From positions 903,006 to 967,005 of the forward strand of contig CBDDCY010000012.1 in the NCBI GenBank assembly GCA_965226435.1: 64,000 nucleotides of DNA, given 5' to 3'. A program made the translations under genes and the position numbers. This DNA is from Bryobacterales bacterium. Lineage in GTDB: Bacteria; Acidobacteriota; Terriglobia; Bryobacterales; UBA6623. The notes under the pieces were generated by a model. The model was not told where the DNA came from, ran no database searches, and saw only the letters and a list, made by a program, of their open reading frames with translations. Within the stretch, counting starts at the first letter, position 1. Each line of letters begins with the position of its first letter. Shown piece after piece: positions 1-64,000 of this stretch.

Positions 1-60
1 GGTTTAGCTCGATTTCAGACGCGGTGTAGGGGGAAGGCCGACCGTCTTGATAGGACGATC

Positions 61-1605
61 TCACAGCTTTTGCAGCAAAATCAAGTCGGGGTGGCGCGAC
101 ACCTCGCGGTAACGATTCGACGTAATCAGTCGATCCGCCATCGCCCGAGCGGGCGCAAGCAGGCCCTCCGAATCCGTGAAGGCAAGGTAGCCTTCCGTCG
201 CGACCCAAAACTCAAAATCGGTGAAGCCTTCCTCGATTTCGAGGTATGCCGCTCGGCTTTCCACGAGGAGAAAATCGATCGGGCGGTCCCAATAGGACGG
301 AAACGAGATGGGGTGGAACGAGTAGGGAAACTGGGTGTGGTAGCCCAAGATTTCAACCGTCTTCCCCAAACCGGCTTGCTCGACTCTACGCGCCCGCCGT
401 GTTGTCTTCTCGGTGGTTTCGAGCGCGGCTCCATCGGGCTTTCCCGTCAGGTCGATCACCGTAACCGTTGAGCCGGTGTCGGATCGGCGCGCGAGCCCTC
501 CCAGCAACAGCATCCAATCCACCGAGTCTCCTCCGGCCTGCACGATCACGGACCGCTGCTTGTCAACCAACTGAGCGCTCAGGACCGGCTCGATGTTTGC
601 GAAGGCGGCGGGTGGGACTTCAATCGTCAACGCTTCGATCCGCTCCGGAATATCGGCGTCGACTTCGTGGCGCGGCGGTATCTTGGGTTCGGTGATTGTC
701 AGCGGCCACGCGGAGACGGCCGGGCGTGGGGTCATTTCCGGGATGTCGCCGCGGAGCCAGGGGGAGACGGCATCTCGCAATCGTGGATCGACCGTCAGGG
801 GGTGAGTTTTTCCAAAGACATCGAGGCCCTTCTCGTCGTAGCTGTTGGCCGCCCACTCTTGATCCAATTCGCCCCGCGCGGCAAGCCGATGCCAACGAAA
901 CCACTGCCAGATCAGGCGAATTCCGGCTTCGGAGGCTCGCCGCCCGGCGTCGGCCAGGTTTTGGAGAGCCTGCTTCGACCGTAAGGGGGCATGAAGGCAG
1001 ACAATCTCGTCGGTATGCAGCAGCTGTCCTCGGACTCCGTTGAGGGAATGATTTCCCAAGCCGATCTCGAGTTGAGGCGACGCCCGCGCCATCCACTTCG
1101 CGGGGTGCTCCATCTCCACGTAGGCGTTTTGCCGCGCCTCGACGCGACGGCGCATTACATCGATGGGTCCCACGGGATGAGGGCTCCGCCTGGTCATGGC
1201 TAGTAGGTTTTCGGGGGAGTTGGCCACCCGCTCGCGGTGTTGAATGAAATTCAACAAGGTCACTTGAAGGGCATCCGCCGACGTAGTCGCCGGAACGGCT
1301 TTCAAGTCATTGACCGGGCTCCACCAAAACTCATCGGCATCAATCGCGACGACCCAGTCGGCCCCCCGCAGGTACGCCTCCCGGGCAAGCTGGGTGGTGA
1401 TGTCCCATTGGTAATAGGGCCCTTCGTGACGGGTCCAGATAACGGGGAGACGTCGGCTCAACCGGTCAAGGATGCGATCGGTTCCATCGGTCGAGCCGTT
1501 GTCGACGACAAGAAGACAATCCACGCCCGCGGCAAGATGGTACAGGATGTTGGGCTGGATAATGTCCGCCTCGTCGCGGACCATCATGAGGCCGAATAGC
1601 TTCAC
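61..1605 (-). CDS. Glycosyltransferase family 2-like protein with C-terminal class I SAM methyltransferase-like domain
   Basis: N-term MMVRDEADII...DNGSTDGT...DADEF (GT2-like DxD). C-term WDRPIDFLLVE...GYLAFTD resembles a degenerate Methyltransf_24 domain. Confidence 0.75.
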   Translation of the reverse strand: MKLFGLMMVRDEADIIQPNILYHLAAGVDCLLVVDNGSTDGTDRILDRLSRRLPVIWTRHEGPYYQWDITTQLAREAYLRGADWVVAIDADEFWWSPVNDLKAVPATTSADALQVTLLNFIQHRERVANSPENLLAMTRRSPHPVGPIDVMRRRVEARQNAYVEMEHPAKWMARASPQLEIGLGNHSLNGVRGQLLHTDEIVCLHAPLRSKQALQNLADAGRRASEAGIRLIWQWFRWHRLAARGELDQEWAANSYDEKGLDVFGKTHPLTVDPRLRDAVSPWLRGDIPEMTPRPAVSAWPLTITEPKIPPRHEVDADIPERIEALTIEVPPAAFANIEPVLSAQLVDKQRSVIVQAGGDSVDWMLLLGGLARRSDTGSTVTVIDLTGKPDGAALETTEKTTRRARRVEQAGLGKTVEILGYHTQFPYSFHPISFPSYWDRPIDFLLVESRAAYLEIEEGFTDFEFWVATEGYLAFTDSEGLLAPARAMADRLITSNRYREVSRHPDLILLQKL

Positions 1606-1846
1606 GCTTTTTCCCCTGCGTCGATAACCCGCGCCGCTCTCCTATCCGTGCCGGTGAAAGACCGGGCCTGGTTGCCGGGCGTCATATGGGCCGACGCACG
1701 CTGGTCGGGACGAAGAAATCATGAACGAGTCCACCGGAACGACCGGAACGGCGGATATCGCCGCCAAAGCGTGAATAGTGTATCATGTGGGCTCTTTTCG
1801 GACCGGTATAGCAGCGCGCCGGACGTCCCTTTCACGGGAGAAGCCT

Positions 1847-3013
1847 TTGCGGATCGTCGTTATCGGTTGGATCATCCGCGAGCCCCTGGGAGGGATGGCT
1901 TGGCACTATCTGCAATACGTGATGGGCCTGGCGGACTTAGGCCACGACGTCTATTACGTGGAAGACAGCGACGACCGACCCTTCTGTTTCCACCCTTGGA
2001 CGGAGACGATCGACACGGACCCGGCGGAGGGCCTCGAGTTCGCCGACGCGAGCTTCAAGCGCATCGGGCGGCCGGACTGTTGGGCTTACCACGACGCCCA
2101 CACTACGCGCTGGCTGGGGCCCGCCGCCTCGAAAATACCGGAAGTTCTCGCGACCGCGGACCTGTTGTTGAATGTCGCCGCGTGGGTGAGTCCGATGAGA
2201 CCCTGGTTCGACCGTATTCCGGTCCGCGTCTTTGTCGACACGGATCCGGCGTTCACGCAGATACTGCACTTGACGACCCCGGCGGCGAAACAAACGGCCT
2301 TGCGCCACAACTCGTTCTTCTCGTTCGGTGAGCGCATCGGGAAACCGAGCTGCACGATTCCCGATGACGGGCTTGCTTGGCGCCCGACCCGCCAGCCAAT
2401 ATTCCTCGATGCCTGGTCTTCGTCCCCGACGACAGACCCGCCCTCCGAATCGAAGGGCATGTTTACGACGGTGATGTCTTGGGACAGCTATCCGGCACGC
2501 GAGTACGGCGGGATCGAATACGGGGTCAAGTCGCACGCTTTCGGGCCTTATTTGGATCTGCCGCGAAAGTCGGCGGGCGGCTTTGCGATGGCCGTGCGTC
2601 GAGTACCCAAAAAGACGCGAGACGCTCTCGCGGAGGCGGGATGGGTGCTGTCATCACCCCAACGGACCAGTCGTGACTTGGATGCGTATCGCGACTACAT
2701 TCGAGGCTCGAAGGCCGAGTTCAGCGTGGCGAAACACGCCTATGTGATCACCCAAAGCGGTTGGTTCAGTGAACGCGGCGCGGCCTACCTGGCGAGCGGA
2801 CGTCCGGTGCTTGTGCAAGACACGGGGTTTTCCGAGTTTCTGCCCTCGGGGCTTGGGCTCGTTGCATTCCGAGATCCCGAGGAAGCGGCGGCGGGCGTCA
2901 AGGAGATTGACGGAAATTACTCCGCTCACTGCCGCGCGGCGCGGGACATCGCCGTCGAGTATTTCGATTCCCGCAAGGTGTTGGCGCGACTTCTCGACGA
3001 AATCCCCTCATGA
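1847..3013 (+). CDS. Putative GT-B glycosyltransferase
   Basis: GGMAWHYLQY, DTDP and GWFSER..YLASGRPVLVQDTGF motifs. TTG start at 1847 follows GGGAG; the ORF is open from 1778. Confidence 0.65.
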   Translation: MRIVVIGWIIREPLGGMAWHYLQYVMGLADLGHDVYYVEDSDDRPFCFHPWTETIDTDPAEGLEFADASFKRIGRPDCWAYHDAHTTRWLGPAASKIPEVLATADLLLNVAAWVSPMRPWFDRIPVRVFVDTDPAFTQILHLTTPAAKQTALRHNSFFSFGERIGKPSCTIPDDGLAWRPTRQPIFLDAWSSSPTTDPPSESKGMFTTVMSWDSYPAREYGGIEYGVKSHAFGPYLDLPRKSAGGFAMAVRRVPKKTRDALAEAGWVLSSPQRTSRDLDAYRDYIRGSKAEFSVAKHAYVITQSGWFSERGAAYLASGRPVLVQDTGFSEFLPSGLGLVAFRDPEEAAAGVKEIDGNYSAHCRAARDIAVEYFDSRKVLARLLDEIPS

Positions 3014-3183
3014 CTCCCCGTACGCTTTGGTCCGGAAGGCTTCCGTGATGAAATTCAACACGCATTGTCAATAACGAGTTTGCGTCCGGGCAGGCATTCC
3101 CATGACCAACATCGAAGAGCTCAAAGGCCGCGTCCGGCGGGGTTGGAATGAGACGTCCCGAAGAGCGAGGCGGGAGTTTCCCG

Positions 3184-3255
3184 CCGCCCTTGCAGGGCTC
3201 ACGCCGGTGGGGGATTCTACCCAGGGTTTCGCCGTTCCGGCTCCAGCCCGGGCTA
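3184..3255. repeat. REP/MITE-like palindromic element
   Basis: gcccttgcagggc and acccaggg...agcccgggct hairpins between convergent genes; resembles the element at 26084-26170. Confidence 0.4.
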
Positions 3256-3714
3256 ATCGCGGACCTCGGCCCAAAAGCTGAGTTGGACGGCGGCTCGTAG
3301 GGGCATCTCGGAGATGCCGAGGGCGGTGCGGGTGTGGCGACCTCGCTCTTCGAAGACTTCCATCAGTAAGTCGGATGCACCGTTGAGGACTTGCGGTTGC
3401 TCGGTGAAATCGGTCGCCGAGAAAACATTCCCCTCCAAGCGGACGATCCGAACAACTTTCTCCAGATCACCGACGGCCGCGCGAATCTGCGCCAACCCGT
3501 TGATGGTCGTCAAACGAGCGGCTTGATACCCTTGCTCGGTCGTCAGCTCGTCGCCGAGGCGGCCGGTATATTTCATGACCGATCCTTCCCAGGGAAGCTG
3601 GCCGGAGGTGACGACGAGATTGCCCGTGCGAACCCATGGGACGTAGTTGGCGACGGCGGCGGGGGCTTCGGGCAAGGCGATTCCGAGGCGGGCGAGGTTT
3701 TCTTCGGCGGTCAT
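3253..3714 (-). CDS. RidA/YjgF family protein
   Basis: ANYVPWVRTGNLVVTSGQLP, NGASDLL, GRHTRTALG and LP motifs. Confidence 0.85.
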   Translation of the reverse strand: MTAEENLARLGIALPEAPAAVANYVPWVRTGNLVVTSGQLPWEGSVMKYTGRLGDELTTEQGYQAARLTTINGLAQIRAAVGDLEKVVRIVRLEGNVFSATDFTEQPQVLNGASDLLMEVFEERGRHTRTALGISEMPLRAAVQLSFWAEVRD

Positions 3715-3781
3715 GTTCCCCACATCGTATCGAGTTTAGGCACGAAATTGCGTTCGTCGCTTGCGTATGATTTCCCGGTCT

Positions 3782-4210
3782 GTCTTTTTCGAGATCTATG
3801 TGATCCCCTTGACGACAAATCAACTACGCTCCAACAGCCATTCCGAGTCCGCGATTGTTGTAGTCCCGGTGTATGCGGCGTATGATGACCGGGGCGGCCT
3901 CCATTTCGAGAGTCCGCTCAATAAGACGAAAACTAACACAGAAAGGGAGGTTACCATGAACCGATTGAAGCAGCTTGCATGTGGCGGAGGTGTAGGCCGT
4001 CTTTTTCGAGATCTATGTGATCCCCTTGCGACAAATCAACTACGCTCCAACAGCCATTCCGAGTCCGCGATTGTTGTAGTCCCGGTGTATGCGGCGTATG
4101 ATGACCGGGGCGGCCTCCATTTCGAGAGTCCGCTCAATAAGACGAAAACTAACACAGAAAGGGAGGTTACCATGAACCGATTGAAGCAGCTTGCATGTGG
4201 CGGAGGTGTA
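3782..4210 (+). repeat. Tandem direct duplication of ~213 bp (3782-3994 and 3999-4210)
   Basis: Near-identical copies with one 1-bp indel, separated by ggcc. Each contains an AGGGAGG RBS and ATG AAC CGA TTG. Confidence 0.95.
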
Positions 4211-4930
4211 TGGCGGGCAGTCTGTGTAGTTGTTATTGGCGCGGCTTCGACGCTTAGCGCGCAGTACACGCAGGCCGTCGAAGTGCGGGTCAAAAGCGAC
4301 ATGATCCGTGAATTTGAGGAGCTTCAAAAGCAATTCAACGCCGCGGTGGAAAAAAAGGGTGAACTGACGAGGCGTTCCATTTGGCAAGAAGTTTTCGGCA
4401 ACACGAGCACGCATCACATCCTGACTCGTTTTTCAAAATACGCCGACCTGGACGACAGGGCGATCGGAGTCAACGCCATGGGAGAAGCCGAATTTGCTCG
4501 CTGGGTCGCCAGGATAACGAAGTGTGTTCAGAATCGCCGGATCCAGACAAGGCGGCGCCATCCCGACCTATCCATTGCAGCCCCGGAGGGCTGGAAACCG
4601 AATTTGGCGCAGGTCCGCATTGTCGAGGTCGTGCCGGGCAAGGTAGCGGCGTACGGCGACTTGATCAAGAACGAAATCCTGCCGGCATACAAGAACGCGG
4701 GAGTCGCTCCTTTTTTTGTGTCGCGAGGCCACTTGGGAGGTTCACCCCGAACATGGATCACGGTTACGTTCCCAGACAAGTTCGCGGACCTGGATGCTCC
4801 CAGCAAACTGAGAAGTTCCATGAGTGAAGAGAAGTGGAGCGAATTTGTAGGCAAGCTAGGTCCGCTGACGGCACGGGTAAAGTACAGGGTCAGCCGCTAT
4901 CGTGACGATTTGAGTTTCGGCGGCTTCTGA
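4172..4930 (+). CDS. Secreted protein with two NIPSNAP-like (dimeric alpha/beta barrel) domains
   Basis: AGGGAGG RBS, signal peptide ending LSA-Q, and two internally similar halves (FSKYADLD / PDKFADLD; RRHPDLS / RYRDDLS). Confidence 0.6.
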   Translation: MNRLKQLACGGGVWRAVCVVVIGAASTLSAQYTQAVEVRVKSDMIREFEELQKQFNAAVEKKGELTRRSIWQEVFGNTSTHHILTRFSKYADLDDRAIGVNAMGEAEFARWVARITKCVQNRRIQTRRRHPDLSIAAPEGWKPNLAQVRIVEVVPGKVAAYGDLIKNEILPAYKNAGVAPFFVSRGHLGGSPRTWITVTFPDKFADLDAPSKLRSSMSEEKWSEFVGKLGPLTARVKYRVSRYRDDLSFGGF

Positions 4931-5111
4931 AGTCCCGCTCGGCAAGCCGGACGGAATCGCACTAAGAGGCGTGGCGCTACAGCGGTTCTCGCGAGCCGCG
5001 ACGAGAAGCGTTTACTCAAGGCCATCAGGTGCCAGGACAATCCGATCGCCTAGCGTCCGGACGATGGAGTTGATCCAACCGGCGGCTAGGGTTTCCCCCG
5101 GGCCGCGACGG

Positions 5112-5117
5112 TATAAT
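5112..5117 (+). promoter_or_regulatory. -10 box of probable leaderless ccsA-hemA-hemC promoter
   Basis: TATAAT 8 nt before ATG 5126, with no SD sequence. Confidence 0.55.
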
Positions 5118-5125
5118 GACGGTTA

Positions 5126-5944
5126 ATGGAGCTTTCCAGCATCTTTTGGCTGCGGGTCACTTTGTTGCTCTATTCATTGGGCTTATGGCACGCGCTGGTC
5201 ACCGTCGTCAGGCGGCGGCAGAAGATGTTCAAGACGGCGTTGGCGTCGATTTCGCTGGGCGCGGTGTTCCATTTGGTCTCGATCGTCGATCAAGGGATGG
5301 CGATGGGAAGGATTCCCGTCTCGACCCTGCATCAGATGGCCTCGCTGATCGGGTTCCTGATCACGTGCATCTTCCTGCTCGTCTATTGGCGCTACAAATA
5401 CGACAGTTTGGCCGTGTTTGTTTTCCCCACGGTCTTTTTACTGACGCTGGTCGCAAGCCTGGGGACGCCGGTCGAGGCTTTCGCGGGCCGCTCACTGGGC
5501 CGCTGGTGGCTGTCGCTGCACGTCGTTCTATTCCTGCTCGGATTCGCGGCGCTGTTTTTGACCTTCATCGCGGGGGTGATGTACATCATCCAAGAGAACG
5601 AGTTGAAATCGAAAAGTCCGCGGGCTTTCTACTATCGGCTGCCGCCGCTCGGCGCTCTCGACGACATCTCGTACCGTTCGTTGGCGGCGGGTTTTGTTCT
5701 CTGTACGCTGGGGTTGATCGCGGGCAGCTTTTGGGCCTTTGTCGAATGGGGTGCGAATTGGATCGTTGACCCCACGATCGCGCTGGCGTTTCTGACGTGG
5801 GCGATCTACTTCGGGATGGTTTTCGGCCGCTTGGCGATTGGTTGGAGGGGCCGCAAGGCGGCCTATTTCTCGATCCTTGGTTTTTGTTCGGCGGCGTTGA
5901 CTTGGATCGTCAACAGCGGTGTGCATTCTTTCATGAAGCCCTGA
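5126..5944 (+). CDS. ccsA: Cytochrome c assembly protein CcsA/HemX family
   Basis: About 8 TM helices, conserved His residues, W-rich WAFVEWGANW..DP motif, GWRGRKAA; directly upstream of hemA. Confidence 0.85.
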   Translation: MELSSIFWLRVTLLLYSLGLWHALVTVVRRRQKMFKTALASISLGAVFHLVSIVDQGMAMGRIPVSTLHQMASLIGFLITCIFLLVYWRYKYDSLAVFVFPTVFLLTLVASLGTPVEAFAGRSLGRWWLSLHVVLFLLGFAALFLTFIAGVMYIIQENELKSKSPRAFYYRLPPLGALDDISYRSLAAGFVLCTLGLIAGSFWAFVEWGANWIVDPTIALAFLTWAIYFGMVFGRLAIGWRGRKAAYFSILGFCSAALTWIVNSGVHSFMKP

Positions 5945-5949
5945 CCCCC

Positions 5950-7215
5950 ATGAGTGTTCTTCTACTGGGATTGAGCCACAAAACCGCGCCAATCGAAGTG
6001 CGCGAACGGCTGGCGTTTGACGAACACGTCCGGGGCGATATGGCGTCGGAGTTGGCCGAACGGCCGGGCATTTCCGAGGCCATGATCGTCTCCACCTGCA
6101 ACCGCGTGGAGTTCCTGGTTCGCGGCGACTCGGGGTATGATCCGGCCGATCAGATCCACGCCTATCTCGCCGAAAAGCCGAACGTTCCCGTCGCCGACGC
6201 GGCGCCGTTTTTCTATCGCTACATGGACCGCGACGCGGTGCGGCACTTGTTCCGGGTGGCCTCAAGCCTTGACTCGATGGTCATCGGCGAACCGCAAATC
6301 CTGGGACAAGTCAAGGAAGCCTACGCCGCCGCCAAGCAGGCCGGGGCGATGCGAGGGCAGCTTGACGTCATCGTCAACAACGCCTTTCGCGTGGCACGGC
6401 GAGTCCGCAATGAGACCGGGATCGGGCAATTGGCGGTTTCGATCAGCTATGTGGCGGTCGAGTTGGCGCGCAAGATCTTCGGCGACCTCGGCGGGCGCTC
6501 GATTTTGCTGATCGGCGCGGGCAAGATGTCGGAGTTGAGCGCCAAGCATTTGAAAAATTCGGGCGCCGACCGCATCTATGTCACCAACCGCACCTACGAG
6601 CGCGCGGTCGAGATGGCGCGAAATTTCGACGGCGAGGCGGTGGCTTTCGATCGACTGTTGGAAATCTTGCAGCAGGTCGATATCGTGATCTCCTCCACCG
6701 GGGCGTCAAACTTCATCCTCACGAAAAAGACCGCGCAAGGCGTGATCGCGGCGCGCAAGAACCGGCCGATCTTCCTGATCGACATCGCCGTGCCGCGCGA
6801 TATTGATCCCGCGATCAACTCGATCGACAACATGTTCGTCTACGACATCGACGATTTGCAGCAGGTTGCCGACGCCAACCTGCGAGAACGCCGCCGCCAA
6901 GCCGACTTTGCCGAACACATCGTCAGCGAAGAAGTCGAAAAGATGATGCATCGGCTCAAGACGAACGAAGTAGCGCCCACCATTGTGTCGCTGCAGGCCG
7001 AGCTTGATGATCTGCGCAAAGCCGAGATTGACCGCTACCGCTCGAAACTGGGCGATTTGACGCCCCAGCAAGAGCAGGCCATCGAGGCCATGACACGGGG
7101 CCTGGTCAACAAGATCGCGCATCCTCCGATTACGCAAATGAAGAAGATGGCCGGGGATCCGGACGGACTCCATTTCGTGGAGTTCGTCAAACGTGCCTTC
7201 AATTTGAAGAGGTAA
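5950..7215 (+). CDS. hemA: Glutamyl-tRNA reductase
   Basis: HKTAPIEVRE, STCNRVE, SLDSMVIGEPQILGQVK, GAGKM and DIAVPRDI motifs. Confidence 0.97.
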   Translation: MSVLLLGLSHKTAPIEVRERLAFDEHVRGDMASELAERPGISEAMIVSTCNRVEFLVRGDSGYDPADQIHAYLAEKPNVPVADAAPFFYRYMDRDAVRHLFRVASSLDSMVIGEPQILGQVKEAYAAAKQAGAMRGQLDVIVNNAFRVARRVRNETGIGQLAVSISYVAVELARKIFGDLGGRSILLIGAGKMSELSAKHLKNSGADRIYVTNRTYERAVEMARNFDGEAVAFDRLLEILQQVDIVISSTGASNFILTKKTAQGVIAARKNRPIFLIDIAVPRDIDPAINSIDNMFVYDIDDLQQVADANLRERRRQADFAEHIVSEEVEKMMHRLKTNEVAPTIVSLQAELDDLRKAEIDRYRSKLGDLTPQQEQAIEAMTRGLVNKIAHPPITQMKKMAGDPDGLHFVEFVKRAFNLKR

Positions 7216-7270
7216 CGAGCCGGCGATCCGGAAACGATACATCCCCGCCCCGCCTCCATTGCCAACGCTC

Positions 7271-8182
7271 ATGAAGTCCATCACGATCGGCACGCGCGGC
7301 TCGAAATTGGCGCTCTGGCAGGCACATTGGATCGAGAGCCAAATCAACGGGTTTGGCGTCGAAACGTCGATCGAAGTGATCAAGACGACCGGCGACAAGA
7401 TTACCGACACAGCCCTGGCCAAGGTCGGCGCCGAAAGCGGATTGAAGGGCGTTTTCACCAAGGAGATCGAGGAAGCCTTACTCGACGGCCGGATCGATGT
7501 CGCCGTCCACAGTCTCAAAGACCTGCCGACGAAAATTGACCCGCGCCTCGCCGTCGCTGTTGTTCCCAAGCGCGCCGATCCCCGCGACGCGCTGGTCGGC
7601 CGACGCCTCGACGAAATCCCCGCGGGCGCCAAGGTCGGCACGAGTTCGCCGCGGCGTGCCGCGCAACTGCGCCACCGGCGACCCGATGTCGAGGTGCTGG
7701 ATATTCGCGGCAACGTCGACACCCGTCTGCGGAAATTGGACGAAGGGCAATACGACGCGATACTGCTGGCTTCGGCCGGGCTTCATCGACTGGGTTGGCA
7801 AGATCGTATCGCGGAGATCCTGGAGCCCGAGGTGATGGTGCCGGCAGTGGGGCAAGGGGCGCTGGGGATCGAGACGCGTTCCGACGATGAGGCGGTGCGC
7901 GGCTTGTTGGCGCCGCTGCACGACGAGAACACCGCCACCGCCGTCGCGGCCGAACGTGCTTTGCTCGATGCTCTTGGAGGCGGCTGCCGAGTGCCGCTGG
8001 GTGCGCATGCGGTGGTGAGAGACGGCGTGTTGGAATTATCGGCGGTGGTCGTTTCATCCGATGGGGGGCGTGTCGTGAGCGCTCGTAAGACCGGCGATCC
8101 GGACCATGCCGAAGAGTTGGGACGAACAATCGCCGCGCAGCTTCTTGCCGAGGGCGCGCGCGAAATCATGGATACCCTCTGA
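7271..8182 (+). CDS. hemC: Hydroxymethylbilane synthase (porphobilinogen deaminase)
   Basis: GTRGSKLALWQA, KGVFTKEIE, AVHSLKD, GTSSPRR, RGNVDTRL and GGGC motifs. Confidence 0.97.
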   Translation: MKSITIGTRGSKLALWQAHWIESQINGFGVETSIEVIKTTGDKITDTALAKVGAESGLKGVFTKEIEEALLDGRIDVAVHSLKDLPTKIDPRLAVAVVPKRADPRDALVGRRLDEIPAGAKVGTSSPRRAAQLRHRRPDVEVLDIRGNVDTRLRKLDEGQYDAILLASAGLHRLGWQDRIAEILEPEVMVPAVGQGALGIETRSDDEAVRGLLAPLHDENTATAVAAERALLDALGGGCRVPLGAHAVVRDGVLELSAVVVSSDGGRVVSARKTGDPDHAEELGRTIAAQLLAEGAREIMDTL

Positions 8183-8217
8183 TCGGTCTCGGAGCTTGGG
8201 GACACCTTGCAACAGCC

Positions 8218-9654
8218 ATGAACGTTTCGATCTTGTCGCGGAATTTGGGCCGCCTGGCGATCCTCGCACTGGCGATCTCAGTAGTCGCCGCCGAGCAGCC
8301 GCCGGATGTGCTTTTCATCGCGGTGGATGACCTCAACGACTGGGTCGGCGTGTTGGGCGGTCATCCGCAAGCGAGGACGCCGAATATCGATCGACTGGCC
8401 CGGCGCGGCGTGTTGTTCACGAACGCCCACGCCTCGGCGCCGGCTTGCAATCCCTCGCGAGCGTCGTTGATGACCGGCGTGCGACCGTCGACGTCGGGGG
8501 TTTACAACAACCCGCAGGATTGGCGGCAATCGAGGAAACTGCGGGGCTTGGCGACGATCCCTCAAACGTTTCGTGCCGCGGGCTATCGCGTGATTGGCGG
8601 CGGCAAGATCTACCACGCCCACACGATTTATCCCTGGGGCTTCGAAGGCTTCCCGCAACCGGAGGCGTGGGACGACTATTACCCCTCGCGACGGCGGCAG
8701 CTTCCCGATGAAATCACGCCGCGTGATCGACCGGTCAATTCTCACCCCGCGATGTACGCGGGCGTCTTCGACTGGGCTCCGATTGTCGCGGAAGATTCGG
8801 CCATGGGCGACGGGCAAGTCGTCGGTTGGGCCGAGCGACAACTGGCCAAAACACACGAAAAACCCTTATTCCTCGCGGTGGGAATCTATCGGCCGCATAT
8901 TCCGTGGTATGTTCCCGAAAAATATTTCGCGCAACATCCATTGGCAACGGTCCAGTTGCCTCGCGTTCTCTCGAATGACCTGGCTGATGTGCCGCCGGCG
9001 GGGCAAAGGGGCTTGTTCCGACATTGGCACAAGTGGGTCGCCGAGAACGGGCAGTGGAAGAAGGCTGTCCAGGGGTATTTGGCGAGCGTGGCGTTCGCGG
9101 ATGCCATGGTGGGGCGGCTGCTGGACGCGCTGGAGAAGAGCGGGCGCGCGGACCGCACGGTGATTGTTCTTTGGTCGGACCACGGCTATCACTTGGGCGT
9201 GAAGGAGCATTGGGAGAAGTTCGCGCTGTGGGAGCAGACGACGCGAGTGCCGCTGATCTTCGCGGGTCCGGGAGTAGCCAAGGCCGGTGGACGCAGCGAG
9301 CGGCCGGTTTCGTTGCTCGACATTTACCCCACGCTGGCCGAGTTGGCGGGTTTGCCGATTCCAAAACACGTCGAGGGACGAAGCCTGACGCCGTTGTTGG
9401 CAAATCCCGAGGCGGACTGGCCTTATGCCGTCGTAACGACCCAACGGCGGAATAATCACGCGGTGCGGTCGGAACGCCATCGCTATATTCGCTATGAGGA
9501 CGGGTCGGAGGAACTTTACGATCACGCCTCGGATCCGTTGGAGTGGAAGAATCTGGCGGGGGATGCCGCCTACAACGCGATCAAGATGAAGTTGGCGAAG
9601 TGGCTGCCGAAGGTGAACGCGCCGGATGATCCGCCGCTGCCGGCGCGGGAATAG
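8218..9654 (+). CDS. Secreted Cys-type sulfatase (iduronate-2-sulfatase-like)
   Basis: Signal peptide, VDDLND, CNPSR formylglycine motif, GKIYH and SDHGYHLG. Confidence 0.92.
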   Translation: MNVSILSRNLGRLAILALAISVVAAEQPPDVLFIAVDDLNDWVGVLGGHPQARTPNIDRLARRGVLFTNAHASAPACNPSRASLMTGVRPSTSGVYNNPQDWRQSRKLRGLATIPQTFRAAGYRVIGGGKIYHAHTIYPWGFEGFPQPEAWDDYYPSRRRQLPDEITPRDRPVNSHPAMYAGVFDWAPIVAEDSAMGDGQVVGWAERQLAKTHEKPLFLAVGIYRPHIPWYVPEKYFAQHPLATVQLPRVLSNDLADVPPAGQRGLFRHWHKWVAENGQWKKAVQGYLASVAFADAMVGRLLDALEKSGRADRTVIVLWSDHGYHLGVKEHWEKFALWEQTTRVPLIFAGPGVAKAGGRSERPVSLLDIYPTLAELAGLPIPKHVEGRSLTPLLANPEADWPYAVVTTQRRNNHAVRSERHRYIRYEDGSEELYDHASDPLEWKNLAGDAAYNAIKMKLAKWLPKVNAPDDPPLPARE

Positions 9655-9681
9655 GGGGGCGCGTTCGCCGGATCGGGCCCT

Positions 9682-10653
9682 TTATTCTTTTGGGGCGGCG
9701 ACAACATTCGAGGGCCGGCCTTCGAAGAAATCGAAGACGTTGTCGATCGACAGCTTGAGGCCGGCTTCCAGGGCTTCGCGCGTGGCTCCGCCCGAGTGTG
9801 GCGTCAATACGGCATTCGACAGCTTGGTCAGAGGGTGCCCCCGAGGGAGGGGTTCGGCATCGAAGACGTCGAGCCCGGCGGCCGCGATACGCTTCTCTTC
9901 AAGCGCCTTGAGCAGAGCCGTCTCATCGACGATCGGCCCGCGCGCGGTGTTGATGAAAATCGCGGTGGGCTTCATCGAGGCGAACTCCCGCGAGCCGATG
10001 AACCCGATCGTGTCGGGTGACTGACGTAGGTGAAGGCTGACGACGTCACTGAGACGGTAGAGTTCGTCGAGCTCGATCAACTCAACACCGAGTTCGTGGG
10101 CGAGGTCCGGGTTGGGGTGCATGGTCCAGGCGACCACCTTCATGCCGATGCCCCGGGCTATGCGGGCTGTTTGCCGGCCGATGGCGCCAAGGCCGATGAT
10201 TCCCAGCGTCTTGCCGTGCAGTTGCGTGACGAAGGCGCGAGGCCAACCGCCGGCTTTGGTTTCGGCGTCCACTTCGGGAATGCGCCGAGCCGCGGAGAGC
10301 ATCAGCGTCAGGGTGTGCTCGGCCATCGCCGCGGCCGAGACGCCGGGCGTGTTGGTGACCGTCACGCCATGACGAACGGCGGCTTCCGCGTCGACGTGAT
10401 CCGTGCCCGTGCCCCACAACGAAACAATGCGCAGATCGGGGCAGGCGGCGAACACAGCGTCGGTGAAGTCCACCGAAGAGCGAATATTGATCACGGCGTC
10501 GAAACCGAGAATTCTTTCGATGAGTTCCGCTTCCGAGCCGGGCAGCGAGTCGTGGTAGGCAACGTCAGCGCTCTGATCGAGCCCCTGATACGCATCGCTC
10601 GGGCCCATTACGGGAGGGGCGTCGTCGGGAATGGAAATACGCGGGTTCGGCAT
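9682..10653 (-). CDS. D-isomer-specific 2-hydroxyacid dehydrogenase
   Basis: GTGTDHVD, GLGAIG, INTARG, LDVF..EP and TPH motifs. Confidence 0.9.
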   Translation of the reverse strand: MPNPRISIPDDAPPVMGPSDAYQGLDQSADVAYHDSLPGSEAELIERILGFDAVINIRSSVDFTDAVFAACPDLRIVSLWGTGTDHVDAEAAVRHGVTVTNTPGVSAAAMAEHTLTLMLSAARRIPEVDAETKAGGWPRAFVTQLHGKTLGIIGLGAIGRQTARIARGIGMKVVAWTMHPNPDLAHELGVELIELDELYRLSDVVSLHLRQSPDTIGFIGSREFASMKPTAIFINTARGPIVDETALLKALEEKRIAAAGLDVFDAEPLPRGHPLTKLSNAVLTPHSGGATREALEAGLKLSIDNVFDFFEGRPSNVVAAPKE

Positions 10654-10665
10654 GATCGTTCGTTC

Positions 10666-11532
10666 TCAAGGGTTCTCGGCCGACGGCTCGGGCAGCGTCT
10701 CGCAAACACAGCGGAAACCGATGTCATGGCTGTAGGAATGCGGCGTGACTTTGAAACGGTCGGAGCCGCGCAACACGCGTGACGTCGTAAACCATGATCC
10801 ACCGCGCACAACTCGCTCGAAGCCTTGGCCGGGTCCGGGCGGGTCTTGCGGCGGGGAAAACTCGTAATAGTCTCCGGCATACCAGTCGGCGAGCCATTCC
10901 CAAACGCCGCCCGCCATATCGTACAGGCCCCAGCGGTTCGGTCGAAAGCTGCGTCTCGGCGAAGTATAGTCCCAGGCGTCCTGCCACCCGGTGCCGCGGT
11001 AGTTTGCCTCTTCGTGGGTGAGGCGGTTTCCCCACGGAAATTTCAGATCGGCTTGGCCGCCGCGGGCGGCGTATTCCCACTCCGCTTCGGTCGGCAGGCG
11101 TCCCCCGGCCCAGCGGCAGTAGGCGTCGGCTTCGGACCATTTCATGCGCACGATGGGGTGGTCCCTTTTTCGCCAGTCTTGGTTGAAGGGCGGCGGCGCG
11201 GGCATGGCGGCCTCCTCGGCTGCGGCGAACAAGGCGTAAGCGGCGACGGAAGCCTCGGCGTGGCCGATCCAAAAACCGTGTGTTAAACGAACTTCGTGAC
11301 GCGGCAGCTCGTCGTCGTCGCAATCGTAGTCGTTGGCAAGGCATCCCATTCGGAAGGCGCCGGCGGGGATCCATACGTAAGTTTGCCCATCAACCGGGTT
11401 GACACGAGCGGCTCCGGGCTTCGGGGATTCGGAGGATTGCGCGAAACCCACGAGGCCGCAAATCGCCGCCACAAGGATGAAGGTGGACGGAATGCGCGCC
11501 CATCGGACACGTTGTCGAAGTCGAGTGAGCAC
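10666..11532 (-). CDS. FGE-sulfatase (SUMF1) domain protein
   Basis: RLPTEAEWEYAARGG, N.WGLYDMAG, RGGSW and GFRC motifs; lacks the catalytic CxxxxC. Confidence 0.88.
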   Translation of the reverse strand: MLTRLRQRVRWARIPSTFILVAAICGLVGFAQSSESPKPGAARVNPVDGQTYVWIPAGAFRMGCLANDYDCDDDELPRHEVRLTHGFWIGHAEASVAAYALFAAAEEAAMPAPPPFNQDWRKRDHPIVRMKWSEADAYCRWAGGRLPTEAEWEYAARGGQADLKFPWGNRLTHEEANYRGTGWQDAWDYTSPRRSFRPNRWGLYDMAGGVWEWLADWYAGDYYEFSPPQDPPGPGQGFERVVRGGSWFTTSRVLRGSDRFKVTPHSYSHDIGFRCVCETLPEPSAENP

Positions 11533-11649
11533 TTTACGGAAAGACGTTCGTGCCGCGCATAGGCGGCTGGAACCATAGGTGCGCGGCGGGCGGAGGTCAC
11601 TCCGCCCGCCGGTTCCAACATCAGTTTTAGCTTCGTAGGCGTCGAAAGG

Positions 11650-12171
11650 CTATTTCGCTAACCGGCTGCAAGCATTCGCGGCGCCCGCGATGTCGATCGC
11701 GCCGCCGCCCGACTCGATATGGGCGACCTTGCCTTGCTTGTCGACAACGAAAGTCGTGCGATTGGACATGTTGTTTTCGGCGTTGTAGATACCGAAAGCC
11801 TTCGAAGCTTCGCCCTTGGGATCGCTTAACAGGGCGAATTCCAAATCGAGAGACTCGGCGAATTTCTTATTGGTTTCGATGTCGTCGGTGCTGACACCGA
11901 ACACAACCGAATCGCTGCCGGTGAATTTGGCGATACCAGCCTGGTACGCCTTCATTTCACGCGTTCAACCACCGGTGAAAGCCTTCGGGAAAAAGGCCAA
12001 GACGACATTCTTCTTGCCGCGATAGTCAGACAAGCTCGCGTTGCCGCCGGCGGTGGTGGCGAGCGTGAAGTCCGGGGCCATGTCGCCCACGGCGGGCGTT
12101 GCGGCTCGCGAGACGCCGGCACCTACAGCCGCCATCCCCATCAGAGCGCTTCTGCGCGTCATTGAACTCAT
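11650..12171 (-). CDS. Selenocysteine-containing peroxiredoxin (AhpC/TSA, BCP/AhpE-like); UGA at 11965-11967 read as Sec
   Basis: ORFs 11965-12525 and 11650-11955 are in the same frame and read FFPKAFTGG[TGA]TREMKAY, i.e. PxxxTxxC with C replaced by U. GGAGG RBS before ATG 12171; conserved Arg in NRTTFVVD. Confidence 0.9.
11929..11950 (-). promoter_or_regulatory. Putative bacterial SECIS hairpin
   Basis: GGCG-UACCA-GGC-UGGUA-U-CGCC stem-loop begins 14 nt after the in-frame UGA, with a G-containing loop and a bulged U. Confidence 0.7.
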
Positions 12172-12331
12172 ATAGGTCCTCCCAATCGCAGGCCGCAAGA
12201 CACGGACTACGCCTTGGGGAAGTGTAGCAGAGGCGGATGGGTCGGGAGAAGGCCTGGGGCGATGCCGTGGCGCCAGTGTATCTGGTGCCTGGTAAATGTT
12301 GTGAAGACGGCCGGCCTCCCGGGGGGATGCA

Positions 12332-12632
12332 TCGGGTCCACCGCCGGCCTCATTTTCAATCGGCTTCATCGCGTAGCGCTCGGTTAGGGGCTGTAAAAAA
12401 TTGGGGACTGTACCGAGCGCCGACCGAATAAATTCCATTGAATCAATATATTTCGGTGGCGCGAAGTGGACTGTGCCCCATTTCCCGTCGGGTCCACCGC
12501 CGGCCTCATTTTCAATCGGCTTCATCGCGTAGCGCTCGGTTAGGGGCTGTAAAAAATTGGGGACTGTACCGAGCGCCGACCGAATAAATTCGAATCAATA
12601 TATTTCGGTGGCGCGAAGTGGACATTTCCCGT
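12332..12632 (+). repeat. Tandem duplication of a 156-bp unit containing a hairpin REP/MITE-like element
   Basis: Copies start at 12332 and 12488; the second has two short deletions. The unit contains the imperfect IR aaattggggactgtacc...ggactgtgccccattt. Confidence 0.9.
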
Positions 12633-12882
12633 GCTCGACAGTCTGGGATTCCCGGTCGTCAGCTACTATGACTACACCCATGATGATCTCAAGGTATTGC
12701 ATTGTACGCGGGCGAACTGTCGAGGGAAACAGGTCGCCAACTCCCCCGATAGCGGCGGCGACGTCGGCCAGTACACCTCGCTGGCGCTCGAAGGCGGCGG
12801 CAACCCGGTCATTAGTTACTGGGGCCCGCCAAATGGGGAGCTGAAAGTGCTGCACTGCGATGATCCCAACTGCGCGAAGTGA
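12631..12882 (+). pseudogene. C-terminal remnant of a Cys-containing repeat (probable beta-propeller) protein
   Basis: Two repeats, G.PV.SY....DLKVLHC...NC and GNPVISYW...ELKVLHCDDPNC. No RBS; begins at the repeat junction. Confidence 0.6.
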
Positions 12883-12934
12883 GGCTCGGCCCGCGCCGGG
12901 GGCGGTAGGCCGGAGAACGCTGTCGGAGCCGCCG

Positions 12935-14743
12935 TTACGACTTCGCCCGCAGCGCCTGTTGCGCCTGAGGTGTGAGTTGCACACCCAACTCGGCGAGCTG
13001 ATGCGTCGGCACCGTGTTCGGCGCTTCGCACATCAGATCAGTCCCCTTGGCGGTCTTGGGGAACGGGATCACGTCGCGAATAGTCGATTCCCCGGCTAAC
13101 AACATAATCAGCCGGTCGAGTCCGAGGGCGATGCCGCCATGGGGCGGGGTGCCGTATTCGAGGGCGTCCAAGAAGAACCCGAAGCGATGCCGGGCTTCCA
13201 ACTCGGTGAAGCCGAGAGCGGAAAAAACCTTCGACTGCACGTCGCCGCGGTGAATACGAATCGAGCCCGAGCCGAGTTCGATGCCGTTCAAGACCAAATC
13301 ATAAGCCTTGGAGCGGCAGGCGCCCGGGTCGCTTTCCAATTTGTCAAGATCTTCCTCGAGCGGCGAAGTGAAAGGATGGTGCGCGGCATTCCAGCGACTT
13401 TCGTCCTTGGACCACTCGAACATCGGGAACTCGGTGATCCACAAAAAGCGCAAATCCTTGGGGTCGAAAAGATTGTGCCGGTCGGCGTATTGGCGGGCCA
13501 CTTCCAGGCGAAGATCGCCGGCCGCCTGCAACACTTGCTGCTCGGGTTTGGGGCCGTCGGGGGTTTTCGCCGAAGTAGCGAGAAAGAGCAAATCGCCTTC
13601 CTCGAAGCCGGTTCGCTCGCGCACGGTCGCCATCGATTCGGGAAAGTCGCGATCGAGCCGCTTCGTGTCCTCGAAGATTTTCAGGTTACGATCCGGGCCC
13701 AAAGCCTTTAGGTCGTCGCGCTCGCGCCGAGTGGTCTGCCCGACTTTGGGAATTCGAATCGCCGTGAGAGGCATGTCGCCGGCCACTTCGGGCGGAAACA
13801 GGTCGTTGACGCGCGTCATGGCCGGCAAGCGCAGGTCGGGCTTGTCGCTGCCGTACTTCTCGATCGCCTCGGCGTGGGAGATGCGCGACAACGGGGTCTC
13901 GGGAATCTTGTGGCCCGAGGCTTTACAGACACGCACGACGAGTTCCTCGATCACCTCGTAGACGGTCTCGGGCTGCGCGAATGACATCTCCAAATCGATC
14001 TGCGTGAACTCGGGTTGGCGGTCGGCGCGCAAGTCCTCGTCGCGAAAACAACGCACGATTTGGAAGTACTTGTCATAGCCGCCGATCATCAATAGCTGCT
14101 TGAAAAGCTGCGGCGATTGCGGCAAGGCGTAGTAGGTTCCCAAATTGATGCGCGAGGGGACCAGAAAATCGCGCGCGCCTTCGGGCGTCGAGCGCGTCAT
14201 GAAAGGCGTTTCCAGTTCCAGAAAACCTTGGCCGTTTAAGCAGTCGCGAATCGCGAAATTGACGTGATGCCGCAATATCAAGTTGCGCTGCATGCGGGGC
14301 CGGCGGATATCGACATAGCGGTATTTGAGCCGCACGTCCTCGCCGATCGCGGCGTCTTCATCGATGGGGAAGGGCGGCGTTCGCGAAACGTTGAGAAGCA
14401 GCAGGGTCTCGGCCTGGATTTCCACCTCGCCCGTTTCAAGATCGGAGTTAATCGTGTCTTCGGAGCGCCGCACGACCGGCCCCTCGACGGCCACGACGAA
14501 CTCGCTGCGCAATAGTTCGGCGTGCGCGTGGACCTCTTCGCTGAGTTCCTTGTTGAAGACGACTTGCGTGATGCCTTCGCGGTCGCGCAGGTGGATGAAG
14601 ATCAGGCTGCCCAGGTCGCGGCGGCGGTGAACCCAACCCATCAGCACGGCGCGCGAGCCCACGTCGGCCGGGCGCAGCTCGTTGCAATGATGCGTGCGGC
14701 GAAGGTCACCGAGAAAGTCCAAGGAGCGGGATTGTTCAGCCAT
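12935..14743 (-). CDS. aspS: Aspartate--tRNA ligase
   Basis: [41 protein letters not shown] and [12 protein letters not shown] motifs. The start overlaps the upstream stop (TAATG). Confidence 0.97.
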
Positions 14744-15252
14744 TACACGTTCTTCCTGTGTTCGCGGGCGAGTTCCATGTAGCCGTCGGCGCCGCGGCGA
14801 ATGCGCTCGAGCTCCTCGTCGGTCGTTTGGCGGCGCACTTTTCCGGGAACGCCGGCGACCAGGCTGCGCGGCGGAATCTCGGCACCCTCGACCACCAGAG
14901 CTCCGGCGGCGATGATCGACCCGGCGCCGATCTTCGATCGACTCAGCACCGTCGCGCCCATGCCGATTAGGCAACCGTCCTCGATCTCGCAAGCGTGCAG
15001 CGTCACCGAATGGCCGACCACGCAACGGCGGCCCACCACAAGCGGCTCGCCGCGGTCGACATGCAGGCAGCAGTTGTCTTGGATGTTCGACTCGTCGCCA
15101 ATTGTGATGTCGGCGACATCGCCGCGAATCGTCGTATTAGGCCAGACGCCGACGTGCTCGCCCAGTGTGACCTTGCCGATCACGACGGCGGTTGGGTCGA
15201 TAAACGCCGAGTCCGGCACGGTCGGCGATTGGCCGCGAAAAGGACGAGTCAT
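14743..15252 (-). CDS. Gamma carbonic anhydrase family (YrdA-like) protein
   Basis: Hexapeptide repeats, RGD, SNIQD, His ligands LH / GH...LH, and GVPGK. Confidence 0.92.
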
Positions 15253-15471
15253 GGTGGATCGCGAAGGGATGAAGCCGACCGCGCCCCTCTCGGCGAAACG
15301 GCCAAATCGAGGCCCCCGGTGGGCGGGTCGGCGACCGGTCTCGGACCGGCCGGACAAGAGCGGGCGGGGTAAGCCCCGGCACGCGTAAATCTCAGCGTAA
15401 CACAAGGACCGCTCAATTTTTTCCACGGCCCGTTCCTTGCCGGGTTCGTTTTGTTGCATAATGCTGGGACT

Positions 15472-15744
15472 GTGCAGGAACGAGAATTCTTCACCGAATC
15501 GGAAGCAAAAAACCCGGCTCGCCTCAATTGCCCCTATTGCCGCGAAGTCAATGAATACGCCCTTCGTTGGGTCGTGAGAAAAAAGAAGAACAAGCTTCCG
15601 CCGGGCGCCGACGAGCGCGACCGAGCGCGTTTTCTAAAAGCGCAGTCCTACATGGTGCTGAAGGACGACCGTGTCGGCTGCGGTAACGTCCGCTGCCGCA
15701 GAAACTTCGAGATTTCAGGAATCAAGACGATGGCGTTTCTGTGA
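15472..15744 (+). CDS. Small Zn-ribbon-like hypothetical protein
   Basis: CPYC...CGNVRC Cys pairs; GTG start 9 nt after CATAAT. Confidence 0.7.
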   Translation: MQEREFFTESEAKNPARLNCPYCREVNEYALRWVVRKKKNKLPPGADERDRARFLKAQSYMVLKDDRVGCGNVRCRRNFEISGIKTMAFL

Positions 15745-15996
15745 GGGTTGGGTCGCCGCGGCCATCGTCGCGGCCCAGTCGAGGAAGCGGCCCAGCTCTC
15801 GTCTCCTCGCCCAAGTAAACGACCAGAATCGCGCCGGCCCGATTTCCGCCGCCGGGTAGCCCCAATACGTCTCGATCCGCCAGCGAAGGTAGGGGCTTGC
15901 CCACGGCCGCATCCGGCAGCCTCGCGTGGCGACCGATAGGAACCGGCCGATGTGCCGGAGGCGGCTGATCCACGATAACCTCACGCGGTGATTCAT
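15715..15996 (-). CDS. Small Trp/Arg-rich hypothetical protein
   Basis: PWASPYLRWRIETYWG motif recalled from acidobacterial hypotheticals; start uncertain. Confidence 0.55.
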   Translation of the reverse strand: MNHRVRLSWISRLRHIGRFLSVATRGCRMRPWASPYLRWRIETYWGYPAAEIGPARFWSFTWARRRELGRFLDWAATMAAATQPSQKRHRLDS

Positions 15997-16113
15997 GAGA
16001 GGACCAGAGACTGTTCGGGGCGAAGGGTTGGGTCGCGCGGCGCCTCGAACACCGCGAGGTTGGGGGGGGGCTGGAGGCCCGCCCCACCGCGCGGTCGGTC
16101 GAGCCAAGGCCGC

Positions 16114-16281
16114 TCACTCGCCGATGCAGTGCAGCATGTGCTGCCAAAACTCCCGGCCTTCGATCGATTTCTCGGTTTCCCCCATGCCCCCTTCTTCCCA
16201 TTGGATGACCACGGTCATCTCAATAGTTGCACCGCAATCACATTGAAGCTTGTGGTCAATACGCTTTTCCTGTTTCGCCAT
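16114..16281 (-). CDS. 55-aa small protein with CxC and HxxHC (not in ORF track)
   Basis: Translated by hand as [55 protein letters not shown]; GGAGG upstream. Confidence 0.65.
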
Positions 16282-16408
16282 GAAAACTTCACTGCCTCCA
16301 CGCCCGGCCGGCTCCCGGCCGACCCTCCAACATGTCAGTGTACCCCCGGACAGACATCATCCGCTTCTGCCGTTGCCCCCGCTCCCCGCAGCGACTACAA
16401 TCGAAGCC

Positions 16409-17179
16409 ATGAGCCTCCGGATCGCCGACCGCGAATTCCGTTCCCGCCTGATTGTCGGCACGGGAAAATACCGCAGCTTCGAGGAGATGAAGCGTTGTCA
16501 CGAACTCTGCGGCGCCGACTTCGTCACGGTCGCCGTGCGGCGTGTCAACCTCACGGACCGCTCGAAAGAATCGCTGCTCGATCACATCGACCGCGACAAG
16601 ATGTTCATCCTGCCCAATACCGCCGGTTGCTACAGCGCCGATGAGGCGATTCGCACCGCGCGGTTGGCCCGCGAAGTCGGTCTCTCTCATTGGGTCAAGC
16701 TCGAGGTTATCGGCGATGAGAGGACGCTTTTTCCCGATAACGAAGGCCTACTCGAAGCGACGCGAGTGCTTGTCAAAGAGGGCTTCATCGTTCTGCCCTA
16801 TACTAACGACGATCTGGTCAACGCCCGCAAATTGATCGACGCCGGCGCCGCCGCCGTGATGCCGCTGGCGGCACCGATCGGCTCGGGCCTGGGCGTGCAA
16901 AACGAAGCGAATTTGAAGATTCTCAGGGAAATGATCACCGAGGTGCCGTTGATCGTGGACGCCGGCGTCGGCACCGCCTCCGACGCGGCGCGCGCGATGG
17001 AGTTGGGGGCGGACGGCGTGCTGATGAACACCGCTATCGCCGCCGCCCAAGAAGCCGAAAAGATGGCGTTGGCGATGAAGTACGCCGTTGACGCGGGACG
17101 GCTCGCCTGGGAAGCCGGCCGCATGGAGAAACGTCTTTACGCCGCGGCGAGCAGCCCTCTCGAAGGTGTCGTGCGCTAG
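16409..17179 (+). CDS. thiG: Thiazole synthase
   Basis: [35 protein letters not shown] and [10 protein letters not shown] motifs. Confidence 0.97.
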
Positions 17180-17194
17180 AGGGGCGCGGGTCTC

Positions 17195-18460
17195 TCAATC
17201 CGCCTCTTGCCCCAAAGCCTCCAACAAGCGGTCCACCTCGTCGGCCGTGTTGTAGTGCGCCAACCCGATGCGCACCATGCCGCCGGTCGGCTCCACCCCC
17301 AGCCGCTCGCTTAGGTTCAGCGCGTAGTAGTTGCCGTCCCATACAAAGAAGCCCCGACCCCCGAGTGATTCCGCGATCTCGCGCGGATGACGACCATCGA
17401 TACGGATCGACACGGTCGGTACGCGCCGGTCGAACTTTTCGAGGTCTCTTATTCCGTGGAACGTCAATCCGCCGATCGAGAGCAGCCCTTTCACGAGTCG
17501 CTCCGTCAAACCGCGCTCGTAACGCTGAACGGCCGCCATGGCCGCGAGCACGTGGCCACGACGCTCGGAAACGTCGGGTCGGTCATCGGACGCGGTGTTC
17601 CCGAAGCGCCGACCCACGTCCGCCAAATAATCCACCGCCGCGATCAGTCCCGCCAGACCCTCGTGGTTTTGGGTCCCCGTCTCCCAGCAGTCGGGGATTT
17701 CGTCCGGCGCGGGGCGCACTTTGTAGGGACGCAAGCGCTCCATGTGTTCCCTCTTGCCATAAACCAACCCGACGTGGGGCCCAAAAAACTTGTAGGCCGA
17801 GCAAGCCAGGAAATCGCAATCGAGCGCGCGAACATCGATCGGACCGTGGGGCGCGTAGTGAACGGCGTCCAGATAAGCCCATGCGCCGACATCGTGCGCG
17901 GCGCTCGTGATGCGCTCGACATCGTTGATCGATCCTACCGAGTTCGATGCCATCCCGATCGCCACGAGTTTCGTCTTGGGACTCAGTAAATTCAGCAAGG
18001 CCTCGGTATCGAGAGTGCAATCGTCCGGATGGATGGGCGCTGTTCGCACCGTCGCGCCGCATTCTTCCAGGGCGCGCCAGGGCGCCACGTTGGCGTCGTG
18101 GTCAAGGTCGGTGACGATGATCTCGTCGCCGGGTTCGATCTCGCGCCCGATCGCGCGGCTGACGGCGAAAGTGAGCGAAGTCATATTCGGCCCGAAAGCC
18201 ACTTCGTCGGCGGCACAGCCAAGTAAATCCGCGCAGGCCTCGCGCGCCTCATGGAGCATCTTTTCCGTCCTGATGCTGGTCGCGAACGCGCCGTGGGTGT
18301 TGGCGTTCGAAAAGGCCAGGTATTCCGATACCGCGTTGATGACGCGTTGGGGCGCCTGCGTGCCTCCCGGGGCGTCGAGGAAAACGGCGGGGCGGCCCTT
18401 GACGTGTTGCGCCAGGGCGGGGAATTGAGTGCGAAGGATGGCGGGATCAAACGACGACAT
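17195..18460 (-). CDS. Cysteine desulfurase-like PLP enzyme (aminotransferase class V)
   Basis: LDAPGGTQ, DHDANVAPW, DAVHYAPH, SAYKFFGPH and ETGT motifs. Confidence 0.9.
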   Translation of the reverse strand: MSSFDPAILRTQFPALAQHVKGRPAVFLDAPGGTQAPQRVINAVSEYLAFSNANTHGAFATSIRTEKMLHEAREACADLLGCAADEVAFGPNMTSLTFAVSRAIGREIEPGDEIIVTDLDHDANVAPWRALEECGATVRTAPIHPDDCTLDTEALLNLLSPKTKLVAIGMASNSVGSINDVERITSAAHDVGAWAYLDAVHYAPHGPIDVRALDCDFLACSAYKFFGPHVGLVYGKREHMERLRPYKVRPAPDEIPDCWETGTQNHEGLAGLIAAVDYLADVGRRFGNTASDDRPDVSERRGHVLAAMAAVQRYERGLTERLVKGLLSIGGLTFHGIRDLEKFDRRVPTVSIRIDGRHPREIAESLGGRGFFVWDGNYYALNLSERLGVEPTGGMVRIGLAHYNTADEVDRLLEALGQEAD

Positions 18461-18672
18461 GGTTGCGATATGGTCGCGGCCGAGCAAAGAGCCGACTCGG
18501 GCCGCGGGAGGACAAACGGCCCATTGTAACCCGCCGGGTTCGAAAAGCTCACCGCGCCCGGCGCTTGGCGGACCTCATCCATTCCCGAATTCGAGTCCGC
18601 CGGGACGCCTGATCGCGGATCGGGGATGACGACTTTGCTAAAATACTCGATCCGCGAACCCTGAGCATAACG

Positions 18673-19629
18673 ATGCCTGAAACAACAGATCGTTTCACCG
18701 TCATTGCCGACGGCCCGCTCGACTCGGTCGTGATGGGCTTTCTGGGCGACGAGGTCGACTTGCTTCCGTGGCAAACCGCCGTCGACGGCACCGTCGATCC
18801 GGTCGACGGCATTTACACCTACGGACACCTTCGCGTCGACGGCCCCTTGCTCGACCGCGTCCCGGGCGTCAAAGTTGTTAGCAACTACGGGGTCGGCGTG
18901 GACCACATCATTGTCGCTGATGCCGCGGCGCGTTCGATTCCCGTCGGGAACACGCCCGGCATTCTCGACGGCGCGACCGCCGACATGGCCATGACGCTGT
19001 TGCTGTCGGGGGCACGCCGCGTTGTCGAAGGGGATCGTTACGCGCGTTCGCCGGAGTTTCAACGCTATGACCCCGGCTTCATGTTGGGACGTGAAGTCCA
19101 TCACGCCGTTCTCGGCATCATCGGCATGGGCGCCATCGGCGGTGAAGTCGCCCGTCGCGCCCGCGCCTTCGACATGACGGTGCTCTATCACAACCGTCGC
19201 CGGCGAGAAGAAGCCGAACGCCGCTTCGACGCCTCCTACGTTCCCCTCGACGAACTACTGACGCGTTCCGATTTCGTCATGCTGTGCTGCCCTCTCACCG
19301 AGGAAACTCGTCATCTCATCGATGCCGAGGCTTTAGCCCGCATGAAATCCACGGCGTTGCTGATCAACATCGCCCGCGGCCCCATCGTCGATACCGAAGC
19401 CGTTTACCAGGCGCTTCGTGATCGCCGTATCGGCGGCGCGGCCTTCGATGTAACCGATCCCGAACCGCTGCCGCGGGATCATCCGATGCTCAGGTTGGAG
19501 AACTTGACCATCGTTCCTCACCTCGGCAGCGCCACGGTCGAAACCCGCCAAGAAATGGCCCGGATCTCGGTCGCCAATCTCAAGGCTGGCATGCGCGGCG
19601 AGCCTCTGCCGCACGAGGTCAAGCTGTAG
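18673..19629 (+). CDS. D-glycerate dehydrogenase / glyoxylate reductase
   Basis: GVGVDHI, NTPG, GMGAIG, NIARG, DVTDPEP and PHLGSAT motifs. Confidence 0.9.
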   Translation: MPETTDRFTVIADGPLDSVVMGFLGDEVDLLPWQTAVDGTVDPVDGIYTYGHLRVDGPLLDRVPGVKVVSNYGVGVDHIIVADAAARSIPVGNTPGILDGATADMAMTLLLSGARRVVEGDRYARSPEFQRYDPGFMLGREVHHAVLGIIGMGAIGGEVARRARAFDMTVLYHNRRRREEAERRFDASYVPLDELLTRSDFVMLCCPLTEETRHLIDAEALARMKSTALLINIARGPIVDTEAVYQALRDRRIGGAAFDVTDPEPLPRDHPMLRLENLTIVPHLGSATVETRQEMARISVANLKAGMRGEPLPHEVKL

Positions 19630-19656
19630 AGGAAGGCCGGCTTTCCCGCCGCCGAT

Positions 19657-20358
19657 TCACAATAACTCGTCCGCCAATTCGACGAAATTACTCACCGTCA
19701 AATCGGGCTGGAGCGGCGAGTCTTCGTAGGGAAGCTTGTAGCGGTTCACATAGGCCCCGCGGAATCCGCAAGCTCGCGCCCCCATGATGTCGAAGGCATG
19801 GGCGGCGACCATCATGATGCGGCCCGGCGCCCGATCGAGCGTCTTTGCCGCATAGCGATACACCGAAGGATGCGGCTTGAAACGTCCCACCGCGTCGACC
19901 GACAAAACCGCGCTGAAGGGTGCGGGGATGTTGTTTCCCACCAGCTGCTCCACCAACCAAGCGTTGCCGTTCGACAACGCCACGAGTCGATAGCGTTCGG
20001 CCAGGCGGTTGAGACCGCGCACGGCATCATTAAACGGCTGCAATCGCTCGAAAGCTGTCATCAGATCGCGTACATCGTCGTCGTTGAAGGCGATCACTTG
20101 ATGGCGAAGCGTGTAGACGAGCGCTCGGCGGGCGACTTCCAAGTAGCCGCTGTGCCCGAGCATCACGATCGTGTCTTGGTATTGCTCGACGCGCTGGCGA
20201 GCGCGCCAGGAGGCCCAAAAGTCAGTGCCGCTGATTTGAGCTTGCCTGCCGCGCAAAAAAGGCTCGACCAGCGGCACGATGCCGCCGCTGAGGTCGAGGA
20301 CCGTCCCGAAGATGTCAAACGTGAGAGTGTCGATGCGTGCTCGTTCGTCGTTGTTCAT
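19657..20358 (-). CDS. Haloacid dehalogenase type II
   Basis: FDIFGT, LSNGN, FKPHP..Y and AAHAFDIMGA motifs. Confidence 0.88.
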   Translation of the reverse strand: MNNDERARIDTLTFDIFGTVLDLSGGIVPLVEPFLRGRQAQISGTDFWASWRARQRVEQYQDTIVMLGHSGYLEVARRALVYTLRHQVIAFNDDDVRDLMTAFERLQPFNDAVRGLNRLAERYRLVALSNGNAWLVEQLVGNNIPAPFSAVLSVDAVGRFKPHPSVYRYAAKTLDRAPGRIMMVAAHAFDIMGARACGFRGAYVNRYKLPYEDSPLQPDLTVSNFVELADELL

Positions 20359-20505
20359 CTGGTTGGCGGTGGTTTGCTCCGCAATGGCGGATCGAAGCCT
20401 TCTCAACAAGGTCGGGGAAAGACTCCTAGCCCTTAGCAAACAGAGCGCAAGTGACGGGCCGGGCCGCAAGCGGCCACCCAAGCGGACCCAGCCGTTCAGC
20501 CGACC

Positions 20506-21153
20506 CTACTCCGGATCTTTCAAAAACCTATACACCAACGCCGCCAACACGCCGCCCAGCGGACAAGCCACAAAATAAATCCACAGGCTCGACATCGCCG
20601 TCGGTGCATTACCGAAGAGCGCCGGACCCAGTGACCGCGCCGGGTTCAGCGACGCGCCGGTCAGCGGCCCGCCCATCAAAATGCAGAACACCAGCGTCAA
20701 ACCGATCGCAACCGGGGCCATATTTCCAGCCTTGCCGCTGACCGCCGTGTGGTAGATGGTGTTCACGAGCAAGAACGTCAACAACAGCTCGAGGACAAAT
20801 GTCTGTGCCGTGCCGATGCCCTCGGCCGGAACGGTCGCTCCCAGCGCCCCCGCTTTCTCTCCCAACACGAAGGCCAACGCCCCGGCGCCCGCGACGCCGC
20901 CCGCCAGCTGGACGATGATGTATCCCGCCGCCGTGCCGACATCAATTTGGCGGCCCGCCAACAACCCGATCGTCACCGCGGGATTAATGTGCGTACCCGA
21001 AATGTGCCCGTAGGCGTAAGCAAGAGCCAATACGACCAGTCCGTGCGCGAAGGCCACGGCGACCAAGCTCCCGCTGACCGCGCCCGCGCCCGCTCCAATG
21101 AAGATCAAGACGAACGTTCCAATAAACTCCGTCGTCAAAGCTTTCGAATTCAT
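20506..21153 (-). CDS. Aquaporin (MIP family)
   Basis: HINPAVT and SLNPARS NPA boxes; 6 TM helices. Confidence 0.95.
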   Translation of the reverse strand: MNSKALTTEFIGTFVLIFIGAGAGAVSGSLVAVAFAHGLVVLALAYAYGHISGTHINPAVTIGLLAGRQIDVGTAAGYIIVQLAGGVAGAGALAFVLGEKAGALGATVPAEGIGTAQTFVLELLLTFLLVNTIYHTAVSGKAGNMAPVAIGLTLVFCILMGGPLTGASLNPARSLGPALFGNAPTAMSSLWIYFVACPLGGVLAALVYRFLKDPE

Positions 21154-21511
21154 GCTTTCTCCTCCCCCTGTCCGCGCCGCTGTTTTCGTGGACGGCCATG
21201 GCCGGGAAACCGCGACATTCCGCCGGGCCGAGGCTGGTCATTGCGTAAAACCGGCAACGACCGACGGAAGCAAGACGATAGCACTCGCGTAAAGCGATTT
21301 CAACCTCCCCGGAGTTGTTGGGGGAAACGGGGTCGCAAAGGGGCGCGACATGGGGCCGGTCGCGGCCGGGAACATGCCCCCGGCAGCGGTAAACACTCGC
21401 GTTTATCCCGGTCAACCGGCAAGACAAGCCCTCGGCTTGTTCCCGCTCGCTCGTCTCAAGTGAAGATTGGTTGGCGGAGCCTGCCTGCCGGCGCTACGCG
21501 GGTTTCCGGAC

Positions 21512-22165
21512 TCAATGGGGGCGCGTGTTGCCGGCCGGCGTGCTCGCCGCCGATTGTCGTCCGTTGGCCCTGCTTGGGGGCGTGTTCGCTGAATCACCCT
21601 CGGACGACTCGATCATGAGAGGCTTGCCCTCGTCGCCTTCGCTCGGGCCCGCGGCATCGGGGTTGTTGCACCAATCGACGCCGCTAACGGTGATCCAAAA
21701 CACCCCGCTGTCGCCGGCTTGGATGTGCCCTCGTTCGCGCAAGTACCATAACGAGAACTCAAGATGCTCTCGAGCGCAGCTCAGAAGACTCTCCATCTCG
21801 CGCATCGTCACACCCGGGCTGTTGTTCTCTTGAAGACGCTTCGCGTACATGATGGACAGGATGCCCTCTCGCTGGCGCTTTTCGATTTCGCGCGAGGTCA
21901 AGGCCTCGTCTTGATCGAAGATCTTCCACCGCAGCTTTCGGTGCTCCTGGTACTTCACATCGAAGCCGGCTCGCTTTTCCGGATCCGTAAGTGTCCGATA
22001 AGCCTTAGAGACCTCCTCGAATTCGTCCTGATTGCCGGTCTCCTTGTTGTCGGGGTGGTATCGCAACGCCAGCAGTCGGTAAACGCGTCGGATCGTGTCG
22101 AGCTCGGCGGTCGGGCTGATCTGGAGAACTTCGTAAAAGTCGATGAAGGAGTCTTGATCTGGCAT
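21512..22165 (-). CDS. J-domain (DnaJ-like) protein with probable C-terminal winged helix
   Basis: DFYEVL, YHPD and AY..L.DPEKR motifs. Confidence 0.85.
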   Translation of the reverse strand: MPDQDSFIDFYEVLQISPTAELDTIRRVYRLLALRYHPDNKETGNQDEFEEVSKAYRTLTDPEKRAGFDVKYQEHRKLRWKIFDQDEALTSREIEKRQREGILSIMYAKRLQENNSPGVTMREMESLLSCAREHLEFSLWYLRERGHIQAGDSGVFWITVSGVDWCNNPDAAGPSEGDEGKPLMIESSEGDSANTPPSRANGRQSAASTPAGNTRPH

Positions 22166-22578
22166 GACGCAACTATTCTTTCACGGGGCGAAACCATCGC
22201 CCAATGCCGCACCCCTAATCATGCACCGTCACAGTCATATTGCCAATGGTACGGACGTTCCTTTGTTTTTAGGTAGTTTTCCTTACGCTCCAGGGGGACC
22301 AAACAGCTGCATACGCCGGGCCGGCAGGGGCGGAAAAACGGAGACTGTGCTTGACTCGTGCCGAATCACTTTCATGGAGTAGTAGGCTTGGCGCCGCGAA
22401 ACGGACTATCTTGTCTTTCCTTAAAGCCTTTCACGAGAACGAAGTCGTTCCAAGGTGACACTATCGTTTCGCGGTAATACATCGGTTTCGTAATACCAAT
22501 AAGGCGTTTTTCTTAGCGACTTGGACCCCGGAAGTAGGAATACATTTAAGTAAGAAGAGAGAGGATGAACTGTTAACC

Positions 22579-22995
22579 ATGTCACACTTGCACTCGAGTT
22601 TCGTTCCGGTCGGCCTCGGGCTGGGGCGCTCCATGGCCGGCACGGCCGTGATGGCCGCCGGCGCGGTAGTTGCCTTTCACGGTATGAGTGATTCGGCGTC
22701 TTGGCTGCCTTCCTTTTTTGGGATCGGAGATACCTTAGCGGGCGGGGTCGTCTTTGCCGCCGGGTTGGCACTGCTCCTGTTACCCGCGCGTGGCCGGAAC
22801 CGTACTCGCCGCGAAGCTCCGCCGCCGACCGCGCTGGAGCCCTCCGAGCCCACGGTTGACCCGAAAGGACTCGAAGCACTCATTCTGTGGGATGAGGAAG
22901 TGACCAGCCGTTCCGTCGATAAGGCGCCGCTGCCGCCGCGACCCGAGCCGGTCTGGAGCGGCCGAGATCTTCCGGTTGATACACCTGACCGTTGA
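22579..22995 (+). CDS. Hypothetical membrane protein
   Basis: GAGAGGA RBS; two hydrophobic segments. Confidence 0.5.
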   Translation: MSHLHSSFVPVGLGLGRSMAGTAVMAAGAVVAFHGMSDSASWLPSFFGIGDTLAGGVVFAAGLALLLLPARGRNRTRREAPPPTALEPSEPTVDPKGLEALILWDEEVTSRSVDKAPLPPRPEPVWSGRDLPVDTPDR

Positions 22996-23124
22996 ATGGC
23001 GACGCCTTCATCCCTCTCTTCGGCTGCCCCGACCTTCCTGCCGCCTGTCGCCGCTCGGACCCCGTCGAGAACAGTCCGGGCAGTCACCATTGTTGTTCTA
23101 TACTGAGCGCCTGGGAGAGATGAT

Positions 23125-23691
23125 ATGACCCTTCGCGGCACTCGATTTCGAACAGCGAGCGTTGTTCTCATGGCGGCCGGGGTCTTGTGGATACACCAAG
23201 TCACGTCCACCGCGAGAGCCGAGGCCGCGGGCGGATTGCGGTGGGCCGCCCCGGCGGATTGGACTTCCAAGGGCTCGACTCGCATGCGGGCGGCGACCTA
23301 TTCCATTCCCGCCGCGCCGGGCGACTCGGAAGGCGGCGAATGCGCCGTTTACTTTTTCGGCCCCGGTCAAGGCGGCAGCGTGCAAGCGAACGTGCGGCGA
23401 TGGCTGGGCCAATTTCGCACCCCCGAAGGCGGTCCCGTGGACGAGGCGGCGAGAGTGACGGAGCGAAACGTAGGCGAGATTCCGGTTACCTGGCTGGAAG
23501 TACGGGGCACCTACCTGTTCAAACCGGCACCCTTCGCACCCAAGGTGACGCCGAAGCCGGGCTACCGTATGCTTGCCGCGATTGCGCAGGGTCCGGTGGG
23601 TCCGGTCTTCTTCAAACTTACCGCGCCGGCCAACACCGCGGACAATGCCGAAGCGGCATTCGAGAAGATGCTGAAGTCGCTCAGCAAGTAA
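23125..23691 (+). CDS. Conserved secreted hypothetical protein
   Basis: Signal peptide; MRAATY, GQGGSVQANVRRWLGQF and FFKLT motifs. Confidence 0.75.
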   Translation: MTLRGTRFRTASVVLMAAGVLWIHQVTSTARAEAAGGLRWAAPADWTSKGSTRMRAATYSIPAAPGDSEGGECAVYFFGPGQGGSVQANVRRWLGQFRTPEGGPVDEAARVTERNVGEIPVTWLEVRGTYLFKPAPFAPKVTPKPGYRMLAAIAQGPVGPVFFKLTAPANTADNAEAAFEKMLKSLSK

Positions 23692-23757
23692 GTCGCCACG
23701 GGCTAACCCGGCCCGCGGCGGACCAATCAGCGACCGTGTCGCTTCCTGGCCGAGGCC

Positions 23758-24372
23758 TTATTCCGCCGGCGCCGCTTGGCCCGATTCCCGCGTGAAACTC
23801 ACGGCCGGGGGCGCCTGGCGCGCCTCCTCGCTGGTGCTGAAATAGGCGTCCTCGCGCGCGAAGCCGCTCATCGAGGCGACGAGGTTGTTAGGGAAGAGCT
23901 GTATGTAGGTGTTGTAAAGCTGGACGGTTTGATTGTACTTGCGCCGCTCGACGGCAATGCGGTTTTCCGTCCCGGCCAACTCGTCTTGCAGGCGCATGAA
24001 ATTTTGGCTCGACCGCAGATCCGGGTACCGCTCCATGACGACCAGCAATCGCGACAAGGCGCCGCCGAGTTGGTCGTTGGCGTTGATGCGCTGCGACGGA
24101 GTGCGCGCTCCCGCCATCGCCGCGCGGGCGTTGGCGATATTCGAAAACACTTCCTTCTCCTGCGCCGCGATGCCCTTGACGGTCTCGACTAGGTTAGGCA
24201 CCAAATCGAGGCGGCGCTGAATGACGGTGTCGACCTGCGCCCAGGCGCCGGCAATGGCTTCTTTTTGCTGCACCATCGTATTGCGGTGCCCGATGAACGT
24301 GCTGCCGACCGCCAGCGCGACCAGCAGCAACAGACCGACAAGAACCCCTCCGATGATGAGTGCTTTTTTCAA
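23758..24372 (-). CDS. lemA: LemA family protein
   Basis: N-terminal TM, QRRLDLVPNLVETVKG, ERYPDL and ELAGTENRIAVERRKYN motifs. Confidence 0.95.
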   Translation of the reverse strand: MKKALIIGGVLVGLLLLVALAVGSTFIGHRNTMVQQKEAIAGAWAQVDTVIQRRLDLVPNLVETVKGIAAQEKEVFSNIANARAAMAGARTPSQRINANDQLGGALSRLLVVMERYPDLRSSQNFMRLQDELAGTENRIAVERRKYNQTVQLYNTYIQLFPNNLVASMSGFAREDAYFSTSEEARQAPPAVSFTRESGQAAPAE

Positions 24373-24423
24373 GAGTTCCTCCCGCCGGCGCGTCCGGAAG
24401 CCGCCGCCGTGCGTCCAGCCGAA

Positions 24424-25134
24424 TTATAACTTGTCCACGGCTTCGGCGGCCTTGGTGACCTGCGACAGATAGTCCCCGAACAGGGGGTGAATATCGTGGT
24501 CATCGAGCCGTTCGTTCCCCTGGCGAAAGGCCAGAATCGCCTCGAAAGGCTTTGTGGAAATCGAGAAGCGCTCGGCGGCCCGCGCAAAAATTTCGTGCTT
24601 GGTAACCGGAGCCTCCTCCCCGTGGAGAATGAGGGTGTGACGCAGCAGGGTGGCGATGCTTGGCAGCGATTCGACCAACAGACGCGTCAACTCGCGGCGA
24701 TCGTCATGCGAGGCGATATAGCGTTCGCGCAAGCGCAGCAGACCCGATCGCAGCTCATGCTCGACTTGGTGACGGTGGTGTTGCGGCTCGACTTGGATGG
24801 CGCTGACAACGTCCTCGCCATGAAGGATGCGGTAGGCCGCTCGAATATCGAGAAATTCGATGGCGAATGCGTCGTGGGCGTTTTCGACTTCCTCCCGCGA
24901 CAGGAAGATCGGAACGGCTTTCTGCTTTCTTAACCACCAACGAACCGGGGCATTCAGCTTGTCGAGTTCGTCGGCCCCGACCCGGGTCAGCACGCAAAGG
25001 ACATTCAAGTCCGAGACCTTCTTCTGGTAGTCGCCCGTCACCGCCGAGCCATAGAGAACGACGCTGACCAGATCATCGCCCAGTGTCTCGACGAGGCGGC
25101 CGACGAGGCTTTCGAGAAGTTGATCGTTGGTCAT
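24424..25134 (-). CDS. Pol-beta-type nucleotidyltransferase domain protein
   Basis: VVLYGSAVTGD...SDLNVL motif followed by a helical C-terminal domain. Confidence 0.8.
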   Translation of the reverse strand: MTNDQLLESLVGRLVETLGDDLVSVVLYGSAVTGDYQKKVSDLNVLCVLTRVGADELDKLNAPVRWWLRKQKAVPIFLSREEVENAHDAFAIEFLDIRAAYRILHGEDVVSAIQVEPQHHRHQVEHELRSGLLRLRERYIASHDDRRELTRLLVESLPSIATLLRHTLILHGEEAPVTKHEIFARAAERFSISTKPFEAILAFRQGNERLDDHDIHPLFGDYLSQVTKAAEAVDKL

Positions 25135-25184
25135 ATTGTTTTGTTGATGCCCGTTCTTGTGATGCCGGAACCCGGACGACTGCC

Positions 25185-26000
25185 TCACCACGAACCGGAA
25201 GCCCCGCCGCCGCCGAAACCGCCGCCGCTGAAGCCGCCGAAACCACCGCCCGAGTAACCTCCGCCGCCCATTCCCGAAAAGCCGCCCCGCCCCATGCCGA
25301 CGAGCCCGCCGAGCAGCAGTGCGCTGGTCAGGCCGCCGCCGCGGCGCCCACCCGGGCCGCCCCGCCGCCCGAATAAGAAGGGCAGAAACAAGATGAGCGG
25401 CCACAGACCGAGCAACCCGCGTGAGCGCCGTCGCCGCTGTGGGGTCCTCTGGCGTGTCGGCGCTCCGGTTAGCTTGACGCCCGCGTCGTCCGCGACGACT
25501 TGCGCAATCGCCAGAAAGCCGATCTCAACCGCACGGTCATAGTCGCCCGCTTGCAGGGCGGGGCGCATCTGTTCGCGAATTTCACCGGCACGCCCGTCGG
25601 GCAGAATGGGTTCGATCCCGTAGCCGACTTCGATGCGCAACTTGCGATCGTCGATGGCGAGCAGCAACAGCACGCCGCGGTCTTCCGCGTCACCCACGCC
25701 CCATTGCTCGGCCAATACGTTGGCGTAGTTTTCGACCGAGTCGCCTTCGAGCGATTTGACGACGGCGACCGCGACCTCGGCCTTGGTCTTTTGTTTCAAC
25801 TCCGCGCCGATCGCTTCGAGTTGGCCCCTCACCCCGGCATCGAGTACCCCGGCGTAGTCGTTGATGAAGCCGGTGGGCTCGGGCAACGGGACCTGCGCCG
25901 CCAGCGGCAGGCACGGCAGCAGCACCAGCGTCGCGAGCAGCGAGGGACGTTTGTCGGCTCTGACACGCGCGGTCCGCGATAGGCATGGGTAACGGTTCAC
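25185..26000 (-). CDS. TPM domain (YgcG-like) membrane protein
   Basis: INDYAGVL, WGVG...GVLLL, RIEVGYG.E motifs and a Gly-rich tail FGGGGASGSW; start uncertain. Confidence 0.92.
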   Translation of the reverse strand: MNRYPCLSRTARVRADKRPSLLATLVLLPCLPLAAQVPLPEPTGFINDYAGVLDAGVRGQLEAIGAELKQKTKAEVAVAVVKSLEGDSVENYANVLAEQWGVGDAEDRGVLLLLAIDDRKLRIEVGYGIEPILPDGRAGEIREQMRPALQAGDYDRAVEIGFLAIAQVVADDAGVKLTGAPTRQRTPQRRRRSRGLLGLWPLILFLPFLFGRRGGPGGRRGGGLTSALLLGGLVGMGRGGFSGMGGGGYSGGGFGGFSGGGFGGGGASGSW

Positions 26001-26083
26001 GGCGATTTCAGAATACCAACTGGCTCGGCGCCTTCAAGCGTCCTGTGCATTACATCATGTCCGGCAAGACCGCGAACACCTTG

Positions 26084-26170
26084 AGCCGCGAAGCGGCGAC
26101 GGGAGCCATAGCCCCGGGCTTCAGCCCGGGGTCCCCACCGAAAATCACGACAAGCCCCGGACGGGGCGCG
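26084..26170. repeat. REP/MITE-like element
   Basis: agccgcgaagcggcg (exact reverse complement at 54132-54146) plus a ccccgggcttcagcccgggg hairpin. Confidence 0.55.
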
Positions 26171-26317
26171 GGAACAATCGTTCGATCCAACCCCGACCAA
26201 CGATGGCCGACACTTCGACCTTCTCCTATCTTGTTTCCTTACCCCAGCCTCCATTTTCATGGCGGTATCCTTGGCCACGCATGGTTTCGATCGGCGGCCG
26301 GCGCTGTATTCTGGAGG

Positions 26318-27001
26318 TTGCCCGTCCTGCGCCTTGAAAACGTCACGAAGCAATACCGCACTGACCAAGAAACCGTGTCGGCTCTGGCCGACGTTTCTCT
26401 CGATGCCGCCGAGGGCGAGTTCGTCGCGCTGGTCGGCCGCAGCGGCTGCGGCAAGACCACATTGCTGAATCTCGGCGGCGCGATGGATTTCCCAACCTCG
26501 GGAAAGGTCCTCCTCGACGGCAGCGATACTTCATCGCTGGACGACCGCGGGCTGACGCACGTACGCCGCGCGAAGGTCGGGTTCGTCTTCCAATTCTTTC
26601 ATCTGTTGCCGACGTTAACGGGCGTCGAAAATGTCGAACTGCCGTTGATGTTGGCGGGAGAAACCAACGTCCGCGGCCGCGCCTTGGAAAGCCTGCGATG
26701 GGTCGAGATGGAGTCCTACGCCGATCGCTTGCCGCACCAGCTATCCGGGGGGCAGATGCAACGCATCGCGATCGCCCGGTCGCTGGTCCACGCGCCGAAA
26801 ATTCTGTTGGCTGACGAGCCCATCGGCAACCTCGACACCGCTGCCGCCGACGTCGTGATGACGCTGCTGCGGCGCACCGCCGACGAGCGCGGAACCACGA
26901 TCTTGATGGCGACCCACAGCCTGGAAGCCGCCGCCGTAACCGACACCGTCGTTCGGCTACGCGACGGCCGCGTTGAAGACATCAACAGGAAGAGCTCATA
27001 A
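26318..27001 (+). CDS. ABC transporter ATP-binding protein (LolD/MacB-like)
   Basis: GRSGCGKT, LSGGQ, LADEP and ATH motifs; no adjacent permease. Confidence 0.92.
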   Translation: MPVLRLENVTKQYRTDQETVSALADVSLDAAEGEFVALVGRSGCGKTTLLNLGGAMDFPTSGKVLLDGSDTSSLDDRGLTHVRRAKVGFVFQFFHLLPTLTGVENVELPLMLAGETNVRGRALESLRWVEMESYADRLPHQLSGGQMQRIAIARSLVHAPKILLADEPIGNLDTAAADVVMTLLRRTADERGTTILMATHSLEAAAVTDTVVRLRDGRVEDINRKSS

Positions 27002-27021
27002 ATAGGGAACCGAACGACGCC

Positions 27022-28464
27022 ATGACCGAATTATTCCGTCAGCCCGCGACCGAGCTGGCCCGCCGCATACGGGCTAAGGAAGTAAGCCCCGTCGAGGTCG
27101 TTGAGGCTCACCTCGCCCGCATCGAGCAAGTCAACCCGGTGCTCAACGCCATCACCGACCTGCAAGCCGGCCGCGCCCGCGGGCAGGCGCGCCGAGCCGA
27201 GCAACAAATCATGGCCGGCGAGCCGACCGGCCCCCTACACGGCGTTCCCCTGACGATCAAGAGCTCGATCGAAGTCAAGGGCTTCCGTTGCGAGTGCGGA
27301 ACAAAACTCCGCGAGGGAATCGTCGCCGAACGCGACGCGACTCTGGTCACGAGCTTGAAGCAAGCCGGCGCGATCATTCTCGGCACAACCAACACCCCCG
27401 AGTTCCTGATGGCCTATGAGAGCGACAACTATCTATATGGCCGCACCAACAACCCTTGGAACCTCGACTACACCGCCGGCGGTTCGAGCGGCGGCGAGGC
27501 GGCGGCGATTGCTTCGGGGTGTTCCGCGGGCGGCTTCGGCTCCGACGGCGGCGGGTCGGTTCGCGTACCGGCGCACTTCAGCGGCATCTGCGGCTTGAAG
27601 CCCACGCCCGGCGTCATTCCGCGCACCGGGCATTGGCCGGCCTGCCTGGGCCCCTCGGCTTTCTTGGGATTGATCGGACCCATGGCGCGCACGGTCGAGG
27701 ATGTTCGTTTGTTACTCGAAATCACCGCCGGCGTCGAGTACCACGACCCCTCGGGCGCGCCGGTCGAGATGCGCGCCCCGAGCGAGGCGGAGTTGCGCTC
27801 GCTCAAGGTGGGCTGGTTTGCCGACGACGGCCGAAACCCGGTGACGCCCGAAACCCGCCAAGCCGTCGAGCGCGCCGCGAAGGCGCTCGAGGATCAGGGG
27901 TTTGCCGTCGAAGAAGTCAAGATCACCGGCCTTGAACAAGCTCCTGATTTGTGGTGGACCCTTTTCGGCGTTGTCGCGACCACCGCGCTCCAGCCGATCG
28001 TCGCGGGCAGGGAAGACGAGCTGCATCCCTTCTCGCAGTCGTTGATGGCGACCCAAGACGAGGTCGAGGCCATGACCTACGAGCGATTCCTCGATGCCTG
28101 GGTCAACCGCGACCGCGTAAGGTCGAAACTGCTCGGGCAGATGGAAGAGTATCCGGTGCTGCTCTGTCCAACGGCCTCCCTACCGGCGTTTCGACACGGC
28201 GAACGTTCTTGGACGATTGGCGGGAAACAGGTGTGCTACCCCGAGCCCTTCGTCTATTCGCAGATCTTCAACCTGTTAGGAAACCCCGCTGCCGTCGTCC
28301 CGGCGGGTCAATCAGCCGACGGGCTGCCGATCGGCGTCCAACTGGTCGGCCGGCCGTTTGAGGACGAGGTCACCCTCTCGGTAGCCGCCAAGATCGAAGA
28401 AGCTCTCGGCGGATCACCCGCGCCCCCCGAGGAGGCCTTTACGTCGCTTGCACGCCGATGCTAG
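27022..28464 (+). CDS. Amidase-signature family protein
   Basis: GPLHGVPLTIK, GGSSGGE and GSDGGGSVRVPA motifs. Confidence 0.93.
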   Translation: MTELFRQPATELARRIRAKEVSPVEVVEAHLARIEQVNPVLNAITDLQAGRARGQARRAEQQIMAGEPTGPLHGVPLTIKSSIEVKGFRCECGTKLREGIVAERDATLVTSLKQAGAIILGTTNTPEFLMAYESDNYLYGRTNNPWNLDYTAGGSSGGEAAAIASGCSAGGFGSDGGGSVRVPAHFSGICGLKPTPGVIPRTGHWPACLGPSAFLGLIGPMARTVEDVRLLLEITAGVEYHDPSGAPVEMRAPSEAELRSLKVGWFADDGRNPVTPETRQAVERAAKALEDQGFAVEEVKITGLEQAPDLWWTLFGVVATTALQPIVAGREDELHPFSQSLMATQDEVEAMTYERFLDAWVNRDRVRSKLLGQMEEYPVLLCPTASLPAFRHGERSWTIGGKQVCYPEPFVYSQIFNLLGNPAAVVPAGQSADGLPIGVQLVGRPFEDEVTLSVAAKIEEALGGSPAPPEEAFTSLARRC

Positions 28465-29479
28465 GAACTCCGAACCGGCCCGGTCGACTCGCGAATCACC
28501 AATCGCGGTTCAACCATGATTTCACGCTCCGGCCGCGATCCATCGCTCTCAGCGACCAACGCCTCAAAGGTCAGTCTCCCAATTTCGCCTCGCGGAACGT
28601 CCACGGTAGTCAGCGGAGGATGTGTGAACTCGGCCAAATGAATATTGTCAAACCCGGTGACCGACACTTGCTCGGGTACGCGCAACCCTTTTTCCCGTAA
28701 CGCCTCGAGCACCCCCAGCGCCATGAAATCATTCACGCACAAGATCGCCGTCGGCTCGAACCCCGACGCCAGCAATTTGCGGGCCGCCCGCCGCCCACCC
28801 TCCGGTCCGTCGAAATCGGCCTCCGTCAAAAACTCCACCGGCTCGTCGTAGGATCGAACGGCCTTTAGAAACGATTCGAGGCGCGCCCCCAGCGACGCCA
28901 ACCCGACGTGGTGTCCGACGAACGCCATGCGGCGATGGCCCAACGAATAAAGGTGCTCACCGATCCGCCCCATCGGCTCGTGCCAATCGATCCGGATATG
29001 GGTCGCGCTTTCGGACGCCTCGCCGATGTCGTGGAAGACGACAGGCAAATCGCTATCCCGCAATTCCGCGGTCAAGCCTTCGTCCATTTCCGAGACGATC
29101 ATTCCCAAACCCGTCAGCGAGCGTCCCAACATCGAGCGCACCCGGCCGCCAATTTACTCGATCGATAGCCGGTGCTTTCCACCAGCACTTCATACCCGCG
29201 GCGATCCGCCATTCTCTCGAAGGCGGCATAGATGTCCAGAAAGTAGGGCTTCTCGATGTTCGAAACGATCAGCCCCAAGGTCCGCGTCCGCCCCGACGCT
29301 AACGCGCGGGCGTGGACATTAGGGTGAAAGCGCAGCTCGCGCACCGCTTCCATGACGCGTGTGCGCGTCGAAGCCCGCACGGCGCCAACGTTATTCAGCA
29401 CTCGCGAAACGGTGGCGGTCGAAACTCCGGCCCGGTCGGCGACGGTCTCCAACGTCATCCTTTGCTCTTGGCTCGGCAT
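28461..29479 (-). pseudogene. LacI family transcriptional regulator, frameshifted near 29141
   Basis: HTH (AGVSTATVSRVLN) in ORF 29114-29479 and ligand domain (SVTGFDN, PPLTTV) in 28461-29141. Adding one G to GCC GGG restores AAGVRSM. Confidence 0.8.
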
Positions 29480-29665
29480 ACGCGCTGGGTCCTATATAGC
29501 GAGATCATAGCCCGATTGCAAACGTCAAGACTCGACTGTCACGGTCCCGACCGTCGCCAAGACCCCGCCCGCGACAGGAAAGTCCCGGCCGCGACGCGGA
29601 GCTGAGCCTCGGACGCCGTCCTCGGCCCGCCCACTCGGGAGGCCGAGGGCGCAAGGGAACCCGCG

Positions 29666-30166
29666 TTACTGCCCGCCGCCGTCTTCCCAGGGTAATTTCC
29701 CGGTCGTGGGGCAAACTTTGCGCAATCTCCGGTCGATTTCTCGGCCGACTTCCTCCAATCGCTGGGGGGGTAAATTGGCTTGGATTTCTTGAAACAGACG
29801 TCTCTCCTCGGTCCGAATGTGGCCGCTCAGCAATTCGCCGAATTCTCGCAAGAGCGCAACCCGGTCGGCTCCCGACGCCCGCGCGAGGCGTCGCGCCAGC
29901 TCCTCCATTTCACGATGCTGAGCGATCAACTCGTCGAGAAGTTGGGGCGTATCGAGCACCCCCCGGACGGCTGGGAACAGGACGCCTTCCTCGACTTCAA
30001 AGTGATGCAGCAACTCGATCTCGACCATGGCCGCGAGTTTGTCGTGGAGTTCGCCGGCCTTCGCGTCGGAGGCGTCGGCGCCCAAACCGCGATCGATGAG
30101 AACGCACAGCGCGAGCCCGTGCTGATGCTGGTGCGAGAGCGGGATCAAGCTCGGGTCGCGCAGCAT
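29666..30166 (-). CDS. Hemerythrin domain protein
   Basis: HQH, HFEVEE..LFP, H and HIRTEE..LF motifs. Confidence 0.85.
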   Translation of the reverse strand: MLRDPSLIPLSHQHQHGLALCVLIDRGLGADASDAKAGELHDKLAAMVEIELLHHFEVEEGVLFPAVRGVLDTPQLLDELIAQHREMEELARRLARASGADRVALLREFGELLSGHIRTEERRLFQEIQANLPPQRLEEVGREIDRRLRKVCPTTGKLPWEDGGGQ

Positions 30167-30396
30167 GGCTTCATTGCAAGTCGAGATTTAGCCGCGTCTC
30201 GCCGGCCTGCATGTCTCATCAACTGTCGGGGCGAAGTGCATGAGAGGGCCGTCAGTACGAGACGCGGGCCGCTTGGCGCCCCATCCCTTAAGCAAAGGGG
30301 CGTACTTGAACGGTACGGTGAGCACGGCAAGCAAGCGCAACGAAGTAATGGCGGGCCTATCATGTGCTTCGGCCGTCAGTTGGTGAGACATGCAGG

Positions 30397-31812
30397 CTAG
30401 GCCAGTAAGCCCTTGACAACGTGGCCGTGTACGTCGGTTAGGCGGCGGCCAATACCGTTGTGGTAGAAGGACAGTTTTTCGTGGTCGAGTCCCAAAAGGT
30501 GCAAGATCGTGGCGTGGAAGTCGTAGATCGTTACGGGGTGCTCGCCGGGGCGATAGCCTATTTCATCGGATGCCCCATAGGCAAAACCGGGCTTGAGGCC
30601 GGCGCCGGCCAACCAGCACGTAAAGACGTCCGGGTGGTGGTCGCGGCCCTTCTTGCCGGCGCCCTGCGCCACCGGAGTGCGGCCGAATTCGGTGACGCCC
30701 ATCACGGCGGTGTCGTCGAGCATTCCGCGAGCGTCGAGGTCCTTCAGTAGAGCCGCCACGGGCCGGTCGTACTCGGCGGCCATGTCGCCGTGATTGCCCA
30801 CAAGATTCCCGTGGGCGTCCCAATCATGGGAGGGGCCGCCGTGAAAGATTTGGACGAAGCGCACGCCTTGTTCGAGTAGGCGGCGAGCCAGTAGACAATT
30901 CTTCGCCAGAGGCGCGGTCGTTTCGTCCTCGATGCCGTAGAGGGCTCGTGTCGCCTCGCTCTCGCGGGCAAGGTCGGTGATCTCGGGAACGGTCAGCTGC
31001 ATGCGGGCGGCGATTTCATAGGAACGCAAACGGGCATCGAGAGCCGTATCGCCGGGATGTTCCCTTTGATACTTGCTGTTGATCTTGTTGACCCAGTCGA
31101 GCCCGGCGCGCCGCGAGGATGCCGAAACGCCCTTGGGCGTGGCCAGGTCGGGAACGGCTTCGCCGGAGGTCCGGAAGGCGGCCCCTTGGTGGGAGGCGGG
31201 TAGAAACGCGGATGACCAATTCAAAGATCCGCCCCAGGGCAGCGAGCGCGGATCGGGTAAGACGACGTAAGCGGGCAGATCTTGATTCTCGCTGCCAAGC
31301 CCATAGCTCACCCAGGCGCCCATGGCCGGAAAGCCGGTCAGCACGAAACCGGAGTTCATCTGCGCGATCGCGGGCATGTGATTCGCGCTCTTGGCGACCA
31401 TCGATCTAATGACGGTCAGCTTGTCGGCGCACGTCGCCAGGTTCGGCAACAGGTCGCTCACCCACAAACCGCTCTCGCCGCGCCGGTGAAAGGCGAAGGG
31501 ACTCTTGTACAGATTCCCGTTCTGGCCGAAGAAAGTTGAAATATCGAAGGATTGACCATCGCGGCGGTCGAGTTCCGGCTTGTGGTCGAAGGTGTCGAGG
31601 TGACTCATGCCGCCCACGGCGAAGACTTGCACAAGACGCTTGGCTCGGGGCGGAAAGTGAGGTTGCGGTGGTTGGGAGGAGCCGGCGCGAGCTTCTCGGG
31701 ACAGCAGATAGGACAGGGCGGTCGAGCCCAGACCGATCGATGTGTTGGAGAGGAAGCGACGTCGCGAGAGTGGGTCGGCGAGTGGAGGGCCGATGGTGTC
31801 GGCGCGTTTCAT
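30397..31812 (-). CDS. DUF1501 domain protein (Tat-exported)
   Basis: SRRRFL, GGMSHLDTFD.KP, GVRFVQ, WDAH, EFGRTP and GRDHH motifs. Confidence 0.9.
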   Translation of the reverse strand: MKRADTIGPPLADPLSRRRFLSNTSIGLGSTALSYLLSREARAGSSQPPQPHFPPRAKRLVQVFAVGGMSHLDTFDHKPELDRRDGQSFDISTFFGQNGNLYKSPFAFHRRGESGLWVSDLLPNLATCADKLTVIRSMVAKSANHMPAIAQMNSGFVLTGFPAMGAWVSYGLGSENQDLPAYVVLPDPRSLPWGGSLNWSSAFLPASHQGAAFRTSGEAVPDLATPKGVSASSRRAGLDWVNKINSKYQREHPGDTALDARLRSYEIAARMQLTVPEITDLARESEATRALYGIEDETTAPLAKNCLLARRLLEQGVRFVQIFHGGPSHDWDAHGNLVGNHGDMAAEYDRPVAALLKDLDARGMLDDTAVMGVTEFGRTPVAQGAGKKGRDHHPDVFTCWLAGAGLKPGFAYGASDEIGYRPGEHPVTIYDFHATILHLLGLDHEKLSFYHNGIGRRLTDVHGHVVKGLLA

Positions 31813-31931
31813 GGGACTACCGCTTGCCGGCCCGAAAACGCGGGTCCGCGACAAGGTGCTTCTACTGTACACGACCCGGGCCGGAGCAGGTGCCGGCGGG
31901 AGATGAATATGGTTTCGCGGCGGCTCGGGGA

Positions 31932-31992
31932 GTGACCGGCTGAGAGCCGGTCACGACGGTTGACTAGGACCGGCACGAGTGCCGGTCTCTAC
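31932..31992. repeat. REP doublet
   Basis: gtgaccggc-tgaga-gccggtcac and gaccggcac-ga-gtgccggtc-tctac palindromes; the first recurs at 34991. Confidence 0.7.
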
Positions 31993-32000
31993 CGGGCTGT

Positions 32001-32741
32001 TTACAGAGTCCGCAATCGGAATCCGCCGTCGACGTCGATCACCTGCCCGGTCGAGTAGTCGAGCAGACCGTCCGCGATGGCGCGGACGGCCTTGGCGACA
32101 TCTTCCACTTCGCCCATGCGCGGTTGGGGCAGCATTCCCTCGGCGATTAGTTTGTCGTACTTCGCCTTGACCGGGGAGATCATGTCGGTGTGGATAATGC
32201 CCGGCCGCACTTCAAACACAGTGATGCCGTCAGCGGCCAGGCGGTGGGCGAATAGGGTAGTTGCCATCGCCAGGCCGGCTTTCGAGATGCAATATTCACC
32301 ACGGCTTGGTGAAGACGTATAGGCGGACATGGATCCGATGAAGACGATTCGGCCCGCTTGCCGCTCGACCATCCAGCGGGCGGCGGCCTGGGTTAGAAAG
32401 TACGGGCCTTTCAGGTTGGCCGCCAAGACCTCGTCGTAGCTTTCCTCGGTTGCCTCGAGAATGTCGAGGCGCTGCCGGGGCCCCATGCCGGCGTTGTTGA
32501 CGAGAAAATCGAGCCGCCCGAATTTTTCGCGGCAAAACGCCAGCAAGTCCCGGCGGTCGTCACGCGACGCCATGTCGACACGAAAGATTTCGGCGCCGCA
32601 TTCCTGTTGCAAAGAGCGCGCCGTCTCCTCGCGGTTGCGATAGGTGGCGATGACATGGTGGGTCGCGGCCAGGTCTTTGGCGATGCCGCGGCCGATGCCG
32701 CGGCCGCCGCCGGTGACGATGGCGACGGGCCGGTCTTCCAT
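32001..32741 (-). CDS. SDR family oxidoreductase (3-ketoacyl-ACP reductase-like)
   Basis: TGGGRGIG, NNAG, YCISK and DGG motifs. Confidence 0.92.
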   Translation of the reverse strand: MEDRPVAIVTGGGRGIGRGIAKDLAATHHVIATYRNREETARSLQQECGAEIFRVDMASRDDRRDLLAFCREKFGRLDFLVNNAGMGPRQRLDILEATEESYDEVLAANLKGPYFLTQAAARWMVERQAGRIVFIGSMSAYTSSPSRGEYCISKAGLAMATTLFAHRLAADGITVFEVRPGIIHTDMISPVKAKYDKLIAEGMLPQPRMGEVEDVAKAVRAIADGLLDYSTGQVIDVDGGFRLRTL

Positions 32742-33055
32742 AACGGTGTTCTCCTCTTGCTCGGGGCGGGGTCGAGGACCGCCGCCGCTGTCAGCGAAGC
32801 TGCGGTTATTGTAGGACGATTGGGGATGGGGCCGAACCCTTGCGCGTAGCGGCGGGAAGTATGCGGTTGGAAGAGGGTGGGCCTGGCGACCTGCCCCACT
32901 TGGCGGGGCCGAGCTCGCGGAGAGTGGGCGTGGGTGGCGGCGGCTCGATTATGATGAGGTCTCCGCCGGGAGGCGCTTTCCAATTCACGGGTAGGCCGTT
33001 CTTGCGTTCCCCATCACCACTACGAAGCAACGAGCCGGATTCGGCTCCCATCCCC

Positions 33056-34975
33056 ATGCCGCGTCGCGTACAGGGCGGCGCCAATGGGGCTCGACAAGCG
33101 ACGGCCAAGCTGTACGGCGTGGAGAACTGGGGCTTCGACTATTTCTTTATTAACGAAGACGGTAATTTGGCGGTGGCCCCGAGCAAAGACCGCTCGCGCT
33201 CGATTGACATCTATCGCGTGGTTCGGGAGCTGACGCGGGCGCGCCAATCGACGCCGGCGCTGTTGCGATTCCCGCAGATTCTCGATGAGCGGATGTCGGC
33301 GCTGCATGAGGCGTTCGCGAACGCGATCAAGGAATTTCACTACGAAGGCCGACACCTGGCCGTGTATCCCACCAAGGTCAACCAAAAGGCCGGCGTGGTT
33401 CGGCGCTTGCTCGAAAGCGGCGCGGGCTATCAATACGGGCTCGAGGTGGGCAGCAAGGCCGAGTTGGCGGCGGCGTTGGCGTTGCCGTCGGAGCCCGGCG
33501 CGCTGGTGGTTTGTAACGGTCTGAAGGATGACCTCTTCTTGCGGGCCGCGGTGCTGGCGGAAAAGGTCGGCAAACGCGCGCTGATCGTGGTCGAGGACGC
33601 GGCCGACGCTCTCACGGCCATCGATATAGGAGAAAAATTCGGTGTGACGCCGCACCTGGGTATCCGCGTGAAGCTCTCGTCGCGAGGCAGTGGGAAGTGG
33701 GAGGAATCGGGCGGCGAGTTCGCGAAGTTCGGCATGAGCACGGTTGCGTTGGTCAACACCGTGCGGCTGCTCGAGCAGCAGGGCAAAACGGCGGCGTTCG
33801 AAATGCTGCATTTTCATATTGGCTCGCAAATCACCGACATCCGGCGCGCCAAGCAAGCCTTCAAGGAGGCCGCCCGCGTCTACGCCAAGGTGCGCAAGAT
33901 GGGCTGCGCGGTCGAGTACCTCAACGTCGGCGGCGGTCTCGGCGTCGATTACGACGGCAGCAAAACGGCGTCGGAATTTTCGACGAACTATTCAGTGCAG
34001 GAGTTCGCCAACGACATCATCTACACGGTCGGCGAAGTTTGCGACAACGAGGACGTGCCGGCGCCGACGATCGTCACCGAGAGCGGTCGCGCCATGGTGG
34101 CCTATCATTCGGTGCTCGTCACCGACGTCAAAAAGGTTATCGCGCCCGGCTCGGAGGGTTTTGACGTGGAGGAGTCGGTCGAGTCCGAGGCCGAGCCCGT
34201 CCTCGAACTGGTTGACCTGGCGCGAGACATCAACGCCAAGAATTTCCGCGAGTATTATCACGACGCCGTGCAGCAGCGCGAAGACCTCAATTCGCTCTTC
34301 GAACTCGGCTATCTCAACCTCGAGGACAAGGCCAAGGGAGAGTGGCTGTTTTGGACAGTGTGCCGTCGGGCGGCCAAGCTCTCGCGTGGGATGAAGCAAC
34401 GGCCCGAAGAGTTCGAGGAACTCGACCGGCTGCTTTCGGCCAAGTATATTTGCAATTTTTCGATGTTCCAGTCATTGCCGGATTTCTGGGCTTTCGATCA
34501 GTTGTTCCCGATCATGCCGATCCATCGGCTTGACGAGATGCCGACCGAGCGCGGCGTGCTGTGCGACGTGACGTGCGATTCCGACGGCGCGGTCGACAAG
34601 TTCGTCGATGCTCGACACCGCAAGGAATCACTCGAACTCCACGCCGTCCGCGAGGGCGAGCCCTATTACCTGGCGTTCCTGTTGCTGGGCGCCTACCAGG
34701 AGACGCTGGGCGACCTCCACAATCTCTTCGGCGTGGTCACCGAAGCCGGCATCACGGTCGGCGAGGACGGCGAGACGGCGATCGAGGAAGTCACGCGCGG
34801 AGACTCGGTTCGCGAAGTGCTCGAATACAGTGACTACGATACCGACGACTTGCGGGAAGCGATCGCGAAACAGCTTTCCGACCGCAAAGAACGCGGACTG
34901 ATTTCCGACGACGACGAGCATGAAGTGCTGGCGACGTTTTCGCGAGTGCTTGATGACTACACGTATCTGGAGTAG
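33056..34975 (+). CDS. speA: Biosynthetic arginine decarboxylase
   Basis: YPTKVNQ, GLEVGSKAEL, HFHIGSQ, GGGLGVDYDG, TCDSDG and GAYQE.LGDLHNLFG motifs. Confidence 0.96.
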   Translation: MPRRVQGGANGARQATAKLYGVENWGFDYFFINEDGNLAVAPSKDRSRSIDIYRVVRELTRARQSTPALLRFPQILDERMSALHEAFANAIKEFHYEGRHLAVYPTKVNQKAGVVRRLLESGAGYQYGLEVGSKAELAAALALPSEPGALVVCNGLKDDLFLRAAVLAEKVGKRALIVVEDAADALTAIDIGEKFGVTPHLGIRVKLSSRGSGKWEESGGEFAKFGMSTVALVNTVRLLEQQGKTAAFEMLHFHIGSQITDIRRAKQAFKEAARVYAKVRKMGCAVEYLNVGGGLGVDYDGSKTASEFSTNYSVQEFANDIIYTVGEVCDNEDVPAPTIVTESGRAMVAYHSVLVTDVKKVIAPGSEGFDVEESVESEAEPVLELVDLARDINAKNFREYYHDAVQQREDLNSLFELGYLNLEDKAKGEWLFWTVCRRAAKLSRGMKQRPEEFEELDRLLSAKYICNFSMFQSLPDFWAFDQLFPIMPIHRLDEMPTERGVLCDVTCDSDGAVDKFVDARHRKESLELHAVREGEPYYLAFLLLGAYQETLGDLHNLFGVVTEAGITVGEDGETAIEEVTRGDSVREVLEYSDYDTDDLREAIAKQLSDRKERGLISDDDEHEVLATFSRVLDDYTYLE

Positions 34976-34990
34976 AGGCTCGGCGGGGGG

Positions 34991-35016
34991 GTGACCGGCT
35001 AAGAGCCGGTCACGAC
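34991..35016. repeat. REP palindrome
   Basis: gtgaccggc-taaga-gccggtcacgac, one mismatch to the 31932 copy. Confidence 0.7.
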
Positions 35017-35089
35017 TGGGGCTGACCTGAAACCTCGATTGGGCGGGTTGAGGAATGGGCAGGCCTGGAGACCTGGCCCGCCGGGGCGC

Positions 35090-35287
35090 TCAGTCTTCCG
35101 AGGTCTCTTGTTGCGTGGATTCGAAAGTATCCACGGCGGCCTCGAAAGAGTCTTTGTCTTCCTCGCCGCGACGCCGCCTTCGGCGGGCTGTCTCTTCCCG
35201 ACGGTTGGCGATCCCCGAGCGCTCTCTCGCCGCGGGCGCGATTCGCTGAGTCGCCAGATCGTTATAGGCGTTGGAAATGAAACCCAT
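35090..35287 (-). CDS. Small charged hypothetical protein (65 aa)
   Basis: AGGGAGG RBS; basic block followed by acidic block. Confidence 0.5.
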   Translation of the reverse strand: MGFISNAYNDLATQRIAPAARERSGIANRREETARRRRRRGEEDKDSFEAAVDTFESTQQETSED

Positions 35288-35391
35288 GTGCGTATCCCTC
35301 CCTACTGATCAGATCGGCAGGGACCGCGCAAGGGTTCATCCGCGGCGGACGAAATTCGCATCAGCCTTAACCCGCTTCCGCGCGGGGGCGG

Positions 35392-35772
35392 CTATTCTTC
35401 CTCGAGAAACCGGTTCGGACTGACAAAGAACGAAATCGACAACGTCCCATTGGGTGAATGCGCCGTATGCCGGCTGCCGGCCGGCCGCCAAACATAATTG
35501 CCCGCCGTGGCCTCGCCTTCCCCATCGGCCAGGCTGCCTTCGAGTACGAAGGTTTGTTCGATTCCCGTGTGTTCGTGAAGCGGTAGTCGGGCGCCGGGCT
35601 TACAGCGAAACAGCATGGTCGCCAGGCCGGTTTCGGGGTCTTCCATGAGGGTCTTAACGTCGATCCCGGGAAATTTCGAGGGGATCCAAGGAAGATCGTC
35701 GACGGTGACGTAACGCGACGCCGACGCGGCAAGGTCGCCGTGGTTTTTCGCATGAGGCGTCCGTGCGGCCAT
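35392..35772 (-). CDS. ChrR-like cupin domain protein
   Basis: PGARLPLHEH..IEQTFVLEG and RPAGSRH motifs. Confidence 0.85.
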   Translation of the reverse strand: MAARTPHAKNHGDLAASASRYVTVDDLPWIPSKFPGIDVKTLMEDPETGLATMLFRCKPGARLPLHEHTGIEQTFVLEGSLADGEGEATAGNYVWRPAGSRHTAHSPNGTLSISFFVSPNRFLEEE

Positions 35773-35850
35773 GATGATTACGCTCCGAATTGTGTCTAGC
35801 GGCTGAGAACCGGTCGCCGGTCGCTTCACTGTCGCTACGTCACGCCGCCG

Positions 35851-36306
35851 CTACCGCTTTTGTGCGACCGGATCCCGTCCGTCCTTCGGCGCGCCGGTAC
35901 CCGAGGAACCCATAAAGAGCTTGTCGCCGTTGGGCAAGGTGAGATCGCGTCCGTTGGCCTTCATCGAGCCGTCTTTGGCCTGATAGCCGTCGACAACGAT
36001 CTCAGTTCCCGGCAAGAGAGATTTCTTCGTGAATCCGCGCCGGAACATCGTGTTCGGCGTGCCGCCTTCAATCATCCACGCGACGGTCTTGCCGTCCTCG
36101 CCCTTCACGTCGATATGGATCCAGGCATGAGGATTGATCCACTCCATCTTGGTGACGATTCCCTGAAGCTTGAGCGGCTTGTTGGCGTCGAACTCGGCCG
36201 AAAAGGCGTGGTGCGCCCACACCGGGAGGGCAACGGCTCCGAAAAGGACAACGGCCGCGGCCGCAATCCAAAAAGTATGTTGATCAGAGGCAGACTTCAT
36301 TCGCAT
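35851..36306 (-). CDS. DUF6152 family secreted protein
   Basis: Signal peptide ending VWA, then HHAFSAEFD, WINPH and W.IE motifs. Confidence 0.8.
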   Translation of the reverse strand: MRMKSASDQHTFWIAAAAVVLFGAVALPVWAHHAFSAEFDANKPLKLQGIVTKMEWINPHAWIHIDVKGEDGKTVAWMIEGGTPNTMFRRGFTKKSLLPGTEIVVDGYQAKDGSMKANGRDLTLPNGDKLFMGSSGTGAPKDGRDPVAQKR

Positions 36307-36394
36307 CGCGGTTTCCTCCGCCGGTTGACCGTAGTTTATCAATTTCCCGCCCGGAATCGCCCCATCGCGTTCTATCGCGAATGCGGTCGTGGTT

Positions 36395-37303
36395 TCACTC
36401 TTCCGGTTCAGCCTTGCTCGGTTTCTTCCGCAGGTGGCCGTACATCAGCTCCTCGGCAAACTCCACGCACTTGAACTCCAAAAGCTGAACGTTCTTTTCC
36501 AAGCGCCGATAGAGCGGCATGCCGACCTTCCAAGGACGCGTGAACACCTTGGGGTCCTCGATCTCAGCCTCGTACAGAATCGTGTTCGGGCCGATGGAAG
36601 TATAGCGCTCGACCACGCGCAACTGATCGCTGTGGAAATTCCCCGCGCGGTCAAACCAGGTGTCCGCCACGAAACTCGTTACGTCGACGACCAAGGTATC
36701 GCCCTCCCAGTGTCCGCGCGAGTGCCCCATCCAGGTATCGGCCGGACTTTCGAAATCCGGCCGGTTCATATAGACGACGCGCGTGGCGCTCGCGAACTCG
36801 TACGCCATCAGGATGTGCTCGGGCGTTTGCACGATCTGAAACGGGAACGGCATATAGTTGGCGCGCGGGACGCCGGGCATATAACACTTGACGACCGGAT
36901 CGAGCTTCCACCAATTTTCGCGGTTCTGTTTCTTTTTCTCCGCGGCCCACGGCTGATAGGGAATTTCGCCGCCGTCAACGATGCCCAGGCCCGCCGGGAT
37001 CGCCCCCAACGCGCCGAGCGCGACAATCGGCCCGGCCTGCGCCGCATGGCCTTCGACATCCCAGTAGGCCGTGCCCAGGGCTTGCCAGATGCCGTTCAGG
37101 TTGGGTTTGCCGTCGGGCGTCTGTTCGGCCTTGTAGGCCGCGGGTTCGGCCGCCGGCGACGGCCAAACCAGAGCCAAGGCGCCGACCAGCGCCAGGGCCG
37201 CTATTGCTTTTCCCCCCGCAATTGCGTTTCGCGCCGCCGCAATTGCGTTTTCCGCCGCAATTGCTTTTCCCGCCGCGATTGCGTTTCCCAATGACTTCTT
37301 CAT
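36395..37303 (-). CDS. Conserved secreted hypothetical protein (DUF6152-associated family)
   Basis: PDGKPNLNGIW, DP...C..PGVPR, GHSRGHWEGDTLVVD, HSDQL.VVERY, DPKVFT.PW and EFKC.E motifs. Confidence 0.8.
   Translation of the reverse strand: MKKSLGNAIAAGKAIAAENAIAAARNAIAGGKAIAALALVGALALVWPSPAAEPAAYKAEQTPDGKPNLNGIWQALGTAYWDVEGHAAQAGPIVALGALGAIPAGLGIVDGGEIPYQPWAAEKKKQNRENWWKLDPVVKCYMPGVPRANYMPFPFQIVQTPEHILMAYEFASATRVVYMNRPDFESPADTWMGHSRGHWEGDTLVVDVTSFVADTWFDRAGNFHSDQLRVVERYTSIGPNTILYEAEIEDPKVFTRPWKVGMPLYRRLEKNVQLLEFKCVEFAEELMYGHLRKKPSKAEPEE
37196..37288 (-). repeat. Five in-frame 18-21 bp repeats in the signal-peptide region
   Basis: Encodes NAIAAG-KAIAAE-NAIAAAR-NAIAGG-KAIAA. Confidence 0.85.
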
Positions 37304-37381
37304 CTGTTCTATCCCCCCTCGGGCTCTGCCCGCGCGGTATCGAAAGATTGGGTTTCTCCGGCTTGCCGAGCGGATGCGCCG

Positions 37382-37429
37382 ACGCTTACTGTTCAGTAAG
37401 CGTACACACTTGAGCTGTATGGATGTCAA
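37382..37429 (-). promoter_or_regulatory. Promoter with palindrome overlapping the -10 box
   Basis: TTGACA-19 nt-TACGCT on the minus strand; perfect IR acgcttactg-tt-cagtaagcgt at 37382-37403. Confidence 0.5.
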
Positions 37430-37601
37430 GTCGATTCGATCAGATGGCCGGTGTGCGCGGTGCCGGCTGACGCGTTGACGCTCCGGTAGCCATTCCTAAA
37501 GGCCCTTCGATAGAATGCCCTCAGGGGCAGTGGGCTCGGTCCCGGGGCGCAATTCCACAACGCGGGCTCCACGAAGAGTCCTCTTGCTTCGGCGGTTCGG
37601 C

Positions 37602-39164
37602 ATGCCGAAAAAGCTTCACCAGTTGATTTTCGAGTTGGCCGCGGCGGCCTGTCTGGCGGCGCTGACAGCTCAACCCGCCGTCGCCGCGCCCGACTCCGCC
37701 GACCAACTGCGACGTTCGGTTGAATTCATGCGCCAGGGCGACCTGAAATCGGCCGAGGAAGCGGTCCAGCCCGCTCTCCAAGACCCCGCCACGCAACCGG
37801 TTGCCTATGCTCTGCTGGGCTCGATTCGGCTCCAACAAAAAAAGTATCAAGAGGGCACCCAGCTGCTCGAGCGCGCCATCAAGGCCGACCCGCGACTCGT
37901 GGGCGCTCACCTCAGCCTGGCCCAAGCCTATGCCTTCCTCGGGAAAGTCGACCGCGCGGAAACCTTGTTTCGGCGCGTCCTCGAACTAGCCCCGGACAAC
38001 CAAAACGCACGGCTTGCCCTGGTGCGGATCGAGAGCAAGAAGGGGAATCATCGCCGCACGATCGAGTTGGCGCGCCCCGTCGAGAAGCAGTTGCGCGCCT
38101 CCCCCGACGGTCTTCTGCTGCTGGCCGAGGCCTTCGCGGGCGCCGCGGACCGCGAGGGGGCGCAAAGTCTGGTTCCCGACTGGCTGCGGCTCAGCGGCGT
38201 GCCCTCGGCATGGACGATCAAGTTCGCTCTCGCGCTTTCCGACGGTGGTTTGATCGACGAGCCGATCAAGATCCTCGAGAACGCCAAGAGCCAAGGACTG
38301 GCCTCCTACGAGCTGGCGTTCAATTTGGCGGGCCTCTATCTGCTCGCCGAAGACCTGCAACACGCCTCGGAAAACTACGAGTCAGCCTTGCAGTTCAACG
38401 ACCGCTCGCTCCCGGCGCTGCGCCAAACCGCCCGCATCGCCGAAAAGCAAGGCGAACTCGAAAAGGCCCTGTCATTCTTGATCCGCGCCAAGCTCGAAGC
38501 CCCCGACGACCCCGAGGTGCTCTTCGCCTTCGGGACAGTCAGTCTCAGGCTCGAGTTCATCGAAGACTCGACCGGCGCGCTCGAGAAGGCCGCCCGGCTG
38601 CGGCCCGACCACAAGCCGACTCGTTACTGGCTGGCGACCGCCCGCGGCGCCGCGCGCCGATACGACGAGGCCCTCGCGCTCTACCAGGCTTTGCTCGAGG
38701 AAAACCCGGAAGACCCTCAATTGAACTACGCCGTCGGGTCGGTGTTCTATTTGCAGGTCGCCTTCGACAAGGCGGAGAAGTATCTCAAGGAAAGCATCCG
38801 CCTCAATCCGGAGCAATTGCTTTCGCCTTTCTACCTAGCCATGTCCGCCCAAAAACAAGGAAATGCCGACGAAGCGATCCGGATGTTTCGGGAGATCCTC
38901 GAAGCCCACCCCGACCATGCTCCGTCCTATGAAGGCCTCGGCCGATCGTTGTTCAAACAACGGCATTACAAAGAAGCGCGCGCCCAATTTGAAAAGGCCA
39001 TCGAGTTGGTCCCCACATCCCCCACGGCCAATTATCAACTGGGGCAACTACTCGTGCGCATGGGCCTCCGCGAAGAAGCCAAGGAGCGTCTAGCGCTCGC
39101 CAAGGGATTGCGCGAAGAGGAGGAAAAAACGCAGTTGGTGAGAACACTCCTCAATCCCCACTAA
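37602..39164 (+). CDS. Secreted tetratricopeptide repeat protein
   Basis: Signal peptide and multiple TPR units (A...LG...A...P). Confidence 0.88.
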   Translation: MPKKLHQLIFELAAAACLAALTAQPAVAAPDSADQLRRSVEFMRQGDLKSAEEAVQPALQDPATQPVAYALLGSIRLQQKKYQEGTQLLERAIKADPRLVGAHLSLAQAYAFLGKVDRAETLFRRVLELAPDNQNARLALVRIESKKGNHRRTIELARPVEKQLRASPDGLLLLAEAFAGAADREGAQSLVPDWLRLSGVPSAWTIKFALALSDGGLIDEPIKILENAKSQGLASYELAFNLAGLYLLAEDLQHASENYESALQFNDRSLPALRQTARIAEKQGELEKALSFLIRAKLEAPDDPEVLFAFGTVSLRLEFIEDSTGALEKAARLRPDHKPTRYWLATARGAARRYDEALALYQALLEENPEDPQLNYAVGSVFYLQVAFDKAEKYLKESIRLNPEQLLSPFYLAMSAQKQGNADEAIRMFREILEAHPDHAPSYEGLGRSLFKQRHYKEARAQFEKAIELVPTSPTANYQLGQLLVRMGLREEAKERLALAKGLREEEEKTQLVRTLLNPH

Positions 39165-39321
39165 TACACCCCGAGGCCCATGCCGGCTATCGACTTCGGC
39201 CTTTCGGCGATCCGTTCGGAAGTAGGAAGGTTTTGTTGAGGCAAGGATCGGGCATCGCGAAAGCGCCGCCCGCTGCGCGAAATCCCTCTTGATTCCGGCG
39301 TTTTGTGTTACATCTGATGTC

Positions 39322-40293
39322 ATGTCTCAACGCCGTTTGTTGTTGTGCGTCGTTCTCTTGGCTGTCGCGAGCGGGAGTTCGTGTAGCCGGGAAAGCTCTA
39401 AGAAAGTCGTCGGGGTCATTCCCAAGGGCACGAACCACATCTTCTGGCAAACCGTTCACGCCGGGGCTCTGGCCGCCGCCGATGAATACGATCTCGAGGT
39501 GATCTGGAACGCTCCGCAACTCGAGATCGATAGCGCCCGCCAGATCTCGATCGTCGAGAATCTCATCACACGGCAAGTCGACGGCATTGTGCTGGCGCCG
39601 GTCGATGAAGAGGCGCTGGTCGCCGTGGTCGAGCGGGCGGCCGATTCCGGCATCCCGGTGTCGATTTTCGATTCGGGCATCAAGACCGACAAGATTATCT
39701 CCTTCGTCGCCACCGACAATTTCCAGGCCGGCGTGATGGCGGGCCGCCGTATGGGGCAAATTCTTAACGGCAAGGGCAAGGTCGGTGTGATCGGTTTCAT
39801 GCCCGGCAGCGCTTCGACGACGGCTCGCGAGGCGGGGTTCAACGAAACGTTGGCTCGCGAGTTCCCAATGATCAAAAACGTCGGCGTTCGTCACCCCATG
39901 GCGGACCGTGCCAAGGCTCTCGCCGAAGCCGAAAATATGATGACCGCCCACCCCGACCTCGACGCGCTCTTCGCCGACAACGAATCAAGCACCGACGGCA
40001 CCGTGCGGGCCGTCAAACAGCGCGGCGCCGTGGGACGGGTGAAGATCGTGGGATTCGATGCTTCCAAGGAATTGATCGAGGAACTCAAGGCCGGTACGAT
40101 CGACTCGATTGTCGTGCAAGACCCCTTCAAGATGGGCTATGAGAGCACGAAAGCCGTGGCCCTCCACCTCAACGGAGAAGAACTGACGGCCGAGATGGAT
40201 TCGGGCGCTTACTTGGTGTTGCCTGAGAACGTCGATACCCCCGAAATGCAGGAATTGCTGTTTCCGGATATCGCTCGCTGGCTCCGACGCTGA
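39322..40293 (+). CDS. Sugar ABC transporter substrate-binding protein (RbsB-like lipoprotein)
   Basis: PKG....FW, DGIVLAP, ATDN, VGFD and VQDPFKMGY motifs. Confidence 0.9.
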   Translation: MSQRRLLLCVVLLAVASGSSCSRESSKKVVGVIPKGTNHIFWQTVHAGALAAADEYDLEVIWNAPQLEIDSARQISIVENLITRQVDGIVLAPVDEEALVAVVERAADSGIPVSIFDSGIKTDKIISFVATDNFQAGVMAGRRMGQILNGKGKVGVIGFMPGSASTTAREAGFNETLAREFPMIKNVGVRHPMADRAKALAEAENMMTAHPDLDALFADNESSTDGTVRAVKQRGAVGRVKIVGFDASKELIEELKAGTIDSIVVQDPFKMGYESTKAVALHLNGEELTAEMDSGAYLVLPENVDTPEMQELLFPDIARWLRR

Positions 40294-40302
40294 GCCTGAC
40301 AG

Positions 40303-40360
40303 GTGGAGACAAACACTCGTGTTTGTCCCAGCCTACAGTTCAGGCAAGCTCTCAGTTTGT
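40303..40360. repeat. REP-like palindromes at the IS truncation point
   Basis: gacaaacac-tc-gtgtttgtc and ggcaagctctcagtttgtc; the latter is related to gacaagctctcagcttgc at ~45213. Confidence 0.5.
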
Positions 40361-40379
40361 CTCGCCCGCAACCCTTGTC

Positions 40380-41199
40380 CAACGAGTGGCTCGAAGCGCG
40401 CGGGCGGAAAGGTTGCCTGATGAACTTCGTCGACGATGCGACCGGTCTGGCGCTGTGCCGTTTCTCGAGCGAGGAAACGACTTGGGCGGCGGCCGATCTG
40501 CTCGAAGCCTGGGTGCGTCAATACGGCGTTCCGAAGGCGTTGTATTGCGACTGGAAGAACGTCTACAAGCGCCGGCCAACGTCGCGTGAAGCGCTGGAAG
40601 GCATCGAGCCCGAGACGCAGTTCGGACGCATGTGCGCCAAGCTCGGCATTGGTATCATCGCCGCTTCGTCACCGCAAGCGAAGGGCCGCGTGGAGCGCCA
40701 TCACGGCACCCATCAAGACCGCCTGATCAAGAAGATGCGGCTCAAAGGCATTGCCGATTACGAGGCGGCGAACCGCTATCTCGACGAGCAGTATCTGCCA
40801 GAGCACAACGCCAAGTTCGCCTCTGAGCCGTCAGCGGGAGCGGACTTTCATCGGCGCTTATCGAAGCGTTTGGACTTGAAGTGGGTGTTTTGCTTGGAGG
40901 GAGAGCGGGTGGTGTCCAACGACCTGGTGGTACGTTTCGAGAACCGTTTTCCGCAGTTGAAACCGCAGCGCAATCAGGCTCTGGGCGCAGGCGCGAGAGT
41001 AACCGTGCAGCAAGCGCGCGAGGGCGAGTTGCGGGTGGTGTTCGAGGGGAAAACGGTGGCGTTCGACGAGATCGCCAAGCCGCTCCCCAAGGTGCGGCCG
41101 GAGCCGAAACCGCGCCTGGCGCCGCAGCCGCGCACACCGCCGGCGAATCACCCTTGGCGCGCGCCGTTGAAGCCGAAAAAACGGGCGGCGACCGCGTGA
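40380..41199 (+). pseudogene. 5'-truncated IS1202/ISNCY transposase (rve integrase core)
   Basis: WLE.RG...LMNFVDDATG, ALYCD and SPQAKGRVER...T.QDRL motifs; HTH and first catalytic Asp missing. Confidence 0.85.
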
Positions 41200-41424
41200 A
41201 GAGGGCTGTGGAAATGACGGGGCCGTGGAAAACGAGGAAAACCCTCGGCAGCCGACGAGGAGCTTCGAACCTCATCGCTCGGGTTTCCCACGTTTCCCCC
41301 AGCCCCTTGGAAATCGCTGTGCGATTCCCACATTCCCACAAGCCCCTACGACTACTATCCTTTTACTTAAAAGGGGACATTTCTACCGGGCTAACCAAGG
41401 GGACATTTCTATCGCCTCTTGACA
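40380..41424 (+). mobile_element. Partial IS1202/ISNCY element with intact right end
   Basis: Right end has two aaggggacatttcta repeats (41371, 41397) and ends ...TTGACA at 41424. Confidence 0.8.
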
Positions 41425-41524
41425 CCCCTGCGCCATCGCCTCGACAACCCGGGTCCGGTTTGCTATCTTCTCCGCAGCGTGGTGATTCGGCCGCGCCTTT
41501 TTCCGGCCGTCGAGGAGTAAGCCC

Positions 41525-42532
41525 GTGTCCGATCCGATTCAAGCCGCCCCGCCGCCCGTTGTCGGCGCGGGGGATTTTCAGTACCGCCCTGTTCCCGGCT
41601 GGGAGACGATGCCGGAAGATTGGCGCTTCATCGATGTCGCCGGAATCGCCGTGGATTCCCAAGATCGCCTGTTCGTCTTTAATCGCGGCAAGCACCCGAT
41701 CATCGTGTTTGACCGCGACGGCAACGTCGTCCGCGCTTGGGGCGAAGGCGACTTCGTTCGGCCCCACGGTCTGCACATCGGCCCCGACGACATGGTCTAC
41801 GCGACCGACGACGATGGCCATACGGTGCGCAAATACACTCCCGAGGGCAAGTTGGTGATGGCGCTCGGCGACGGCACTCCCAGTGAAACCGGGATGCGCG
41901 ATTTCGACTACCGGCAAATCACTCACGGCGGCGATCCGTTCAACTACCCGACCAACATCGCCTTGACTCCCGATGGATCGATCTACATCACCGACGGTTA
42001 CGGCAATGCGCGTGTCCACAAGTTTTCGCCTGATGGGGAGTTGCAATTATCTTGGGGCGGTCCCGGCGCGGGCCCCGGAGAGTTCAACCTGCCCCACGGC
42101 ATCGCCCTCGACAGCGCCGGCCGGGTCTATGTCGCCGACCGCGAAAACAGCCGCGTGCAGATCTTTTCGGCGGAAGGCGAATTCATCACCGAGTGGACCC
42201 ATGTCTCGCGTCCGATGCAGGTGTTCATTGATTCCGCTGACAACGTCTACGTCGCCGAAGTCGGCCGCAAAGCGGGCCTGTTTCCCTGGCAAGAGGCCGG
42301 ACCGAACCCGACCGGAGGTCGCGTCAGCATCCTCACCACCAACGGCGAGATCGTCACTCGATGGGGCAACGGAGACAACCCCGGCACGCCCGGTGATTTC
42401 TTCGCCCCTCACGACATCTGCATCGACTCCGCGGGCAGCATCTACGTGGGCGAGGTTGTTTGGTCAGCCGGAGGACGAGATGGCGTGGTTCCGGCAACCT
42501 GCCCCGCGCTGCATAAGTTCGTCCGAGCCTGA
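41525..42532 (+). CDS. NHL-repeat beta-propeller (PAL-like) protein
   Basis: RPHGL, DGYGNARVHKF, FNLPHGI, ADRENSRVQ and APHDI motifs. Confidence 0.9.
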   Translation: MSDPIQAAPPPVVGAGDFQYRPVPGWETMPEDWRFIDVAGIAVDSQDRLFVFNRGKHPIIVFDRDGNVVRAWGEGDFVRPHGLHIGPDDMVYATDDDGHTVRKYTPEGKLVMALGDGTPSETGMRDFDYRQITHGGDPFNYPTNIALTPDGSIYITDGYGNARVHKFSPDGELQLSWGGPGAGPGEFNLPHGIALDSAGRVYVADRENSRVQIFSAEGEFITEWTHVSRPMQVFIDSADNVYVAEVGRKAGLFPWQEAGPNPTGGRVSILTTNGEIVTRWGNGDNPGTPGDFFAPHDICIDSAGSIYVGEVVWSAGGRDGVVPATCPALHKFVRA

Positions 42533-42670
42533 GCCTCGCCTGCTGTTGAATTTGGCGGTGCGGATGCCGCCGAATTTTGGCGCGCGCTTGGGTCGGGGCG
42601 CCAAAAATAGGCGGGAGAAACGTGGCCCCGTCTGAGCCCGGTTCACGCTTAGCCTAGCGGGAGTAGCTTT

Positions 42671-45178
42671 ATGACAAACGTTTCCATCCGTGTCTTTGCC
42701 CTCGTTCTTGCCGCCGCTTTCCCCAATGACACTCATGCCGCGAAGCCCATCGTCTCACCCTTAGCGAACAGCCATCCGGATTATGTGGCCTTGCGCGCGG
42801 CGCAATTAGGGCAGAGCTTTTCAGTCCGGGACCTCACTTTGCGACGGGACGTCGGCACGTTTCACTTGAAAACCGGTGCCGTCCAATTCTTGAAGCCCAT
42901 CTTGGACCGCGTGCCGATCGGCGTGTTTGTTGGCGAGGGGGAATTCACTCTCGAGCCGGCGACGGAACCAGAGCGCCGCATGATCCGACTCTACACCGAG
43001 AACGACTCGGTCGCTGAAAGTTTCAAGCAGGCGGTTTTTCTGTTCACCGATGACACCTTCTCTGAGATTCGGGACAAAGCGCAAGGGGTTGCCGCCAACG
43101 GAGCGGCCGCCGGGGTGCTGGAGAATCTGCGGTCCAGGCTGCGCGATCGACGCGAGAATCCCATGAGCACAACCGAGGCGACCCTCAACGGTTCCTACAT
43201 GGACAACGTCGACGCCGACATCCTCGCGGGGCTGCTCAACCCCAAGCGCCCGCGATTCTTTAGTGCCTACATCAAGGGCAACCGCTACGACGATTTGAGG
43301 TTTCACGTGCGGCCCGGCGGCGGCATCCCACAACTGCTTTCCAACGAGCCGGTCGCGCTTGTCAATTTCTCTCGAGGAGGCGACCGCGACGGTATTTGGT
43401 ACCTCGCGCATCGTAAAAATGATATCGTGGCGGGCTCCCGCGAAAGCACTCACGATCTCGACGTCTTGCACTACAAGATTGACGCCGAAATCGCGGGCAA
43501 CAAAGACTTGAGTGCCACCGTGGAAATCACCTTCCAGCCGCTGCTCGATGGGGATCGCGTGCTTCGGTTCGGGCTCTTCCCGACTCTGCGAGTCTCGGAA
43601 GTGACTTTCGGGCGACAACCGATTTATTTCGTCCAGCAAGGTAAGAAGGAGGATTGCGGTTTCTACGTGATTATTCCGGAAGCGCTGGAGCGGGGACGCG
43701 AGTACAAGTTGGCGGTGACCTACTCCGGCGATGAGATTATTCGCGGCAGCGGCGGCGGCAACTTTGCCGTCGCCGCGCGTTCAAGTTGGTATCCGAGCGT
43801 CGGTTCCTTCCGTGATCGCGCGACTTATGAGCTGAAGTTCCGCTACCCAAAACGGTTCGTCTTGGCGAGCGTCGGTGATTTCGTTGAGGAGGGCAAAGAC
43901 AGCAAGGTCGCTTATTCCCATTGGAAGTCAGACGTCCCCCTGAAGGTTGCCGGATTCCACTACGGTCGCTTCAAAAAGAGGGTCATTCAGGACAAGCTCA
44001 CCGGTAAAGCTATCGAAGGATACGTGACAAACCAGGTTCCGGACATCCTCCGTGCCGACAGGATGATGAACGATTTGCCGAGTCCCAACGACAGGCCGCG
44101 TGTCCAGGGGACATCGAGCTTCCAAGGCACTATGTCTCCGAAGCGCATGATGGAGAGCGTAATGCGGGAGGCGCAAGTATCAACACAGCTTTTCACGCAC
44201 TGGTTTGGACCGCTGCCGTATTCACGGATCGCCATTACCCAACAGCCCCAATTTGGTTTTGGTCAATCCTGGCCCACGCTCGTCTATTTGCCGGTCAGCG
44301 CCTTCCTCGATTCGACGCAACGCTGGTCGTTGCTGGGGGGCGGTGCCTTCAGGTTCGCTTACTTCGTTCTGGAAGTCACCCCTCATGAAGTGGCTCATCA
44401 GTGGTGGGGACACCTTGTTGGCTGGGACTCTTATCACGATCAATGGATTTCCGAAGGATTCTCGGAATTTTCGGCAGGCCTATTTCTTCAGATCAAAGAC
44501 GCCGGGGAGTACAAGAAGTTTCTCGAGCGGGGGCGGCGGCTGATTCTTGAGAAGAACGAGTACGCGTTCAGCGCCAACGATACGGGACCTCTTTGGATGG
44601 GCCACCGCTTGAATACGCCCAAAACCGCCTCGGCGTATAACAGACTGATCTACGCCAAGGGCGGCTACGTCTTGCATATGCTGCGCCAGATGATGTTTGA
44701 TGCTCGCGGCAAGGGGGACCAGCCATTTATCGAAATGATGAGGGACTTCGTTGATGCTCACCGCAACAGTGACGCCACGACGGAGAGTTTCCGGGCCATC
44801 GTTGAAAAGCACATGACACCCCCGATGAACCTCGGTCGTAACGGCAAGATGGACTGGTTTTTCCGGCAGTGGGTCTATGGAAGTGAACTGCCCAGTTACG
44901 AGTTCCGATATAGTTTGACGCCAGTCGACGGAGGGAAGGCACAGTTCAACGGTACGATCACCCAATCGGGTGTGTCTGACAACTTCGTGATGAATATGCC
45001 GGTCTACGCCCGCGTGAAAAACAAACTTATCCGGTTCGCATCATCGAACATCACCGGCAACAACACCTCGCCGGCCTTCGACTTCACGCTGCCCTTGATG
45101 CCCGATGCCGTTCTCATTAACGCTCAGCATGATGTTCTGGCTGAGAAGGTCACGATCGAGCGCTCGGGGCAGAAGTAG
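42671..45178 (+). CDS. Secreted M1 family metallopeptidase
   Basis: HEVAHQWWG + SEG, and YAKG..VLHMLR motifs. Confidence 0.9.
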   Translation: MTNVSIRVFALVLAAAFPNDTHAAKPIVSPLANSHPDYVALRAAQLGQSFSVRDLTLRRDVGTFHLKTGAVQFLKPILDRVPIGVFVGEGEFTLEPATEPERRMIRLYTENDSVAESFKQAVFLFTDDTFSEIRDKAQGVAANGAAAGVLENLRSRLRDRRENPMSTTEATLNGSYMDNVDADILAGLLNPKRPRFFSAYIKGNRYDDLRFHVRPGGGIPQLLSNEPVALVNFSRGGDRDGIWYLAHRKNDIVAGSRESTHDLDVLHYKIDAEIAGNKDLSATVEITFQPLLDGDRVLRFGLFPTLRVSEVTFGRQPIYFVQQGKKEDCGFYVIIPEALERGREYKLAVTYSGDEIIRGSGGGNFAVAARSSWYPSVGSFRDRATYELKFRYPKRFVLASVGDFVEEGKDSKVAYSHWKSDVPLKVAGFHYGRFKKRVIQDKLTGKAIEGYVTNQVPDILRADRMMNDLPSPNDRPRVQGTSSFQGTMSPKRMMESVMREAQVSTQLFTHWFGPLPYSRIAITQQPQFGFGQSWPTLVYLPVSAFLDSTQRWSLLGGGAFRFAYFVLEVTPHEVAHQWWGHLVGWDSYHDQWISEGFSEFSAGLFLQIKDAGEYKKFLERGRRLILEKNEYAFSANDTGPLWMGHRLNTPKTASAYNRLIYAKGGYVLHMLRQMMFDARGKGDQPFIEMMRDFVDAHRNSDATTESFRAIVEKHMTPPMNLGRNGKMDWFFRQWVYGSELPSYEFRYSLTPVDGGKAQFNGTITQSGVSDNFVMNMPVYARVKNKLIRFASSNITGNNTSPAFDFTLPLMPDAVLINAQHDVLAEKVTIERSGQK

Positions 45179-45505
45179 GTCCCCACCCAGGCCGCTCTTC
45201 TCATCGCGCGGAGACAAGCTCTCAGCTTGCTGCCCCCGACTTCCTTCGAATTTTCCATTACTGCGCACCAACAGACGCTTTCGGGCGCAGCTGGTCGACA
45301 AAGGTCCCGTCGTCTCGCACTTTGAATCTGACTGGCCGTGATGTAATCGTTTCTCCGCGTTCTTGATCGCCTGCCGGTTGCTCGTACCTGCATACCATCT
45401 CAAACGTGCCGACACGGTTTTCCACGTAACGCGACTCCAATGCGGCCATCAGCGTTCCATTCTCCATATCCCTCAACCACTTCTCCTGAGCAAGTTCGTA
45501 CAAAC

Positions 45506-46545
45506 TTACTGAGTCTCGCATAATATACTGTCAACGAGACAAAGAGAAGACTGTTTCCAGAAAGCGGTAATCAAGCGCGGTTTGCGGCGCATTCGCCGCA
45601 GCGCTTTGCGGGCGCGCTCGTCGAGTTCCCAGTAGTCCTTCGGGCAGACGTTGGGCAACTCGTGCTGCTTCCAGTACGCCCAAATGTATTCCACCGGGTT
45701 CAACTCCGGCGCATAGGGCGGCAAGTACTCCGTTGCGATGTGATCCTCGGAGAGCTGGATGAACTCCCGCACCAGGCGGCTGCGGTGCGCCGGCAGCCGG
45801 TCCCAGACGATCAGCAGTGGGCCGTCGATGTGGCGCAGCAAAGCCTTCAGGAAGTCGATGACCTCCAGCTCGCCGATCGCGCCGGGATAGAGCCGGAAGT
45901 AAAAGTTGCGCAACGTCAGCCCGGCCGACACCGACAGCTTGTCCCAGTTGAAGTTGAACTCCAACACCGGTGTCTCGCCGCGCGGCGCCCAGGTGCGGCA
46001 ACGATGCGGCTTCTGACTCAATCCGCTTTCGTCGATGAAGACGATCGTACGTTCTTCTTTGCGGGCTTTTTTTTAATGGCCGGCCAAGTCTTGCGCTGCC
46101 AGCCGCGGATGGCCTCTTCGTTGCGCTCCCGCGCTTTGCCGACGGGCCGTTGCGGGCTCCAACCGAGCGCCCGCAGGATCTTCCAGACATGGCCCTCGTG
46201 ATAGCGCACGCCGAACTCGTCTCCGATCAGACGAGCGACCCGCGGACAGCTCCACAGCGGCGTCGGGAAGCCGTGCGCCTCGGGGCCTTCCAGCAGCAAC
46301 GCCTCGAGGCGTTCGAGCTGCGCGGCGTCCAACAGCGGCTTACGGCCGGCGCGGCCGGCCTGGCGCAACCCGGCTTCGCCGTCACGCCGGTATCGTCGCA
46401 GCCACTCGCTGACGCTTTGCCGCGCGACCTTCAATCGCCTCGCTGTCTCGGACTGACTACAGCCTTGCTCGACCAACCGGATCGCTTTGAAACGGCGCTT
46501 CTCCAGGGCCTCGAAATCCCGCCGTACGCCTTTTGTATTTCCCAT
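45506..46545 (-). CDS. IS630 transposase, OrfA+OrfB joined by -1 frameshift
   Basis: HTH OrfA at 46018-46545, A8G slippery run at 46066-46074, and a -1 frame reading FIDESG...WDRL...PELNPVE (DDE). Confidence 0.92.
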
Positions 46546-46600
46546 ACATACAAAGACGTACGTACCCCAAAAAGGTGTCACTTTATTTTGCGAGACTCAA
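45509..46600 (-). mobile_element. IS630 family insertion sequence (1092 bp)
   Basis: Terminal IRs (C/T)TGAGTCTCGCA(T/A)AATA; duplicated TA at 45507-8 and 46601-2. Confidence 0.95.
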
Positions 46601-47153
46601 TAGCTGGCTAGGCGTGACTTCGTCCCTCTTCTTTCGACGTTCATCAATCCACACTTCGCGTTCTTTCGTCGTCTGTGTCAGATAGGTCTCAATAGTCTGC
46701 CGTCGTCGTTCCTCCCGAATGGATAGCATGAGCGACGCCCTGACGTAGCGCCGACCAGGCCCGCTCGATCCTCCCGAGAAGGTAAGCGTTGCTGGAACAA
46801 TGGAGCTGGAACCGTCATCCACCCGGAACACGTCAACAGCAAGCTTCTTCTTCAGCACGTTGGCTTCTTGCCGGGGGATATTGACGAGTTCAAACTTGAT
46901 CCCGATTCGCTGTAAGTTAGTAACCTCTGCGACTTCTCCGTCACTTTCGGTCCCGTTCTTCCCGGCAATGATTTGGCAGCTCACCTGGCGTTCAGTTGGA
47001 CCGCCCTCGGCTTGGCCGTAGACGATCGTTGAGCAAGCCAACCCCACCAGAAGAAACCGTCGCATGAATTCGTAGCGTGGCATTTCGAAAGACTCATGGA
47101 AGAAACGGAGCTGGGAAAGTCGGGGACTCGCCTCGGGCAACCTCACACGAGCC

Positions 47154-49775
47154 TCACCCCGAAACCCGCGCCCGCCGCAAACGCAGACTATTCGTCACAA
47201 CCGAGACGCTCGAAAGGGCCATGGCGGCCGAGGCGATAATCGGCGATAGCAGCCATCCGGTCCAGGGATAGAAGACGCCAGCGGCAATCGGGATTCCCAC
47301 GACGTTGTAGGCGAACGCCCAGAACAGGTTCTGGCGAATCGTGCGCATGGTGCGCTTGGAAAGCTCGATGGCGGCGCTTACTCCGCTTAGCTCATTGCGC
47401 ACCAAAACCAGGTCCGCGGTCTCGAGCGCTACGTCGGTGCCCGCGCCGAGCGCGATACCGAGATCGGCCGCGGCCAGCGCCGGAGCGTCGTTGATGCCGT
47501 CGCCGACCATGGCAACAGCGCCGCCCGGTTGCCGCAGCTTCTTCACTTCGTCGGCTTTGCCCTCGGGCAGCACTTCCGCCAGAACGTTGTCGATACCCAC
47601 TTCGGCCGCCACCGCTTCGGCCACTTGACGGTTGTCGCCGGTGATCATGACGGTCCGGACACCGCCGGCGCGAAGCGCGGCGATTGTCGCGGCGGCGCCG
47701 GGCTTCACGGGGTCTCCGATACCGATGAGGCCTACCACGACGCCGTCGGAGGCAACATAGATCGCCGTCTTGCCTTCACTCGAAAGGCGCTCTCTCGGAT
47801 CGGCGGCCGCGGTCGTGTCGATGCCGCGTTCGCGCATCAGGCGTTCGTTTCCGAGCAGCCAGTCACCGCCGTTCAGCTTCGCTTCCACGCCGTAACCGAC
47901 CAGCGCGGCAAACGACTCCGTCCTCTCCAACGTCAAGCCGCGCGATTCGGCTTCACTCACAACGGCTCGGGCCAAAGAGTGCTCGGACAGGTTTTCGATC
48001 GACGCCGCGGCCCCCAGCAAGACGTCTTCCGACGTTGCCCCGAACGCGATGACGTTCGTCACTTGCGGCTTGCCGGCCGTGATCGTCCCTGTTTTGTCGA
48101 ACACAATCGTTCGAATTTTCTCGGCAACCTCGAGCGCCCCCCCGCTCTTGATCAAGATTCCGTTTTCGGCCCCTCGTCCAATACCGACCATGACCGCCGT
48201 CGGCGTGGCCAGACCCATCGCACACGGGCAGGCGATGATCAAGACGGCGACGGCATTGAGCAGCGCCATTCTGAGCGCCTCTTCCGGGGGCGCGGTGAAA
48301 TACCAAGCGAAAAACGTTATGGCCGCGATGGCGATGACAACGGGCGTGAAGTATCCGCTGATCACATCGGCGAGGCGTGCGATGGGAGCCTTCGACTGCT
48401 GCGCCTGTTTCACCAAGAGGATAATCCGCGCCAACGCCGTATCGCCGCCGACGTGTCGCGCTTCGAAACGGAAGCTGCCGGTCTGATTGATCGTCGCTCC
48501 GTAAACGCTCGCGCCCCGGCTCTTTTCGACCGCCAGGCTCTCGCCTGTCAGCATCGCTTCGTCGGCCGACGAGGCGCCCTCGGTCACGATGCCGTCCACG
48601 GGGATCTTTTCGCCCGGCCTCACGACCACGATGTCGCCAACCACGACTTCATCGAGCGGTACGTCGATCTCGGCCCCGTCGCGCACGACTCGCGCCGTCT
48701 TCGCCTGTAGGTCGAGCAATTTGCGAATGGCCGAGGATGTCCGTCCGCGGGCTCGCGCTTCGAGAACCCGCCCCAGCAAGATCAGCGTGATGATCGCCGC
48801 CGCTGTTTCGAAATACACCGGAGCTTGGTGCGCCCCCGGGGCCGCTACCCAGGAGGGCGCCAGCGTCGCGGCCGTCGAGTACAGAAATGCCGACCCGGTT
48901 CCGACGGCGATCAACGTATTCATATCCGATGTAAAGTGACGCGCCGCCGCCCAAGCCGCGCGATAAAAGCGGCCGCCGCCATAGAAGAGCACCGGCAAGG
49001 TGAGCGCAAGCTGGACCCAGTTCATTCCGCTGAACGAGATCGCGCCGTGCGACATGGCAAGCACTAACAACGGCACGGTGAAGACCGCCGACACGATGAA
49101 TCTTCGCGTCCACTCGCGGGCCTCCTCGTGCTCGTGCTCCCCGGCCGGAGTTTCTTCCGGCGCCGTCCGGCGCGCCGTGTACCCGGCTTCGGCAACGGCC
49201 CCTGTCAGCCGCTCGACGGAAACGCGCGCGGCATCGTATCCGACCCTGGCCGTTCCGGTGGCCAGATTGACCTCGGCGCTCTCGACACCGGGCTCGGCGA
49301 GTAGTTGTTTTTCGATCGTGTGAACACAGCCCGCACAGGTCATGCCGGTGATAGCAAGCTCGGCAACGGCGTGTTCGTCGGCTGCATCGGGAACCGTCTC
49401 CAAGGGGACGGCCGGCTCGGGGGATGGCGTTTCGACCGGAATCGGGGCAACAGGCCCCCCTAACGTCACCAACGGCCCGCCAACCGGCTTCGCCATAACG
49501 GGTAAACCGAGAGGCGGTGCTTCCGCCGCCCCGTTCAAGGGCTGATAGCCTGCCTCGCGAACGGCATCGGCGAGCTGCTCGCGGGTAACTCGCTGGGGAT
49601 CGAAGTGGACCGTGGCCGCGCCTTCGGCCAAATCGACATCAGCGCCGACCACGCCGGGCACCCCGAGCAAGCCTCGCTCGACCCTGCCGACGCATCCTTG
49701 GCAGGTCATCCCGCCGATCGGCAGCCGAAGAGTCGCGGTCGACGGTGTCTTCGATGGTGAAATCGGGGCCGACAT
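47154..49775 (-). CDS. copA: Cu(I)-translocating P1B-type ATPase
   Basis: Two GMTCxxC domains, CPC, DKTGT, GDGIND, YN and MALSS motifs. Confidence 0.93.
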
Positions 49776-49778
49776 GAT

Positions 49779-50267
49779 TCACCTCCCGCGCCCGGGGGCA
49801 CGGCGGCCGCCGACGGAGGGCGGGTGCAGCGTTCCCTCCTCCAAGCTCTCGATCAGGCCGCAGATCATACCCTCTTGCTCGCCGCGGCGATCCCAGGCGT
49901 CGACGGTTTTCTTCAACTCGTTTCGATAGCGCCGCAGCTCAACGAGTTTGCGGTCGAGTTCGGCCAAGCGCTCGGCGGCGATGCGGCGGACGTCCGAGCA
50001 GGGCCGCTTGCCTTGACCGGCCTCGGAGATAATGCGGGCAATCTCATCGAGTGAAAAGCCCACCGCTTGGGCTTTCTTGATAAACGACAACCGCTCGAAA
50101 ACCGACTCATCGTAGATGCGATAGCCCGATGCCGTGCGCCCCAGGGGCGTAATCAGCCCGCGGTTTTCGTAGAAACGGAGAGTCTCGACGCCGGCCCCCG
50201 ATTTACGCGCGACATCGCCGATCTTGAGCGGTTGAGAGAGTCGATGAGTGGTTTGCGGGCTTCCCAT
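49779..50267 (-). CDS. MerR family heavy-metal-responsive regulator
   Basis: IGDVA...TLRFYE..GL, GYRIY and GFSLDEI motifs; Cys in RPCSD and MICG. Confidence 0.92.
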   Translation of the reverse strand: MGSPQTTHRLSQPLKIGDVARKSGAGVETLRFYENRGLITPLGRTASGYRIYDESVFERLSFIKKAQAVGFSLDEIARIISEAGQGKRPCSDVRRIAAERLAELDRKLVELRRYRNELKKTVDAWDRRGEQEGMICGLIESLEEGTLHPPSVGGRRAPGRGR

Positions 50268-50273
50268 GCTTTC

Positions 50274-50305
50274 AGTATATACTCTATAGTTGACTATAGA
50301 GTCAA
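50274..50305 (-). promoter_or_regulatory. MerR-type promoter/operator
   Basis: TTGACT-20 nt-TATACT with dyad actctatagt-tg-actatagagt (50281-50302); ATG 6 nt after the -10. Confidence 0.88.
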
Positions 50306-50471
50306 GTCCGACATAATCTGCCCAGTTCCCAAACCGAGCCGCGCACGTCAGTAAGCGGTCTCGAGCTGAAGCCGCCCGGCCCCGAGGAAGGTTGCAGGAC
50401 CTCGGGTGCGCGGCGATAGGCGCCTCCGAGGCCCCGGGCCGAGGGCATCCGCCGTCTCGCGTGGAGTTTCG

Positions 50472-53309
50472 CTAGTCCCGCTCGCGGTCGCGGAACTCTT
50501 CGACCCAGTTTTGGACCACGCGGATGCTCGGTTTGGGGGCCTCGTCGTCGGTGACGGGCTCGGCGAGCAAGAAGCGGTCGCCGCCGGGAGCCACATCGTA
50601 GCGCGGCCGGGCGAATCCCGTTCTGAAAGCGGCATGACTGAACAACGCCCGCGGCTTGCCCGCCCGAAACTCGGGCTCGGCCGTGACCTCCACGGCGTAG
50701 AGCGTGTCTCCTAGAACGAAGAAAAGTTCCTTCCCGTTCGGGTTCCAGCGCACCTGTGAGCCGCCCTCCGGCGTAAGCTGCACTTGCGGGCCGCCGTCGG
50801 GGAAGGGCTGGACTAAAACATCCCAGCGGTCCGTAACTCGCGATGAGTAGGCGACATGGCGCCCGTCGGGCGAGATCTGCGCATCCACCGTCTCGAAGGG
50901 ATCGTCGAAAAATACCTTGGTCTCCGAGAACGTGCCGTCCGGGCTGCGCTCCAGGTAGAGGATGTCATAATTCCCGGGCGAAACCGTGACGCCATACAGG
51001 ACGGTCCGCCCGCCCGGGTCAACGTCGTACGCAACGAGGCCCCCCTCGGCTCCGCCGATCAGCGTCTCCATTTCACGGCTGCGATCGAGGGGGCGGAAGA
51101 GCAGTTCAGGATCCCCGCGGGCGAACACAGCGCCCCACGGCGCCCAGACTGGAAATACCTCCGGCTCGGCCGTGAACGTGAGCTGTGTCGATACGCCGCG
51201 CTCGAGGTCCTCGACATAGATGTCGCCTTCAACCGAGACGACCGCTTGACGGCCGTCGGGCGACATGTCGAAGGAGAAGATTTCAGGGTGAGGCCGACCT
51301 ACTTCTTGCAACCGCTCACCCGAACGGTCACGCCAGGCGAGCCTCTCTTCCAGGCTTCCCGCGGCGTCGAAGTAAACCAGGGTTCCGTCCGCGGCGGCGG
51401 TGGGCCCGCGGGCGTTCCGGGCAATCGGGAAGGCTTCGCCCGCGGCTGTGAGTTTGTCTAGCGAAAAAGGAAGAGCCCAGAGATCTTCGGTGAAGGGCGT
51501 CGACTGATAAACGAGCCGGCCGGCCGAGTAGAACGGCTTGTGCCCCGGCCCCAACCTCTCGCGTCGGCCGCTCTCGAGGTCCTGGAGCATCACGGTCTGT
51601 TGAGTCAGAGTGCCGAATGTGAAAACCAGGACACGGCGTCCGGCCTCGGCCGGCAAGAAATGGGGCGATAACAGCGCTCCTGTCGGTGCGTCCGAGGAGG
51701 GTTCCGACCCGTCGTCGGCGGTGATCAGTAGGTTGGGCGGCCCCCCACGGGCGGCGACTTCATAAAGTGTCGGGGGGCTGCCGGAGCTGAAGACAATCAC
51801 TTCGCCGTCGGGACTCCAGGAGCCGCCATGGAAAATTCCTCCAGGCAGCTCGCAAACGCGAATGGACGCCCCGCCTTGTACCGACACCTCCTTGACTTCG
51901 CCGCCGGTGACAAAGGCGATGAAATTGCTGTCGGGCGACCAGAAGGGAGCTTGGGCTCCCGCGGTCCCCTCGATCGCTCGTGGCTGCTGCTGATCGAGAT
52001 CTTGGATCCACAGCCCCTGGGCGCCCTGGCCGACCACCGCGATGTGTTTCCCATTGGGCGAGATCGCGACGGGAACATCGAAGGGGTTCGGAGATAAATC
52101 TCCCGGAAATGTATAGGCGGAGCGTCGCAGGGGTAGAGGTTCCGCCGGCCCCGTGCTTCGCAGCCACAACCCGACCACGGCGGCCAACGACGCGACGAGC
52201 AACACAAGCGCCGCCGCGAGGGCGCGGTCTTTCACGCGTTGCCGCCGTACGGCTTCCCGCGCCGCCGATTCGGGCAGGATGTTGATTGTCACCGAGCGTT
52301 TGAGTTGCGTGTCCTCGGCGCGATACGCCGTGCGGTCGCCGGCGGTATCCAAGTCTTCGATGACGTGGTAGGTGGCAAGAAAGGATTCCTCCGTGGGGGA
52401 GAGCTCCCTTGAAGCGCCCGGGCGGATTAGAGTTGCCGCCGGCGAGACGCCGGAGACCCCGACCGCACTCGCCATTGGTCTCGACCGCCCCGTCTTGAGC
52501 TTGTCGAGCAGGTTCCCCAAATCGACGCCGAGGTCGGCGACGTTCGGGTAGCGCTTGCCCGCGTCCTTCTCAAGACACTTGCCGACCATGAACTCCAACT
52601 CGATGGGCACGCCGGTTCGAAGCCCGGTGAGCGGCTCGGGGTCCTCGTGGACAATTTCATAGGCCATCGCCTGCGCGTATTCGCCTCGGAACGCGCGCTG
52701 AGCGGCGACCATTTCATAGAGCACGCAGCCAAGGGCCCAGATGTCGGTTCGGTGATCGACCTCCTGGGCTTGCATTTGCTCGGGACTCATATAGGCCGCC
52801 GTGCCGACGGCCGTATCGAGTTGGGTGAGCTTTGATTTTTCGGTGAGCAAGGCGAGGCCGAAGTCGAGAATCTTGACCCGGCCGTCGGCGGTGATCATCA
52901 GATTGCCGGGCTTGATATCGCGATGAACGACGTTTTTCTCGTGGGCGGCGGCGAGTCCGTCGGCGACTTGCCGAGCGATCGCGAGAGCTTCTTCGACCTT
53001 GAGCGGTCCGCCGGCAATCTTGGCATCGAGGGTTTTGCCGTCGATGTATTCGAGCGCGAGGAAGTCTCGCCCCTCGAAGTCGCTGATTTCGTGAACGGTG
53101 CAAACGTTGGGGTGGTTGATTCCGGCGGCGGCCTTGGCCTCGCGCAGAAAGCGCTTGCGGTTTTCTTCGTCGCGCATGAGGTCTTGCGCGAGGAACTTCA
53201 GCGCGACGATGCGATCGAGACGGGTGTCTTCCGCCTTGTAAACGACACCCATGCCGCCTTCACCGAGCTTGGCGGTGATTTTGTAATGGCTGATGGTTTG
53301 GCCGATCAT
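50472..53309 (-). CDS. Ser/Thr protein kinase with TM segment and PD40/TolB-like propeller
   Basis: GEGGMG, ALK, HRDIKPGN, DFG and YMSPE motifs; WSPDG repeats. Confidence 0.93.
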   Translation of the reverse strand: MIGQTISHYKITAKLGEGGMGVVYKAEDTRLDRIVALKFLAQDLMRDEENRKRFLREAKAAAGINHPNVCTVHEISDFEGRDFLALEYIDGKTLDAKIAGGPLKVEEALAIARQVADGLAAAHEKNVVHRDIKPGNLMITADGRVKILDFGLALLTEKSKLTQLDTAVGTAAYMSPEQMQAQEVDHRTDIWALGCVLYEMVAAQRAFRGEYAQAMAYEIVHEDPEPLTGLRTGVPIELEFMVGKCLEKDAGKRYPNVADLGVDLGNLLDKLKTGRSRPMASAVGVSGVSPAATLIRPGASRELSPTEESFLATYHVIEDLDTAGDRTAYRAEDTQLKRSVTINILPESAAREAVRRQRVKDRALAAALVLLVASLAAVVGLWLRSTGPAEPLPLRRSAYTFPGDLSPNPFDVPVAISPNGKHIAVVGQGAQGLWIQDLDQQQPRAIEGTAGAQAPFWSPDSNFIAFVTGGEVKEVSVQGGASIRVCELPGGIFHGGSWSPDGEVIVFSSGSPPTLYEVAARGGPPNLLITADDGSEPSSDAPTGALLSPHFLPAEAGRRVLVFTFGTLTQQTVMLQDLESGRRERLGPGHKPFYSAGRLVYQSTPFTEDLWALPFSLDKLTAAGEAFPIARNARGPTAAADGTLVYFDAAGSLEERLAWRDRSGERLQEVGRPHPEIFSFDMSPDGRQAVVSVEGDIYVEDLERGVSTQLTFTAEPEVFPVWAPWGAVFARGDPELLFRPLDRSREMETLIGGAEGGLVAYDVDPGGRTVLYGVTVSPGNYDILYLERSPDGTFSETKVFFDDPFETVDAQISPDGRHVAYSSRVTDRWDVLVQPFPDGGPQVQLTPEGGSQVRWNPNGKELFFVLGDTLYAVEVTAEPEFRAGKPRALFSHAAFRTGFARPRYDVAPGGDRFLLAEPVTDDEAPKPSIRVVQNWVEEFRDRERD

Positions 53310-53548
53310 TTTGGTCCAATTCTAGCGCCAAACGGATAGCCGGCGAGAAGCCACACTCCGTTCACCTAATGAATCGCGGACTCTCGGGCTCCGAGCCGGG
53401 CATGGTTTTCGGCGCGCTCGGCCAACTCCGCTGTCCTCTGGGCACGTCTATTCGGCGGTTAACCGACTCCCCAATACGCATCCGAAGATCATTCTCGTGC
53501 AGCTATTTTCCAAGGACTCTCTATCGTGTGCTGGAACGGGCGCTTGGG

Positions 53549-53782
53549 CTAAAGCCGTGTTCCCCGAGCCGGCTGTCCGGACAGCAGGAACGTTTTCGGG
53601 TATTTGCCCTCGCCGCACAGCTTGAAAGAGCCGAAGTCCTTATACCAACGACCGTCGGGCTCACTCTCGCGCCGCAATTTCAATTCGTAGAGGTCTTCGG
53701 CGGTAATCCGGCGCTCTCGCAGGCGCTCAAAAAGGTGTTCTCGCAATGCAATCGGGAGATTCACCCATTGGATCTTCGGCAT
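53549..53782 (-). CDS. Small basic hypothetical protein, putative toxin
   Basis: 77 aa with WYKDFGSFKLCGEGKYPKTFL; translationally coupled (TAATG) to the upstream RHH gene. Confidence 0.65.
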   Translation of the reverse strand: MPKIQWVNLPIALREHLFERLRERRITAEDLYELKLRRESEPDGRWYKDFGSFKLCGEGKYPKTFLLSGQPARGTRL

Positions 53783-54039
53783 TAGGTTCCAAACGTCATT
53801 CTCGCCATTTCTTCTTGCAGCCGTTGCTGCTCGGCCGTATCGTCGGTTTCCGTCAATCGTTGCGCCATGGCGAGAAAACGATCTTTTTCGCGTTCCCGCG
53901 CGGCAAGGCCCTCTTCAATGAGACTGACAACAACCTTGCTCATGCTGGACTTGTCATTCCGGGCGAGTCTCTTGACTCGGCCGGCGAGCTTGGGAGTCAA
54001 AGTGACGCTTGTGCGAATCGACTTGTGCAAATGCCCCAT
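53782..54039 (-). CDS. Ribbon-helix-helix (CopG-like) protein, putative antitoxin
   Basis: IRTSVTL beta-ribbon, helix, SMSKVVVSLIEEGL helix and charged tail; TACAAT 6 nt upstream. Confidence 0.7.
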   Translation of the reverse strand: MGHLHKSIRTSVTLTPKLAGRVKRLARNDKSSMSKVVVSLIEEGLAAREREKDRFLAMAQRLTETDDTAEQQRLQEEMARMTFGT

Positions 54040-54231
54040 GGCCCTATTGTAGTGGGTGCATGCACCAGAGTGATGCAATATGCTGTCGTTCGGTGAATCT
54101 TGCATGCTCGCATACCGGCGCTCATTCTCGCCGCCGCTTCGCGGCTGTGGAGATTCGCGGTTCGGCGGGAAACAATGGACGAGTCGGCGGGCCGGGATCG
54201 AGCGCTTCTTCCCTGGCTGGTCATCTTCCGT

Positions 54232-54460
54232 TGGTTCGACGATGGCTGAAGCCCGTGGGCGAAGGCCGTTGCATTGAAACGGCCTCTTGGTGGAGGGCGG
54301 GGGCTCTAAACTGAAAACCGACCCTGAATGGCCGGCTTATTCGGAACAAGCAAGCGGCGTGAACCCCGCGATCCACCGCCTGAAAGACAGTGGGGTTAAA
54401 CCTGGAGGTCGCGGCGAAAAAGCCGGGACTCGGGCAAACGGCGGTTGCCTCGTCGAACCA
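54232..54460. ncRNA. Candidate structured non-coding RNA downstream of rne/rng
   Basis: Nested stems tggttcgacga/tcgtcgaacca, gcccg/cgggc, ggccgtt/aacggcc, ggtgga..gcgggg/ccccgc..tccacc, gctt.ttc/gaa.aagc and cggc/gccg. Confidence 0.55.
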
Positions 54461-54468
54461 TCTCGCCA

Positions 54469-57204
54469 TCAGTTAATATCAAAGTGGTCGCGGTGCAACG
54501 AGACATCGCCTCGCACCAGGACATTCGCCCTCAAAATCTGTTCCAGCTCTCTCAAGTAGTTGTTGTCGCGTGATTTGAGCTTGCGCGCCACTTCCGGGTT
54601 GACACGCAGCGTCAACTCTTTCTTAGGCTCTTTGGACAGTGCCATTTTCTTGGCGTTCGTCAAGATCTCGTAGATCATGCTTTGCACCGACTTGACATAG
54701 GACGCGCCGCGGCAATACGGGCAGGGACTGCATAAGCTTCGTTCAAGCGATTGTTTGACGCGCTTGCGCGTAATCGCCACCAGTCCGAACTCATTGAACG
54801 GCAAGGCTTTCGAGGGTGCGATATCGACACGCAACTCCTTTTCGAGCGCCATCATCACCCTTTGACGGTTCCCCCGCTCCTCCATGTCGATGAAGTCGAC
54901 AACGATGATGCCTCCCAGATCGCGGATCCGTAACTGCCGCGCGATCTCTTGGACAGCTTCGAGGTTCGTATTGACGATGGTGTCTTCCAGGCGGTCGGAT
55001 TTGCCGACGTACTTGCCGGTGTTGACGTCAATCGAAACCAGCGCTTCGGTGGGGTTGATGACGATGTAGCCGCCCGACTTGAGCCACACCTTGGGCCGAA
55101 TCGCCTTTTCGATCTCCGTGGAAATATTGAAGGAGTCGAAGATCGGCTTCGTTCGCGTATAGAGCTTCACCGCGCGCAGCAAGTCGGGCTGGAAGCGCTC
55201 CACGAAGCGAAGGATGCGCTCATATTCCTCCTCGCTGTCGACCCAAATCGTCTTGAAATCCTCGCCCAAACGGTCCCGCAGAACGCGCTCGACGACATCG
55301 TTGTCGTGATGGACAAGCGAGGCCGGCGGGCAGTTTTCGCTCTTCTCTCGGATGTCGAGCCAGAGGTTGTAGAGGAACAGCATATCGCCCCGCAGATCCT
55401 CCTCGCTCACCCCGTCTCCGGCCGTGCGAACGATGAAGCCGCCCGCCATGCCGGTGTTGTGGGTCTGCACGATCTTGCGTAAACGCGCCCGTTCCTTATC
55501 CGAGGCGATCTTTCTGGAAACGCCGGTGTGATTGACCGTGGGCATGTAGACCAGAAAACGCCCTGGCAGGGCAATGTGCGACGTGATGCGCGCGCCCTTC
55601 TTGCCGAGGGGTTCCTTGGAGATTTGAACCAGCACCTCTTGCCCCCTGGCCAGCAGTTCGCTGATTTTGGGACTGTCATCCCCGCGATTCCCCGCTTCAG
55701 CGGGGGCCTCGTCCACCTCCGCCTCGGCACCTTCCCGGCGTCGTCCCCTGCGCCGGCCGCGACGTCCGCGGCGGCGTTCGAATCCGGCCGAAGCCGATCG
55801 CGTCCGTTGCCGCGCCTCGCCTTCTCGCGGCGGCTCCGAGTCTTCCCCCTCCTCGGCGGCTGCCGGCTCCTCGCCGTTTTCCTCTTCGCCCGGCAAGGGA
55901 CGTCCGGGCATTCTTGGATCAAGATCGCCCGACCGATCGCTGTCGGAAGCCGCAGCGGTCTCGGGCGCGTCCTCGGGAGACCCTTCTTGGTCTTGCGCGA
56001 ACTCGTCGCCGGGTTCCGCTTCTGAATCCGCGTACTCTTGGGCAGGTTCTTCGGGTTCCGGCTCCGGCGCGACACCGTCGCCCTCCGCCTCTTCAGCCGT
56101 TATTGCCTCGACCTCGAGTTCCCCGGGCGCGTCCGTGTCGTCGTTTTCGAGGGGTTCTTCATCCCGCTCGAAGGGCTGTTCCGAGATCGACGCGGCTTCG
56201 GGATCCGTTTCGGCGACAATGGCCTCGACGGTCGACGGGCGATCCTCCTGTTGGTCGGGTTGGTTGTGCTTAGATCCTCGAGCAAAGCCCTGGTCGGCGC
56301 TTTTCTCGGCGGACGCATTCTCGTGCTCGAAGCCCGACGACCCGTCGTCTTCACCGCCGCCGTTGCTTCCGCCGCCCGGGGCCTCCTCGCTCACGCTCGA
56401 ATCAGTGTCGTAAGTATCGTCGGCCCTCGGGTCTTCTAAGCCGTCGTCCTCGGACCGATCCGCGGTGGACGCCGTCGAATCGCTGTATTTCGCCAGCGAC
56501 TCGCCGGGCAACACCGTGAAGCTGCTGCCTTTGTTCGCGGCCTCGCCGTCCCTGTCGGGCCCGGCATTGGCCCTGCTCCGATCGTCGTCCTTTGCCCCAT
56601 CGTCACCGCCGGCCCGCCCATTGGGCTCGGCCGCCGTATCCTCTTCGTCAGCCCGCTCCTCGCCGTTCGCCTCGTCGCCGCCGGAAACGGCTGCATACTT
56701 TTCGTTGGGAAAACCGGACTCGGCTGTTCCCGCCGCCGGGCGCTCGCCGAAACGTCCGCGCCGTCGCCGAGACCGGCGCCCGCGCCTTCCCCGCCGCCCG
56801 GAATTTCCGTCGCTCGATGCCTCTTCGTCGGGTGCCGCGGCCGCGGCTTCGCCCCCGGCCGGCGTCAAGTCGGCCGCGGGGCCGGCTTCATCGTTCGCCT
56901 TCCGCGGGGCCGCTTCGCGGGGCCGCTCCGACGACCCCCGCCTCGCGCCCGATGGCGCGGTCTCGAGATCTTCGTTCTCTTCGAGAAAGTCCGAGACGTA
57001 GAGAAAGCCGTCTCGTTCCAAGCCGATATCAACAAACGCCGACTGCATGCCGGGCAGCACGCGGGTTACTCGGCCTTTGAAAATGCTCCCCGCCAGCGCG
57101 TGTTGGGATTCCTGCTCAATGTAAAGCTCGACCAAGCGGTCGTTTTCAAGAATGGCCAGCCTTGTCTCGTGGACCGACGAGTTGACGATAAGTTCCTTGG
57201 ACAC
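54469..57204 (-). CDS. rne: Rne/Rng family ribonuclease with long acidic insertion in the S1 domain
   Basis: RVLPGMQSAFVDIG, KEPLGKKGARIT, IDVNTG, DLGGIIVVDFIDM and CPYC motifs; GAGGAGG RBS before GTG. Confidence 0.9.
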   Translation of the reverse strand: MSKELIVNSSVHETRLAILENDRLVELYIEQESQHALAGSIFKGRVTRVLPGMQSAFVDIGLERDGFLYVSDFLEENEDLETAPSGARRGSSERPREAAPRKANDEAGPAADLTPAGGEAAAAAPDEEASSDGNSGRRGRRGRRSRRRRGRFGERPAAGTAESGFPNEKYAAVSGGDEANGEERADEEDTAAEPNGRAGGDDGAKDDDRSRANAGPDRDGEAANKGSSFTVLPGESLAKYSDSTASTADRSEDDGLEDPRADDTYDTDSSVSEEAPGGGSNGGGEDDGSSGFEHENASAEKSADQGFARGSKHNQPDQQEDRPSTVEAIVAETDPEAASISEQPFERDEEPLENDDTDAPGELEVEAITAEEAEGDGVAPEPEPEEPAQEYADSEAEPGDEFAQDQEGSPEDAPETAAASDSDRSGDLDPRMPGRPLPGEEENGEEPAAAEEGEDSEPPREGEARQRTRSASAGFERRRGRRGRRRGRRREGAEAEVDEAPAEAGNRGDDSPKISELLARGQEVLVQISKEPLGKKGARITSHIALPGRFLVYMPTVNHTGVSRKIASDKERARLRKIVQTHNTGMAGGFIVRTAGDGVSEEDLRGDMLFLYNLWLDIREKSENCPPASLVHHDNDVVERVLRDRLGEDFKTIWVDSEEEYERILRFVERFQPDLLRAVKLYTRTKPIFDSFNISTEIEKAIRPKVWLKSGGYIVINPTEALVSIDVNTGKYVGKSDRLEDTIVNTNLEAVQEIARQLRIRDLGGIIVVDFIDMEERGNRQRVMMALEKELRVDIAPSKALPFNEFGLVAITRKRVKQSLERSLCSPCPYCRGASYVKSVQSMIYEILTNAKKMALSKEPKKELTLRVNPEVARKLKSRDNNYLRELEQILRANVLVRGDVSLHRDHFDIN

Positions 57205-57566
57205 CGGACACCTCCTCGGGAAAGAGGACCGCGGCATCGGCGAGGCGGGTTTCTTCGGGGATGATCGACGACGAGGAGCGCCCCGGCGCGCTCGCGGTGC
57301 ATGAAGTCCCGGGAACCGTCAATGGCTCTGTACTCCACCCGCCGCATCGTCTTTCAAACCTTTCTCCGTCCGTTTCGCGGAGCATATGGAAGATGCTCAA
57401 CGCGGTTGGACCGAAGAACCGCCCCGCTTGCCAACGCAACGCGGGCTCGCGTCCTTCCCTTATTTCTTCGCCCTCGCTCGGCGAGGACAGGTCGACCTAC
57501 GACCTAAACTTTTCCACCGCTGCGTCTCGGGCGGCAATCCTCCCGGAGACGGATGCGGAGCCGCGC

Positions 57567-58658
57567 TCAATTGGTGAACCGCCGCATGCGGACGTTATTC
57601 ACCAAACCGAGCAGCATAAACATCGCCAATAAATTCGACCCGCCGTAACTCATTAACGGCAACGGCAGGCCCGTAACCGGCATTCGTCCGATGACCATGC
57701 CGACATTGACGATCAAGTGAAACAACAGAAGCGCGGCGGTGCCCATGCATATATATGTCCCCGCGCTGTCAGCCGCGGTCCGGGCGTTCCCCACGATCTT
57801 CATCAACAAACCAAAATACAACGTCAGAGCCAACAGGACTCCCACGAATCCCGTCTCTTCAGCGTAGGCCGAAAAGACAAAGTCAGTGTGGGGCACGGGA
57901 ATAAACCGGAGCTGTGTCTGCGATCCTCTCGCAAACCCGGAACCCCAGATTCCCCCCGCGCCCACCGCGATCTTCGACTGGATCGGCTGATAACCCGCCC
58001 CTTGCGGATCCTTCTCGGGATCCAAAAACGTGACCAAGCGCTCCTTCTGATACGGCTCAAGCCGCTGCCACGCCAGCGGTAAGATCAACACCACCGCCAA
58101 TCCCAAGATCGCCATATGCTTCCAGCGCAAACCCGCCGAAAACACCCCGATCACCAGGATCGACGTGAAACTCAACGCCGTACTCAGATCCGGCTGCCTG
58201 GCCACCAACAACATCGGGACCGCGAACAGCGCGCTGATCCGCGGCATGTGCTTCCATCCCACCTGCCCTCGTGGCAAATCAGAGAAGAACTTCGCCACCA
58301 ACAATACTAGCACCACTTTGACGAACTCGGAGACCTGCAGCGTGAAACCGCCCGGAATGGGCAGCCAGCGCCGCCCTCCCCCCAACACCAGTCCCACCAC
58401 GAGCACTAAGACGAGCAGCACCAACGAGATGACGTAGAACGTCACGGCATGGTGGATCAGCGAATTGTAATCGACCACCGAGAAAATCCAGAAGCAAACC
58501 AAGCCCACCGCCACCCATACAATCTGTCGCAAGTGCGCGTTTTGCCAGATCGTGTTGCGAGTCGCGCTATAGATCTCCAGCACGCCCAGCACGACAATCG
58601 CCATCGTCAGCCCCAGCAGCGCCCAATCGAAATCCCGCAAGGAATGATCGCCGCTCAC
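57567..58658 (-). CDS. rodA: Rod shape-determining protein RodA
   Basis: SEDS motifs QVSEFVK, QPDL, HTDFVF and PLMSYGGS. Confidence 0.95.
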   Translation of the reverse strand: MSGDHSLRDFDWALLGLTMAIVVLGVLEIYSATRNTIWQNAHLRQIVWVAVGLVCFWIFSVVDYNSLIHHAVTFYVISLVLLVLVLVVGLVLGGGRRWLPIPGGFTLQVSEFVKVVLVLLVAKFFSDLPRGQVGWKHMPRISALFAVPMLLVARQPDLSTALSFTSILVIGVFSAGLRWKHMAILGLAVVLILPLAWQRLEPYQKERLVTFLDPEKDPQGAGYQPIQSKIAVGAGGIWGSGFARGSQTQLRFIPVPHTDFVFSAYAEETGFVGVLLALTLYFGLLMKIVGNARTAADSAGTYICMGTAALLLFHLIVNVGMVIGRMPVTGLPLPLMSYGGSNLLAMFMLLGLVNNVRMRRFTN

Positions 58659-60526
58659 CTTGGCCGCCCCTCATACGGCCCACCGGCGGACTGCACCGGC
58701 GCGGGCATCGGTTCGCCACGCCGGCGGCGCCGCTGTTGCTTATCGAAATAGGCCTTGACCACATCCCGCACAATCGGCGCGGCAAGGTGGCCGTGCTCGC
58801 CGCGCTCTATCAGCGCCGCGACGACGATTTCGGGCGCGCGGCAGGGGGCGAAACCAACAAACCAGGCATTGTCCTTGAAGGCGTCGCTATCGTTCTCCTG
58901 GCGGCTTCGCAGCGAAACGACTTGCGCCGTTCCAGTCTTGCCGCAAACTTCGTACGCCGGCACTCGCGCCCGCACGCCCGTACCCCCGCCGTTCACCACG
59001 CCCCACAGCCCCCGAACGATTTGCCTCACGATCGTCGGGTCCAGCTCCCTGCGCTCGGGCGGCGGCGGTTGGAAGTCCTCTCGCAAGTCCTTCAGCGCGT
59101 CCCAGGAAATCAAATGCGGCTGATGCCATTCCCCGCCGATCACTAATCCGCCGAAGGCGTGAGCGATCTGGAGCGGCGTGACCGTCAACGCGCCCTGTCC
59201 GATCGCGACCGAAATCGTCTCGCCCGCATACCATTTTTCGCGCTGAAAACGCAGCTTCCAACTCGTCGAGGGAACGATGCCTTTCTCCTCGTGGGGCAAG
59301 TCGATCCCCGTCGGCGCCCCCAGCCCGACCATCCGCGAGTGCTCCGCGATCGAATCGATGCCCAATCGATTCCCCAAGGTGTAGAAAAATACGTCGCACG
59401 ATTGGGCCAGAGCATCATAGAGCGTCACCTTGCCGTGGCCGCGGGCTCTGTGGCAGCGAAAATAGCGGCCGTAAAACGTGGCCCCGCCATTACACACAAC
59501 ACTGAACTCGCTGTCGATCACGCCCAGTCTCCGGGCGGCCAGCGCCACGACCGGCTTGAAAATCGATCCGGGAGCCAGTTGCGCCTGAATCGCGCGGTTG
59601 AACATCGGCTTGTCGGGATGACGCATCAGCGCCCGCCATTCTTCCGTGCGGATGCCGCCCACGAAGCGATCCGGGAAATAGTTCGGCGTGCTCACCAGCG
59701 CCAACACTTCCCCGTTGCGGGGATCCAGCGCCACCACGGCCCCGGTCCGATTTTCCATCGCCAGCTCGGCCACCACTTGCAAGTCGAGATCGAGCGTCAA
59801 GCGCACATTGTGCCCGGGAACGGCTTCCACATTCCCGAAGACTCGTCGCTCACGGCCCAGGCTGTCGACCACGACCACGCGGCGGCCGTCCGCCCCGCTT
59901 AACACGTCGTTGTATTGCCGCTCGATGCCCGCTTTGCCGACTTCGGCGCCCGGCTCATAGCTAATAAACTCGATCCGCTCCAGCTCCGCGTCGCTGATTT
60001 CGCCCACATACCCGACCACGTGTGAAGCCAAGCCCTCTTTCGGATACAGACGCCGCTGGAACCGCACCAACTCCAGTTCGGGGAACTCGGCGCGGTGCGC
60101 GTCCACGAACGCCACTTCCGGCGCCGTGAGATTTTCCTTGAGAAGCACCGATTGGTACTGGGGCGCGCGCGAAGCCTCCAAGCGCTCCAGCTTTGCTTCG
60201 ACCCCGTCGACGGAAAGATTAAGCCCGAGGGCAATGAGCGGCAGGTGTTCGGGCTCGATCAGCGCCCGCGACAGTAGGACCTTGAAACTCGCGCTGTTAT
60301 CGACCAGGATGCGGCCGTCACGGTCCAGAATCTTGCCCCGCGGCGCCGGCAAGGGCAACGATTTAATACGGTTTCGCTCGGCCTGTTGGGCGTAGACATC
60401 CGGACTCTGTACTTGGAGTTGCCAAAAGCCCGAAAGCAGCCACAACAGAGCGGCCGTCGTGACAAACTGAAACACCGCCAGCCGCGGGCCGTCCGTCGTT
60501 TGTCGCCGACTGGAATGGAGTTTCAC
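58655..60526 (-). CDS. mrdA: Penicillin-binding protein 2
   Basis: RGKILDR, PGSIFK, SCD and KTGTAQ motifs; mre operon context. Confidence 0.95.
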   Translation of the reverse strand: MKLHSSRRQTTDGPRLAVFQFVTTAALLWLLSGFWQLQVQSPDVYAQQAERNRIKSLPLPAPRGKILDRDGRILVDNSASFKVLLSRALIEPEHLPLIALGLNLSVDGVEAKLERLEASRAPQYQSVLLKENLTAPEVAFVDAHRAEFPELELVRFQRRLYPKEGLASHVVGYVGEISDAELERIEFISYEPGAEVGKAGIERQYNDVLSGADGRRVVVVDSLGRERRVFGNVEAVPGHNVRLTLDLDLQVVAELAMENRTGAVVALDPRNGEVLALVSTPNYFPDRFVGGIRTEEWRALMRHPDKPMFNRAIQAQLAPGSIFKPVVALAARRLGVIDSEFSVVCNGGATFYGRYFRCHRARGHGKVTLYDALAQSCDVFFYTLGNRLGIDSIAEHSRMVGLGAPTGIDLPHEEKGIVPSTSWKLRFQREKWYAGETISVAIGQGALTVTPLQIAHAFGGLVIGGEWHQPHLISWDALKDLREDFQPPPPERRELDPTIVRQIVRGLWGVVNGGGTGVRARVPAYEVCGKTGTAQVVSLRSRQENDSDAFKDNAWFVGFAPCRAPEIVVAALIERGEHGHLAAPIVRDVVKAYFDKQQRRRRRGEPMPAPVQSAGGPYEGRPR

Positions 60527-61044
60527 GGCACTGTCCGAAACTGATCGAGGAACCGAAACAACAAGACGGCGATCCCGGCGTGAATCGTCGCGAAAATCAG
60601 CGTTCCCACCGGGTCGATTGAAATCTCGTTACCCAACAAGACCGCCTCCATAAACCAAAACATCGCTTGGTGAGTGAGAAAAAAAAGAGCCGTCAACACG
60701 CTGCGCGCAGCGGTGAAATCCACTTCGATAAACCGGCTCACCGTGGCCGCCAAGTACCCGATAACCGTCTTGAGAATACCAAAGACCCCGATCGGCCCTT
60801 GCGTCAAACTGTCCTGCGCCAACCCCACCGCGGCGCCGATCAACAACCCCGCCACGACATCTCGCCGCAAAACCGTGAGGTATACCGCCACCAACAACGG
60901 CAGATCGAGATTTCCCAATCGATCGAAATAGAGCGGCAGGTGAACTTGCAGGGCCAGCGCGATGACCGTTACCGCGAGCGCCGTGTGGAGCCGCAGGTTG
61001 CGAACCTCGGCGTCCACGCGCGGTAAGGCGTCGGACACTTTCAC
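60523..61044 (-). CDS. mreD: Rod shape-determining protein MreD
   Basis: Hydrophobic protein with GLAQD...GPIG, lying between mreC and mrdA. Confidence 0.88.
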   Translation of the reverse strand: MKVSDALPRVDAEVRNLRLHTALAVTVIALALQVHLPLYFDRLGNLDLPLLVAVYLTVLRRDVVAGLLIGAAVGLAQDSLTQGPIGVFGILKTVIGYLAATVSRFIEVDFTAARSVLTALFFLTHQAMFWFMEAVLLGNEISIDPVGTLIFATIHAGIAVLLFRFLDQFRTVP

Positions 61045-62270
61045 GGCTCGCTGACCGGCTCTTCGGAAACGGGCTCGGGCAGCCCCTCCCGGCCTGTCTC
61101 GGCGGACGGCTCGGCGGCGGCCGTTCCTGCATCCGAGGAAGCTTCATCAACCGCGGCCTCGTCCGTCTCGGCCTCGTTCATCGGCGGCGCCCACCGAGCG
61201 ATGCTGGGCTCCAGGTTGAAATCCGGCGCGGGCGATCCCGGGCCGCCTTCACCGAAAATGTGACCCTGCGCGGCCGCGATCGCGCGATACCGTTCGCGGA
61301 CCCGATCGGCGTCGGTGAGAAGACCCCTCGAAGCCGCTGAGAGATCCCGCGGTCCGCCGCCCGCGGCAAGTTCTTCGCTCGCCGCGGTTGCCGCATCGGG
61401 TGCCGGCATCAGGAATTGCGGCACCTGCGGCCGGGGGTGTTCCGGGATCGACTCGTGGACGCCCGAAAGCACGATGAGCACCTCGTCCAACCGGTCCAGC
61501 CAGGCCGCCGGCGCCACATGAATTTGCTGGAATTCGCTGCCCGCCTCCACCCGCGTCACCTTCCCAACCGGCAAGCCCTTGGGGTAAACTCGATCGTCAC
61601 CGGATGTGTAAATCAATTCCCCCACGGCCACGTCCACATCGTCGCGAATGTAGTCGACCCGGCACTCCCGCGGCTCTCCGTTCCCTTTCATCACGCCGCG
61701 CGCGCGCGAGCGGCTCAGCAGAACCCCCACGCCGGACTCCACGTCGTGCACCAAACGCACCAGCGACGCCCCGCCGTACGCCGCCCGGACGCGTCCCGCA
61801 ATGCCCTCCGGCGTAATGACCGGCATGCCCGCCAGCACGCCGTCGTCGGTTCCCTTGTCCAGAAAGATTTCCTTCGAGTTCGGGTTCGAACCGTGCCCGA
61901 TCACCTGCGCCATCACGGTTTCCGATTCGATCTGTCGTCGGTACGCCGCCAAGTCATCTTCGCGATCGAAACGGGCCAAGGCTCGCCGGAACTGCTGATT
62001 CTCCAACTTCAGCCGCGAAACCTGCCCGCGGAGTTGCTCGTTTTGGTGTCGCGCGCCCACCAGCCAGATGTAGTCCCGCCAGGTGTTCACCACGCCCGAT
62101 GTCGCCAGGTTGAGGCCCTTTTGGATGGGGCTGATCGCGCCGACCGTCCACACCCGCAACAGCCGTACGTCATCTTGGCGCTTGACCTGATACCCGAGTA
62201 GAACAAACTGGACCAGCAGGACCGCGGCCAAGACCGAAACGTTGCGATAGCGTAGAAAGAACTCAAACAC
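61041..62270 (-). CDS. mreC: Rod shape-determining protein MreC
   Basis: TM, coiled coil, LDKG..DGV and TSG.D..YPKGLPVG motifs. Confidence 0.93.
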   Translation of the reverse strand: MFEFFLRYRNVSVLAAVLLVQFVLLGYQVKRQDDVRLLRVWTVGAISPIQKGLNLATSGVVNTWRDYIWLVGARHQNEQLRGQVSRLKLENQQFRRALARFDREDDLAAYRRQIESETVMAQVIGHGSNPNSKEIFLDKGTDDGVLAGMPVITPEGIAGRVRAAYGGASLVRLVHDVESGVGVLLSRSRARGVMKGNGEPRECRVDYIRDDVDVAVGELIYTSGDDRVYPKGLPVGKVTRVEAGSEFQQIHVAPAAWLDRLDEVLIVLSGVHESIPEHPRPQVPQFLMPAPDAATAASEELAAGGGPRDLSAASRGLLTDADRVRERYRAIAAAQGHIFGEGGPGSPAPDFNLEPSIARWAPPMNEAETDEAAVDEASSDAGTAAAEPSAETGREGLPEPVSEEPVSEP

Positions 62271-62279
62271 AACGAGCTC

Positions 62280-63305
62280 TCATTCCAGTGAAATGCGGCG
62301 CAGCAGCTTGAAGTCGCTGAGGATGCGGCTGGTCCCCATCACCACCGAAGCCAACGGGTCTTCGGCAATCGAAACCGGCAAGCCCGTCTCTTCCCTGATG
62401 CGGAGATCAAGATTGCGAAGCAGCGCCCCGCCGCCGGTCAGCACAATGCCGCGATCGCTGATGTCGGCGCTCAACTCGGGCGGCGTGCGTTCGAGCGCCA
62501 CGCGAACGGCGTTCATGATCGTGCCGACGCAATCGGCGAGAGCCTCGCGAATCTCCGTGTCGTTCACGGTCACCGTACGCGGCACACCCTCGATCAAGTT
62601 ACGTCCCTTGATCTCCATCTCGATCGGGTTGTCGAGTTTAAAGGCCGAGCCGACTTCAATCTTCACCTGCTCGGCCGTGCGTTCGCCGACCAGCAAGTTG
62701 TACTTGCGCTTCAGGTAATTGATGATGGCTTCATCCATCTCGTTACCGGCGACCCGCACCGAGCGCGAATACACGATCCCCGACATCGATATGACCGCCA
62801 CATCCGTCGTCCCGCCGCCGATGTCGACCACCATATTCCCGCACGGCTCGGTAATCGGTAAACCCGCGCCGATCGCCGCTACCATGGCCTGTTCCACGAG
62901 ATGCACTTCGCTGGCATGCGCGCGATAGGCCGAGTCGCGCACCGCCCGCTCCTCGACCGGCGTGATTTCGCTGGGCACTCCGATCACGATGCGCGGGTGC
63001 ACCAGCATCTTGCGGTTGTGGGACTTCTGGATAAAGTAGGTCAGCATCTTTTCGGTGACCTTGAAGTCCGCGATGACGCCGTCCTTCATGGGCCGAATCG
63101 CGACAATATTGCCCGGTGTGCGGCCCACCATTTCCTTGGCCTCGCGTCCCACCGCCTCCACTTCTCCAGTGGTCTTGTTCAGCGCCACGATGGAAGGTTC
63201 GTTGACGACAATGCCCTTGCCTCGAATCGACACCAGCGTGTTGGCCGTCCCGAGATCGATCGCAAGATCGCGCGAAAACAAACTAAACAGAGACCGGACG
63301 TTCAT
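62280..63305 (-). CDS. mreB: Rod shape-determining protein MreB
   Basis: [25 protein letters not shown] and LTGGGALL motifs. Confidence 0.97.
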
Positions 63306-63502
63306 TGCCAAAATCAATCACCTCGCCTCGCGGAGGCCGCGCCACGCCGCAGGTCGAATCGCCGGCCCGCGGATGCTGTCGGATGTCGCGCGAAGGGAGC
63401 CGCCGCGATCAAGCCGCTTCTTTCACGGTAACAGCAGAAACCTTTTATCTGCAAGCGGTTAGAGACCTAACCGAAAGAAAAAGGACATCGCATGCCGCCA
63501 TC

Positions 63503-64000
63503 CTAGTCGGCGACCAGGAAGCTTGCTCGCTGATGGAGCGGCGGGCGTAGGTATTTGTAGGGATTGAGCGGCGTGCCGAGGTAGCGAACTTCGTAGTGGA
63601 GATGGGGTGAAGTGGTTCTTCCGGTCCGTCCGACGCGCCCGATCACTTCACCGCGCCGCACGACTTGCCCCCGACGCACGAAGAACTCACTCATGTGAGC
63701 GTAGCGAGTCGTTAGTCCGGTGCCGCCATGAGAGAGTATGACGCGCTTACCGTATTTCGCGAACGAACCGCTGTGCGTCACGATGCCGTCCGCCGCCGCC
63801 ACGATCGGCGTCCCGTGGCGCGCCGTCAGATCGACGCCCGCGTGAAAACTTCCGGTCCCTGAAAACGGATCTTTTCGCTTACCGAAAGAACTGCTCAAGC
63901 GCCCTTGCACCGGCCAAATCGACGGCGTCGTGTTCTCGAGCCACTCCCACACCGAACCGCTGCCGCCGGTCGAGACCTGTACTTGTCGTAGGAAGTCGTA
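63503..64000 (-). CDS. M23 family metallopeptidase (5' end outside window)
   Basis: HAGVD, YAH and SPHLHYEV motifs. Confidence 0.9.
   Translation of the reverse strand, partial: YDFLRQVQVSTGGSGSVWEWLENTTPSIWPVQGRLSSSFGKRKDPFSGTGSFHAGVDLTARHGTPIVAAADGIVTHSGSFAKYGKRVILSHGGTGLTTRYAHMSEFFVRRGQVVRRGEVIGRVGRTGRTTSPHLHYEVRYLGTPLNPYKYLRPPLHQRASFLVAD

Follow-up and report, generated by a model that had tools for sequence, protein, structure and literature searches.

The window analysed here, a 64,000-nucleotide stretch of the genome of a Bryobacterales bacterium (Acidobacteriota; contig CBDDCY010000012.1, positions 903,006 to 967,005), carries what comparison with related genomes indicates is a genuine, conserved selenoprotein gene. 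The encoded protein is very probably an exported, selenocysteine (Sec)-dependent peroxiredoxin that belongs to the AhpC/TSA family and, within it, to the AhpE/BCP-like branch, with Sec predicted at residue 69.

Gene Structure and Coordinates

When TGA is translated as U, positions 11650–12171 (minus strand) form a single frame of 173 residues that ends in TAG; the read-through product is MSSMTRRSALMGMAAVGAGVSRAATPAVGD...FFPKAFTGG-U-TREMKAYQAGIAKF...GAANACSRLAK. Codon 69 (11965–11967) is the sole in-frame TGA and lies in the context F-F-P62-K-A-F-T66-G-G-U69-T-R-E. Under translation table 11 the frame breaks at this point into 68 codons ahead of the TGA and an ORF of 101 aa beginning at M73. 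The initial annotation, made from the sequence alone, had quoted the DNA around the TGA and placed the UGA at the peroxidatic Cys of a PxxxTxxC motif; the quoted string is present in the window, and the codon does fall at P62-x3-T66-x2-U69 of an AhpC/TSA peroxiredoxin. The read-through protein has arginines at R6, R7, R22, R51, R71, R138, and R170, and its only Cys, placed by the same annotation near the C-terminus (NACSR), is C168. What that annotation observed in the sequence was confirmed throughout. The features of the locus are as follows, in window coordinates.

11650..12171, minus strand: whole gene, 173-codon Sec-peroxiredoxin precursor (translation with TGA as U, Pfam, orthologues; TAG at 11650–11652)
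12177..12183, minus strand: Shine-Dalgarno-like GGGAGGA, 5 nt 5' of the ATG at 12169–12171 (sequence inspection)
12103..12171, minus strand: signal-like N-terminal extension, residues 1–23 (start of homologue alignment; 58 copies)
12151..12156, minus strand: twin-arginine codons R6 R7 (translation; orthologue N-termini)
11974..11988, minus strand: active-site motif P62-K-A-F-T66, ahead of G-G-U69 (translation; orthologue alignment)
11965..11967, minus strand: UGA, predicted Sec codon 69 at the peroxidatic position (58-copy alignment; contigs of four runs)
11929..11950, minus strand: SECIS-type hairpin, with the apical loop GGC at 11939–11941 (folding and covariation in orthologues)
11758..11760, minus strand: conserved catalytic Arg R138, R115 in mature numbering (invariant in 58 of 58 copies)
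11668..11670, minus strand: C168, sole Cys, located in the C-terminal helix and a candidate for the resolving residue (found in all 58 copies; model)
11585..11610, minus strand: G+C-rich 11-bp inverted repeat about 40 nt past the stop, a possible terminator with no U tract (sequence inspection)

The inverted repeat was not reported by a consensus terminator scan, and scanning for terminators and promoters gave nothing usable for the Sec-peroxiredoxin gene.

Family and Fold

Residues 28–151 match the Pfam family AhpC-TSA (PF00578; 2.9e-38, 131.1 bits against a gathering threshold of 26), and the Redoxin family is matched at 2.8e-25. The elements expected of a peroxiredoxin active site are present: the PxxxTxx(C/U) motif (P62, T66, and U69) and the conserved Arg (R138). 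R138 and C168 do not vary among the 58 orthologous copies described below; T66 is retained in 57 (Ser in L068), and Val takes the place of P62 in six (L051–L056). Modeling of the mature chain by AlphaFold2 from the 58-row alignment gave a pLDDT of 95.1; the model places U69 at the start of the second helix and C168 in the C-terminal helix, at mature residues 139–149.

The top Foldseek match to this model is AhpE (4x0x; TM 0.94, 36–38% identity over the whole mature chain), Bcp1 (3drn) matches with TM 0.89, in both cases over the full length of the model, and every match listed is a peroxiredoxin. By sequence, the best matches in the PDB are Sulfolobus solfataricus Bcp1 (1.3e-22) and Mycobacterium tuberculosis AhpE (2.7e-22); thus AhpE tops the structural comparison and stands near the top by sequence, with Bcp1 scoring about equally. 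No NCBIfam model reaches its cut-off for the window protein, including PrxU (NF040737, 60.4 bits against 270), BCP (NF006960, 81.8 against 140), and PrxQ (NF053650, 72.9 against 260). Sequence, fold, and NCBIfam scores together place the protein as AhpE/BCP-like, neither a PrxU nor a member covered by any named model.

AhpE (Rv2238c; 1xxu, 1xvw, and 4x0x) is the best structural match and shares the A-F-T-G-x-C active-site context; it differs in being titled a 1-Cys enzyme with an active-site Cys (PDB titles), whereas the window protein combines a predicted Sec with an invariant C-terminal Cys. The AhpE chains, which align only from query residue 28, also have no counterpart of the signal extension. 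The name "peroxiredoxin Q/BCP" is often given to public Cys-form homologues; compared with Bcp1 and Escherichia coli BCP/PrxQ, the active-site context here is F-T-G-G-U, not D-T-P-G-C. Unlike PrxU of Eubacterium acidaminophilum, whose model it does not reach, the window protein is AhpE/BCP-like and has both a predicted export signal and the invariant C-terminal Cys. With the Sec-peroxiredoxins as a family (pfam00578, TxxU) it shares the AhpC/TSA domain and a predicted Sec in place of the peroxidatic Cys in PxxxTxxU; in that family Cys-form homologues are common and changes between Sec and Cys frequent (PMC1794560; PMC2398784; PMC13188914).

Conservation of the TGA Codon

Orthologues were sought in 61 genomes of the same order, the source genome included, with stops read through and a cut-off of at least 131 bits for a copy. 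The search yielded 58 orthologous copies, spread over 54 genomes; the remaining seven hold distant paralogues only. The aligned codon could be located in every copy. It is TGA in 46 copies (45 genomes), whereas 11 copies carry a Cys codon, TGC or TGT, and L074 alone has CGC; homologues with Cys or UGA at this site, for which the initial annotation had proposed a search, thus both occur. The frame is intact past the codon in 58 of 58 copies, in keeping with the same annotation's observation that homology continues in frame beyond the UGA. Identity to the mature part of the window protein ranges from 45% to 95% among the orthologues, with both sides of the codon conserved, and the Cys-form homologues in the protein collection are 60–68% identical. 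A TGA that recurs at one aligned position in 46 of the 58 copies is more than chance would produce.

Beyond the order, 200 further genomes sampled evenly from the phylum gave 15 with a match at E ≤ 1e-35, the unpublished genome G109 among them; each of these matches contains one TGA, counted wherever in the match it falls.

The codon is also constant in public sequencing runs. At 11965–11967, the contigs of four such runs, each from a different study, contain no variant, and hence none of the TGC or TGT that the initial annotation had named as the result that would speak against its reading. Contigs from two RNA libraries span the TGA codon; since all four runs are represented by contigs, they attest to presence and not to transcription, level, strand, or ends, and the RNA-library contigs are uninformative at 11810–11902 (X9) and over most of the stretch (X11), where they give no cover.

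The SECIS-Type Hairpin

A hairpin, GGCGUACCAGGCUGGUAUCGCC, is located at 11929–11950 (minus strand), 14 nt past the UGA, and is formed by RNAfold with the layout GGCGUACCA-GGC-UGGUA(U)CGCC. Folded on its own, the 66-nt segment is not significant (z = −1.53; 14 of 200 shuffles equal it), and support for the hairpin therefore comes from comparison of orthologues and not from the single window sequence. In that comparison the hairpin that the initial annotation had noticed starting 14 nt downstream of the UGA proves to be both conserved and covarying. The same hairpin is present in all 46 Sec forms (mean −10.0 kcal/mol); the 12 non-TGA copies have a mean of −4.3 kcal/mol, and among these it is retained solely in L076, which has TGT. 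Throughout the 46 Sec forms, the first base of the loop (column 27) is always G, and the loop as a whole follows the pattern G-G/U-N.

An RNAalifold consensus recovers only four apical pairs, with a covariation term of −0.17 in a total of −2.18 kcal/mol; for this reason pairs were counted on two hand-written registers, of which the bulged one fits better (85.7% against 78.3% of cells paired). With slid partners the figure for the bulged register falls from 85.7% to at most 58.5%, although shuffle and rank tests of this kind overstate the support, because the sequences are kin and not independent. Two-sided changes occur in five of the nine pairs, the two most informative of them in the apical stem. 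Apical pair 23–33 is AU in 44 sequences and UA in two (TAC..GGT to TTC..GGA); apical pair 26–30 is AU in 44 and GC in two (CAG-GCT to CGG-GAC), which recodes Gln-Ala as Arg-Asp. Both of these compensatory changes alter the encoded amino acids; as judged from the alignment, pairing in the apical part is preserved even where the protein has to change. Three versions of the lower stem occur, GCG...(U)CGC, GGA...UCC, and GCC...GGC, and under one fixed register its pairs are unpaired in 5 to 22 of the 46 sequences, depending on the pair.

Rfam returned no match at the hairpin when the whole window was searched at gathering thresholds, and a search of 11880–11990 at E ≤ 10 gave only chance-level matches to unrelated families. 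Many short, high-depth metagenome contigs cover exactly 11921–11954, which fits conservation of this stretch at the nucleotide level across many members of the community.

The features that characterize the E. coli fdhF SECIS are a G in the apical loop, a bulged U, and a set spacing from the UGA. The present hairpin is similar in lying within the coding sequence soon after the UGA, in its apical-loop G, and in having a bulged U in most copies; it differs in that the bulge is on the 3' side, and is absent from the GGA...UCC variants. We read the hairpin as a SelB-binding SECIS element.

Probable Export Signal and Route

Solved homologues align with the window protein only from residue 28. The extension that precedes this point has a charged start, the motif T5-R6-R7-S-A-L, an h-region rich in Ala and Gly, and S-R-A just ahead of A24. 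An N-terminal extension of this signal-like kind, with n-, h-, and c-regions and small residues at its end, is present in each of the 58 copies, although its sequence and even its type (twin-arginine [RR] or non-RR) vary among them. The enzyme is in all likelihood exported.

The motif [STD]-R-R-x-[AVI]-[LVI] is found in 27 copies, which include all 27 members of the window's clade; these RR copies make up exactly one clade of the protein tree (SH-aLRT 99), so the type of signal switched once. Their h-regions are less hydrophobic than those of the other 31 copies (10-residue Kyte-Doolittle maximum of 2.05 against 2.64). The twin-arginine translocation (Tat) consensus is an S/T-R-R-x-F-L-K-like motif before a weakly hydrophobic h-region, and T-R-R-S-A-L-M followed by such a region in the window protein conforms to it. 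The source genome encodes TatC (174 bits). The signal is less readily recognized by profile: Tat-signal HMMs run on five N-termini gave nothing significant, with two lacking any match and the others all below the cut-offs; TIGR02811 scored E = 0.22 on the window protein, and the best result for TIGR01409 was on the orthologue L041 (E = 0.11, its 12.9 bits falling short of the required 16.7). Of the Tat-like N-terminus described by the initial annotation, therefore, the RR motif and the weak hydrophobicity stand, while TIGR01409 and related HMMs lend it no significant score.

We consider Tat the likelier export route in the RR clade. A distinct possibility, though one we rate below even, is that the protein is exported by the general Sec translocon and that RR is simply the positive n-region of an ordinary signal peptide. 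The 20 Sec-form and 11 other orthologues outside the clade have classical, more hydrophobic, non-RR signals, and the enzyme as such is thus not dependent on Tat; the protein has no cofactor that would call for export in the folded state, and the HMM results point the same way. Set against this are the retention of the motif in every one of the 27 copies of a well-supported clade, the lower hydrophobicity of their h-regions, the presence of tatC, and the basic residue R22 in the c-region, a basic c-region residue being a Sec-avoidance feature.

That the protein, though a genuine Sec-peroxiredoxin, stays in the cytoplasm is unlikely. Its N-terminal 23–27 residues would then be something other than a cleaved signal: initiation would take place further on, at M31 for example, or the extension would serve as an anchor or in some other capacity. 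In favor of such a location are the nonsignificant Tat HMMs and the fact that AhpE and Bcp1, the nearest relatives with solved structures, are cytoplasmic enzymes. A start at M31, however, would lose the conserved V-G-D of the first strand, and the Shine-Dalgarno-like GGGAGGA lies 5 nt ahead of M1; moreover, a signal-type extension has been kept in 58 of 58 copies despite changes in its sequence and type, and export of a peroxiredoxin has a precedent in an enzyme of the PrxQ type (PMC3322552).

Selenocysteine Machinery and the Genetic Code

The source genome (13 contigs, 6.05 Mb, 94% complete) was searched with profiles for the components of Sec insertion, as the initial annotation had suggested, and all four are present. 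SelB (351 bits against a cut-off of 242), SelA (536 against 268), SelD (366 bits), and tRNA-Sec (79.6 bits) all score above their curated cut-offs; ARAGORN calls the last as tRNA-SeC with anticodon tca (UCA), and selD carries a single in-frame TGA of its own. By its gene complement, then, the source organism is able to make selenoproteins.

Non-Sec read-through, whether under a reassigned code or through near-cognate suppression, would put Trp, Cys, or Gly at the UGA and is very improbable. One public product from a relative (P0016) does have W at this position, evidently having been called under a code in which TGA is Trp. The window, however, has 25 open frames of 350 codons or more, of which 14 end in TGA, and internal TGA is absent from all four Pfam-supported neighbor genes; TGA elsewhere is an ordinary stop. 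The codon lies exactly where homologues have the catalytic Cys, the catalytic role of the peroxidatic residue is well established, and Trp or Gly in its place would kill a peroxiredoxin; the Sec machinery just described offers the alternative. A pseudogene or assembly error, with a nonsense mutation or miscalled base at the catalytic Cys codon, has the treatment of the locus by gene callers in its favor and can be dismissed, given the same TGA in 45 independent genomes with an intact and conserved frame downstream, the absence of any variant in the contigs of the four runs, a hairpin specific to TGA forms, and the presence of Sec machinery. Conservation of the TGA, the intact frame, and the run contigs exclude nonsense mutation, sequencing error, and a reassigned code for practical purposes.

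Evolution of Sec and Cys Forms

A quick IQ-TREE analysis of the proteins (Sec/Cys column masked; midpoint root, no outgroup) gave two halves, both well supported. The RR clade contains 26 Sec forms and one Cys form; the other half contains 20 Sec forms, 10 Cys forms, and the single copy with CGC. At least four to five changes of state between Sec and Cys are required on this tree. One genome has a Sec form and a Cys form in tandem, and the longer-branched member of the tandem pair is L031, the sole Cys copy of the RR clade. The occurrence of Sec forms on both sides of the midpoint root, the long branch of L031, and the hairpin kept by L076 suggest reversions from Sec to Cys, this direction being read on a midpoint-rooted tree.

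Proposed Catalytic Cycle and Redox Partners

In the mechanism that we propose, SelB-GTP-Sec-tRNA(Sec) would bind the hairpin through its loop (G-G/U-N), and Sec would be inserted at UGA69. The N-terminal signal would take the precursor to the cell envelope, probably by Tat in this clade and by the general Sec route in distant orthologues. There the selenolate of U69, placed by T66 and R138, would reduce H2O2 or organic hydroperoxides and be converted to a selenenic acid, which the invariant C168 of the C-terminal helix may well resolve to a selenenylsulfide. C168 is probably the resolving residue; this role is suggested by its invariance in Sec and Cys forms alike. Rereduction would fall to a periplasmic thioredoxin-like protein, with a transporter of the DsbD/CcdA type as the source, by analogy with TlpA and PprX of Caulobacter.

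PprX of Caulobacter crescentus is a periplasmic, PrxQ-type enzyme reduced by TlpA, an exported thioredoxin-like protein, and the DsbD-family transporter ScsB (PMC3322552), and we take it as the template for how the window enzyme would be rereduced. The two are alike in that both are exported (by prediction for the window protein) and have PxxxTxxC (with U for C here) and a conserved Arg; the extension of PprX, about 20 residues, is its signal sequence (PMC3322552). PprX differs in using Cys, and the likeness is one of described features. A further difference lies in gene context, as no TlpA- or ScsB-like gene adjoins the window gene. More generally, no thioredoxin-like or DsbD-like partner adjoins it in the window, where its neighbors are an FGE-sulfatase-like gene, a 2-hydroxyacid dehydrogenase, a sulfatase, and aspS, and no redox partner was found among 57 flanking open frames scanned at 29 related loci. 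Elsewhere in the genome, one protein with a DsbD_TM domain was identified (97.7 bits). The sole recurrent neighbor at the related loci is a PPIC-type rotamase, found at 10 of the 29.

These observations can be combined into a single picture, which we offer tentatively and consider on the whole doubtful. The protein, a selenoenzyme with no cofactor, would fold in the cytoplasm, leave it by Tat, and act as the main scavenger of peroxide in the envelope of Bryobacterales-like Acidobacteriota through a U69-C168 selenenylsulfide cycle reduced from across the membrane. Sec would be ancestral and dominant in the whole exported subfamily and the Cys forms secondary, with L076 carrying a fossil SECIS.

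Annotation and Significance

The initial annotation had predicted that automated pipelines would split the gene, and this is how it is found in the public collection (NCBI and ENA records), as two separate, unnamed products of 68 and 101 aa. Sec-peroxiredoxins themselves are familiar. A survey in 2006 counted 12 Sec-peroxiredoxin genes and five Cys-to-Sec events, with four selenoproteins in three families from the Acidobacteria (PMC1794560); 253 Sec-peroxiredoxin sequences were reported from the GOS data (PMC2398784, Table 2); and a 2026 review lists the family (PF00578, TxxU) with PrxU as its studied example (PMC13188914). As proteins of the TxxU type have long been known and are abundant, the gene represents a new member or subclade and not a new kind. 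A term search of that review returned none of "signal peptide," "periplasm," "secreted," or "Acidobacteri" (PMC13188914). Our literature search found no exported or Tat-linked Sec-peroxiredoxin and no acidobacterial selenoproteins beyond the 2006 count, though survey supplements may list these genes.

An antioxidant enzyme gene is missing from the annotation of the source genome and of at least 44 related genomes among those searched. Since no NCBIfam model covers this branch, a dedicated model flagged for Sec would repair many records at once. The value of the gene lies in annotation and in the natural contrasts that it offers, rather than in a new mechanism or kind of system. The comparative data show predicted Sec to be the prevailing state of a putatively exported AhpE-like peroxiredoxin across an order of Acidobacteriota, and the pairs of Sec and Cys forms, the switch of signal type between clades, and a Cys form that retains the SECIS hairpin make the subfamily good material for asking why peroxidases keep Sec and how selenoproteins get exported.

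Sec and Cys Forms of the Peroxiredoxin

The codon at the peroxidatic position, an in-frame TGA (U69) in the peroxiredoxin gene of the window, varies among its orthologues, and three loci from other genomes of the order are of note:

L076:283-339 (genome G059), Cys-form orthologue (TGT) with retained hairpin
L074:301-303 (genome G028), CGC (Arg) at the peroxidatic codon, one orthologue
L031:785-2013 (genome G015), one Cys and one Sec copy arranged in tandem

The orthologue L076 retains a complete SECIS-type hairpin (GCAUACCAGGCUGGUAUCGC); it probably reflects a recent change from Sec to Cys. In the tandem pair, N-terminal extensions with a twin-arginine motif are found on the Cys copy and the Sec copy alike, and the branch leading to the Cys copy in the protein tree is 0.22, versus 0.027 for the Sec copy. 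With Arg at the peroxidatic position, the predicted product of L074 cannot work as a peroxidase of either the thiol or the selenol type; G028 additionally carries L046, a copy of the Sec form. Six Sec-form orthologues (L051-L056, a clade of family f3) have Val in place of the canonical Pro of PxxxTxxU, in the active-site context F-Y/F-V-L-A-F-T-G-G-U. A public protein from a relative (P0016) reads FTGGWTRE, with Trp where TGA stands, and its gene was evidently called under a code in which TGA specifies Trp.

Genomic Surroundings

Features of the window near the gene and beyond it are as follows:

8218-9654 (+), sulfatase gene
10666-11532 (-), FGE-sulfatase-like gene (formylglycine-generating enzyme family)
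12332-12443 and 12488-12599, also 12440-12478 and 12592-12630, copies of a tandem direct repeat
26084-26131 (-), Acido-Lenti-1 sRNA (Rfam match)

The sulfatase gene and the FGE-sulfatase-like gene flank this region, and the latter adjoins the peroxiredoxin locus in same-genus relatives too. The repeat (approximately 150 nt; copies 97% and 92% identical) occupies the space separating aspS from the peroxiredoxin gene, and each copy contains one small terminator-like hairpin. Acido-Lenti-1 was the sole Rfam match in a scan of the whole 64-kb window (37.3 bits; gathering score 37); this match is in keeping with the homologues, which bear acidobacterial names.

Other Genes with an In-Frame TGA

Elsewhere in the genome (G000), in-frame TGA codons were found in three further genes:

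C11:754282-754674 (L080), AhpC/TSA-fold gene, TGA at the active site
C13:35417-35797 (L081), AhpC/TSA-fold gene, TGA at the active site
C10:123324-124247 (L010), selD, one TGA close to the N-terminus

One member of the AhpC/TSA-fold pair is Prx-like, with a UxxC motif (F-Y-R-G-F-W-U-P-F-C) preceded by a hydrophobic N-terminal region, and the other is of the BCP type (D-A-T-P-G-U-Q-R); both genes have hairpins 15-18 nt past the UGA, with GG in the loops. The TGA of selD lies in the context ...GVKTAG-U-ASKLNP..., so that SelD, as read from its gene, is itself a selenoprotein in this organism.
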